DNA of 55,411 bases, the filler included, from Dimargaris cristalligena (Eukaryota), in the NCBI GenBank assembly GCA_003614675.1. It is 2 parts of 2 records of this genome, joined end to end, with 100 filler letters (N's around TTAATTAATTAA, not from the genome) between each part and the next. Parts side by side here need not be neighbours in the genome. Positions count along the whole stretch, not along the records: positions 27,761 to 55,411 come from ML002515.1; 1 more part is not named here. One strand, given 5' to 3'. How positions within the stretch are numbered: the first letter of the stretch is position 1; every line of letters begins with the position of its first letter. Shown in pieces: positions 1 to 55,411 of this stretch. The notes under the pieces were generated by a model. It had not been told where the DNA came from. It did no database searches and saw only the letters and a program-made list of their open reading frames with translations. The translations under genes were made by a program, and so were the position numbers.

Positions 1-1291
1 ATCTATCTTTTCAAATAAAGTTCAGTTTTCAAGGATTTGATTTCAGTTCTTTACAGTAGTATCCTCTCCTAAGGACCTCCTTTTAGAGTTGCCCCTATAG
101 ATATATAACTAGACCCTATTAGGAGAAGTTAGATTCCTTAGCTTATTTTTACCCCTGTAGTTTACCCTAATAAACTCTATATACACTCACTCCCCTTAAA
201 CTAACTAGTGAGTGTGCCCACTGCACATCCCTTGCATATACCTGCACATAGCCTTTATTAGTTATTATCATGCCCCATACCTGATGCTAGTAGCCCACTT
301 AGCCAGGCCTAGGCCCCACCTACTGTTGGAAGCCTATCCTCAAGACTCTTGATGGGCTAAGAGCAGTTAACCCAGGCAATACCTTATTTTATTGACATTA
401 TAGAAGTATGTCACTATTATCCCATCACTTTAAATTACTGCCCCCCCCCCCTCACAGACCTGTTTTCAAAAATGCATTCATTCAGTTTGCATCTATAAAT
501 TGCCATTGAAGTGGAATGCAATAGTAGGGAATGCCATATAATATAGCAAACTAAGGTTCTTCCAAGGGAATTAAAATAATATTTCCATGGGAACGTCCTG
601 TTATTAGGTTATGGTGCTAACATGTAATTTAATGTAATGCCTATACTGGCCAGACCTACTATAAAAATACCCAGATTCCGAATGCCATCTTCCAGGTGGA
701 AGTGCCTATGATAATATATTGATTAATAATGTTCCAAATTTGGAGCTTATCCGTTTCAACTCCAAGTAAAACTGTGTCTGACTGTGGAAGATATGCATCT
801 TTTGATTAATATGTGATTTGATTAGGGTAGATTTTGAAACTCTCTTACTTCAACCTCCCTTAGGTCAACTAAGGTGGTGGGGCCGCGCGGTGTAGAGACC
901 GTATTGAAAGACAGCTGACCCTGAAAGAATTCACACTGCTATTTTTTTAAAACTATTAATCGCCCCTTTGGGTCAGTAACTCCGTTTAACTATTCAAGGA
1001 AACTGTATATATTTAAAATAGGTCAACTGATAGTGGAGGCAACCTGGTGGAAGCAATCCTATCACACTTCGAATTTTCTATTGATTACCATACTAAGCCA
1101 CACTTACAGTCCGTAATTAACTGGATAGTAGCTACTTAGATGGTGAGAATTGGTGTATTAGCATAGATTTAAGGCTTAATTTGATTTTTCTGCGCAACTG
1201 GGGGTTGAGTATTTCGATAGCCATTGGCAATGCATTCAATGTAGCTATGGTCCATATACAGGCCCACTCAATTAGGGGATCATTGGCGTAA

Positions 1292-1298
1292 TATAAAT
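1292..1298 (+). promoter_or_regulatory. TATA box upstream of the small CaaX ORF
   Basis: TATAAAT about 160 nt upstream of ATG 1454, followed by a C/T-rich leader with no intervening ATG. Confidence 0.55.
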
Positions 1299-1453
1299 AG
1301 GCTAAACTCCCCCCGCCTATCCTTTCCAACCAACCCAATTCGCACTCGAATCAACGAACCTTCTCCATCCAGCCACCTGCAGCATCTTCGCCAACTGTCG
1401 AGTTAAAGTATCGCCGTATTACCAGCACACATTCGCCACCTCCTTCAGACAAT

Positions 1454-1636
1454 ATGGCATCCACCACCTTCGCCCACACCTCTCTCGTTCCCAACCCTGT
1501 GATTGACCAGCCTCTTTCTATACTCGTTGATTTGACTATTAGCACCGCTGCCAACGATGCAGCCACCGATAACCAACCCATGGTTCTTCCCTTAGCCATG
1601 AAAGAGACCGAATTCGCAACCTGTATTACCATGTAG
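1454..1636 (+). CDS. Small 60-aa protein ending in a CaaX box (CITM); candidate prenylated lipopeptide/pheromone precursor
   Basis: MASTTFAHTS...PMVLPLAMKETEFATCITM*. Single Cys at -4, good start context (aatATGG), upstream TATA, many C-ending codons, CpGs retained unlike nearby DNA. Confidence 0.55.
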   Translation: MASTTFAHTSLVPNPVIDQPLSILVDLTISTAANDAATDNQPMVLPLAMKETEFATCITM

Positions 1637-3868
1637 AGGTTTTGGGGTCTCAGACATCATTGCCGTTGCCCTACTCTCAAATTGGGGACTTTATTCTCTT
1701 AAAGGCATACCCTTGGCTTTGGTGTACCCCTTTTTAAATACCTTTTTCTAATTTGGCTGCTAGCCAATTCTTATATTTATACTATCTGATATTTTCCATT
1801 CTCAGTGAATTACCATGTCTATACCTCCCTGGGGTAGCAGGTTTTCCTAAAAAATAACTGTTCAGATCCAATATTGGGCGATATACACAGTGTTTATCAA
1901 GAGAGGTAATGGAAATCGATCCCCGTCCGGGGGCTATATACACGGGCTAGGATATCCCTATTGCCTAATTATATCAGGTGCGCTTTAAAAACGAATAGCT
2001 ATCCCAGGCCGGAATCCAGGTTTAACCCTTTTCGTTGTTATACTAGCTGACTAATCATACACCCGGGGTATGTCTGTGATAACTGTGGTGTCATATTAAT
2101 CCTTACTGACAGTTTTGTAAATAAATAAGGAAACACTGCAACCGCACGACGAACCCCCGGCCCGATCATCCCCCCCGTCACGTGACAGAACCCCGGCCGG
2201 GCCCCCAACGAGCGAAGCAAGCGCGATAAGCGCCGGAGCCGAAAACCTTAATCGAACCAAAATTATAAATTAAACGGATTGACCCGGGATTCGGGAAAAA
2301 GGTGTGTTTCAATAAAATAATTAACTTTATTACTAAACTCTACAATTGCCCTAATTAAAGAATCGTTCGAGTTCCCCTATCCCGCCTCGGATCCGAGCAC
2401 GACTGGTAATACCCACGGTCCGCCGCGACCCCGTTACAACACCACCGTATGACCACTGTCGGTGTATTTAGAGAGGTGCGGACTGTGACCCAATCTCCCC
2501 TCCCCAAAATAAAACTCCCGGAAAGTAGCATTGGCGGATATTTTGTTCTCGAGGGTACAGTGATAGTGACAGTCCATAATCAGCAGGAATAGCCACGTCC
2601 CTGTAATTCAATGGCTAAATTTTTAACCCACCCCATCATCAAAATCGCGCCAATGAGGGCCCTGATGAACTAATCGCCTACCTCAATTGAATATCAAACG
2701 AGGCCAAAACTACCCGAACCACGGAACAGCGGTCCAATTAGATGTCAAGGGTGGTTTTAGCCATTTGGAGCATAAGACCCTATCCTGTATATTTTGCTTA
2801 CGTACTTTGTGGTGTCGCATTGAGATTACCGTTGACTGGCTGCGTTGCCCTAAAATTTTCCACCTATCTTCATTAACGCGCGCTTTTTTCCCAATATATA
2901 AATAGTGGATAATCCCCCTTCGCCCAATTCACCCTTCCGTTTACTACTATTTTACAAAATTTCATCTAAACCGTACCTTGTTTTTTGACTTATTTACCTA
3001 ATACGGCCATGATTAGCCATTCTTCTACTTGTTTTATTATCTACCGTATATTTGCACAATTGTTGTGGGTGTTCGATGATTTACTATAACTTAGCAAGAA
3101 GCCGTGAACTTAATTGTAAGTGGTCTAGCTGAGCAGCTACTAATGATATGGATCTCCAATTTCGATGCCGACCATTCTAGCGCTCGGTTGTTTGAAACCA
3201 TACCGGAACTTTACGGTAAATCAGTCCAACTCTATATCATCTACTCACAATGGGCTGGCTTTCATTGCTAATACAGGAACGGAAAATTGGATTTATGGTT
3301 CTAACATGTATCCGGTAGACAGTTATTTTGAAATAAATTAAGGTAAGTTGGGTCTAAGAATAAATTGGTGATACTAATTAAACAAAACACACCAACTGGA
3401 AACGAATAAGTACCCATTGGATACTTAGGTAATCATTGATCATTAAATAGAGAACAGGAAGTGACATGGCGACATGAAATAAATGTATGAATAGCGATGA
3501 AGGTAAGTAATATGACCGCCCGACCCATCGAGACTTAATCTGGCGTGTGCCGGGGAATCAGATGGTAGCGGAAAAGATTTGCATGCTAGAGGTAAAATGG
3601 TACAGTGTCGGAGTTATCTCCGGCAAAAAAAACCTAATGCACTGACATGATTCAAAAACGCTAAGGGTAGTATAATGATAAAAACTGACTGAACTTTACA
3701 GAGATCTTCATAAAGTCCGGTTAATTTTGGGGCATGGATACTCACAGCGCGGGGAATGCTGATGAGTTTCTAATGCTAAACCTTCGACGAGATAAGGTAG
3801 GTCTAAGCCGAAGACAGGTATTCGCAAAAGCCCCGCACCGAGATGGGGGGGGGGGTTCTTTCCAACCA

Positions 3869-6259
3869 TTAAGCACCATTCGGTGGTGTGGGCGGGTGGT
3901 AGGCCTCCGCTGAAATGGCTACCGAGTCATCAACGAAAGTGCCAATCGAGTCGAACTTGGAAGGGCCGTTTAAATTCGAAATGCTGCGGCGATTCAGCTG
4001 AACAACGGGCTCCGAGCCCGACAGGACGGCCTTCTCATTGCTCAAGGACGAGTAGCTCGCGGTGCGCGGCTGCAGGTGGATCGGGCCACTGGGATGACCA
4101 TTGGAGCTCTGGGTGGGGCTAACGTCGACGGTCCCATCCATGTGGCGGGCATCCGGGTAGACGGCGGAATCGTTGGGCGAAAACTGGCTATCGGCGGGAG
4201 CGAGGAGCTGCTTCTTAGGGCTCAACTTAGTCTTGGCGAAGACGCGCGGGCCGGCCCCGTGGTGAACGAGGCGCCACAGACCAAGGTAGGACAGGGCGAA
4301 GAGTAGTACGAAGAGGGCAATCAAAAACACAATGTTGACCAGAATGCCGAAGCTACCCAGGCTGAGGTTTGCCAAGGCCGGGTCACCGATATTTTGGCCT
4401 TGGGAGGAATAGCCCGTGAACTGGTTGTGGGCCAGGGCTGAAAAACCGTATTTGATGGGACTGATCCACTGAATCCAGGCCAACCAGGCGGGCGCATTGC
4501 CCGTATTGACGAACAAACCACCGAAGATCATCAGGGGCAGAATCACCACGGGCACCAGTGCGAGGGTAACTTCGAGGTTCTGAATGGAACAGGCCATGAA
4601 GGTACCGAAACCGTTACCGCAGAGGGCTACACAAATGGCGACGGCGACGTAGATGAAGAATTTACCCGCATCGGCCTGCAAACCGAACATCCAGTAGGTG
4701 ATGGTGGCGAAGATAAAGGGGGACAAAATCACGAAGGGTAGTTCCACGGTATTTTTTGCTAAGAAGTAGGAAGGGAGGCTGTAAAGGCCGTTGCCGTGCT
4801 CGCGGCGGAATACGTCACGCTCTGCGGCGAAGGTGGTGATAACGGGCATGGCGTTGGCAAAGAATTGGTTCACGGCCACGAAGAACAGAGCACCGGTCAT
4901 GTCCTGGATCTGGGCGGCCAGGTTATCCTTGCCCGGGATATTGAGGTAGATGAGACCAATGAACACACCAAAGAAGAGGGCTTGGAAGAATTTGGCCTGG
5001 ATCACCATCTTGTTACGCCAGCCGTTGCGGGCGGCGCGTTTGAGCAGGTGGTTGTACTGCACGGAAAATGAGCTCACCTGCTTGAACATACCGGGGGTGA
5101 TGGCGCGGGTAAGCGGATGCCGGGCCACGTATTCGTAATAGGCCGCCTCGGGGGAGCGGCGCCAGAACTCGTAGATGTGTTCCATGCGATTGCGCTCGAG
5201 CTGGTTGGCCTCGGTTTTGTCACCCATGGTCAAATTTTCCGGGTCGAAGCGGTAGAGCACGCTCATGAAGAAGAAATCGGCAGGGTTGGTGTAGGTGGGG
5301 CACGGGTAACCGGCGCGGGTGAAATAGGCCACAGCGTTCTCGGCCTCGCCCATGTACACGGTGCGACCGTCCTGCAGAATCATCACATCGTCGAAGGTAT
5401 GGAAGATCTCCGAAGAGGGCTGGTGCATGACGGTAACGACGGTACGACCGGACCGGGCCAGCTGGCGCAGAATGAAGGTGACGGTGGCGGCGGTGTAGGC
5501 GTCGAGACCCGAGGTGGGTTCGTCCAAGAACAGGACGGAAGGATTAGTGACCAGCTCCATGGCAATGGCGCACCGCTTGCGCTCACCTCCGGAAACACCC
5601 TTCACATGGGCCGAACCGATGACAGTGTCACGGGCCTTTTCCAGCTCCAGAAGAGCAATGACTTCATTCACCCGCTGTTTCCGCTGTTCGGGGTTCAGGT
5701 CGGGACAGCGTAAAATAGCACACATGGTGATGGCTTCCGCCACGGTCATGGTGGGCAAGATCACGTCGTCTTGGAACACATAGCCGGAAATAGTGCGAAT
5801 GGCCTGACCGGTGACATTGCGGCCGTTGATGAGCAGCTGGCCGTCCACGCGACCCATCTTGACGGAGCCAGCCAGAATATTGAGCAGGGAGGTCTTGCCA
5901 GACCCACTGGGACCCAGAATGGCGGTCACACGACCCGGCTGGAATGCGCCGGTGAGACCCTTTAGAATGACCTTCTCGTGCTGGCGGTCGGTGCGCTTAA
6001 AAAGCCCGGAACGCTGGGGACTGGTAGAGGGGTGGGGGTCGTCCGCCTTCTCGGACGGTCCAGCGTCGTCGCCCTCGAGGGCAACGGGTTCATACTTGGT
6101 ATCGGTCCCCGGGGCGGGGCCCTTGATGGTGACGGAGTAGGTTAGGTTGTTGAATACAATTTGGATGGGCTCAACTTTAGACTGGTCGGAGCTAAGGAAA
6201 TTGTCCATATTGATGGACGTATCAAAGGCGCTAGCGGCCTGGGAGGCAGCGGTGGACAT
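3869..6259 (-). CDS. ABCG (White/Scarlet-like) half-transporter, NBD-TMD, 796 aa, intronless
   Basis: Walker A GPSGSGKT, signature VSGGE, Walker B LFLDEPTSGLD, H-loop MHQP, NPADF motif, C-terminal ABC2-type membrane domain with about 6 hydrophobic helices. Confidence 0.95.
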   Translation of the reverse strand: MSTAASQAASAFDTSINMDNFLSSDQSKVEPIQIVFNNLTYSVTIKGPAPGTDTKYEPVALEGDDAGPSEKADDPHPSTSPQRSGLFKRTDRQHEKVILKGLTGAFQPGRVTAILGPSGSGKTSLLNILAGSVKMGRVDGQLLINGRNVTGQAIRTISGYVFQDDVILPTMTVAEAITMCAILRCPDLNPEQRKQRVNEVIALLELEKARDTVIGSAHVKGVSGGERKRCAIAMELVTNPSVLFLDEPTSGLDAYTAATVTFILRQLARSGRTVVTVMHQPSSEIFHTFDDVMILQDGRTVYMGEAENAVAYFTRAGYPCPTYTNPADFFFMSVLYRFDPENLTMGDKTEANQLERNRMEHIYEFWRRSPEAAYYEYVARHPLTRAITPGMFKQVSSFSVQYNHLLKRAARNGWRNKMVIQAKFFQALFFGVFIGLIYLNIPGKDNLAAQIQDMTGALFFVAVNQFFANAMPVITTFAAERDVFRREHGNGLYSLPSYFLAKNTVELPFVILSPFIFATITYWMFGLQADAGKFFIYVAVAICVALCGNGFGTFMACSIQNLEVTLALVPVVILPLMIFGGLFVNTGNAPAWLAWIQWISPIKYGFSALAHNQFTGYSSQGQNIGDPALANLSLGSFGILVNIVFLIALFVLLFALSYLGLWRLVHHGAGPRVFAKTKLSPKKQLLAPADSQFSPNDSAVYPDARHMDGTVDVSPTQSSNGHPSGPIHLQPRTASYSSLSNEKAVLSGSEPVVQLNRRSISNLNGPSKFDSIGTFVDDSVAISAEAYHPPTPPNGA

Positions 6260-9200
6260 GGCGCAGGATACTACTAGTTAATGAGTGTGAGTGGGGGGCA
6301 AAAAAGAAATGGACCGAGGTTCCTGGATGTGGGTGAAAAAATGGCGGGAGGGGCAAGTGGGATGGGGCAATCGCGTGAAACTGTCGCGCTGAACTGGTAT
6401 TGCAGGTCTACAGTGAGATCATCAGCAAAGGGGTTGGTAATACTCGGAGAAAGCACCTGGCTAAGAAAGGCAGGAGGGTGGTGAAGAGGAGGGAGGGGAT
6501 GGCCCCGTGGTTATAAATAGGAATTGATGAATAGAGCAAGAGGTAATGAAAAACAATATTAGAGCAGAGGCTGTTTGAACCACACAAATCAAATCGGCAA
6601 TCTACGCGACTGAGACTGGCAGAGGGGAACACAAAGGATTGTCTGGGGGAGTGTACCGGCGAATTGGCTAAGAACGAAAATAATACACAGTGCCGGTTGG
6701 ATAAGATTCCGGCCCGCTTTTATAGAGCGCCAAGACCGAACCATCCAAATGGCCAACCACATCCAGTGGAACCCTCCTTTCTCATTCAATGACTCTGAGT
6801 ACCGAAGAAACACCCACCGTGGTGGCGGACTCAGAGACTGGCCGCAGCCAGTTCAGGTCGCATAGTTCTTTAGTTTAGCAATATACCGCGGTTTATTATA
6901 TATGGTGAATGGCTTCTCCTTATCAGTCAATGGTTTCCAAACAAGACCCTTCATTTCTTATATTTGGCTTAGGGCCTGGCGAATTAGCGCCTAATCTGGC
7001 AGACTAAGTCCTCCGATTGGTGGCTTTTTTTTCCACGAATCACCGGGCCAGGTGGGTCAGAGTGTCCAGGGATTATCCACTGGCGGGCTTCTGGTTGCTC
7101 CCACCACGCTGCGACGCGGAAAACCCCCTCACCATCCACATCTGTCAAGTGGAAGGCCCCCTAAATCAGATTTGTCAGCGCTGTCGTCTTCCATCTGATT
7201 CGTCAGAGTAATTCGGTCGTTTTATACACGCCCACCCACACCTTTGCGGTCGTATTAATAACCCTAGCCCTGCAGGCAGGTAGGCTGTGTGGCCGAAGGA
7301 CGTCACCTACTCACTGGTAAAACCCTACACACATCGGTCTTGGATTCACAGGCTGACTATCACCCGCGCCGCAGCAACCCAAAGGCATACGAGGGGTGAC
7401 GAATTCCTGATAATATGGAAAGGGCTGAAGCCACTTTGAGTTATGAAAGCCGGCGGGTAGCATCTGGAAGGGGGCGGCTAATAGTCGACTACCCAAAGTA
7501 GCCGTCTGGACCCCAGGGCAATGGTGTCACTCGACCGAATCTAGGGTTGAGTTGGTCAGTCCTCTACATTAACCTGGCTAGGGGGTAGGGGTGCAATATA
7601 CCTTTACCCTCCGGCATTATCCCGACTGTATGAAGCGACGAAAGCCCTCATCCGCCCCAATAACTCCTGCAGGTGGGTTAGTGGTGCGGCCAGGTAAATA
7701 TTGGCCCGGATTTGACAGAGATGCGTATATGTTGGGTGGAACAGGTGCACGTAACTTGGTTAGCTATGTCTATAACATGGCCATGGAGCTGGTGACCGAA
7801 TTGTAGGTAGGTTATGCATAAGCCGAATCAGCCCAGGGTAAAAAGGTTACAACGCCTGTGAGCACTTTTATACATGCGTCGGGCTCAACCAAATTGCCCA
7901 TGCAGGGTAGCAGTGGTACGCATGTAATTTTATTGATGCATTTTTTACCAACAGTAATTGTATATATCCTATTTCTAGGCGAGCATGTAGGTACACACTT
8001 AGGCCTAACTGAACGTGCCAGATATAGGGATGTTGTGAAACTGATCTAGAAGATCCTAGAGTATCTTGGTCTGGCAATCCATGATCCTATTCAACCCCAA
8101 AATATCACACTGAAATACATACTACGGCAAATCCGGGCTCATCTCCTTCCTATATGCCCTTCTACAACAAGCATGAGGACAACGGGGACTCATAATATTC
8201 GCGTGGATTTATATACCACATCGACTCAAGGATACTCCCAAGTCATTCTCTGGGCTCACTGTCCCCATAGCCCCTCCCTTAAAGGCAAATGTTTACTTGT
8301 GCCTCGGTGGTCACTACCGCTTATTTCCAACGTATTTATCAAACAGCCGATAAAATTCCCTAGTTGGTAAACCTAATAAACCCGGCTAATGGATTAGCCG
8401 AGGGAAACGTTAGCTGCTCGGGTGCATTTGGTTCCGTATCCAGAGGCGAGTGGGTGCTGGATATTGCAGTGTGAAACCTGTCTTATCTCAGGGGCTTTCC
8501 TCATGGTGCGTATTTGGCCAGCAAATTTCCCAACCCCCGATTGTTTCTTACATTTCAGGACAAATCGATTGTATCATCTAACTCTAATGTCCTTCCCATC
8601 AGTCACACCTCTTGACCGAGGAGGTCAGTTGACTCATCGAACAACCGGGTATTAAAGGTAGGGGAATATCCCTTAATATCATTTTTTAAAAATTGCAGGA
8701 TTAGTATAGCGTGGAGAGGTACTTCAGTTTAGCGGCGCCATGGCATCATGAATGAAGGCCGTGTTTTAAAAGCCGTCTAGCAATTAGTTTGGAACAGGTT
8801 TACCAGGCGGCTCGTTTAAATTTAAATTATTGATGGCCGAGATCTGGTAAAAAGTACAGTTTGTGAATTCCCCCCCCCCTGATAGATGCCAAGATTGTGG
8901 AACCCCTCCCGTCGGTCATTAGGGTACCTAAAGCATTGTCTGAGAGTATGGTACTCAAACTATATTTCACAATTGCAGGCTTCTGTGACATGGGTCGAGC
9001 TGGAAACTACTAACTAAACCGGTAGGATGATATGTACTAGGTGACACTTAGTTTTGTTAAGAAGCAATAAGAACTACTGCCAAGACTATCTATTGATTGT
9101 AGATCTTAATGGCTAACGCAGTCGTTATTGAATCAGCGATTGTAGTAAAGGTGCGACGCTCCGTTCAAGCTTATAGGCCCTCTGAGGAGCCTAGGGGAAT

Positions 9201-10248
9201 GGTAAGGGTGATCAGTCGGAAGATACTTGATATTGGACCATCAGATTTGCTACATATATACTGATGGCGAGGCCTGAATACATTTTAGATAACTTTCTAG
9301 TTTAAAGGGTACAAGGTAGCCATTTTCTTTAAAATACACAATCACTACAATAGGTTGAGATGTATGCCTCATGCTCGAAAAATGCCCGTCAGCCAAGAAG
9401 GGCGGTATCTTTATCGACGGGGATAGCAAACCACCATTGACAGCGGCTTAATAGTTGGTGACTTTGGGTGAATATCCTACATTAGAATATTCCACAGTGG
9501 CCAAGGCTTTTATCCGCCTAATCGCCTATGGCCATATTGTTTAAGCCAAAGGGTCCGCGAAAAGCCAACCACCTTGTTTCAAGCTTGGGAATACCGAGTA
9601 AAGGGTGAGTTTGGATAACCTCGTTTGTCTGTTTACGATTCACTAAGTCTTTGGGGCAGTGGGTATCAGAGGGGATTGCCCACTGTGTATGCGGCGGCTA
9701 TGTTTCCTGTAGCAAAAGTGGGAACTCTTATCAATGAACGGGTCGTTGATGATCACTGGCGACGGAATCGGTTGATAAAGGCTGCGGTATATACCCTTTC
9801 ATTGTTTCGGTATTTCTTCGATAAGTTTGTTACCACTTTAGGTCACAATGCTAATGTTTTGCATTGTCATGATTATTTAGGCACCGTATTTTAGTAGATA
9901 CGGTCGAACAATTTATTGTTACGTCGAAGTGGCAGCCGAGGGCGTGTTATTGTGTTTTCGGATAAACAAAAAAAAAGGGCTTTCGTTGTCTTTGGCTTTT
10001 ATTTCGAACATTTTCGAGTTGGACAATTCTACCAAACCTCATGAGGTATATAATACCACAGTCCTGGCTATCAACCCAGGTCAATTTCAAATCCGCATCT
10101 TTATCTTTTCGTAAACCACCACTAATATTTTTGATCAACCAAGCTCCTATTTTTACAATCGCCAACACTATTCACCTACAGCCCACTATAGCGATCGTTC
10201 AATCACTACCCTAGCACCTAACCACTTCTGAACTTGTACTTATCCAAA

Positions 10249-11308
10249 ATGACCGCTGGAAATCCGGAAAACCTAACAAAAGGCGGTAAGTCATTAACAC
10301 GATAGTGTTACACCAGTACCGTTTTATCTGAAATATAATTACGTACACCTGCCATTACGAAAAAATGGCGGCAACCCAATATCTATAGCCGACAGTACTG
10401 TAATAATCCATATTAGTACACGGTGATATATAATTAATCTGAAGCTGGACTAATTTGATCGTTATATTTTATCAAATCTGTTATGTACTTCCCTGCACCG
10501 TTAATCAAAATTAGAGCAGATTTATTTCGAAATTCGAGGCTTGCCGTCTCAATATAATATAGCGACGTTTGACAGCTACGACCCGGAAACCTATTACATC
10601 ACTCTATTGGCAGATAAATCAATCCCCTTGCGTATCCATATCAATGATATCGTTTGGAAGACATTGACGGAATGTGTCCACGAGTACTTCCTGCCCTACC
10701 CAACCTCAACCGCCGCGACCTTTCCGGAAGGCCGATCGGCTCCCGGGCGCCGGTTTCCCATGTCTGAATGTGTACACCAACAACTGGACAATTTCGCGTT
10801 TAATTATGCACCTAATTTCGAAAGTTGCCCAGACCACGATTGCCCGGTTCACGGAATCTCGACTATGATGGGGATGGCCGCATACAATTCCCTAATGGAA
10901 ATGACCAATTTTGGAGGGACTCCTACAGCGTCTCAGTGGCCGTACTGTGCCCCTACCGGGAACGACGTACCAGCGTATCCGGCTACTGCGGCCGAAAACG
11001 CGTATTCACCGCTCCCCTTATTGACCAACAACCAACCCAGCACTGTAGCGGCATCGACCATGCTGACAATGCCAACGGAAATACACGGGCAGTCGATTGA
11101 CCAATCCTGGGAAAAAATAATGAGCACGGGGCCTCCGGTGCTCTCTGAAAAGGAACTCGAAACTCTCATGGCGGCCACCCTCCCCGATGGGATATGTGGA
11201 CTGCCCCTAGATCAGCTCGATGTGGATGGCATCGACCTCGAAGAACTTAGATCCTTATTTGGGACTTTGCAAACGCCGGATAACCAGAGTCAACAAAACT
11301 TAGATTAA
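10249..11308 (+). CDS. Hypothetical two-exon protein, about 276 aa, unknown function
   Basis: Exon 1 10249-10285 (aaaATG, donor GTAAGT at 10286, phase 1) joins in phase to acceptor TTAG 10511-10514; exon 2 10515-11308 gives MTAGNPENLTKGEQIYFEIRGLPSQYNIATF... Confidence 0.7.
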
Positions 11309-13830
11309 TAGAATTAGGGTGATTATTATAGTGGCTGGTAATGTGGAGTCCGAGCCCCCCAGCGATATTGTACAATAAATTCTGGCGAGATTTGAATTCA
11401 CTGAAAGTTTCCCGAATAGTGACTTTATATAGTTGGCCATCACGTCTCCAATCAAATATCGAGCAACAGAGATAATATGCTAATGATATATTTTCCAGAC
11501 CTACTAGTAGTAGTAAGGTAAATAATCTATATAATGGACCACCTCCCCACGGACGCACTATTTTGCATTTAAGATAGATTGGGCCTCTCAGATCACAGTC
11601 TTTATATATTATAGACCATAAATGCATGGTATATTCGAGATTTACTTGCTTGTTTTAGTGCAGTGGGTCTATCAAGGTATAGTATCCATTAAATATGATT
11701 ATAGATATCCCTCGAGAGGATCCTCGGGTAGGGGTTTGGGAATAGCGAATAGTTCGACAGATAGTGTAAGATCTCTTAAATAAATCCATAAGAATTGTCA
11801 CGAGGCTGTGTCATTTCAAAGTGATAGACGAATGGATTCGGGTTCTCAAAACTGACCATCTTAATAGGTTTACCACCCTATTTTTTTTTCGGCTTGGCAA
11901 GTTCAGTGAATATAAAGTAATCACTAGCTTAGGGATTTCATCAAACTAATTTAGAAAAGTACTTCTGTATGGACGGGCTTATGGCCATATTACCACCACC
12001 GTGTCTAAAATGAGTAACTCGGCATTTATCCATGGATTATCCTATGCTTTGAATAACTCTCAGTAGTAGCAAAGACGGATTGGGATATTCCACAACCACT
12101 TGGAAGTATATTTTTGCAAAAAGGGGATTCCATTATCTCTACAATGTGAAACCCGTTGGAAATACTAAAGACGTAATAAATAAACTACGTGGAAGGGAGT
12201 AAAGAAGCTAGATGGTGGTAGGTGCCTCGAGATGGTTAGATTTATAGAATAGTATTGACGGCTAGGGGAGTTATAAGTAGTTAAAATAAAATGCCGTAGT
12301 ATAATGGTTGACCAGTGCTTCAGCGCGGCCTATAGATATTATTTCCGGTGGAGATTATTACCCTCCATTCCTATTACCTTGATTTTTCTCCCGCGAACAC
12401 GATGGCAAGGATTCCCAGAATTGGGAGGAAAATTACATTTTTATAATAACTTTATCTTCGATAATTTCTCCATTCGGTGCTTATTTTTTATGGCTAGTTA
12501 ACACCTACATATTCCGGCCAGGTATAATATTCAACAGTGTCTACTAAGCGTTCCCCTGTCGAGCCAAGGGCTAGAGAGCCGGAAGAATTCAATAAAGTTC
12601 TTTTGAGTTAAGTGAAACCCAGCCTCGGCCGGGAGTTCGGCTCAAATGGCCGGTCCCATGGAGGATTGGGGCGGGAAAGTCATCCAATACGTCAATCCGG
12701 GTCACAATCAGAAAATAAAAAACAAAGTAGCTTAATGGTATATTGACATTATAGCTTTCAATAAGATTCGTGAAGCTGAGTTGATAATGGTCTTGCACTC
12801 AAAAAAACGGGGACTATTTTTTGACCATTTCAATATTGATTCCTTTACTCAAATTGAAATAAACAGATGCTTCAAGAATATGGTTAGCCAAATAAGGAAC
12901 CCCCTTACGTCGGCCAGCCTAAATTATCCGGTCCTGGTTTCTATAGCAGCCTACCAACCTAACTACCACTCATCAACCATGAGCCTACATACCAACGAGT
13001 ACTATATAATAGGTGAAAATATGGTTGATTCGCAGTCCCCCGCGTACAGTCACTGTTATGTGGCCTGCTTCTTATATGATTAGATAGCCATAATCCGCGA
13101 CTTCATAACTTGTTGTGGGCTTACCTGTCACTTTTTTCTGATATTTGAAGTTCTCTTATTAGTTTATTCACCCGCTAGGCTACCCTATAAAATGTGTTGA
13201 CGCAACTATTCCGCGGTGACTAGGCTATTCCAAAGCTGCAATCAAGCGTTTGGGCCATTTAGAGAAATACTGATTAATGGGCCGTATGTACACAGTTCAA
13301 CACAGTTGTAAATAATGTTAAATATGGTGTAGATTGAAAACCAATTATGACCTAAAATACTATTATGTACCACCCATCCCATTAAGTTTGTTCTTCGTTT
13401 TATAGCCGGACCAATCCTCCCCCTTCAGTGCTTACTTATATTTTATCGAAACAAATGGATATTGTATAACTGTGGATTTAATTATACCGTAAAATATTGT
13501 ATGTTTATTCATTGAATTGGGCATAGTCGGCATGTTTCAAGCAATCAATAAGCAAATGCCGCCAACTGGGTATGATGGTAGTCGTTAGCTAAGGTCACAA
13601 AAATAATTTATTGAACCATACTAGCTTATCTACGGGTGTTGGTGGGCCTTTACATTCGACAGTTAGAGTGTAACTCAGACATATGCCTCTGCGAAATACG
13701 GGGAGGGGGGTAGTCGAGTCGCCCTCGGCTCAATATAACTAGGATAGATTGACTCGATATTGAGAGGTGAAACTAAAAGTATTTAGACTGATAGATTTGG
13801 GGAAGGGGGTCAACACTAATGATTGCATAC

Positions 13831-14775
13831 TTAGGCTTTGTTTAACTGGTTGGGCTGGGCGGGAGGTAGGGTATTGGGGCGGGCGACCTGGTTCTTCGAA
13901 GCATTGTCCCGGATGCCATTAGGGCTCTGCTGATTAATTTGGCCCGGAGGAGAAGTGGCGGCCCGGGCAATCTGCTTCTTTGAAACCTTACCTTGCGTAT
14001 TGGTATTGCCTTGCTGATTAGGCAGAGTCGGCGGAGCAGTCATGGCGCGAGTGAACTGCTTCTTTGAACCGATGCCTTGGACATTGGTATTGCCCTGCCG
14101 ATCAGGTTTGACCAGGGGAGCAGTCATGGCGCGGGTGTGTTTATTCTTAACCCCGTTGTTGGGACCATTGGTATTGGCCTGCTGGTTAGGCTGGGCCGTA
14201 GGAAAAGTGCCGGAGCGGGTGTGGGGCTTAGGTGAACCATTACCTTGAACATCGGCATTGGCCTTCTGACTAAGCTGGACGGGAGGAGCAGTGCCGGGAC
14301 TGGTGGTCTGCTTCTTGAAACTGTTGCCTTGAACATTGGTATTGCCCTGCTGATTAAAATGGCCCGGAGGGGAAGTAGATGGGCGGGTTTGGGGCTTAGG
14401 CGAACCGTTACCCTGAACACCGGCATTGGCCTTCTGACTAAGCTGGACGGAAGGAGCAGTGCCGGGACTGGTGGTCTGCTTCTTGAAACTGCTGCCTTGA
14501 ACATTGGTATTGCCCTGCTGATTAAAATGACCTGGAGGAGAAGTAGCTGAGCGGGTGTGGGGCTTAGGCGAACCATTGCCTTGAACACTGGCCTTATTGT
14601 TGCCGGCAAAGTTGTTCTTCTGATTGAGCTGGCCCGCATTAGCAGGGTTGAAGGGGGCAGGGGGGTTGGACACTTGAGGGGTGGTATTTAAAGCACTAAC
14701 TGGGCTGATGGTCATAGTGGTGAAGGCGCAGAAGGCACCCAGAATCAAAATCTTCTTGGTCGAGATGAAAGCCAT
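13831..14775 (-). CDS. Secreted Q/N/P/T-rich tandem-repeat protein, 314 aa; candidate effector or cell-surface protein
   Basis: N-terminal signal peptide (MAFISTKKILILGAFCAFTTMTISPVSA), nine ~28-aa repeats, minus-strand TATAAATA at 14931-14938. Confidence 0.85.
   Translation of the reverse strand: MAFISTKKILILGAFCAFTTMTISPVSALNTTPQVSNPPAPFNPANAGQLNQKNNFAGNNKASVQGNGSPKPHTRSATSPPGHFNQQGNTNVQGSSFKKQTTSPGTAPSVQLSQKANAGVQGNGSPKPQTRPSTSPPGHFNQQGNTNVQGNSFKKQTTSPGTAPPVQLSQKANADVQGNGSPKPHTRSGTFPTAQPNQQANTNGPNNGVKNKHTRAMTAPLVKPDRQGNTNVQGIGSKKQFTRAMTAPPTLPNQQGNTNTQGKVSKKQIARAATSPPGQINQQSPNGIRDNASKNQVARPNTLPPAQPNQLNKA
13834..14583 (-). repeat. Intragenic tandem repeat: 84-bp (28-aa) unit with a near-identical 168-bp higher-order dimer
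   Basis: GGGGCTTAGG recurs at 14223, 14391 and 14559 (168-bp spacing); protein units QGNGSPKPHTRSATSPPGHFNQQGNTNV and QGSSFKKQTTSPGTAPSVQLSQKANAGV. Confidence 0.9.
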
Positions 14776-16727
14776 AGCGAGATGAATGTGGTGGAATGAG
14801 AAATTGAAGGAGGTAAATAGCCCGACTTTTTAGTAGGAATGTTAATGCGTGTAAGAGGTGATGAGAGTGGAAAATGGGGAGTGTAATGGTAATGATGATA
14901 ATGTTTTTTTAGAGAAGGCAGTCGCCTCTCTATTTATATTGAAATTAGCCGAGCCTTCGACATGATGCCATGGCAATGTTGGGCCATGATTTTGGGCTGC
15001 TTGGTGCATTCTTGGGCCAAGACCGGTTAATCATTAGACGGTCAAGGGAAGCTCCCGGTCTTCACAAGCATATAACTTGCCGATCTCAATGACTTAATGT
15101 CCGACGGGCCCACTTTCGACACTTTCGACACTCTAGCCCTTCTCCTCGTCCATTTCCCCCATCTATAGCTCATACTATGAACATGAAGCTTCTTTGTTCA
15201 GTTACTGCGCTCAGCGATAGACGTGCAGTTAGAAAGGGCATCCTTGCAAATGGACGGATGCTACTCCTATTCAGCCCACCATCCCCTCTAGCCTATACAC
15301 CGTTGCTATCCGGGGGTAGAATAGTGGGCCACCAGACCCCTTTGTCGATACTTAAATTACTTCGCCTTAGTGTATGGGCATAATTCCGATTCCCCATTTT
15401 ACAAAGATTATAGATGCGATGGTAAATCAGCTATTTTATGGTATCGGCACTCGATAATGCCTTGAGAGGATCATACAGCGATTTACGGCTTTCACGTAAA
15501 AGTAGACAATTGGGCTCACTGACGGAAGGGACTTTATATGAGAGGCTAAGTGGGCCATCTAAGATGTGGTACCAAGGCCAACTGGGCTTGGTGAACCCTG
15601 GCTATTTGAAAATACTGCTGCATCCCTTTAGGGCGCTGTGGTATATCGCAGATATCGCCAGCCCATACCTTGGCCAATATGTGTCTAATAATAGGTTCAT
15701 TTTTCTTTTCAATGTACATCAATTCATGAATGAAGGGGACAATCTAGTATAGACGATTCAGAGCACAGCAATGCTAATCCCAGACGGCCAGGCTCTGGTG
15801 AATGGCCCCAGCTAGTGTAGCAGGGCCTAATATGCGGGCGGCTAGCTATCCTATAGGCACCAGAGCTCTATTATTCATACCACCTCTTCAGCACATAAAA
15901 CTCTAAAGCCCGTATTGATATCCCAGTAAACTGTCCAAGGTAAAGGTTTCCATATGCCGAGCTAACTGCACTCTGGGAATTGTCAGAGGCTCTGCCAATA
16001 TGAATATTCAATTATTAGTGGATATAAGAGACTGAATACATGTATTATGTATAAAGGCCCGAAACCACTCCCACATCCCAGCGGTACTACCCTTAGTATC
16101 TCAGAAGGTACTCTGAATGTATACTCGGAAATAGTAGTACCAGCTCAAACTAGACTGCGCTAGGCAGTCCATTCAGACTCAGCTGCTAATATCTTGACTT
16201 AAAGTAAGTGTTTACGGCCTGTATAGTGGGAGGGGCGGAGGGAGGGCAACCGTTAGATATGGCCAATCACCTAGGGCCCGATTCAACATCTGACCCCACC
16301 GGCAAGAACCCACCACCGGACTCCTATACTTCCATTGCTTTCGTCGAGATGGCAGTAAATAGTCGCAGCCCTAGATAACCAGCACTAGACACACGGGGTA
16401 TAAAGCGGAGAAATAAGCGTGGTACACCGGTCTTCGTATGTCACCTTGCAATAAAAGGTGCATACTGAACGTTCCCTACTGGGTATTGCCATTTGCATAG
16501 CCCTACTTCACATGTGTATGGGGGCAGGGTAAGTTAAAAACTGTTAAATTAAAAAACCATCAATATTTTTGTATTTGAAGGTGTTTTATCTAATCCCCGG
16601 ACCATCTAGATAGTACTGTAGTAACAATACTATGGTCCAACCACTTATGTTTTTCAGTCGGATACCACCCTATCAATTACTGTTAAGGGTGAGTACATCC
16701 GAGTGTAAATAACTAAGGAATAGTAAT

Positions 16728-17264
16728 TTATTTAATAGTACTAGTAAATAGAGCACGAGATATATAGGGCCGGTGATTGCAATGTAACGTGAAGCAAATA
16801 GGAATATAATCATCTAGGGCTTCTATTAGGGAAGAGCGGCAGTTCGCTTTATACTGGGCAAATGATGAGGCCGACAGCATATGTGTGGGTATTTAGCCCG
16901 CGGGTCTGATTCCAAGAGGGGCCGCAATTGTAGTGCTGCTGAGGGACCGGATGGAACCTTCTAGTACTGGTTAGAGTGTTACTGCGGCAAGGTTGTCATC
17001 GGCTGGCACCCCAGTAGTGTCCCCAGGAGATTCAGTAGTTGTGGGTAGACTAGGTTTCTGTGGCGGCCTGGTGGAGCCCCCGGTCACATTGTACATCTGG
17101 TCGGTACTGGGCCCCCGTGGTGGAACAGCATCAACATTACCACTATTGCGGCGCTATATATCCCTTAATCTGCTTTGGGTCTACATGGGTAGGTGTCTGT
17201 TAGGTACGTCAGGAATCATCCCAACTAATATTTGCTCAATAGGAACGGGAGATAGGGGCTCGTA
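16728..17264 (-). pseudogene. Possible decayed ORF or repeat relic
   Basis: Minus-strand frame of 179 codons reads protein-like (YEPLSPVPIEQILVGMIPD...LIEALDDYIPICFTLHC) with 4 internal stops, all TAG or TAA; no homolog recognised. Confidence 0.3.
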
Positions 17265-17706
17265 AAAACAATAAATAGATACCAGTACACACCTACTATC
17301 TCAGATTTGTGTTTTTGGTTATGTACAAAAACAAGTAGTACAGCCAAAAACTAGGTTAGAGGTATTAGGTAGCGGCAATTAACTGTAGGCGGTATATATA
17401 ATCTTTATGCGAAATATAAATAAATAATCTACGTATATATGGTGCACCCCTTCAAACATCTAATCCGAACCTTACTACCCACCATTCATTAGAAATCCAT
17501 TTTGAATATTGCCCCAACATCCGTCAAATCAAAAGAAGCTATCATAATAAACGATTTTTGTTAATGTGCTCGTTGAGTATATAGACTGCTCCGGAATAAT
17601 CTAAAAAATAATTCTATACAGACCGAAACCTAGCTCTAGAATAAAGTGAATCCGATTAAACTGACCAATGTTGCTCCGGCAGTATATCCAAGAGCCCATA
17701 TTGGAT

Positions 17707-20700
17707 TTATAGTTTGGCCACCTGGATTTTAGTGGCCGCGACGGGCTGATTTGCCGAAAGTAGGGCCGTCTGATTCGGCATGCGAGTCACTTCATAGCGG
17801 TTAATCTGGTCCCAGTCCCCCGCCTCGTGCCACTTATGCAGGTTCATTATGGGTTTTAAGACCTGCTGGTAACGCCCCACGACAGGCGACATGTGGTTGG
17901 CTGGTTCGTGGAGGGCACCCTTCATGAGACGCTCGTACACATCGCCGCGGTAGTTGCCCAACGCGGATTTAAGCCGGTAATCCGGGATAGCCCAGGCATC
18001 GGCTAGTGCGACGGCATTGGGGCGGAGGTGGGTGAGGAGTTCCCGCTCGCGTTGGCGGATCCAACTGGCCTGGTGCGGGGCTAGCAGGCCCATTTCGAGA
18101 CAATCGGTTAGACCCCCATCGTTCACCAAGGTATGGAGGGCCAGGAGCTGCCACAGTTGGGCGAGCGGGCGGCGTATTTCGGGCGTCGCGGTGGTAGAGA
18201 CGTCCATGGTCTTGACAAAGTGGTACAGGATGGTGTACTGGCCGTGGGCCTGGCTGATGCGGCGCATGTCCACCAGGGACTGGTTCCAAGTTTGATGATC
18301 CTGGTCCATGGCGCGCTGCAGCTGGGCCACGAGAGCGGCCGAACGGTGGCCAAAGAGGGTCAAGAGAAGGTTGAGGTCGTCCAACTGGGCCGTTGAGGTG
18401 ATGACCTGCGGTGGCTCCGTGGCGCCCGCCACTCCTCTACAACTGACCCATTCGAAGTAGGCCTGCAAATAGGCCTGGGTGGAGTTGTTACCAGCCACTG
18501 CCAATGAGTCTTTATTGCCGCGGCCTTGCGAAGAAGGGGGACAGCGGGTTGCCGCCATTTGACGACGGACCGCCTTTAATAAATAACGCGCAACCTGTTG
18601 GGACAGAATAAAATTGTCCCCCTCCCAGGTGGTGTTGGGCAGAGTGTCGCAATAGAAATCCGTGAGGCCCGAAAAGGCGGAATACCCATGACCCCCCATG
18701 GCCCGACGGCAGACTTCAATACTATCCACCAGCATGTCCGTTGACAGGGCCTTTAGGCCCGAACTGGTTGCGTGGAGTTCGGCCAAGGTGGACACGTCGT
18801 TGGCGGCTAAGCGTTGGACAAAATCATTGTACTGGTCCCGCATGGCCAGGCCCGTGAAATGCAGCGCGTAGGCCTGGGCCAGGGCGGGTAGGAGGCGGTA
18901 CTGTACCATGGAGTAGTTGAGGACGGACGTTTCACCGGGTTCGCTTCCGGGGGACGGGGGGGATTCGGGTTTAGTGGTGGGTCCTTGGGTCTCGTTCTTG
19001 TCGGCTGCGAATTGACGCCGGGTCGCGCAGTAGCGAATAGCAATGGTGGCCGCCTTGGCTAGATTAATGGCGCTGTTTCGGACAATATACTGGCGCACGT
19101 AGACCATGGTTCCGTAGGAGAGCTTGTCATTCGGGGGCCGGACGTACTTGCCCTGAGGAGTGACGCGAGCGAAACGCTCCAGCATGTGGTCCCGGGGAAT
19201 GTGGTAGTGTTGGAAGCGCATAAAACCATTATCCACCGAGTTAAACCTGAATAGGGCACAGTTAAAAAACGCCAGTATTATATATATATATTTGGTAAAA
19301 TATGTAGAGTTAGGGAGCTGTTAGTGAATATAGCCATTGGTACCCCAACTAAGGGAAGAGTATGCGGGAATACAAGTACCATGGTTGGATAAGCCCTGGT
19401 ACACTTTATCGACTGTGGCCTATGTATAGGCGGATAATGCACTTGGAAGAGTGGATTACCCCTGGCCAACATATCTAATAAATACTACCGGAATTAAATG
19501 ACTTACCCGAATTTGGGACCGATATCACCCACCTGCACACCAGGGAAGGGCTGGTGGTCCTCCAGTGAACGAATGGGCACCACAAAAGGGTGCGGACCAA
19601 AATCGGTATCCCTCACCAGCAGACGGGCCATCACAATGGCGTGGGTGGCCGCCAGACCCAGTCCACCGGACCACCATTTAGTGGACGTCAGATTGGGCGA
19701 GTGCAGCTCAAACTCCTCCGTTTCGGGGAGGAAAGTGGCCGTAGTCTCCAGTCCCTGGACGTTGCTACCGTGGCCTAGTTCGGTTTGGGCGTAACAGCCG
19801 ATGATTTCGTAGTTCATGGCGGGTTCCAGGAACCTTTGCTGTTGCTCGGGGGTGCCCTGGGCCCGCAAGCAAGGGATAAACATTGCTTCATGGAGATTCA
19901 GCTAGGGGTGGTGGTACAGGGAGACCGGAGGGGGAGAGGGTAGTGCAATATAATATACATTGGGATGAATAAAGTTGAAAATTGACGGGGTAATCGGGTT
20001 CTGTAGTTTAGAAAGGTACTTTATACGGTTGGTGCCCCTTTGGACTTGCAGAACTGGAGGTCGTGTCGTAATAGGAAACGGCAGGCATAAAGGGGTTTTG
20101 GGGCTGTTACTGCGCTACCATGGGCCTAAAGGGTTGATTGTACTATTTGTATTTACCCATGCCCGCAGTCCTGGGAAAAATAAATATCCCTACCATTGAC
20201 GAAATATCCACCAGTTTAGAACAGGCCTCAAACTCGTCAAACGACCAGTTCAGATGTCTGCAGGTAAGGGGTACATAGTTCCGATTTAGCCATAGTATAC
20301 GGTGAGGGTGATCGAAACCAGTGAGCCGTGTGCCATTTTAATGCGTCTTTCACTCCCGCGTAATGCTTACTAGAGAAAACTTGTGAAGTGGGGGAGGTGG
20401 GGGGTGGAGGAGTACATCTACTGACCAAGAAACATCACCCCTTATTATACCCCGCTCCAGTTGGTTTACATGGAAAATAGGGGCAATCAAGTTGGCCGAC
20501 TAGCTGGCTATGGTGGAGATATTACCCCTTCCCCCATCGAGTTGCTAAATATGGTTGAGATGAGCGGGAATACCGGGTAGTATACTTACCTGCGAAGGGC
20601 CACCTGGCGGGCTCCCATGAGCAGGGCTTTGCGCAGGAGTTCTTTGCGACTCATATAAGGGACCTGGGACTGATCGAAAATGGGATCTGATTCCAGGATA

Positions 20701-20843
20701 CGTAAGAGACGAGCCTGAAGGGACAGATATTCGTCGCCCAAGAGGAACCGGGACATGACGCGTGGATCAAAGCTGGCCTGGGCCCGCTCTCTTTCCAGTG
20801 TCTGCATGGTGACCTCGGCGGCCGTTGGAAGTTGCTCGGGCAT
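17707..20843 (-). CDS. POX1: Peroxisomal acyl-CoA oxidase, 4 exons, about 750 aa
   Basis: Exons 20843-20590, 20257-20194, 19901-19507, 19246-17707, all GT-AG and phase-consistent. Motifs GCYAQTELGHGSNVQGLETTA, KWWSGGLG, GDIGPKFG, CRRAMGGHGY, catalytic TWEGDN; C-terminal PTS1 -AKL. Confidence 0.95.
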
Positions 20844-23800
20844 GACCGAAAAGTAGCTGTGTAGACAATCAATAAATGGGAGGGGAGAGGGGATAGTTAC
20901 TAATATTTAAATCATAAGATAAAAACAGTCCGTCTAATAGATTGGGTATGCACTAGATGGAAATATAACTGAGGGAAAGGGAGAATAGAGTCGGCGTAGG
21001 CACAAGAGTCCTTGGGAAGCTCTGTCCGGTTGAATCAATTGGGAAATACGCTAATACAGCAAAGTAACAGGAATATTTGCAATTGGTAACTATAACCAGG
21101 AGTGCTAGTGGCGCGGACAACACTCCCAGATATATGTTTCAGCCATGATCACAGGGCAGTAAATATGAGACAACATGACTGGATGGTATTTAATTTAGCA
21201 TGTGCCCCTTATCATCTTCCTCCGACTACTTCGGCACCTATCCTTTTATCTCCCTTCTCTCCTATAAGCCACGGTTCGGCGAGGAGGAAGCGGTTATGCA
21301 TTTGGATAGGGTAAAGAACAGTTCCAGGCAGTGCATAGGTAGAAAAGGGATGTGGAATCGGTGGAGGTGCATTACTATTTGTGCAGAGCCATGCACTCGT
21401 CCAATGACGTTAACACTGCATATTTCTCGGCCAAAAAACAAGGCCTGGCAAATGGGCAGTTGTTGTTTATTTGGTGTGCGTAACTCGCCGAAAGAGGCAT
21501 ATAGGTCATGCTTGGTCTGTGACTTTCTAACCCTAGCGGATTTTATGATGTCCCGCATAGGCCAATGGGAATACCATAGACGCGTATTACGAATAGTGGG
21601 TGGATTTGAGGAGGGGGATAAAGCGACCGGAACCTTGCTTCTCGGCAGTTCCAACTCTAACTCCAATCCCCAAGACATACATTGGCCCTTACACTTGTCC
21701 GATATCTTAGTCAACAACAAGTCTGGGAATGGATCCCATCATACTTGATTCAATAGTATGACAGTAAAGGGCAGATAATTTAAAGACACACATTTCAAGG
21801 AGCAACATGGTGTTTTTTAGTGCATTAAATGTATATATAAACGGAGATGACCGTCATAATATAATGTGCAGAAATGGACTACACACTCACCCTTTCCAGG
21901 TGACACAGGATTGGGAAGGGTGAGGTGGCGATGATTCACGCTCAACCCCACTTTTTATGAGTAGGTTGCGACTCAATTGTAGGATATTGAGAACGGGATG
22001 CATAGAGGAAATGACCTTTTAACTAGCAAGCCCTGATCAATCAACCGATATCCCCGCCGTAGTGAGCTGCCCCCATATTTTTTATGGTGCACCACCACAA
22101 AGAGACCATCCCCCCCTCTCCACGGGTAGGGCATAATTATACAGTACAGTGACTGCTATTTAGGGCAAACACTGTAATACCTTAGAGCAGAGCCAATAGG
22201 TGTGAGTTCACGGCCTACTAATCAAGAGGGGAAGGAAGGGGTTAAAAATAATCACCAACACATGTCATTCGCGATTTATTAAATTTATCAGCCCCCTCGT
22301 CCCTTCCATTGGAATGAATGAACTGAGCTGTCCAGCTATCCCATCGGCAGCCAAGACCAACCAATAAAATATGCTGTTTTATATACAGGAATGGGAGGGG
22401 AAGGGTCTGCCATTGCCTCCAGTACCTAGAGGTCGCAAATAGACCGCCATTTATTAGTAAACGGAGACCTCCTTCCTCCCCCATTGCATTCTTTAGTATG
22501 CCCGACTGGGCCTAGTGACTTTTCCCTTCTTTGAAAGATTGTATAGCTACCGGTGTGCGGCATCCCTTTCCCTGTTTTCAGCATCACTGGCTATTGTTGC
22601 TGTTACGTGGTAAGCAGATATTTTTGGCGGATAACATTCGTGTGTCCCGGAGGATCATGTGGGAAATTCAATCCAACGGGGCTGATTACCGATGAGAACT
22701 GTGCATCCGATGCCTAGTCAGTCACGTGATTATCCATCTCTATTGACCTAGGCCAATTGACTGAGGTAATAGGTGAGATAAGATTGGCGGGGGCAGCTAA
22801 CCCAGCCAAAAACCTGGCGTCCAAAGTCCAGTCGGAAGGACAAGGAGGGAGAGGAGGAGTAGGGGGGATGGAGGAGGCTATATACTTATTAAAAACAAGA
22901 TCAGATATCCTGAAATGAGATCAACAGTCGCTACTGGAATCCCAGTGGGTTAGTGGTTGTTACTTAACTTGTCAAGTAGTTGTGGGGCTCAAATAGGGAG
23001 ATGGCATAGTCCATTCGATTATAGAAAGGCAAGTGCCCTTTGAATAGCCATTTTCGGTGGATCTAATGCTGATTGTAAAATAAGCCATCTCAAGACCTGG
23101 CTGTGAGAAAACATTACACATATGGAAGGGCCCACAGTACAATGGAAATTAAAAATAGATGGGGCTCTAAACAAAATAATTAATAAACCCTAATCATGCC
23201 GTTCTCTTGCGCAAACAGGCTAGTCAAGTACAGGGATTATTAACTGGCCTGCAGGGCGAAGAAGGCAGTGGTGAATATTTCCGTTGCTGCCGCTTTTAGG
23301 ATGATGGCCAATAAGACAGGTTTGGTTTCCAGAGTGGCATAATGGCCATGGCTGCTCTATACCAGTGTCTGCCTAAATAACAGTTAGTCAATGGGGGAAG
23401 GGTACAATAGAGAGACAAAGGCTGGATAGTATAGCTGCTGGGGTAAAATTAATGTGGTTCCACGCCTGTCATTATCGTTACCGATTGGGTGTTGGGGATA
23501 AAGGGCTGCTACCCCAGCCTGGAAGACAACGGGCCATCCCGTTGAGATGAGGTTGGCGGACAAGTTAGGGTGAAATGACAGGTCTCTGATCGAGTAAGAG
23601 CGTGACGAGTACTGGAAATTTGTAAGTTGTAATGTTTTGGCCTTCCAGATACATAGTAGACGTTTCAACTTGCTTGGGACTTCCATTTCGATTAAGGGGC
23701 GTCAGGAAGGGACACAATGTAGGGCCGGCCTCCTCCGGTGGGAATCGTCCATGTCATTGCGGATACGACACGGTCTCCATCGCCCTGCCGGCCAACTCCA

Positions 23801-24687
23801 TTGTAAATACTAGAAGTCGTTGGCAACAAACGAATCTGCCGTCCCGCCAAACCAGCGTGCGTGAAACTCCGAAATATGCCTGCATTTGGCGAGTTTCAAA
23901 ACCTGACTCATGGGCATTAGGTGGACGTGGCTACGGAGGACGGGCCGTGCGATTTGGTTCTCTGTGTTGCCCACCGCATTGGTCCATGCTCACGTATGTA
24001 ATGGATCGACCATCTCAGCACGGTGGTTCTAGCGTATCCTGGTCGCTCCATCGAGCGAATATCACTAAAAAGACCCTCTGGGATTGGCCAGCAATCCGAT
24101 GGCCCAGTATGGCCCCCCAGATTCATGCATTAGCCATGACCTTAATATCTGAAGTAACCTGGAGTTAGGGAGACGGCTGCGGTCGCAGCCATGTACAGTC
24201 CACAGCGGTCGGGCCAAGTGGCAGTAATAGAGAAACGTGCAGGGCGTGAGAGAGATTAAGTTGCGGGCAGTTCGATGGTGGCCGCACCGGCTTAGCTTAT
24301 ACCTATACTTTCCTCTAACGAACTGACCCGAAATACAGCCAAGCGGGGGATTGGCAAAGGTTCAATTAACTAGGAAGGCCCCCATTTAGTCCTACGCTCA
24401 GTGTAATTAACGCATACAGTGAGTCGGTAGACAATGTGAGGGAGAGGGGCCAGGTGCGTAGGGCAGAGTGGTCACACGTCGTGGGGTGTTGCACCTGCCC
24501 CATTTATATATAAGGACCCTGTTCGCCCCTTTTCTTTCCATCATCATCACCACCACCCATTTCTCTCTCTCCCTCTCTCCTTCTCACACACACCTACTTC
24601 AACCCCCTCCTCCACCCTCCTCTCTCGCCCACCATACCTCCTCCCAGCGGTTCCCACCCCTTCGCCCACCCCCGCTCTACCTTCACA

Positions 24688-25107
24688 ATGTCGTCCTACT
24701 ACCCCTTCAACGACCGCTTCTACCGTGTTACCGAGAACTCGGTCGACACCTCGCACACATTCGTGCCCTTTACCCTTGATTTTGCCAAACCCGCCCCTCC
24801 GGCTGCCGAGGACACCGCGCAGGCCAAGCACCACTGCCTCAACCCCACCGTGGACACCGAGACCGCCGGCGCCCATTTCACTCTGACCATTAAATGGCAC
24901 GACGACCGCCATCCCACCAAATGTGGCTACCATGTCGAGAAGAACCAAATCACCGTCTTTGCGGAAACCACCTACGGCGAGTACAAGCGGCTGGTCAGCC
25001 TGCCCACTGACTTGGACGCCGACAAGGCCAAAATCTCCTACGCAGAGGGGCTGTTCAAGGCCCACTTTCCCCGGACTAATATGGCCTGGGTGACCTGGCT
25101 TCTCTAA
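24688..25107 (+). CDS. Divergent small heat-shock (HSP20/alpha-crystallin-like) protein, 139 aa
   Basis: YGEYKRLVSLPTDLDADKAKISYAEGLFKAHFPR fits the HSP20 C-terminal pattern (YG.F.R...LP..VD...I.A.Y..G.L....PK); strong C-ending codon bias; TATATAA at 24507-24513; pyrimidine-rich leader; acaATG context. Confidence 0.75.
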   Translation: MSSYYPFNDRFYRVTENSVDTSHTFVPFTLDFAKPAPPAAEDTAQAKHHCLNPTVDTETAGAHFTLTIKWHDDRHPTKCGYHVEKNQITVFAETTYGEYKRLVSLPTDLDADKAKISYAEGLFKAHFPRTNMAWVTWLL

Positions 25108-26456
25108 ATTAGGCCCACTCCTGAACCCAATAAGAATAGCAATATTTACGCAGGCTTCCGTTTATTTAACCCCCCCCCTTTTCTTTTTGAATTGGACAGT
25201 GTTTAACCCATTAAACATTGTAAATTCGTATTTATTTTTCCACCGGCCGAGATTTTCAGTACTTTAGTGAATTGAGTTGCCTTCTCTCTGTCCAGTTCCC
25301 GTTTGTATATTCGGAAATATTCCTTCGGGCCCAAGTAACTATCTCTAAGTCCTGTAATTATTCGGCAAACTTCTCTAAGAAGGCTCCATTAAACCCTCGC
25401 TTTACCATCATTCCGCAGTATATTATATTTATTCCAATAAACAATCAAATTATTTTAAGTCCCGGCATAGTGCTCACCAACTACCCTCGGTGGCTCACAC
25501 TGTTGATCTATTTTTTTCACATGTCTTCAAAATTCCTAAACCAGCCTAGTGGCCCTTTAATTATGTACGCAAGTGTCGGATGGCTACATTCTTGATACCA
25601 TATACTACGTACCTTTCCATTCCACTGACCTATTAGGGTTTATAAGCCTATAATCACTTATTATGCATTGAATGTATGTCCTATCCATGCTCTGCTTTCG
25701 TAGCACCCAACTCCGGTCTCCGAGTGACTCCCAGCTACCATTGCATTTACTTGTTTGTGTTAATATTTTTTAAATGGACCAACACGCCGCATGGTACAAA
25801 GAGGTTAAGGTGATGTAGCAATAACGTACAGATAGTCGAAGAGGGTTTGGTACGTGCTGTATTTCCTCGCAATGGGGAATGGGCAAGTAAAACAAAAGTG
25901 AATAGCTAACCATGAATGTCCAAATGTTAGGTACCGATGGGGGGAACAATAGGCGAGTTCAATAGGGAGCAGCGTGGCGACATTTATATCTTCGGGAATC
26001 GTCCACCAAGGGGGCAATACCTATTATTCATCTAGATACCGCGGGAACTGGTCTGTAAGAGACCTATCCCTACTGCGCCAGGAACTAGAAGCTAGACCCA
26101 CGCATTAGTTAAGCTGGAGCCCTAAGTAACTGTATTAGCCGGGTCTAGAAAAGTACAGGGGAACCAATTATTAGTAGTAGCAATAGGTAAGAGTCTAGAT
26201 CTTTGATTAGGAGCTACCACAAATAGCAGTACTAATCTATATTAAATAAAATAGCCACTACAAACAATCACCCATGCTTCTATATCCACCAAATCAACGA
26301 GCATTGCAAAAGCTGCGATTATTCCTTAATTTATCCAGATATACTCACCTTAATGGCCCTACTGCTGTGGCCCCGGTATCCCGCGGCTACGTTTGAATTA
26401 ACTGCAATGACAGCCATCCGGACCGCTTTCCACCAATAGCATTAGGTACACAATGC

Positions 26457-27518
26457 TTAGGCTCGACCATCCGGGGTAGAATTGGTTGACGTACCCTGAT
26501 GAACACGAACACTTGGGGATTTCGCGGTAGATTCGGTTGACGTACCCTGATGCTGAACACGAACACCCCGGGGTTCCTTGGCACGACTCCTACGGCTTGA
26601 ACGATCATCATAGTCACTATCCTCACTCTCACTTTCATCCGAGTCAGAGTCCGAGTCAGATTGAGAGTCGCTGTCTGAATCCGACCCAGTGCCCGAATCG
26701 GAACTGGAATCAGAGTCTCCGGACCGGAGAACACCCAGAAACCGAGTTTGAATCCGCGCATAATGCAAGACCCGGGGAAAAATATCCCCAAACTGCGGCT
26801 CCGGAGCAATCGACTGACAGTACGCATGTCTCATGAACCAGGAAGGAATGGCTCGGCAAAGCAGCCGAATCTTCTCATCACTAGACACGGTGGGAAGTAG
26901 CTCGGCGACGGCGCCAAACTGAATAAGGGTAGGTACCAACTTTTTGGAGGATGGCTTCTTGCGGACCAACTCTCGAAAGGCGCGGTAGCGTCTAGCGTAG
27001 GCAGCACCCTCGTCGAAATATTCCGTAGCCAAAAGGTATTGGCGCACCCTGGACCAGTCATCCCGCTCCGTGAACAGATTATTCAGGGCCACTCGTAGCC
27101 TTTTGGAGACGTACTTGGACAGGTAATCGAGATGGCGATCTTTAGGCATGCTGATGGCGAAGGCGAAGCGTTCAAACTCTTCGAGAAACCCCTTGGTGGC
27201 CCGCCCCCTGTATTTGAGCGGCGGCCGACAACTCATCAAACATCGAGTGCATTCTCCGTACGGTCGGCGACAGCTGTCCTCCACCCGCGAGGTATCATTC
27301 GCATGGCCGGGGTCCGGAGATCCTGGATGGACACTAGTAACTTCACCTGGTTGGGGGGACACATATCGTGATGAGGAACTGGGTTCAACTTCCGAACCCT
27401 CGCAACTTTGATTGAAGGTCGGATCCTCGCCGGGCAAATCAGGGAACAACGGAGAAAAATCGGGCATCCCTTGTAAAGATACCTGTGCACCTAAAAAGTG
27501 AATTATACGCAAAATCAA
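26457..27518 (-). mobile_element. Ty3/Gypsy-type gag (capsid)-like ORF; no pol or LTR visible
   Basis: KYRGRATKGFLEEFERFA...YLSKYV...DDWSRVRQYLL...F..VAELL..VSSDEKIRLLCRAIP resembles a two-lobed retrotransposon capsid. First ATG 27467, Ser/Asp-rich tail, abuts the assembly gap. Confidence 0.6.
26475..26566. repeat. Imperfect duplicated ~40-bp unit in the gag-like 3' end
   Basis: GGTAGA..GGTTGACGTACCCTGATG(CTG)AACACGAACAC at 26475-26512 and 26526-26566, encoding VRV(Q)HQGTST twice. Confidence 0.8.
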
Positions 27519-27660
27519 AATCCAAAGGACGACTTGTCGCCCCTCCTAATCCATCCTAATCCAACCGATATGACCGCCATCATATCAGGCCGTATAGCGC
27601 CATAGTACCCCCCGGCCCTAACCAGGCTGAACATCATTGATAGCCCCTTAACCGGCCCGG

Positions 27661-27760
27661 NNNNNNNNNNNNNNNNNNNNNNNNNNNNNNNNNNNNNNNN
27701 NNNNTTAATTAATTAANNNNNNNNNNNNNNNNNNNNNNNNNNNNNNNNNNNNNNNNNNNN
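27661..27760. other. Artificial assembly/scaffolding spacer
   Basis: 44 N + TTAATTAATTAA (27705-27716; stop codons in all six frames) + 44 N = 100 nt. Confidence 0.95.
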
Positions 27761-28189
27761 CTTCCTAAAGGTGCCGAATTTCTACGACAGTACTGGGGGC
27801 TTCCACCCACCTCTGACCCAGAGGACACTTCCTCAACCACCATCGACGGTGAGACCCATGAAGACATTCCAGAGGTAGAACTTCCTACAGATTTCACATA
27901 TACCCCCACATATCTTGGTGGTATTTATGACTTGAGTGATGATAATCACATGGCCGTAGCGATGCTTCGAACCGAAAATACCTCTGACGAAGTGGCCAAA
28001 TTATTCAAGGGAGACGAACTGGCCGTTTCTTATATATGGAATCAACTCGCACGCCAAATGAGATCTGAGAAGTTTGCTCAGCTGAGGCGCCTTGCCTATG
28101 CGAGTACACAAGTAGTTGATGAGATGGATGTGCAAGTATCAGTCACTGAACTCCTCCAATATAATGGTGTCATCCCGTCGGATTTTTAA
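27761..28189 (+). CDS. 5'-truncated hypothetical protein (at least 142 aa), open from the gap edge
   Basis: The frame is open from the first base after the gap: LPKGAEFLRQYWGLPPTSDPED...YLGGIYDLSDDNHMAVAML...NGVIPSDF*. Confidence 0.6.
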   Translation, partial: LPKGAEFLRQYWGLPPTSDPEDTSSTTIDGETHEDIPEVELPTDFTYTPTYLGGIYDLSDDNHMAVAMLRTENTSDEVAKLFKGDELAVSYIWNQLARQMRSEKFAQLRRLAYASTQVVDEMDVQVSVTELLQYNGVIPSDF

Positions 28190-29030
28190 TCTTCAGTGGA
28201 CAAATACTCCGTCGACTACAACTGTGGCTTAGTTTTTTTCTTGCTCAATATTGCTGTTCTGTCAACTACACCAAGTTCATTTATAGGATATAGTTAAAAT
28301 ATATGTGCAAAACAAAATGTGTTGTGCGCAATAAATAATCATAATCAGCGCTAACGGGCGTATTCTGTACCATTCACCATAACTATATTTGAAAAGATGT
28401 GCAATTGGCAGGCGGGACAATCATGTCATGTTGGTTGGCGGGATGCCCGAGTTTGTTTAATGGCTAGAAGCAAGCCATATGGTGTCAATACGGCCGTGTA
28501 GTATTTTTTTAAGAATGCCCTCAGGAACACGGGTAGGTTTGACCTGTCTCTAGTGGAATTCAACATTACTGACAAACTATTGGAGGAATAGCTGGACCAG
28601 ACTGCTCCCCTATGGACAATAGTAGTCGATAGGAGATGCCTTAGATGTAGTTCCGTAGGATTTTGAATACAGGAGAAATACAGGCGGATAATGATGTGAA
28701 CACTGTAATAGTCGGTCTGACTTAAGCCTACTATACTGCACAATTGACCTGGATTTATCGCTTCATTAAATCCTACGCAACTCGGATTTAGCCGTATTCT
28801 ACATAGCAACTGTACGTAGTCCGCTATAATCTGAGTATTTGGTGAGTAAAATACTCGTGAATGGGCTGATATACAGCAGATGCCTATCATAATCACCACA
28901 GCCGTTAAACACCACTATCGTCTCGGTGGTTTCATCGGAGTTTACTAAGTAAGAATACTCGTCACAGAATTAGGATATATATTAAAATTACAATACAGAT
29001 GGGTCATTGGTATAACACGATTTTGGAGAA

Positions 29031-31154
29031 TTATATAATTGCAGACATATTCCGCGTGGACTCGGGCGAATACCCTCGTTCATCAATGGAATGCGAGGGG
29101 GATACTATCGCTCGGGGTTTACCCAACGGGAATCCCGGTGATTTAAGCCGACTGGGGGTACAGTTGGTCCGGCAGAGCGGACAGCGGGCACATTTCTTGG
29201 TGAGCCACGGATCGATACAGGTCGCGTGAAAGGCATGTCGACAGGGTAACCGACGCAGCAATTCGCCTGTTTGAAAATCGTCCGAGCAAACCCCACACAT
29301 GGGCGGGCCTTTCAAATCGCGGTTCATAATATCCTCGCGGATCTTTTGGTGGATCCGGCGGTTCGGACCTGAGCAGCCCAGACGAACCTTACTTGGTTTA
29401 GGGTGACCGCTGACAATGGTCATCGACCTTGACGTTAGTGAGGGGGTCGGGATAATGATGGGGGCGGGAAGCCGCTTGCCGGTTTTAGTGGTCCGCAGAG
29501 TCATGGGGATATCGGGGTGGGATTCCGCCAGGATTGGGTCGTTTTGCTGTTTTTGGGCTAGCATGCGGGCCATGATGGGGGGGACGGGAGGGGCCGTTTT
29601 CTCATCAAAGGTAAATGTCCCCGCCTGCGCAATCGTCGCTTGGGAGCTCACCGCGGATATGGGCGACACGATATTGTCACCCTCTTCGTTCTCGTCCTCT
29701 CCTTCGCCTCGGCTGGAGGAATGGTTGATATTGACGGTCGAGCAGGAAAGCATGGACATCTTCTCAAACGCCCCTGCCCTCGACATATTGGCCATTGACC
29801 GGCTTCCGGCTAAGGAACAGTCAGCAGAGCGGGGGGTCGCCGTGTCGCTGTCATCGTCATCACTATCTTCGTCGCTGGAGGTACGCAGCTGTGACGCTGC
29901 ATCCTGGTACTTGCGAATAGCTATGCGCGTCGACATGGGGAAGGCGCGGTAATCGGAGCTCGAATAAGTTAGAGTCGTTAGTAGGTGTAGCTGTTCGGTC
30001 TGGAGTGGGGGAGCATTCTGGGACCTAACGGGGCGACACATGAGCAGCTGAATCTTTTGTTGGCGGCGATTCTCCTGATTCTTGTCTTTAAGGGCGGCCA
30101 TACGGCGACGATTTCGGCGGTTACGAAAGCACATGAAACCAATGATACCTAGAATGCAGGCGTGCAGTGAGTCGGAATTAACAAGTCCCAGGGACAACTG
30201 TTAGGTGTCAGTGAATCTATTATTGTGTGGGGGGGGGTATAATATGACACGAATAAAGGGGATATCTTAGCTGCCCAAGTGACGAGCTAAAGTCCAAATA
30301 ATCGACGAATGGCCCCCGTACCAGCTGTATCAGATTGGCAATAAAGGTATACAGTCCGGTTATATCAACAGCAAAGCCCTAAGCATCTGAATGAATTATC
30401 TATACCTACCGAAAATAGCCAAGACGAGCAAGGGGATGGTGATGCCCAACACCAGACCCATATCGACACTACCGCTAGCGACGACGGTATTGTTGGACAT
30501 GATCCGCACCCCGGACATGTAGAGGCGCACCCAAATACGCACGTAGTACTTCTTGTCGGGGTCCTCCTGGATACTGTTGAAGCTGTTCAGACTCGGGAGG
30601 GCGCTGGTTTTGTTGGAGGCCGAGTTGGCGGGGTCCCGCTCGAAGACGGCGATCTGGTTCCGAATCTGGGAGCCTTGGGTAAAGGACAGGAGGAATATAG
30701 GGGCGTCCAGGTCGGTGGTGAAACTCGACAGGAATTCGATGGGGGTGCTCTCGGACATGGGGTAAATGACGATGGCCCTGTGCCCGAGCTGCTTCATGGC
30801 CGGCAACAGGGCCAGCACTTGGGAACGATTGTAGGCGCCTATGAGGGGAATGTGCTCCACCTGGGGGACGAGGTTGGGAAGCTCGCCCTCGGTGTAGGGG
30901 TACACGACACCGCCATAGGGGCCCACGGCGTTCTTGGGAATGAGGGAGGAGTAGACGGTGTTTTGGGTGGTAATGGTGGTGGTGGAGATGTTATTGGCGA
31001 CTTGGAAGCTGTCGGGGTCGAGCAGAACGGTGTCGTCGGCCAGAGCAAAGGTTGCCTCAATCTGGCCGGCGCTCTGGGCGACCCTCACCAGCCAGGCTGA
31101 TAGACTGAGGAGGAAAACCGCCACGGCGGGGCATGGCGATAGCAGCCCCTGCAT
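29031..31154 (-). CDS. PA-TM-RING-H2 E3 ubiquitin ligase (RNF13/RNF167/RMR-like), 2 exons, about 620 aa
   Basis: Exons 31154-30410 and 30148-29031 (phase-1 GT-AG intron). Signal peptide, PA-like luminal region, [25 protein letters not shown] followed by [13 protein letters not shown]2 CGVC-x14[10 protein letters not shown]10-CPLC. Confidence 0.9.
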
Positions 31155-32649
31155 AATGAGAGTGGCAGGGTTATTTGCGACTTATGATAGTCTCGTTAGG
31201 GCGAGTTATTATGAAGAAGGGGATTGGGTGGCTGGGAAAGAAACTAAGTCCCATCAATAACCTAGGCAACGAAACTAAACTGGTATTTAAACCGACGAAA
31301 CTAATCTAATAATACAACTAGCTATGAACAAATTAAACCGGCGAATGTAAAATACAGTCAGGAACAGTGCGCCCGACTGTTGATTTATATGGGCAGCGAC
31401 CAGGGAGCCAAAGGGTGCATGAACGCAAAAAGAGCAAACAATAGGAGCAACGTGCGTAATAAGCCCGGTATTCAGAAGGGATCCTTGAAAAGGGCTGTCT
31501 TGTCTGTCCAGGTTGAGCCCAGGAACAGTATGCTACTGTGAACAGAGTCGTGAAAAAAAGCAACCGGATAAGGTCGATCCTTTAGTAAGATGTCCCGCCC
31601 AACAGTGGCAGTAGCCTCTAGCCGCTGGCCCATGGGTGTAAACAGCAACTACGTACACGTTAATTAAAGGCTACAGGCAGCGTCGCCCACCTGAGCAACA
31701 GGCAGGTTAATTTGCCTGGCTTCCTAAATTAGCCACTGCAATAGTGTTGAACACTGGCATTGTAGCTCGGAATAATGTGGAGGAACAGCGTAGATCCTGG
31801 ACAACCCTTGCCTTTCCTTTCGAATCCTGGCATAAGCAGCCGAGTGGGTAGATTAACGCTCGGCTCCACATTCCTTGTCGGATGGGCCTCATTTCGTTAA
31901 AAGAATGGGCCAATCTTGACACAATTATCTTCACTGTATTACCAAGCAAGAATAGTTCTAGAATGCCTGCTTGACTGCCACCGAAATATCCTTCGAGTAG
32001 GATTTCCCCGTCCCTTTCTTATCATGCCGGGCCATCTGTAGATATAAGCCGGTAAAATATGCATCCTCCGCGCTGTGCGCCATCTCCGTGGCTCAAATAT
32101 GGGTCTATAAGGGATACTAATCTCTAAGTTAGCCCAATTCGTATATAAATACGCTGTTGAATCCATGTATTGAACAGGCTGAACCAATACTAAGAATCAC
32201 CCAATATATGTGGTGGGATATATATTTCAAGGGTAGATATATTTTAGCCCAACTCATCCCATGCCAGAGAGTATAATCCCTCCATATCCAATCAAACTCA
32301 CAAGCAGGCTAATGGTAACTACGTCACGTGACTAAGTTATTTTTTCTGCCATCCTCTATTATGTATACACTCTGGCTGATGAGCCCGTTTGGAAAAAAAA
32401 CTTTAAAAGGGCATCTTCCCAGCTGACATATTACTAATCCTTGTCTCTTCTGTTAATCATCACATCCATGTTCGCTGCATTTACATACGGTATAGTCTCG
32501 TTTTGGCCTTGGGCCCAATTTTAATATGTTTGTATATTGTGTTTAATAAACATGTTTTTACTCTTCAGGTCCCCCGACCAACCGCCGTAAGTTAATGTTA
32601 GATACGCATGGGTTTGTGTGTTTATGTAGTATTTATATCGTTTTTTAAT

Positions 32650-32967
32650 ACTGGATATTCGGCTTGGTCTGGATGAATAAGTCGGCCTGATGGGCATATC
32701 ACACCTCCCTGGTGGTCGACTTATCCGCTCTTATTCATCCGAATCCCGCACTTCGTGTAAGTTCTGTCACGCCCCGGGCGACTGGCGAAAGTCGGTCGCT
32801 TGGACCTCCACGTGATCAGGTACCAAGAAGAACGTGCTAAATTAAACACCGGCCCACTAGGTTTGGGCACTTGTGCCTGGATCTAGCATGGCTGGGTTGG
32901 ACGGTGTCCTGTCATTCCGGGGGACTTGATTGAAATCCCGCGAGTGCTTACCGTTCAGCCAACATTC
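32650..32967 (+). ncRNA. Candidate large intron-encoded box H/ACA RNA (snR30/U17-like architecture)
   Basis: Several 11-13 bp stems with G-U pairs and GAAA/CUUG/GGCA tetraloops; H-box-like AAATTA 32839-32844 right after a long hairpin; ACA 32962-32964 one nt after the terminal stem; lies between donor GTAAGT 32587 and acceptor AG 32988-32989. Confidence 0.65.
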
Positions 32968-33215
32968 CCTCTCTTACTTGCCTTAATAGGGCGATTTACC
33001 CTTAACCAGCCAGTTGTCATTCCACTAATACGTGTGTACAGTTGGCACTTTCTTCGATTCAGATTATAGTTATATCACATGTCCCAATAAATAAAATGTT
33101 TTTACAATGCAAATGAATGGTGGCTAATTAATATATGAGTCTATAAATTAAGTGCGACGTGTTTATTCGATCAAGTGGGGAATGAGAGGGAGATTGGTAT
33201 AATGTGAATTGTAAA

Positions 33216-36200
33216 CTAACTGGTGGTGTCCATCTCGCCTTCCTCGTGGCTATCACTAGGTGACTCAGGTTGCTCGCTTTTACTACGCTTTTTCTCTGGA
33301 GCCGCTGAATCAACGGGTGGCGGAGTAAGCGGGCGTTTGCCGTCGGGCTGTCGGCCATCCGTTTTCTTTTCGTGTTTTTCCTGAGGTGTAGTAGAGGTCA
33401 GTGGATAAAACATTGCAACAAAATAACAGATGAATTAGCGACACTTAGTTAAGAAAGGGTTGGGCCGAGTAGCCATATACAGGCTGTATTAAAAGCGTGT
33501 TCGCCTTTTCGGTATAAATACACCGACATAATATCCGGTACTTACCTTCAGATACTCCTGCAGCTCATCAAACAGCTCCTTTTTCATCGCGTCGTCGTCT
33601 AGAAGCATAAAGTCGCGGTCGGTTTGGATAAGGGGCAGCACCTATTGCAACAAACCAAACAAAAGTGATATAATAGTTGAATATACATAAATATGCAAAT
33701 AACACGACGTTAGACACCAAGGCCCTCGCGCTAAACCATGCCATAAGTAGAAAGGTAACACATACCAAATAACATTCATAGATGTTCCAAGAAAATGACT
33801 TACCTCTTCCCAGGTTTGCCCATATTTAATATGTGGTCGGAAATGCTTCAGGAAACGGTAGAAGTCGTCCTTCTTGGCCTTGAGTCTCCGTTCAACTTTC
33901 TTGCGTTTTGCCTCGGCCTCTTTGACCTCCCGTGCGTGCATCTAGAGGATTGGATTGTATGGCATGATATTGGTCCGGGAAAATGGTAATGCATGGTGGA
34001 TACCCTAGGCTAGCAAAGCGAGTGTTATTACCATGGCGTAATTTAATTTAATTCTGGAGAACGCCAGGGTTAAATATTTGAATATGTTTAGTGAAGTTCT
34101 GTATGGTGTACGTTAACAAACACTGCCTTACCTTTTCATAGACCAACTTAATATCGTGGTCGTTACAGCCAAGACCAGCTAGAAAGTCGCCGGCCTGGGC
34201 ATTAAATTGTGCATACTGGGTGTCGCTGGTAATGTTCACATTCCGATCCTAAGAAGGGCCATAACCAAACAAATCCAAAATAGTCAACATCAAATAGAGA
34301 GTGGTTTAGCCCGATTGCTGATATCCAGTCTACAGATTGAATAAATGACAGAGTACAGCCATATTCCAGTAGAAATAGACCTAGTAGCGTCGTCCACAGA
34401 AGGGTGTATATCTGCAACAATGTTGCCAAATGTCTTACCTTTAAGTGTTCGCGGACTTGTCTGCGGCATTTGGTAATCAAGTCCCGGTGTTGCTCAACCT
34501 CGTCCCAGAATAACTCAAGGGGGGTGGAACCAGGTTGGCCTAACAGTTCGGTGTAGCGGGGATCGGATGCCACTTGGGCGTAGAAATCGGGCCAGATCGA
34601 ATCTAGGGTGATGCCGTGTTTGGCCTTGTATTCCGCAAGAAGTTCCTGTAGATGAATGGGCCGAATCATATAAATTAGAGATACCGCCGGTATTAGTGAA
34701 AACCCTCAACCATTAGTATATAAAGCTAGACGTACCATATCTAGTCAGTGAATACCCAATGGTAACGACCCAATTAGAGCTATAGATGGGCCATAAAATA
34801 ACGACCATCGCACTTACGCGGAAGGCATCTCGGGCCTGGCGGGCTTTGCGGTATATCGCCGCCTCTTGCTTATCTCTCCATTCGGTAAACTCCGCCTGCA
34901 GTTGTTCATTGTGGGTCTCGAAGGCCTCCAACAGATCCGCCGAAGCAATACTGCTAATGAGATCCGCCACTGTAGGGGGTTCGCGGGGGTCTGACTCCGA
35001 ATGCTTGCCTGATTCATGAGGGGGCCAGGGATAACCGAGTAGAGCCATGACGGTACTCGCCTCCAGCTTGCTCTGGGTCAGGATCCCGCGCACTTCATTC
35101 CACGGAGTATTGATGGTTATATCGGAACAGGCGTGGAGCAGTTCAGCCACACGGGCCACGCGTTCCTTCCGCAGGGTCGCTTGGTCGTTGCGGTACGTCT
35201 GCATCGCCTCCCGATAAAACTCGTCAAACAACTGGCGCCGACGCCGACTGTCCGACACCGCCCGGAACCGCGGATCCGTGTCCCGCAGGCGGTCCTCCGC
35301 ATCGTAGTAACTGCCCAGAGCCTCCAGGGCCGTGGTGGGATACGCCTGTTCCAGCATTATCTTGAATTGCGCCTCCGCATTCTGGGCCTGTTGCCGGTGC
35401 TCTTCGCGTTCTTCAGCGCGCTTAATATGAAGAAACTCCTCAAATTCCGTTTTGCGTTCGGCCACGGTTTTGAGGGCCCGGTAGTGGGGGTGGTTGATGA
35501 TGGCCCGCATGGCCTGTTCCCAGGACCAGCGGCCTTGGACACCGGCGTGGCGGAGTAGGTCGTGGAAGGCCTGGGTTTTAGCTTCCATGGTGGTGAACGA
35601 GGCAGCGGGGACACGGGCGGATTCGGCCAGCCGGTCCTGGGTGGATAAGGCCGGAGCAGCGGTAGCATTCACATTAGCAGTAGTCGTGGTAGGTGTCGCA
35701 GGAGCCGAGGGAGGGCCGGCGGTAGTCGGCAAAGGAAGGGCGGCCACGACCGGTGGCAACGTCGAGGTCCGTGCACCTTCGACCTTGGTGGTGGAAGGTG
35801 TGGGTGGTGTAGCGGAGATAGATGGGGGTCTATTAGGGGCCGACGAGGACTTTTCTCGCTTTTCGGGAACTGCGGGGGACGCTAACGACGACGCCGGCAC
35901 AACCGGGGCGACTGCTGCCTGGGTATTAGAGGCGGGATCAGCGGAGGTGGTCAATTCACGGGGTTGCTCCCAGGTGGTTTGTTTGGTGATGGTATTATAG
36001 TAGTAGCTCTTGCCATTGGCGGCTACGTAGGTCTTCCATGCGGTGCGGGCTAGGGCCCGTTCTTCGGGGGTTTTGAGCTCGTCGGGCTTGTTCCAGACCG
36101 TCTGTTTTGTAGATGGATTGTAAAAGTATACCTTGCCCTCCGCGGTTTTGTATTCCTGCCAAATAGTTGCCGGGGCCGTCTGGAGAGTATAGGTAGAGGG

Positions 36201-36411
36201 AGTAGGCGGGGAGTTTAAGTTAGGGAAATGTGCGCATGAAGTGGGTATGAACAGGGTGGCAATGGAGCTTGTACACGGAAACACGCGTAGGGAATAGACA
36301 GCGAGGCTGCCTCGGGAGTTCCCAATAGGACATTCGGGAAGTGGTTCTGCGGAGGTCCAAGTAACTAACCTCTTTCGGAGCGGGGCTAATGGGCGCCGTG
36401 TGGGCAGCCAT
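33216..36411 (-). CDS. PRP40: Pre-mRNA-processing factor 40 (U1 snRNP; WW-WW-FF repeats), 7 exons, about 708 aa
   Basis: Exons 36411-36370, 36179-34818, 34645-34439, 34248-34132, 33941-33804, 33641-33546, 33380-33216, all phase-0 GT-AG. WW domains WQEYKTAEGKVYFYN..TVWNKP and WKTY..GKSYYYN..TTWEQP; FF domains; LLGQPGSTPLELFWD motif; C-terminal EEGE. Confidence 0.93.
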
Positions 36412-36973
36412 GGCTGGTAGGTATTCGTGAAGCTATTAAGGGCTGGCAAACTACTTAAGTAATTGCATGGACCGATTGGCCAAGAAACCCAATTGGACTG
36501 AAATGGCTTGGAATCTGCTCGACGGCAACAGTATAATAGGAAGCAAGGGTACAAGTTAACGAAAGCCACTTTCTTTAGACGCTGGGTTCTCCGTCCGATT
36601 GTAAGGGCCACCAACTCAGTACTATGGAGGACTCGGGAGGGTGCTGAGTCGGTCATTCAATTTGCGACGGTGAATTCCACAAACCTGGATTCCTTTTTTT
36701 GGCCTGTGGCACATTTTTGTGTTTTTTTACTTCGAAAGAAATAGTAGGACTTGCAGCTCCTTTTTTGCTTCTATTTAACACAGCCTACATCTACTATCAC
36801 TGCTCTTCATTGCCTTTTAACACCCACATTCCCCCTTCCACTTCGACTTTGACTATTTCGAGATTCCGGCCATACTCTCTTCACCAAACTGCCCTACCCA
36901 GACAAAGTGCTACCACCGCCACCGCACTCCACAAACACTCGCACTCACACACAGGTGTCTCTCGCTTGGAGCA

Positions 36974-38065
36974 ATGAGACACGGTCGACGAAGCAAGCCG
37001 GAGCCCACTCCATTGCCCAGCCTTCCAGACTTTTCGGCTCCTGGAGCGGTGGGTAGGTGGTTGGCCCAGCGTCGCAGGAACTATCCCACTCAGGAGACTA
37101 TCCAAAAACAGCAGGAAGCGGCTGAGGCCGTACGAGCCAAAGAACTTCATGTGAAAGGGGCCAGGCAACTGTCAGCCCTGTGCGATTACGGGAGCGACAG
37201 CGAGAACGACAGCGATAGCCAAAGCCATAGTGAACCAGCGACGGCACCAGGTCCTGAAGCCTCCGGAAATAACCACGATTCACTGCAGCCGTCGGTCGCG
37301 GTATCGCCAGCTACCAGCTTAGAAACTCCCGGGACACAGGGACGCATAGCGGTTCGGTTTCAACGACTTAGTGAACCGCACAATGGTAGTTCGGACCCCG
37401 AGTCCGAGTCCGATGGCGATGTAGACCCCATTCGGGATGCTGTTTCGTCCAAGGCTCCGCCCCAGCTTCCACCAACGGTGGATACCAACGCTGACGGTGC
37501 ACCAGAGACTGCTGCTGTACCATCAAGGCAGTCGACAGGTCGCCGGAAGGCATCGGAATCCCCCCCAAGAAGTACCAGCCAGTGGTCAAATAAAGCTCGC
37601 ATAGGCCGCGACCACAATAATCGACGAGTAAGTGAACTATTACCACAAGCCATAACTATGGTTTAAGTTTATGTGGAGGACCAGGGAGATACGACTGGCG
37701 TCTCCTTATCAAACTAGGGTGTGATCAAATGGTTCCCTCAGTACCCAAAGATTGTACGATTTTCGTGAATACCCAGACAGTATTTTCTAACTCAAGAGCC
37801 CCCTCCTCCCTCTTTATACCCATATTTTTTTACACCCAATCCCCAATACCTACTGCCTATCACTTGGAAGAATCAAAACAATGCCGGTAATACCAAACAT
37901 ATACCCCGTAGTCAGAGTCTTTTCGACCGCCTCTTGGCTAAAGATGTGCGCCGGGATCAAATTCGCGTCTTACAATGCCTACAATACATCGTCGACCACG
38001 ATTTCCTAGGAATCCCTCGGGAATCGGCCCAGCTGGTCCAAAAGCCACTGATCCGGGAAATATAA
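36974..38065 (+). CDS. NUFIP1: Rsa1/NUFIP1-like box C/D snoRNP assembly factor, 2 exons, about 282 aa
   Basis: RWLAQRRRNYPT resembles the W..ER++NYPT PEP motif. Donor GTAAGT 37628; in-frame exon 37871-38065 encodes SLFDRLLAKDVRRDQIRVLQCLQYIVDHDFLG, like the NUFIP1 C-terminal helix; the acceptor is a less common AAG. Confidence 0.75.
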
Positions 38066-38798
38066 TCCAGTCGATATTGTTGTTAATATATTTATTAAAA
38101 TTTCGATCAACTTCCCGCTACCATTTCTCCAGGGATGCCATTTACTACTAGGCACAGTTGTAATGAGCCGACTCCTTATTGCCTGGTGTGTATATAACCA
38201 CCCCACTTGGGGGAAGCTATCGATTATTACCCCCTTGCCATTAATCTTACATAGCCAGGAGATGCAAGATTGGCACCAATTATAATTAATAGCAAAACTC
38301 GGGGGAACCCGGTGTTTATTATCCGATGAAAGGCGTGCTTAGGCACTAGATGGCTTTATCAAATGACCAGAACCACCACAAATGCAGACAGACTCGACTA
38401 TCTTTCTACTCTATTGGGTTTCGTTTTTAATACTGAACCAATACCACGTTATGCTTTTAGAATTTTTCAGTTGTGGTCAGATGTCGGATTGTCCTCCGTA
38501 TCCCGTTAGATCTGCGAAGATAAGCCCCGATCAGTTGATTTAGTACTGAGGTGGGAGACCACTTGGGAATAGTCAATGCTACAACTTTTTCATTTGTATT
38601 TTGATGACGACTCCCCCGAATGGCATGGTGTATAAGGATTAGGGGTAAAATGCATTACAGTCTAGCTTTAGATATTCCTCCACTTGCTCCCCAGCAATTC
38701 CAGTATTGCCATCTTTTTATTATTTGGGCCAGTTGTCTTTATTGATAGCGTAAGTATAATATCTATTAGGAGCTTACTATATTTAATAGGGTCAACTG

Positions 38799-38917
38799 GG
38801 CTGTCTAACAAAAACCCCGTTAGATAAGGTAAATATTACCAGTTGAAAATAAATCGCCCATATATTTTCCCATACACATCAATCAAAACCTTATACAACT
38901 GGACCGAATTTCACCCA
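38799..38917 (+). repeat. Dispersed non-coding repeat, copy A
   Basis: Collinear with 43928-44048; 60 of the first 79 aligned positions identical by hand count. Confidence 0.8.
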
Positions 38918-39311
38918 TATTAACTTATAGCACAGTATCGAAGAATTCTTCCAAAATTTTATTAGATTATTCATGCTAAACCATGTACTCAGCATCTTTT
39001 GAATGCAGAACTGTGCCGCTTGCCCTTTAGGATTAAATGACCCATGGATATAGTAAATCTGTCATTTATTTGGTATTATGTTGCATACTTCAAAACATTT
39101 GTGGAAAGTCCCGATATTCAGAAATATGATCATCATGGGCATTGACCTGGTGAGATATCCGTCTTAATGGGTTTCTAGTTGGTCAATGTGAAGACTCGGA
39201 AACCAGCTATACACGCATAGCGATCAAATGGTCTTCTCAATGGGCCCATCCACCAGTCCAAATGATATACATCTGAGAAAAAATCTAGACCACTGAATTT
39301 CCCCCGTGGGA

Positions 39312-41284
39312 TCATTCGGTAGTTTCGGTGGACCGGTCGCATAGTTCTGCCCAAGGACAGGTACACGTACGGTGCTCACTAACCTCTCGGACCGTCAATG
39401 ATACCCGAAATTGGCGGGGCCGAATGGCACCCGACGCAAACAGCAAATCCGACTTACGGGCCCGGATAGAATGTTCCCAGCCGTAGCGAATTTCCCCAGA
39501 CATGACGGTCAGGGACCGGGGGGCCAGATCGATAAACACCGGGTTCGGCAGGATGGGTTGGGGATCACCCGGCGGAACCGATCCACCACCACCACCGCTG
39601 CCCGTTGGGATGGGTTGCAGGGCAGCGTCCCGGCTGTGGAGCTGGTCACGCATGGCATAAAACGGGGAACGGAACTCCATGGTGATGGGACTGGCCAGAC
39701 TAACGACCACAAGTACATCAGTGAAAGATACATGTGAGTCGCTGTGGAAGGAAATGCCGGAACCGATGGGGTACTTGGATATCGTCAGTTGGTTCAGTTG
39801 GGGAAGACGGAGTGGGAGACGTGTGCCTGTGTGATTTAACGCGTCGGGGGAAGGTGCAGGGGAATCGTTAGCGGGGGTGAATATGGGAAGTTGATGGAGT
39901 CGCTGTAGTATATTTTGGATAATGCCCGGAAATTGCCTGTCGATGGCTGCATCTGGGTTACCCACTTGTTTGGTTTTGTAGTCAAATATATGCCCGTAGT
40001 GTTGCTGGTAATCAAGGTGCATATCCAAGCCAGAGGGGGAGAGGGGTGATTGGTAAGATCAGTGATGTAGAGGTGTTATTTTTAAGAAACGATCCTAGCT
40101 CGATGGGAAAGTACGTGGTTTTTCGGGAGCAATGGTTTGCCCGTAAATATAAAATCAAGGAGCATTTTCTGTTAATGGGAAATAAGTTCGCCCTTTACTT
40201 AAATCCCCTGTTTGCCATTTATATACTTACCACACAGCGGCCGTTCACTTCGATCCAAGATTCAAAGTCGTGTTCATCCGCCTGGCCCAGGATTTCTTGC
40301 TCTTCTTCAGGGGTTACAAAATCATCGAAGCAATACAATCCCTTCGCTTGAAGCCGCTCGTATAGAGACCGGAGGGAAGCCGTGGCCGGGAACTGGACAT
40401 GCATAGTGTGGTCGGTTTCCAAAGTCACTATGGGATTTGGTGAGTTCCGACAATTTAGAATTTGCTCGATTTGGGTCCGTAGAGGCATAGTAAATGACGT
40501 AATCTTTAGCGGGATGTGCTCGGCAAATAGAGTCCTTTTAAGCAAGAGTTCGCTAGGTTGCTCATGTAAACTAGCGCAGGCGGTGGCCGCGGTTTGGGCA
40601 TCCGAGAAAATAACAAATGTATAGGGCTGTTACATATAGATATAAGTATGTATGGTTGTATATATACAATAGAATGGAGAAAAGGTGAGGTATAGGGATC
40701 GTATGGGAGGTTTAATACATCAGGAAAAGAACGCAGCCACCTAATAGGTGATATCTCACGACCGATTGCACCTCCATTAATAGATCTAGGATAGCGCTAT
40801 ATAGCCGCCGCCACATGAGAAAAGACGAGCCAATAATACCCCCACCACGGATTTTTAGGGTTTTGCTACCCACTCTAATATGGGCCCACTATAGTTAGAC
40901 CTGACTTACTTTGCCATGGTTCATAACCACCTGGACGAACCCTGGACAGGGTACCAGCACCCCCTCAAGCTGTTCAATAGTCACCCCCGTAATACCCCCG
41001 TACCCGACATTCACTAAGCAGAGAATGGGCGTAGGTTTAGGTGTAAACAGGGTCGAACAGTCGGGTAGATTTTCAACCTTGGCCACACTCGCATAGGCCG
41101 CCCGACGCTTACGCTCCAAGCGCTCCCGCCTTCTATCCCGACTGGCCCATGGGTGAGTGGCGGGTGGTTTCGTTGGGGACAAAAGCCCGGTCGGGGGTTC
41201 GTTTTCCCGGTTGATGGGTTGAGTAGGTTGGACGAGTTTGGGAGGAGCGGGGGACGTCACCAAGTTGGAAGAATCAGGGGTCAT
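39312..41284 (-). CDS. ALKBH8: ALKBH8-like tRNA wobble-uridine hydroxylase (RRM + AlkB 2OG-Fe(II) + Zn motif, no methyltransferase domain), 3 exons, about 487 aa
   Basis: Exons 41284-40910, 40626-40231, 40004-39312. RRM (LCLVNVGY...KPYTFVIF), GLY..DFVTPEEE, QHYGHIFDY, NQLTISKY..G.GI..HSDSH, YGWEHSI, RVSLTVR, CTCPWAELCD. Confidence 0.85.
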
Positions 41285-41725
41285 AGTATGATTATTTTAA
41301 AAAGAAAATAACCCGGAATGGCCGCGTAAGGGTGGTAACGCGTGGGATGGAGGTAAAAAAAAAGAAAGAGAGTGAGGACGGTTAATTAAACGCAATTGAA
41401 CCCATGGGAGGACATGGGGGAATCCGGGTGGGGAAGAAGAGGGCACGGACAAGTCGTTAATTCGACCCACAATGCAATGGACGCGCTTCACCACCAGCGA
41501 AATACTAACACCCCTCTAATTCGACTAATACCAAAGTATATGACTGTAACCAAAAAACTACAGCCGTACTTGCTTAAGTTTGGGGGATTACTCGGTTCAA
41601 AATCCATCTGTTGGTACGCAACTTAAGCCTCGGGTAGATTTGGTTTCTTTATTGAGATTATCTCGCGTTGGATATTCGAATACAGCAACTTATAAATGGA
41701 TATATACTTGTCCACTCTAAGCACA

Positions 41726-43275
41726 TTAGTTACTATCGCTATGGGCAGCGACCAGCTGGGCCCAGGAGTCCTCCAGTCCTCGGCGCGGCAAGTGCTTTCC
41801 AATCAAGACAAGAATAAAATTTAGCGGCTCGTCCCCAGTCGCGAGGACAGCCTGGAAATCGAACAGTTCCTGGACACCCTGGACGATAAACGGTTGTCCT
41901 GCGGTATGGGGCGAACCAATTTGCTCACTAGCATCGGCATCATCCATGAGATTCAGCAGACCTTTGAGTCGGTACACTTGTAATTCGTTGTCAGCTGATG
42001 CAGTTACAGGGCTCAAAGCCGGCTCGGCAATGGTAATACCCGTCCACCGGGGACTCCCATCAGTGGGTTTGGACCGGACTTCGGGAATGCACTTCTCCCA
42101 TAAAAGCACTTGGAGCCATCGGTCGACTAAGGTACGACGTAGGGGGTGGTGGCTGTTGGCGGGGAAGCATATGGTGGTGATATCCTGGGTATCGGTAAAC
42201 AAATAGCGAATAACCGGACAGACCAACCCCGGTAATAAATAATATATATAAGTTGGTTAGTAATTGAGATTATGAGTTAAGGTTGGAGGAGACAATCGGT
42301 CTCTACCTATGTGTAGCAGGTTCGCCATAACGGTTTATTCGTGGAGGCTTAAATATACACGTCATCATCAGGCTATGAACAATCCATTGTACTTACATCC
42401 TTCAGGTGGGGGGCGGGGGGGTTATTTTGCATTTTTTCCAAATAGGACATTCGAGCGGTATCAAAAGCGTAGGCATGAATATCCAATACCACTTCCAACG
42501 GAATACGCGACCGTTCGCTAGTGAATGTTTCGGCCGTTGGGTTAATCGCCCGCAGACGCTCCTTTACAGCCTGCAGGTCTTCCGCTGAAACCAAATCCAC
42601 CTTATTGATTAAGATGCGGTCGGCCAAGGCGATTTGCCGCTGGGCTTCGTTCACCGTCGGGGGGGATGAGGAGGGGGAGAGTGAACCCTCGGGAACAGTA
42701 CCATCGGATGGGCCGGGTGTCTTCGAGGCCTGGGGGCTGTCCGCTCCGGACCCCGAGGTCAGATATTGGCAAATGTACTTCGCATCGACCACCGTGATCA
42801 CTCCATCCAAGTACAGTTCGCTACCCAACTCCTCATTCTGCCAGAACATGGCCGCAATGGGCCCCGGATCCGCCAGTCCCGTCGTTTCCAACAGAATATA
42901 GTCAAACCGGCCCCGCTTGGTCATGAGTTGTTCAATGGCTTTAATTCCGGAGTCCTTAACGGTGCAGCAAAGGCAGCCGTTGCGGAGTTCCAGCCACTCC
43001 TCCACTAAGCCGCCGTCTTGGCCAATCGTGAGGGACTTTTCAATATCCCGGGTATCGCCAAACTCGTTCATAATGACGGCGATGCGCTTGCCGTGCTCTT
43101 CGGCGAGAATGTAATTGAGGAGAGTGGTCTTGCCGGAACCGAGGAACCCCGTGATGAGAGTCACAGGGAGTTTGCCGGTTGACTGGTCCCCGCCATCGGT
43201 CGGTAGAATCGGCTGGGCTGATTCAAGGGGGGCGGCAATGGGAATTAGATTAGGGCAGTCGTTATCGGAGTCCAT
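41726..43275 (-). CDS. ZNG1: COG0523/CobW-family Zn-regulated GTPase metallochaperone, 2 exons, about 445 aa
   Basis: Exons 43275-42397 and 42184-41726. [30 protein letters not shown], CobW_C ([20 protein letters not shown]); N-terminal CPNLIPI. Confidence 0.93.
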
Positions 43276-43927
43276 GGTGAAACGTTTAATTGAATTAAAA
43301 AATAGGAAGGCGTACAAAAGCTAGAAGAAAGGGGGGTGACTGCTTAATTCTAATGGGGGGATATAGTATTAGAAAGGTCTATTGTGCCTGGCCTCCAACC
43401 AGCATTGCCTCAACTATACCAAGCTTGACTTTCTCTTTCGAACGGCTGGGTAGTGATGCCAGCGTCTCCACTTAATGACCAAATGGGAATTACAACAGTG
43501 ATACGGGGGATAAATGGTGAGAACATCTACGAGTGTATCACTGTATACCGTAGCACGAATAGGGAGCTTAGTGCTAGTTGAAAAAAAGCACCTTACTAAC
43601 TTGAATTATACACTACGGTGGACGTTGTAACTATATTCTGTAAGGTAAACTGGCAATACAGCCGACAGGTAACTAATAGTCCACAGATTGTCCTATGAGT
43701 GTCTCGTTGTTAGTTATCGCTTAATCGACCATGGGCCACCCACCCAGGTTGGCCAAGTGTAGTGGAATAGAGAGACGGCCAATCGAAATACTAGCCTGCT
43801 GAGCGTAGGGGGTTTGGGCCATTTGGGATACAGCGACGAGATCCGCCATAACCCCGGAGTCTTAATGAGTCGCCGTGGCGGGAATATTATGTCCATGGCC
43901 AAGTTCAAGTTGGGAGAAGTTCATTCA

Positions 43928-44048
43928 GGCTGTATAATGAAAAATCCATTGGATAAGGCCAATATTACTGGTTAAAAGTTATTCTCACATATATTCGCCC
44001 ATACACGTATTATGTAAAACCTTATACAGCTGGTTTGAATTTCTCCCA
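43928..44048 (+). repeat. Dispersed non-coding repeat, copy B
   Basis: Shares GATAAGG..AATATTAC, CATATATT..CCCATACAC and AAAACCTTATACA with 38799-38917. Confidence 0.8.
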
Positions 44049-45015
44049 GTTCAAGCCCTGTATGTAACTAACGGACCCTCAAGGTGACCCAATCCCCACC
44101 CCTATTGTTGAACGGACAATACACTGGTTGAGTGGTTTGGGCCTGCGTTTGAACAGGCGCTAGGCGGAAGGGGGGGACTAGCAAAACGACCAGCCAATGC
44201 CCATTTTCCCCTAGTAATGCGACTATGTTTTATTCACAGGTTATATCTCGACCACCGTGGCCTCTTTGTGTACGATTAGCCGCCGAATAGCCAAAATTCA
44301 CGTCCCCGATCCAGTCCGGGCCACCACCGCCGAGTCCGATTACCGCTTTTTATTAGAGGGTTTGGAAAGAGCCCGGTGGCTCATTATCGACTGCGATATC
44401 TCCCCCTCCCAACTACCGCTGGCCCACTCTCTTGAAGACAGCGCCTAGGCGTTCGAGGGCGCTAAACTACCGAATTAGGCAGGGGTAGATCATCTCAATG
44501 GGGCACCAGGGTAATTGATCAGCCGGGCCCGTAATCTTGGCTAGTTTCCGTATCACCACTGCCCGGGACCTAATGAGCAGATAGGTTCTCTCGTTTGGCG
44601 ATTTTTTACTACGAGGGCAGCACCCCCCTTGCCTTTCCTACTGCGTCGACCTAATTATCCGCCGCTGCATTCGGTCTTATCTAACGGACCAGAGTAGTCG
44701 GTCTGTATCCTCCCCCCCTTACCCTATACCATCGCCATTACAGATGGCAGACCTGGCAATTGCGGTAAAAACTGGTTACTAATCCACAGCTAATATATAC
44801 TTATATTTATATATAAATTTACCACTTCGCCCCTCTCCAACAATTGTATCTCACAGCACTGTCCTATTAGCTCTTTTTAGACTGTACTCGTGTGCACCGC
44901 CTACCCTATTTCCCCTCTTTATTTTTCGTGTACAGTAGACGACATTGTCTCGCCCTGAATCGAACCTAATAATTGTCGCTTAACGCCCGTGACTCTAACA
45001 GCCCAATCATCCAAA

Positions 45016-45684
45016 ATGCGCTTCGCTCTGGTTACCTTGCTCACGGTATGTACCGTCACCCAGTCGGAGACTACCGCGTCCCCTATTCCCGCCAGTGCTT
45101 CGACGACTACCTCCGGTAGCGTCCCTACCCTTACTTTAGCGCAACTTAAAAAGGCTGTGCCCGTTCCCTGCACCAAATCCGATGCCTATCCCGAATGCAC
45201 CGTTCCCGAAACCGCCGTCGGTTTACTGAACGACTCCTTCAAGGAATACAACGTCAACAGTGCCGGTCAACAAGCCGCCCTCATCGCCATTATGAATTTT
45301 GAGAGCAGCGGTTTCGCTTACAAAACGAACCTCAACCCGGATAACCACGGTCAGGGTACCTACAGTCAGATGCAGTATCCGGCCATCGAAGGGTATGTGC
45401 TTTCGGTCCCTGCGCTCAAGACGAAGTACGACAGCCTTACGAAGACGGTAACGGACGAGAATACGCTCAAGGACGAGGTATTGAAGTTGGCCATTGCGGA
45501 CCAGTACGTGTTCGGGGCCGCGGCCTGGTATCTGAAGAAGTCCGGAAAGTGCGACGAGAGCGTGTGGAGTGCCCTGGATAAGGGGGATGACGCCGGGTTC
45601 ACCAAGTACATCCAATGCGTCAATACGGATGCGTCCACGCGCATGAACGACTGGCACTCTGCCATTAACGCCTTGAAGAAGTAA
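45016..45684 (+). CDS. Secreted lysozyme-superfamily/GH19-like protein, 222 aa
   Basis: Signal peptide MRFALVTLLTVCTV, Ser/Thr linker, four Cys in the mature part, motifs AALIAIMNFESSGFAY, HGQGT, FGAAAWYL; TATATAAA near 44810. Confidence 0.7.
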   Translation: MRFALVTLLTVCTVTQSETTASPIPASASTTTSGSVPTLTLAQLKKAVPVPCTKSDAYPECTVPETAVGLLNDSFKEYNVNSAGQQAALIAIMNFESSGFAYKTNLNPDNHGQGTYSQMQYPAIEGYVLSVPALKTKYDSLTKTVTDENTLKDEVLKLAIADQYVFGAAAWYLKKSGKCDESVWSALDKGDDAGFTKYIQCVNTDASTRMNDWHSAINALKK

Positions 45685-46406
45685 ATGGCCAGTAGCTGAG
45701 CTGACAAAACAGCAACACATATACGTATTTATGCAAGCTACCCCTGTGCTGGTCGTCCGGGCAGTTCTGTATCGTTATTATTAGCAATTTTTATATAAAT
45801 ACCTTCATTATTTGGCAATAAATTATAGTTATCTATACCAACAATGTTAGGGGGCCTATTTTCGACTATGCCGCTATGGGGCAACTTAAAGTGGTGGAAG
45901 GAGAGTGAGGGGAGGGCGGCCAGGTAGAGGTAGGTGGAAGTGGTTGTAACTCAGCCATTTTCGTTTACGATCACGTGATTAGGATAGGCAGAGTGGGGGG
46001 TGGGCTCTATAGCTCAGCCGTCCATTAATATTTTTGCGGGTTATTTAATTTTCGGCCTTTTTTCATACTCATAGGCACGGATTGGAATGTGGAGCTACGA
46101 AAATACCTGCCACTAATAGAAGTATTGTAGGGGTTTAAAGGGATAAAAAAAAGGCTGTTAAACGTTGTTCGTTGACTGAAATATCTCAACAACTACACTA
46201 CAGAGCCGGAAAACTCTCGGGAGTATTAGCCGATACTACCACTGCTTCGACCTCATTTGGACCAAGCGACTCCAAGTTTACCAATACCCATTGAACTCGA
46301 TTATTCTCCCTTTTCTTTCTTTTTTTTTTAATTCAATAAAAGTTCAGCTAGGATAATCGTTCCCCTTTGATTACCATTGCTGTATATCTCTCGTCCGTTT
46401 GTCAAC

Positions 46407-48014
46407 ATGGAGAACCAAACACCCCGCAAATCACGCCGGTCTAATTCCAGGGCCCCGCCCCCAGTCACCTCCTCGCCCGTTTCGGCCCGCCTACGCAGCC
46501 GAGTCCGTAAAGCCACGCCGGGTTCTACTACCTCCTCCTCCTCCTCGGCCACGGCTTCCGAAAAGAAGTCCACTTCGGTTCAGCTGAAGACCAAATGGGA
46601 GGTCACCCTGGTCAATGACGAGCCCACGAGTCCCCTTGCCAATACCGACACTACCCCAGCGACTCCCCAAGTTGATACGAGTAACTTGAACGAGTCGCCG
46701 AGTGCCCAGAAGGGAAAATCCCCCGCCCACGAAACCATGATGCTGGGGGAAAGCCCGGCTGTAACGACTACGCCGGCATCCAAGGCGACTTCGTCCCCAC
46801 CACCATCGCCATCGCCCATCGGGAAGGAGGGCAAGCAACAACAACAGAAGCAAAAGCCGTCGACACCGACTACTACCCCCCAAAAGAAAGCGACTAATAC
46901 CCCCAAGACCGCGGGACCTAAACCAACTAAATCGACCCCGGCTAAACCCCGCACGCCGCTTACTACTGGCGTAAACTCTCATAAAGGTACTACGGGGACC
47001 ATGCCCCTTTCCCAAGTGCGTCTGGCCGAGAACGAAGTGAGCGATCATAGCGATGAGAGCGACGACGAAGCCCCCGAAACCATTTCTTCCAACTTTGCGC
47101 GTGAAGCGATAATGCGAGAGAAACAACGAATTGAGGATGCCGTCAACCAGTAAGTACCCATTATTTTTGAATTTTACCGTCTACGTGGCTATACCTATAG
47201 GGCCAATCACTCTAACCTTACCTAAATTTTATAGTATGATCGACTCCTGGAGTATTCTTTTCAAGAAAAAGCAAAATCCAAGTGGATGTGGCTACTCCCA
47301 TCTCGACCATAACCTCATTGTGGAAAAATGTACCTATGTCTGACTCGTTAAAATCTACTGGGAAATCTAGAGAACGCACTCGCAAGTTAAATACGGAAGC
47401 CAAGAAGGCCCATACCCTCAAAATCCAAAATGAGAAACGTTTGCAGCGCCGGGCCGAAAAGGAGGCCAAGCGTCTGGCCATGGAGGAACAGGCTAATGCC
47501 GAGGACCTGGCCCTGGAAGCGCTCGCGGGGACGGCTGAAGAGGTTTCGGGCGACAATAATACCACTTCTTCCCCCATGGACACCGAAAGCAACTCCGAAC
47601 CCATTGTACGCGGTGGCCTGCCCCTCAGCATTCTCAATGCCGTGGCTGAGGAGTCGACCCTATCGTTGGCGTCCGCCCAGGACCCTAAAAAACGCAAGAT
47701 TACCCGATTCGATGACTCCGAAGCTGATTCCGATGCCGAAGCATCGTTCGCCTTGGGGAAGGCGTTTAATTTTAGTCGGGACGATAACGAGTTTGATGCC
47801 AAGTATCAGATCACTGGATCGAAGCGGCAGCGAATCGACTCGGGGTTTCAGTCGGTGCACAATGTGCTGACCCAAACCACCCAGCGGACGGTGGGTGATA
47901 TCACCGTGGCCAAATTAGACGCCCCGAGTTTGGAACCGAGCCATATCACCAATGCGTTGGACCTTAAGAAACTACGGGATAAGAAACTGAAAGGTCATGG
48001 CGAGCGGAGAAAAT
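46407..48014 (+). CDS. NOL7/Bud21(Utp16)-like SSU processome protein; last exon unresolved
   Basis: Exons 46407-47149 and 47371-48014 (phase-consistent), donor GTAAGT at 48015. SDDEAPE motif followed by a coiled coil and an LP..IL motif; long low-complexity S/T/P/K N-terminus. Confidence 0.6.
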
Positions 48015-48145
48015 GTAAGTGACCACTTTCCCTATCAAGGATCTTGTTTAAGCAGCATTGCTATGGCTAATATATTAGTAGGATGGATCTGTGGAGGGCT
48101 TGCATTTTGGGTGATTAGGCAACTGGTTATTGTTTAGTTTATCAT

Positions 48146-48270
48146 ATGATGAGGATTAAGTAAAGAAGCCTGGGTGGAATGCTCCCATTTGGCTAAAGAG
48201 CTTAGGGAGACCCTGTCCTTCGGATCATATCATGGATGAACTCTTTACACATGTACTTGGGATCTCCTGA
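48146..48270 (+). ncRNA. Possible intronic box C/D snoRNA
   Basis: Box C ATGATGA 48146-48152 and box D CTGA 48267-48270, inside the intron opened at 48015 and upstream of ACTAAC..CTAG near 48301-48311; no rRNA target identified. Confidence 0.3.
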
Positions 48271-49058
48271 GTCATCCCCGGCATCTTCAATTACCCGATA
48301 ACTAACCCTAGTTCTCAATGAATACGTTGGTACATTGCCGATTCGATCGTGGTCACTCCAGTTAACCAGAACTCAGGTCAACATAAAAAATCCTCGAAAG
48401 CCATGTGATGTGGCTATTAACCGCGTAATCATGGGCATTTTGATCCACCCGTTGCGCCCATCATAGCTTATCGTTTCACTTAAGGTACGGTGTTTTATCA
48501 ATGCGGTGCTTCAATTAGTGCCTACCATTCCATCAGGCTCGCATTACCCATGCTCTCTTTGTAGTGCCTTGCATTACTTGTTACCAGAATTAGACCCCCT
48601 TTTTCTCCGAGATAACGGGGCCTGTCCGCCCATTACTTACTCGGCTTCCCCGCATTGATCTATGCCTATTATCCCCGAATTCGTGCTCCATCCAACCTAG
48701 CTTGATCGCATTCTTATTATTATTTTCGTTACAGCATGTACTTTGATGTCCATCTTATTATTACCATTACTATCACCATCAATATCCGCCTATTTGCTTT
48801 CCTGTAATGCGATTAAACTATTTTATCGTCTGGGAAGAGTATCGTTATGCTTTCAGTGGGTATTGGAACCCAACTAATTTACCACCGTGACATCGTCAAG
48901 TTAAACAACTAAATATATAGGTGGGTAAACATAAAGTAGAGTAGAATAATGCTCGAGGAGAAAATAATAGAAAATAGAGATAGAGAGAGAAAGAAACTAA
49001 AAAAGTGGTAGTACATATGGGACGAGACGATAAGTTTAATATGGGAAGCCGCCTCGCG

Positions 49059-49894
<836 letters not shown>

Positions 49895-49956
49895 GGTGAG
49901 TTGAACGGGAAGACTAGTCGAGAAGTAGGAGGGTGAGGGCGGCTACTTTTTTTAAG

Positions 49957-49977
49957 ATATATATATATATATATATA
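49957..49977. repeat. (AT)n microsatellite
   Basis: About 10 AT units directly upstream of the AMMECR1 start; a similar tract lies near 51739-51757 in CAP2 intron 1. Confidence 0.9.
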
Positions 49978-50730
49978 CGTATTTTAAAGAATAAATCCTG
50001 CTAAGCAGCGGAATGGAAGGACGGGGTTAGCTCGAGAATTGAAAAGAAATGCAAGCCGAGTCAATTCAAGCGAGCCGAGCTCGAAGGTAGCCGACGACTA
50101 CGGAAATGCGTGGGTGACTAATTGATTGGCTGGCGGTGGGATATAAGGGTAATGCAGGTGGGAAACACCATCATTTGGTATTTTTCCTCCTGTCCGTCCT
50201 GGGAAGGCCCATCATCCATTCCACCTGCCTTAACAATACGACAGTGGTATCCAACGCCACCCAAAGGCAGGTGCTTGCTTCTCAAGGAGGAGGGGGTTTG
50301 CCGGCTGGGCTTGGGCAGCTCACCATTCCATTAGCTGGTAGGGAAGGAGAAAATGCCAGGTCAGGTGTAAGGTTACGCGGCTACATTGCCGCATTGTGTC
50401 CTCCACCTCGTATAGTCAAATGTGCAAAGGCCAGTTTCAGGTACAGCACGTTCACCTGGAACCGGAAGTTTAATCCGAGTATCTAAAGACCGGCGTGGGC
50501 CATTTTAAATCTGGGTGGATATCCCGAAGTGGATGAAACATCTATCGACTGAGCTACCTGTGAATTTATTACAAATAGAGCCCCAATCGGCACCAACTAT
50601 ACCCGGGGGGGGGTTTGTAGGAAAAGGGTGGGAAGAAGGGGGTACGCATACCATGCCGAACCGCCGATTCCTAAAAGAGGAAGCCAGGGTGGTTAAAACC
50701 CTGTCAAGGCAGATGAAGTGTGGTTGGTCA

Positions 50731-51931
50731 TCACGACATCCGTCCGCTGAGTTTACTGAACAGTTCTTGGTGCATTGCGGCCTGCCGGCGTGAATCATCG
50801 ATGGAACCAGCGGCACGCAGCTCGTTGACCACATCTTTGGTTTTGCCGAAATAGACCTCCTTGAGCGAGTTGCGCATTTTGATTTCCATTTCTTCTATCA
50901 TCCGGCCCATGTTGGCGATATGATCGGATGGATCCGAAATCTGGTAATCCTTCTCGTCCTATTAATAGGTGGGAGAAATAAGGTAAGGTAAGGCTCATTT
51001 GGTATTAGTCATCTGATCACGGTGAGAGATAAAAATAGCAAGGAAGGGGGAGGATACTAAATTGGATTGAACGAAGGGAGGATACCAGATTGGATTAAAT
51101 AGTGAGGATGCTATTATATATTAGATTTACCTGCTGGGTCATGTTGCCGGACAGATTCATGCTGCCGAGCTCTTCCCGGTTGGTGATGGTATAGAGCATG
51201 ATGGTGGAGGTGAGTTTGTACTGGGCGTAGCGGCCCTTCTCGACGACCTGCACCACATGGATGGAGTCCCAGGCACCCTTCATGAGCTTAGCGGTGTCAT
51301 TTACCTTTTTGATCAAAAAGGCGCCGGCAAACCCGTCGCTCAGGTCCCAGAGGTACACGGAGGACACGCCGCCCTCGAAATAGAGTTCCCGGTAGGTGTT
51401 GAAGGCTTCGTTGGCCACCACCTCGAGTTCCCGGATGCGGGCGGGCGGGCGGTTGGCATCCTCCAGGGGAGGGTCGAATTCATCGGACCAGGGGGAGCGG
51501 TAGGAATCGCCGTCCCGGTTGTAGTCGCAGACAATGTATTCCTTGCCGGTTTGGTGGCATTTCTGGATGCGCAGGGGCTGGTCCACGGCCGAAAGCAACT
51601 CCTCGGTCAGGTCAGGGACGATTTCGAGCAAGTTGGCTAGATTCTCTTCGATGTTCTGCGGAGGCAACCGCCTCATTAGGTCCAGGGCACAGTCAATAGG
51701 TTCCGCCTACCAAGGCACGGGGGAAATAGAACACACGCATATATATATATATATATACGCATACACATGGGCAGAGCGAATGGGTCAAACTAAATTACAT
51801 TGCTTAAGGGCGGAGTCATTGGACTTGTCTGAATTACCCTGCTGAAATTAAGAGCATTCCCAAAAAGGTGAGCGAGTAAACGGGAATGCCTCCTTGTGGT
51901 GGAGGAGCATACGGAAGGGGGGACGTACCAT
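50731..51931 (-). CDS. CAP2: F-actin capping protein beta subunit, 3 exons, about 268 aa
   Basis: ATG-only first coding exon 51931-51929 (donor GTACGT), then exons 51706-51131 and 50958-50731; [70 protein letters not shown]. Confidence 0.96.
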
Positions 51932-53981
51932 GTTGGAGTCGGTAGAGATGGATGGAGGGGAATGGGGAGAGTGGGCGAAGAGTCGGACAATGCGGGAAAG
52001 CACTTGAGAGCAACACTGGAGAAAGGGTGGGGGATTAGGGGAAAACTGAAGCTTCCCCTCCTTCCTTCAAAGGGCCCCCCGCCCTCTCTGTCGCCTGGCT
52101 CCAAGGTCTTGGCGTAGGCTATTCAGTATAGGTTTAGCGGACCATATAGGTAAATTTTTGAATCCCCGTAGTGCTTTGGTAAATTACCTACTCTCGTGTG
52201 GGACAGAGGAGTGGGGCCTTCCGCCTGCCGCCTACTACGCGGGGAGGGGCTCGGACTGTGTTATTATAGCCTTCATTATATCCCGGACGTGGGGCAGTGA
52301 GAGTCTATGGAATTAACGGGATGTATATACTATACTATACTAATTTACTAATACGCCATTTCCTCATCATCGACTTTCCCCCCAAAGTCAGCAATACGAC
52401 TCTGGCGTTTTATATACAGGGATGATATCCTGAGGAATATAGAGGAAAAGGAGAGAGGCATATGCGTGAGTAGCTGTGATGGGAGTGTGAATGTAGATGA
52501 AAGCGGCCGCTGTGCTGTTCACCATTCCCTACCAAGAACAGCGAGGCCAGTAAGCGATGCGCCTTTTTCATCTACCTATTGTGGCAATAGAGGGGGATCC
52601 CACTGACAGCGAGTGAATGGCATTCCTCGTCCGCATCCAATGATAATATAGATGCCTATTGGCGTGGAGGAGGCTGGGATTTACCTCCTTCTAGCCTATG
52701 GCGGAGTTATTAGTGGGCCTTTTCACTGGACGAGCCGCCTAATCCCCCCGTACTCTACTTGGCATACTGACAAAAACCAAATGTCCTACATTATTTTATC
52801 TACTGAAGGTCAGAAGTGGTTAGCAATCCAAGTTTTGTTGTGAATGGAAGCAGAAATGGTGATAATCTACTTATTTGCCTTACTCTCGCCCATCACCTTA
52901 CTTAATAACCACCGCCTCGTTGCGTTGAAACCGTTCAATTCTCAGATATCACAGGCTGCTAGTCCTCAAACATACCTAGCTGATATTCGCACAATACTGT
53001 TCTTGCGGCGCCGTTTTGTTGTTGTTGTTACTGTTGCTGTTATAGCGCTGGTAGGGGTGGTGGCGATGATGATGGCCTTCTTGATCGCCCCAAAGAACCT
53101 ACATAAATTCGGAATGGGTGGCTCCCCACTGGTTGACCACTCTTAGTAGTAAAACCCGGGACTTATTCTAGTTCTGAGTTCACACCTCTCAGCAGCTCGC
53201 TGTCGGACGACCTTGTAGGGAAGAAAAGAGGCGATAGTAAAAACGGCCGGGGCTAATAGGGAGGGCAAATTAAAATAGACAAGGGGACAATGGTCCAAGG
53301 CAGGGAGAGACAATGCGGTGCTGACCAACCGCCGTGCGTGTTTCCTCGTTCCCTCCGCACCACTGATGACAATGTGTCCTCTGGGTCTATTGTATTGTGC
53401 GCCTTTTTTTAGGGCACGAATGGGGTGGTGGGCATATAGCATATAGCATTGACACACAAACACCTATTTTTAACCCCCCTGTCAGTGTATGCGCATTGCT
53501 GTGGGGCTGGTTTATAAACTAATGTTGCCCCGCTTCCCTCTGACTAGACGCTTTTTAGTCCCGCAAGGCTCTCTGACTCTCTTCTCTCTTTCTCTTCTCA
53601 CTTGGCCTCTTATTACTTTTCTTACTTAGCCTTTTCCTATTTTTCGGCTCGTTCCTGGCTCCGTTTTACAAGCTTTTCCTGCACGTTCGTTCGTTCGTTC
53701 GTTTAACCGCCGGCGCCCCTGTCGCTATCGGCTGCTCTCTGGTGCTGCTGATCCACTCCGGACCCCTTCTTATAACCCCCTCCCTCTTCACTACCCCTTC
53801 CTTATCAATGTCTGCTTAGCGCTCCTAGCCTAGTCTAGCCTACCCTCCCTACTTTCTTTTGAGCTCACCATCCTTTCATTGTTAGAGTATCCTATCATCC
53901 CACTCATTCTCACGTCTGCATAGTCCGTGTGTCTTTTCCCCTTTCCTTACTTCTTCCTCTCCCCTTTTTCATCCCCCTGCC

Positions 53982-55411
53982 ATGGGTAAACGAGGCAACT
54001 CCCGCACCAACGACCCCTTGGCCGCTGGTGAGGCCTGCGAGGACCTGTCCCAGCTGTCCTCCAGCGCCAACGAGGCCACCGTCACTCAGGCCCTCCGCCA
54101 GCTCGCTTCCCAGGACCGGCCCTATGTTCATATCCAGCCCTCCGTCCTAGTGGCTGTCAACCCCAACCCCGCCCTGCCCATCTTTGACGAAACCACCAAT
54201 CAGTTCTATGTCGAGCAGTGCTATCGGGTTTTTGACCCCCAGCTTAAGCAAAACGTGCTTCCGCACGCCTTCCAGACCGCCGCCCGCGCCTATTTCCATC
54301 TCCGCCGTCTAGGCCAGGACCAGTCCATTGTCCTCTCCGGTATGGCCGGCTCCGGCAAGTCCCAGTCCTACCGGCATATCATCAACCAAATCTGCTCCCT
54401 GGCCACCCACGCTAAGAAGGAGCAAAAAAGTCATACCCAGCTGCATAACACCCTCACCGTGCTCGAGGCCTTTGGTAACGCCGGCACCATGTACAGCTCT
54501 AATTCTACCCGCTACGGGATGTTCCAGGAAATCCAGTTCAACGAACGGGGGCGGGTCATCGGTGCCAAAACCCTGACCTACTCTTTGGAACGTTTCCGTG
54601 TTACCAATGTGCCCACCAACGAGCGCAACTTCCATATCTTCTACTACCTGCTGCAGGGCTCCTCCGCCCAGGAACGGAGTACCTACCAGCTCCATGACGC
54701 CGCCCATTTCCGGTACATGACCCCCATGGCCGATGTCGCCAAGAGCCGCTTCTCGCGGACCAGCTACATCGAAACCGACCACAGCGACAAATCCACCAAG
54801 CTGGAGGACCTCAAGGCCGCCCTGCGCGCCGTGGGCCTCAAGTCCCGTCTCCAGACCCAAATGTTCCAGCTATTGGCCGGTATCCTGCACCTGGGTAATA
54901 TCGAATTCGACGAGGCGGAGAACGCTCAGGAGTCGGCTTCCATCCGCAACCCTGAGGTGCTGGCCACTGTGGCCAATTTCCTAGGGGTAAATGCTGCCAC
55001 ACTGGAAGGGGCCCTGACCTACAAGACCAAATTGGTCGGTAGTGAGTTGTGCACCGTGTTCCTGAACCTGGAGGCTGCCGAAAAGCAGCGGGACGCCCTC
55101 GCTCGCGTGCTCTATTCCCTCATGTTCACCTGGTTGGTGGAATACATCAACAAGCGCTCTTGCCACGACTCCCCCGCCAACTTTATCGGTGTGTTGGACC
55201 AGTACGGTTTCCAGGCCAATCCCCTGAATCGGTTTGAGAATTTCTGCGTCAATTTCGCCAATGAGAAGCTCCATCACTATGTACTGACCGATATCATGGC
55301 GGATGACTCCGCCCTCAACGATGAGATTGTCTGTGACGGCATCCCCCTGCCCCAAGTAGCCTACTTGCCCCTGCTAACCAGCTACGGGCTATTCCAGGGC
55401 CCCCAGGGTTT
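53982..55411 (+). CDS. Myosin-motor-domain protein, probably a class V/VII chitin synthase; 3'-partial and absent from the ORF track
   Basis: Open from ATG 53982 to the window end: EDLSQL, VLVAVNP, PHAF..AARAY, QDQSIVLSGMAGSGKS, LEAFGNA, NSTRYG, ERNFHIFYYLL, ILHLGNIEF, RDALARVLYSLMFTWLVEYIN, DQYGFQ, FCVNFANEKL. The divergent motifs are typical of chitin-synthase-fused motors; the synthase domain itself would lie outside the window. Confidence 0.85.
   Translation, partial: MGKRGNSRTNDPLAAGEACEDLSQLSSSANEATVTQALRQLASQDRPYVHIQPSVLVAVNPNPALPIFDETTNQFYVEQCYRVFDPQLKQNVLPHAFQTAARAYFHLRRLGQDQSIVLSGMAGSGKSQSYRHIINQICSLATHAKKEQKSHTQLHNTLTVLEAFGNAGTMYSSNSTRYGMFQEIQFNERGRVIGAKTLTYSLERFRVTNVPTNERNFHIFYYLLQGSSAQERSTYQLHDAAHFRYMTPMADVAKSRFSRTSYIETDHSDKSTKLEDLKAALRAVGLKSRLQTQMFQLLAGILHLGNIEFDEAENAQESASIRNPEVLATVANFLGVNAATLEGALTYKTKLVGSELCTVFLNLEAAEKQRDALARVLYSLMFTWLVEYINKRSCHDSPANFIGVLDQYGFQANPLNRFENFCVNFANEKLHHYVLTDIMADDSALNDEIVCDGIPLPQVAYLPLLTSYGLFQGPQG

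Follow-up and report, generated by a model that had tools for sequence, protein, structure and literature searches.

A 60-codon open reading frame ending in CITM, probably an unannotated small gene, in a Dimargaritales-like fungus

The window analyzed here, a stretch of 55,411 nucleotides from the Dimargaris cristalligena assembly GCA_003614675.1, consists of two contigs joined by an artificial linker, which places the 60-codon open reading frame (ORF) under study 1.45 kb from a contig end. The window contains eukaryotic genes, as seen by a Pfam scan of its ORF translations: besides an ABCG half-transporter, an acyl-CoA oxidase, a WW/FF protein, a RING protein, CobW, AMMECR1, F-actin capping beta, and a myosin head were recognized. 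The following features are referred to throughout, with positions counted along the window.

1292..1299, + strand: TATA box TATAAATA, read directly from the sequence
1300..1453, + strand: ATG-free, C-rich leader of 154 nt (C 0.37, G 0.12), presumed 5′UTR
1309..1317, + strand: C-run CCCCCCGCC, 10 nt after the TATA box, presumed to act as an initiator-region core-promoter element
1454..1636, + strand: putative coding sequence of 60 codons plus a TAG stop (1634–1636), translated as MASTTF...EFATCITM
1622..1633, + strand: codons of the CaaX box Cys57-Ile-Thr-Met, read directly from the sequence
3869..6259, − strand: ABCG half-transporter ORF, 796 aa, uninterrupted (PF00005 and PF01061)
27661–27760: artificial linker, two runs of 44 N around TTAATTAATTAA, with stops in all frames

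The closest named relatives of the ABCG protein belong to Tieghemiomyces, Dimargaris verticillata, and Dispira (62–68% identity), and the next best to Basidiobolus (52–55%), then to Blastocladiomycota and Coemansia, with 50–55% identity in Basidiobolus and Blastocladiomycota. Hence, the host is a Dimargaritales-like member of the Kickxellomycotina, and the first-pass annotation of this DNA was right in placing it outside the Dikarya. The protein on record that is 100% identical to the ABCG ORF (P0001) is only 520 aa long, 65% of the 796 aa; as the ORF is uninterrupted, the deposited gene model may be truncated.

Five DNA runs from two studies contain this stretch. Copy number along the first part of the window was read from contig depth in four DNA runs. 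Positions 1–440 are a very high-copy repeat (summed contig depth 1e4–3e5, against ~80–200 in the flanking single-copy DNA), which shows numerous variant contigs and joints in each of the four runs, sits at the contig end, and is probably the cause of the assembly break. Positions 2107–2440 are a mid-copy, C-rich repeat with variant contigs, at 3–15 times the depth of its flanks. Between them, 469–2106 is at single-copy depth, and 441–2181 forms one variant-free contig in run X1. No variants were found within the 60-codon ORF in the contigs of the four DNA runs, and no second copy of it at 85% likeness or more was found in the four corresponding assemblies or in the window. Coding-like codon scores were also observed in several frames of the repeat 2107–2440, and the two coding-like windows inside it have no Pfam match.

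The elements from which the first reading of the locus had been built, namely a TATA box, an ATG-free leader, a 60-codon ORF, and a lone Cys within a CaaX box, are all present at the positions listed above. The ATG at 1454 is the first one and stands in the context gacaatATGGC, with an A at −3 and a G at +4, and no canonical intron was found in 1291–1800. The C-terminus of the peptide reads ...KETEFATCITM, and its single Cys is that of the CaaX box. Arg is absent from it, Lys occurs once, six residues are acidic, and 21 of the 60 are Thr, Ala, or Ser (T9, A8, S4). The Kyte-Doolittle means of its N-terminal 11-residue windows are 0.1–0.6, indicating that the N-terminus has no signal-peptide-like hydrophobic core. 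A single-sequence AF2 model of the peptide (mean pLDDT of 62, with the C-terminal 30 residues at low confidence) gives weak support to a C-terminal tail that might be accessible. A 93-codon antisense ORF (1351–1632, − strand) overlaps the 60-codon ORF, but with a negative codon score (−0.17) and no Pfam match, it was taken as a shadow frame.

Codon log-odds were trained on long genes of the window, only 6–9 in number, with intergenic trinucleotides as the background. On this measure, the reading frame of the ORF scored 0.32–0.34 per codon, whereas its two other frames scored −0.66 and −0.39. This score ranks it 4th among the 94 ATG-ORFs of 40–120 aa found outside the long ORFs, in a list where ranks 1 and 2 are exons of the acyl-CoA oxidase and F-actin capping beta genes by Pfam. 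Its frame contrast of 0.85 compares with a median of 0.83 for 60-codon windows of real genes, and was reached by one of 5000 open frames simulated with the composition of the ORF and by none of 5000 simulated with the composition of 1301–1636 (first-order Markov in both cases). When leader and ORF were each divided into thirds, the leader gave contrasts of 0.22, −0.19, and 0.13, and the ORF gave 0.87, 0.68, and 1.0, which means that the coding signal switches on at the ATG. The third codon positions of the ORF (C 0.43, A 0.13) also resemble those of the window genes (C 0.42, A 0.12). The coding character of the ORF is beyond chance, and 1454..1636 is probably a true small gene.

Base composition shifts sharply at 1291, and the TATA box and C-run that follow belong to a signature that recurs in the window. 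The pattern TATAWAW-N4-16-CCCC gave 16 overlapping matches in the whole window, which we grouped into nine distinct sites, against 1.07 ± 1.09 matches in 200 block shuffles (~15-fold over the shuffles, counted as matches). With the sites at 1292 and 2895 set aside, four of the seven others are found upstream of a long ORF on the same strand, at a distance of at most 200 nt, where such upstream zones make up 7.3% of both strands (binomial P of 8e-4). The four ORFs are those of AMMECR1, an HSP20-like protein, and F-actin capping beta, and the one at 44959. The signature is thus present beyond chance and is associated with gene starts. The ATG-free leader is weak evidence, since it is G-poor. Only near-matches to Ste12 or HMG sites were found in the promoter by eye.

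A second TATA-plus-C-run site, whose sequence resembles that at 1292, lies on the same strand at 2895. Downstream of it come four short introns of canonical type (3116–3180, 3216–3276 or 3216–3318, 3343–3450, and 3503–3561) of the form GTAAGT/GTAAAT ... CTAAT-like branch ... YAG. No spliced ORF longer than 45 aa was found after this site, and Rfam returned nothing in 1–4000 at E up to 1. The segment 2895–3561 (+ strand) may be a spliced non-coding RNA gene, and as this promoter apparently drives a spliced RNA with no ORF above 45 aa, promoters of this type are no guarantee of a protein.

The proteins predicted for the assembly itself do not include the 60-aa ORF, although they do include a truncated product of the neighboring gene. 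The earlier suspicion that annotation pipelines would miss a gene this small looks real, as the ORF is absent from a collection of 5.8 billion proteins that does hold the neighbor's product. A word-index search of these 5.8 billion proteins gave no candidate relative of the peptide, with the reservation that protein-level searches are limited by the rare annotation of small ORFs. The phmmer search of 1.84 billion representatives gave one match only (P0121, E of 4e-4), a 759-aa protein with a recurring SSPFAHVATIDGGMIDNP motif; it was judged a repeat-boosted chance match and rejected as a homolog. In the ESM Atlas, the best score was 0.86 and the recognition 1058, both under the useful thresholds, and a metagenome scan produced 347 pattern matches, none of which was confirmed by tblastn. 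No Pfam family was found for the 60 aa (E up to 0.01) or for the 111-aa extended translation (E up to 1).

Kim et al. 2023 (PMC10320760) screened the complete CXXX set in yeast, and the values that they report for CITM were used to evaluate the C-terminus, with the yeast enzyme as a proxy for that of the host. Ydj1-CITM had an enrichment factor of 1.276, against 0.125 and 0.198 for the non-substrates CITP and CITR, and its Ydj1 HM score was 4.85, with a cut-off of 3 (PMC10320760). With the Ras reporter, the HM score of CITM was 9.78, the top of the CITx row; CIVM, outside this row, had 18.2 (PMC10320760). According to the farnesyltransferase (FTase) rule given there, only D, E, K, or R at a2 and K, P, or R at X are restrictive, and CITM passes; in the Ras-reporter data, Met at X is a positive pattern, and Thr at a2 is less prevalent among the top matches (PMC10320760). 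Judged by analogy with these yeast reporters, CITM is farnesylation-competent, and the Ras-reporter score hints, indirectly, that aaX trimming and carboxyl-methylation might follow. The first-pass annotation had cautioned that Thr is less canonical at a2; given the enrichment factor (1.28 when rounded) and the two HM scores, this caveat carries little weight for farnesylation and can largely be set aside. Rce1-like peptidases are reported in all the fungi studied in PMC8778642.

When small ORFs with CaaX endings were scanned for, the window was found to contain 13 ending in C-x-x-x among 445 ATG-ORFs of 20–150 aa, and 8 among 265 of 30–100 aa; 10 of the 13 are permissive under the yeast FTase rule applied by hand. 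The CaaX ending of the ORF is at chance level and not distinguishable from a chance ending. This agrees with the counts in the preprint of Srikant et al., which gives 500–2000 short CaaX ORFs per yeast genome and 100–700 after an Asn-site filter. Annotated genomes of Leotiomycetes hold 2–12 small CAAX/CPAX proteins each, and the motif alone is insufficient according to the authors (PMC10569646).

The reading we prefer, with moderate confidence, is that of a real, unannotated, single-exon, lineage-restricted orphan gene, with a 60-aa product that would be farnesylated at Cys57 and would have no pheromone role. RNA polymerase II would start shortly after the TATA box and C-run (1292–1317), as the signature common to other window genes suggests, giving a leader of ~130–150 nt. 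Because this leader has no AUG, scanning ribosomes would start at the first AUG (1454), which is in a strong context, and the codon signal points to translation from there. The product would be an acidic 60-aa peptide, without a signal-peptide-like hydrophobic N-terminus and with its only Cys in the C-terminal CITM. The yeast reporter data suggest that a cytosolic farnesyltransferase would then lipidate Cys57, and the yeast Ras-reporter score that the ITM tripeptide would be trimmed and the new C-terminus methylated. The end product might be a small farnesylated peptide, either membrane-tethered or exported.

Several known systems resemble this arrangement in part. With S. cerevisiae MFA1/MFA2 and the a-factor-like genes of ascomycetes, including the putative a-factor of Leotiomycetes, the ORF shares a precursor length below 100 aa (here 60 aa), the lack of an apparent signal peptide, an N-terminal part rich in Ser, Thr, and Ala, a lone Cys placed in a CaaX box that yeast FTase accepts, and a candidate Asn-X site 5–20 residues before the Cys. 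It differs from them by the absence of sequence similarity and of a Gly-Tyr motif and by its single copy. Ascomycete a-factor precursors are ~23–36 aa long, so that the ORF is longer. Having Thr at a2, it departs from both patterns, CAAX and CPAX, described in PMC10569646. With the basidiomycete Mfa/Phb precursors, it has in common the length class, acidic residues before the presumed mature peptide, and the CaaX end. Basidiomycete lipopeptide pheromone precursors are ~35–75 aa long, and their genes adjoin Ste3-type receptor genes, usually in several copies. Here, in contrast to the Mfa/Phb loci, there is no second copy, and no match to Ste3 (PF02076) was found among 30 ORF translations (7 + 23) of the 55-kb window.

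G-protein gamma subunits and two small yeast ORFs, YDL022C-A (CSII) and YIL134C-A (CAPY), also resemble the candidate in being small with a prenylatable C-terminus. Neither the 60 aa (at E up to 0.01) nor the 111-aa translation (at E up to 1) has a Pfam match to G-gamma or to any other family, and the candidate is similar in sequence to nothing in the collections searched. The motifs and prenylation of the two yeast ORFs are given in Table 3 of PMC10320760. As small CaaX proteins that are not pheromones exist, a small CaaX gene need not encode a pheromone. Outside the Dikarya, a parallel is that of the Glomeromycotina, another phylum than that of this fungus, for which a Ste3 receptor and a Ste6 exporter are reported but not a ligand gene (PMC3834313). 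The present ORF is of the type that one would look for as such a ligand. A full-text literature search found no peptide pheromone gene reported for zygomycete lineages, those known being from Dikarya, and the term 'pheromone' is absent from the main text of two genomics papers on these lineages (PMC9866270, PMC6784888).

The original interpretation was that of an a-factor-type lipopeptide precursor; worked out for this ORF, it would be farnesylated at Cys57, trimmed, and methylated, then cut at its N-terminal side to a peptide of 10–17 residues, which an ABC transporter would export to a Ste3-type receptor of a mate or host. We consider this improbable. The gene is probably real, with its frame contrast and the onset of the coding signal at the ATG, its length is in range, and its single Cys lies in an FTase-competent CaaX box with Met at X; these points are compatible with a pheromone, but short CaaX ORFs are abundant by chance, as the 13 of 445 in the window illustrate. 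Likewise, N40-Q41, 17 residues before Cys57, would pass the filter for N-X cleavage that Srikant et al. applied, but this filter is weak, as 125,711 of 284,073 chance candidates (~44%) pass it in the same preprint. The ORF is single copy, where true pheromones are commonly multi-copy according to Srikant et al., and the 30 window translations lack a PF02076 match. The presumed mature region, MKETEFATC, is charged. Nothing specific to the ORF favors a pheromone beyond features common to chance ORFs. Many known pheromones are rich in aromatic, Gly, and Pro residues, and MKETEFATC is not. What keeps the pheromone reading open is that reports describe conservation of the Ste3 family across fungi (10.1101/546531, PMC10406608) and that the Glomeromycotina possess Ste3 and Ste6 orthologs with no known peptide ligand gene (PMC3834313); a review also describes the mating genetics of Zoopagomycota as not well understood (PMC10386755). 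Of the original interpretation, the missed small gene and the non-Dikarya host are supported; the secreted lipopeptide pheromone at its core is not.

The ABCG gene next to the ORF was also considered as support for pheromone export and discounted, being a half-transporter that is convergent with the ORF, 2.2 kb off, and conserved across fungi. We take this adjacent transporter to be of the ABCG and not of the Ste6 (ABCB) type, which counts against the pheromone reading. Ste6 (ABCB) is the exporter of a-factor.

The other alternatives question the gene itself. The locus might give rise to a promoter-proximal RNA that is non-coding or only incidentally translated, with a fortuitous ORF and CaaX box, which we regard as unlikely. 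In its favor, the locus has a good promoter signature, a spliced RNA with no meaningful ORF seems to come from the sister promoter at 2895, and no homolog of the peptide was found in the collections searched. The C-rich, G-poor composition lengthens open frames, so that 9–14% of simulated 60-codon frames are open, and the 93-codon antisense ORF overlaps the 60-codon one. Against such an RNA stands the frame-specific codon signal, which begins at the ATG, is as strong as in real genes, and was equaled in no more than 1 of 5000 simulations of composition-matched open frames; nor was any Rfam family found in 1–4000. It is rather less probable that the ORF arose by chance in untranscribed intergenic DNA. 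Its location near a contig end and between the repeats 1–440 and 2107–2440 would suit such an origin, as would the lack of annotation and of a detected homolog, but neither the coding signal nor the promoter signature is at a level that chance would readily give, and the sharp change of composition at 1291 also speaks against it.

Lastly, the ORF could be the last exon of a larger gene, with TATAAATAG as the 3′ end of an intron and a frame open from 1301, a proposal that we find very unlikely. Indeed, 111 codons are open from 1301, directly after the TAG, and AATAG/G resembles the intron acceptor of the F-actin-capping-beta gene. However, codons 1301–1453 carry no frame-specific coding signal, the 111-aa translation has no Pfam match, and no coding-like window was found on the + strand of 1–1300. 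Moreover, introns here are ~60–180 nt long, where the upstream exon would have to lie either within the repeat or at a distance of over 850 nt. Set beside these alternatives, the orphan small gene with a putatively prenylated product remains the reading that we prefer.

Should the product be merely an orphan small prenylated protein, its value would be modest, as a case of genome annotation missing short genes; the combination of the TATA-plus-C-run signature with the frame-contrast test can recover such genes. It would be a long shot to see in it a farnesylated peptide signal that is genetically encoded, the first from a fungus outside the Dikarya (Zoopagomycota, Dimargaritales-like), and the missing ligand class for Ste3-type receptors. 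If this were true, the peptide might help mates to recognize each other or let a haustorial mycoparasite communicate with its host, and a system restricted to Dikarya would be extended to an early-diverging phylum. With a real coding signal, a farnesylation-competent CaaX box, and a ligand gene lacking elsewhere, the ORF is a concrete ligand candidate.

Two further observations concern the window at large. On the − strand, 13928–14599 contains seven copies of an 84-nt (28-codon) tandem repeat, 63–71% identical to the reference copy, inside a 332-codon ORF without a Pfam match and with a TATA box upstream at 14938. Throughout the window, genes have more C than G on their sense strand, the sign of the GC skew being opposite to the coding strand.

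Follow-up and report, generated by a model that had tools for sequence, protein, structure and literature searches.

Does an unannotated segment of the Dimargaris cristalligena (Zoopagomycota) nuclear genome, lying between two minus-strand genes, encode a structured RNA and, if so, to which class would this RNA belong? A preliminary description of the locus had seen there a highly structured RNA of about 300 nt within the intron of an apparent non-coding host gene, and had proposed either a divergent snR30/U17 or a novel long H/ACA RNA. No mention of a Dimargaris snoRNA was found in the literature searched, and the accessible portion of a report on the fungal snoRNAome names snR30 once and holds nothing on Zoopagomycota (PMC5824354). 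Here we analyse the locus within its window, i.e., the whole stretch of DNA under study (55 kb). On balance, we favour the reading that positions 32663-32967 of the plus strand encode a box H/ACA class RNA of about 305 nt, probably an orphan H/ACA-class snoRNA of this fungus.

The segment stands out by its folding. Among 994 composition-corrected 330-nt windows covering both strands of the 55 kb, 32663-32967 (+) ranks first for excess structure: its plus strand reaches an MFE of -126.4 kcal/mol (z -3.77), a value that none of 100 shuffled sequences equals, whereas the minus strand (z -0.63) is equalled by 26 of 100. The strands also differ when the four hairpins are taken one by one, with z of -3.22 (+) and -2.07 (-) for H1, -2.52 and +1.19 for H2, -3.17 and -0.88 for H3, and -3.28 and -0.40 for H4, whose plus-strand fold was matched by 0 of 200 shuffles; each of the four reaches significance on the plus strand only. 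G-U pairs amount to 20 of the 112 predicted pairs, and it is because of them that the minus strand folds at the level of its shuffles; such a share fits pairing at the RNA rather than at the DNA level, as was argued when the locus was initially read as a plus-strand RNA structure and not as DNA inverted repeats. Elsewhere in the window, the plus strand of 49920-50500 also folds well, an (AT)n run contributing to its z of -3.77.

The predicted fold comprises a branched 5′ domain, an A-rich hinge, an internal hairpin and a 3′ hairpin followed by an ACA (Table 1).

Table 1. Predicted and putative features of the candidate locus, in window coordinates
Feature	Position	Strand	Description
Predicted mature RNA	32663..32967	+	~305 nt, spanning closing-stem base to ACA+3; ends predicted from the helix map
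Branched 5′ domain	32663..32827	+	closing stem 32663-68/32822-27 around H1, mini-hairpin and H2
Hairpin H1	32670..32741	+	12-bp outer stem UGGAUGAAUAAG/CUUAUUCAUCCG, inner helices, UCCCU loop
Mini-hairpin GCAC-UUC-GUGU	32748..32758	+	4 bp
Hairpin H2	32763..32820	+	9-bp lower part, 2/7-nt internal loop, 13-bp upper stem, GAAA cap
Hinge, A-rich	32826..32844	+	two ANANNA (H-box) candidates: AGAAGA 32826-31, AAAUUA 32839-44
Internal hairpin H3	32850..32894	+	5-bp base, 13-bp stem (4 G-U pairs), CUUG cap
3′ hairpin H4	32895..32960	+	12-bp basal stem, internal loop, upper stem CAUUC/GAGUG, GGGA/UCCC tip
ACA box candidate	32962..32964	+	1 nt past the 12-bp basal stem
Putative intron	32587..32989	+	403 nt, GTAAGT ... 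TAATAG; motif call
Putative mini-exon	32569..32586	+	18 nt, between TTCAG and GTAAGT; motif call
TATA-like TATTTATA	32630..32637	+	~33 nt upstream of the first stem
Two overlapping AATAAA signals	33086..33095	+	motif

Most of the elements announced in the preliminary description are recovered in this fold: the pair GGATGAATAAG/CTTATTCATCC (32671-81/32730-40, 100% complementary), the 13-bp stems with a GAAA loop (32774-86/32791-803) and with a CUUG loop (32857-69/32874-86), the H-box-like AAATTA of the hinge, and the terminal stem (32895-906/32949-60) followed by A-ACA-TTC. Two others had to be redrawn. The GGCA-tetraloop hairpin appears neither in the MFE nor in the centroid structure, where CACC/GGUG and a UCCCU loop form the top of H1, and the long hairpin placed at 32748-32837 is resolved into the mini-hairpin (32748-58) and H2 (32763-32820), both inside the closing stem. 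Mean pair probability is 0.64 for this closing stem, and H2, whose upper stem includes four G-U pairs, has a pair probability of 0.99.

Assignment to the H/ACA class is suggested by the position of the boxes. In members of this class, the ACA comes directly after the 3′-terminal hairpin, 3 nt short of the mature 3′ end. In H/ACA RNAs, 14-16 nt separate the box from the top of the loop (PMC7601244); here, the H4 upper stem's base is 15 nt away from the ACA, and this ACA, one of only three in the 336-nt stretch examined, falls 1 nt beyond the last stem. Furthermore, both AGAAGA and AAAUUA are placed in the hinge that follows the 5′ domain, as expected of an H box, so that two of the three ANANNA motifs of the 336-nt stretch are found within about 22 nt, with weak A-U pairing possible for both in the MFE (mean pair probability 0.53). 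Of the 1447 ACA sites that the two strands of the window contain, 9 (0.6%) pass a simple 3′-hairpin descriptor, set up after the site had been seen, and the most stable of these 9 is 32962 (+). Box motifs of this kind are short, 3 nt for ACA and 6 nt for ANANNA.

By its hairpin-hinge-hairpin-tail order, its ANANNA hinge, its ACA adjoining the last stem and its 15-nt distance, the candidate resembles two-hairpin guide H/ACA snoRNAs. It departs from them in being about twice the usual length (the yeast mean is ~200 nt; PMC7601244), in having four hairpins, and in the shape of its putative pockets. Indeed, the 5′ domain presents no pseudouridylation-type pocket 14-16 nt from either H-box candidate, the H2 loop being 22 nt away from AGAAGA, and the internal loop of H4, made of UCCUGU (32907-12) and CU (32947-48), is small and lopsided in the MFE (6 nt on one side, 2 nt on the other) and does not look like a typical guide pocket. 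A further difference is the absence of an above-chance rRNA target, or of bipartite pocket-target complementarity, in non-cognate fungal rDNA: in five such loci no pseudouridylation target exceeded those of 200 shuffled guides, the best sites being G-U rich and 9-11 bp long, when shuffled guides commonly reach 10-13 bp. Likewise, antisense 9-mers to rRNA conserved in at least 8 loci numbered 6, vs. 4, 0 and 6 in controls. Orphan H/ACA RNAs exist, and a missing target therefore leaves membership of the class possible; as no target was identified, the RNA is classed as an orphan.

The strand-specific fold and the placing of the boxes are shown by these results; for the RNA predicted at 32663-32967, we infer expression, ends, protein binding and function. 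H/ACA snoRNAs associate with Cbf5, Nop10, Nhp2 and Gar1 and accumulate stably. Since no hairpin but the 3′ one places a loop 14-16 nt from its box, a target RNA would probably dock at the H4 loop, which stem fraying could extend, and the 5′ domain and the internal hairpin would be pocket-less scaffolds, as in snR30/U17. Such a molecule might act as a guide, at a site that is lineage-specific or outside rRNA, or else be a processing or chaperone snoRNA.

Comparison with known families was made through Rfam, which contains models of both SNORA73 and snR30. Covariance models gave no family at the gathering score or at E<=10 for the 901-, 336- and 136-nt stretches searched, the sole rows returned being noise, one a miRNA at 13 bits and the other an archaeal C/D match at 11 bits. 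Thus, none of the families singled out beforehand for this comparison (snR30, SNORA73, scaRNAs, telomerase, RNase MRP/P) matched even at E<=10. RNase P and RNase MRP RNA, in which CR-I and CR-V elements form P4, were set aside on this result, the CR-I-like GAAAGUC being the tetraloop of a perfect hairpin; SRP and snRNA readings were likewise discarded for want of an Rfam match. The H/ACA domain of vertebrate telomerase RNA and the scaRNAs are long composite RNAs ending in hairpin-H-hairpin-ACA, and the candidate recalls this composite layout by its motifs only. An H/ACA-type telomerase RNA has a template of about 1.5 telomere repeats, a pseudoknot, and a CAB/BIO box in the loop of its 3′ hairpin. 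The region 32560-33110 holds neither a UGAG (CAB box) nor a telomerase template string (CCCTAA, CCTAAC or TAACCC), and the telomerase reading is not favoured on these grounds together with the Rfam result. No telomeric array is present in the window, and nothing on telomerase RNA in early-diverging fungi figured among the literature matches listed.

The comparison with snR30/U17 calls for a closer weighing. In the canonical snR30 pattern, the 3′ hairpin carries AUAUUCCUN ... AAACCAU-N7-ACA, and the 7-nt spacing between m2 and ACA is invariant. Several traits would agree with the candidate being the Dimargaris orthologue of this essential, 18S-processing RNA, with its 18S-docking motifs rewritten alongside the ES6 of this organism and ACGGUGUCCUG and UUACCGU as docking strands. 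Its layout resembles that of human U17, with two stems before the H box, an enlarged, pocket-less 5′ part, a small internal hairpin that separates the H box from the 3′ hairpin (PMC7601244), and only one loop lying at the canonical distance from ACA; its 305 nt are close to the 325 nt of S. pombe U17 (PMC7601244); it is possibly intronic in a non-coding host, as human U17 is; and in T. brucei, where m2 is the same as in other species, m1 is altered with compensation in 18S. TTACCGT does end 7 nt before the ACA, as had been pointed out, and it would lie exactly there if the basal stem had 6 bp and were followed by 1 nt; in the predicted fold, this spacing is possible only when the basal stem is opened along its inner 6 bp. 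Against this stand the motifs that define snR30/U17, which lie in the 3′-hairpin loop, m1 AUAUUCCUA on its 5′ strand and m2 AAACCAU on its 3′ strand, the latter identical in 14 of the 14 species of the review table (PMC7601244) as well as in T. brucei, with no exception so far in the range from ciliates and trypanosomes to humans. The m2 position (UUACCGU, 32948-54) is identical at 4 of 7 nucleotides and the m1 position, on the basal side (ACGGUGUCC), at 2 of 9 by manual count, in agreement with the preliminary description, which had judged both non-canonical; an AUUCC does occur at 32914-18, though inside the upper stem of H4. Moreover, the m2-equivalent is bound in a helix (mean pair probability 0.96) whose opening would cost 12.1 kcal/mol. 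Pairing with rm1 and rm2 of a canonical fungal ES6 (locus L028), used in place of that of D. cristalligena, gave -7.7 and -4.4 kcal/mol, values that 18% and 76% of shuffled strands attained. Canonical rm1/rm2 occur in 26 of 36 fungal rDNA loci with enough 18S, which would make their complete rewriting in Dimargaris unusual; in one further locus rm2 is 1 base off, and the remaining nine comprise L049, with a divergent ES6, and eight without a recognisable 18S anchor. Together with the absence of SNORA73/snR30 families at E<=10, this makes the rewritten orthologue very improbable in our view. We give even less credit to its more specific form, a Dimargaritales snR30/U17 with m1/m2 and ES6 rewritten, in which an extended basal stem (ACGGU/ACCGU) would hold the docking strands shut up to the moment of strand exchange with the pre-rRNA. 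A canonical AAACCAT-N5-9-ACA is found nowhere in the window, which says little because the window covers only 55 kb. Of the two options originally put forward, the long H/ACA RNA is thus supported by the strand-specific fold, the 15-nt ACA distance, the two ANANNA motifs and the leading place among the nine ACA sites, while the snR30/U17 option is not supported, with m1/m2 absent, Rfam silent and ES6 pairing at the shuffle level. Were it nevertheless the snR30 of this lineage, the apparent invariance of m2/rm2 would be broken, and the snR30-ES6 docking model could be tested on a natural case of co-variation.

Two other explanations bear on the same body of evidence. The candidate could be a functional structured RNA of another kind, either an unknown ncRNA class or a cis-acting structure of an intron or pre-RNA, in which ACA and ANANNA are coincidental. 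The strength of the fold set against the brevity of the class-defining motifs, the poor guide pocket that H4 offers in the MFE, the null target searches, the lack of an Rfam match, and the generic, stabilising nature of long perfect stems under GAAA and CUUG tetraloops, would all be in keeping with it. Nevertheless, coincidence would have to account for a descriptor that so few ACA sites of the window pass, with the candidate at their head, and for a hinge that holds two of three ANANNA. In addition, RNase P/MRP, SRP, snRNA, telomerase and 7SK would each be expected to match Rfam at least weakly and none do, nor does the region contain UGAG or a CCCTAA-type template; we regard this explanation as unlikely. 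Less probable again is a non-functional origin, be it a transposon or foldback relic or a set of inverted repeats that came to cluster by chance in intergenic DNA. The search for copies covered 55 kb, and other parts of the window fold well, such as 49920-50500 (+) with its equal z of -3.77. However, DNA inverted repeats should fold alike on both strands, and here the minus strand stays at the shuffle level; four independent adjacent hairpins each show z <= -2.5; and neither terminal repeats at the locus nor a further copy within the 55-kb window were found.

An H/ACA-class RNA thus remains our preferred reading, and it would constitute a new gene in an unannotated stretch, unusually long, elaborate and unrecognised by Rfam; if an orphan, it would be one of the few long H/ACA RNAs that have roles other than guiding. 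Relatives sought by synteny, through the neighbouring WW/FF protein, among metagenome contigs were not found.

As for its genomic context, the reading as an intron of a host gene is drawn from motifs. The GTAAGT and YAG flanking the candidate resemble those of true introns in the window, as in the acyl-CoA oxidase gene (introns of 255-330 nt, GTAAGT...YAG), and ACA+3 sits 22 nt upstream of the putative 3′ splice site; GTAWGT occurs in the window at the chance rate (43 observed vs. 48 expected). The AATAAA pair would possibly mark the 3′ end of the host transcript. Only one plus-strand ATG-ORF of at least 40 aa exists in 32260-33110 (41 aa, 32690-32815), and it falls within the predicted RNA. 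That introns of non-coding host genes can carry H/ACA RNAs is established, U17HG being an example (PMC7601244). With this and other non-coding snoRNA hosts, the locus would share tiny non-coding exons, an intronic snoRNA, and its release by splicing and trimming, while its exon-intron structure, unlike that of U17HG, is read from motifs alone. The RNA could then arise when the 403-nt intron is spliced out of a short non-coding host transcript and next trimmed by exonucleases; or it may be transcribed from its own promoter, a role that the TATA-like TATTTATA could fulfil if transcription is independent.

Two further elements of the neighbourhood were considered and rejected. In the putative upstream intron, a C/D-like candidate (UGAUGA 32378-83, CUGA 32423-26; fold z -2.10) has its boxes without an adjacent terminal stem, and its two guide regions gave no consistent target in five fungal rDNA loci, the matches being locus-variable and G-U rich; it lends the host gene no support. 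The other, at 31690-31875 (+) and ending in ...CUCCACAUUC, has its ACA within a stem and a hinge without ANANNA, and folds with z -2.09. Finally, an internal GUAAGU is present at 32757-62, at the 3′ side of the mini-hairpin 32748-58.

The stretch 32663-32967(+), about 305 nt, is a genuine, strand-specific and highly structured element. Folded on the + strand, 32640-32975 reaches a minimum free energy (MFE) of -126.4 kcal/mol, with a z (stability against shuffled sequences) of -3.77 and none of 100 dinucleotide shuffles as good, whereas its reverse complement comes to -102.8 kcal/mol (z -0.63), matched by 26 of 100 shuffles. The four hairpins, H1 to H4 from 5' to 3', folded singly, show z values of -3.22, -2.52, -3.17 and -3.28 on the + strand and of -2.07, +1.19, -0.88 and -0.40 on the - strand. 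When the whole window was scanned in 330-nt windows on both strands (n = 994), regressing MFE on composition, excess stability was greatest in the one starting at 32671(+) (residual z -3.08; its - strand, -0.25). This asymmetry is explained by the 20 G-U pairs among the 112 predicted, in line with the preliminary description, which had taken repeated G-U pairing as a sign of + strand RNA structure. In the predicted fold, such pairs argue for selection that would act at the RNA level, and an origin as non-functional repeats is distinctly unlikely.

The sequence elements first reported were all recovered in place, and the predicted fold is summarized in the table below together with the flanking genes. 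A proposed hairpin with a GGCA tetraloop is absent from both the MFE and the centroid structures; at 32748-32837 hairpins do exist, although not as the single long hairpin drawn before, but as a mini-hairpin plus H2 within the closing stem.

Flanking genes and predicted anatomy of the candidate RNA
Feature	Position	Strand	Description
Gene, 5' end borders gap	30396-31154	-	one flank of candidate RNA
Closing stem	32663-68/32822-27	+	encloses H1, 4-bp mini-hairpin and H2
H1	32670-32741	+	outer stem 12 bp
H2	32763-32820	+	upper stem 13 bp, four G-U pairs, GAAA loop; pair probability 0.99
A-rich hinge, 3' of 5' domain	AGAAGA 32826, AAAUUA 32839	+	
H3	32850-32894	+	13-bp stem, four G-U pairs, CUUG loop
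H4	32895-32960	+	12-bp basal stem; internal loop UCCUGU/CU; upper stem CAUUC/GAGUG
ACA box candidate	32962-64	+	single A after H4, then ACA, then UUC
WW/FF-domain gene, 3' end borders gap	exons to about 33216-36656	-	other flank

The order of elements is hairpin domain, ANANNA hinge, hairpin and ACA, and this predicted box geometry agrees with that of an H/ACA snoRNA ~305 nt long. ACA occurs three times in the 336-nt stretch, once just past the last stem, and ANANNA also three times, twice within the hinge. A 3'-hairpin descriptor (spanning hairpin, basal stem of at least 5 bp, internal loop of at least 6 nt, 14-16 nt to ACA) is passed by 9 of the 1447 ACA sites on both strands of the window, 32962(+) being the most stable among them; having been made after the site was seen, it gauges rarity and cannot count as an unbiased test. 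In the 5' domain, no loop lies at the correct spacing from either H-box candidate, so H4 alone could dock a target. A further structured segment is found 0.8 kb upstream at 31690-31875(+); its z is -2.09, matched by 5 of 200 shuffles, and it ends in ...GCUCGGCUCCACAUUCC, sharing ACAUUC with the candidate RNA; it was rejected as an H/ACA RNA, its ACA being inside a stem and its hinge having no ANANNA.

The preliminary description had proposed either a divergent snR30/U17 or a novel long H/ACA RNA; the H/ACA layout is supported, but the snR30/U17 assignment is not. In excerpts of a review (PMC7601244) and of Fayet-Lebaron et al. 2009 (PMC2664660), the 18S-docking motifs of snR30/U17, m1 (AUAUUCCUA) and m2 (AAACCAU), occupy opposing strands at the 3'-hairpin loop's basal side, in an element invariably 7 nt upstream of ACA, and pair with rm1 (GGAAU[A]) and rm2 of 18S ES6; m2 does not vary even in T. 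brucei, whose m1 is altered with compensation. The review excerpts also describe human U17 (two stems 5' of the H box, then a small internal hairpin ahead of the 3' hairpin) and a 325-nt S. pombe U17, with which the general architecture and the ~305 nt of the candidate RNA agree, whereas its m1/m2 motifs disagree. UUACCGU (TTACCGT in DNA) does end 7 nt before ACA, at the m2 spacing noticed earlier, and, as also recognized then, is not canonical: it matches m2 at 4 of 7 positions, and ACGGUGUCC stands on the basal 5' strand. Within H4, ACGGUG and UACCGU pair together with a mean probability of 0.96, and an snR30-type loop could be forced open there only at a cost of 12.1 kcal/mol, the energy rising from -30.4 to -18.3. 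Rfam gave no match to the candidate at E<=10, even for 136- and 336-nt stretches, the sole rows for the region being an miRNA at 13 bits and an archaeal C/D match at 11 bits. Against canonical, non-Dimargaris fungal ES6, the H4 loop strands pair at shuffle level (-7.7 kcal/mol, 18% of shuffles as good; -4.4 kcal/mol, 76%). A rewired snR30/U17, whose docking pair would have co-evolved with Dimargaris 18S, requires two strongly conserved rRNA motifs to be altered at most of their positions and is, despite its layout and size, very improbable.

Searches for other partners were null. Bipartite pseudouridylation targets of the H4 loop in five complete fungal rDNA units, allowing stem fraying, reached at best 9-11 bp with many G-U, while 10-13 bp were common for shuffled H4 guides in the same scan. 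Perfect antisense rRNA 9-mers kept in at least 8 of 106 loci numbered six (controls: sense 4, reversed 0, complement-only 6), and neither a CCCTAA-type template nor a UGAG box occurs in 32560-33110. By these tests the candidate RNA is an orphan. An orphan H/ACA-class snoRNA is the reading that we favour, with moderate confidence; a functional RNA structure of another kind seems rather unlikely.

Fungal rDNA was collected from metagenome contigs by the ITS1-F primer, and ES6 was counted in the 36 loci whose 18S side spans at least 1200 nt. GGAAT[A/G]...TGGTTT is present in 26, and one further locus is one base off in rm2; the other nine comprise L049, with a divergent ES6, and eight without a recognisable anchor. 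The rm2 context is non-canonical in two metagenome 18S sequences, L017 (TTGGTTC) and L049 (TTGTTTC, with ES6 diverging upstream of it), indicating that among environmental fungi the docking site of snR30 shows some variation.

The candidate RNA may be intron-borne or have its own promoter, which from sequence motifs are equal possibilities. It would be released from a putative 403-nt intron of a host transcript (GTAAGT 32587 to TAATAG ending at 32989, with TTCAG|32569 upstream and two AATAAA at 33086-95 downstream), a size that is not odd since real introns within the window measure 255-330 nt (GTAAGT...YAG); GTAWGT is in no excess over chance in the window. Alternatively, the TATA-like TATTTATA ~33 nt 5' of the first stem would make independent transcription equally possible, as for yeast snR30 according to excerpts of PMC7601244. 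C/D-like boxes at 32378-32426(+) (UGAUGA...CUGA, ~40 nt apart; fold z -2.10), in a putative upstream intron, were rejected, having no adjacent terminal stem; with no consistent rRNA target among 5 fungal rDNA loci, they add no support for a multi-snoRNA host. Within the candidate RNA, GUAAGU (32757-32762(+)) and GCUUAC (32946-32951(+), H4 loop region) are mutually complementary, the latter being similar to the U1 snRNA 5' end that binds 5' splice sites; for a 6-mer, this is within chance.

The locus lies inside a ~2-kb gap without long ORFs, and the sole + strand ATG-ORF of at least 40 aa in 32260-33110 is one of 41 aa within the structured region. The window belongs to the nuclear DNA of Dimargaris cristalligena or of a closely allied strain. 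An acyl-CoA oxidase ORF at 17707-19236(-) has 96% identity to the NCBI protein of that species, its next relatives being D. verticillata and D. xerosporica (55%). At 36974-37666(+), 4 kb 3' of the candidate RNA, is an ORF bearing a NUFIP1 domain (E 3.2e-06); NUFIP1/Rsa1 is a box C/D snoRNP assembly factor, and this closeness is probably a coincidence. The stretch 52340-52820(-) ranks second for over-structure in the scan (folding z -2.51); it was rejected as snR30, having AUAUUCCU but no AAACCAU...ACA. Another, 49920-50500(+), of 581 nt (z -3.77, 0 of 100 shuffles as good), contains an (AT)n tract, with an open frame at 50118-50486 overlapping the stretch. At 38469-38587(+), a complete 5S rRNA gene (84.2 bits, E 1.5e-16) stands isolated among protein-coding genes, which indicates that 5S is dispersed here, without linkage to rDNA.
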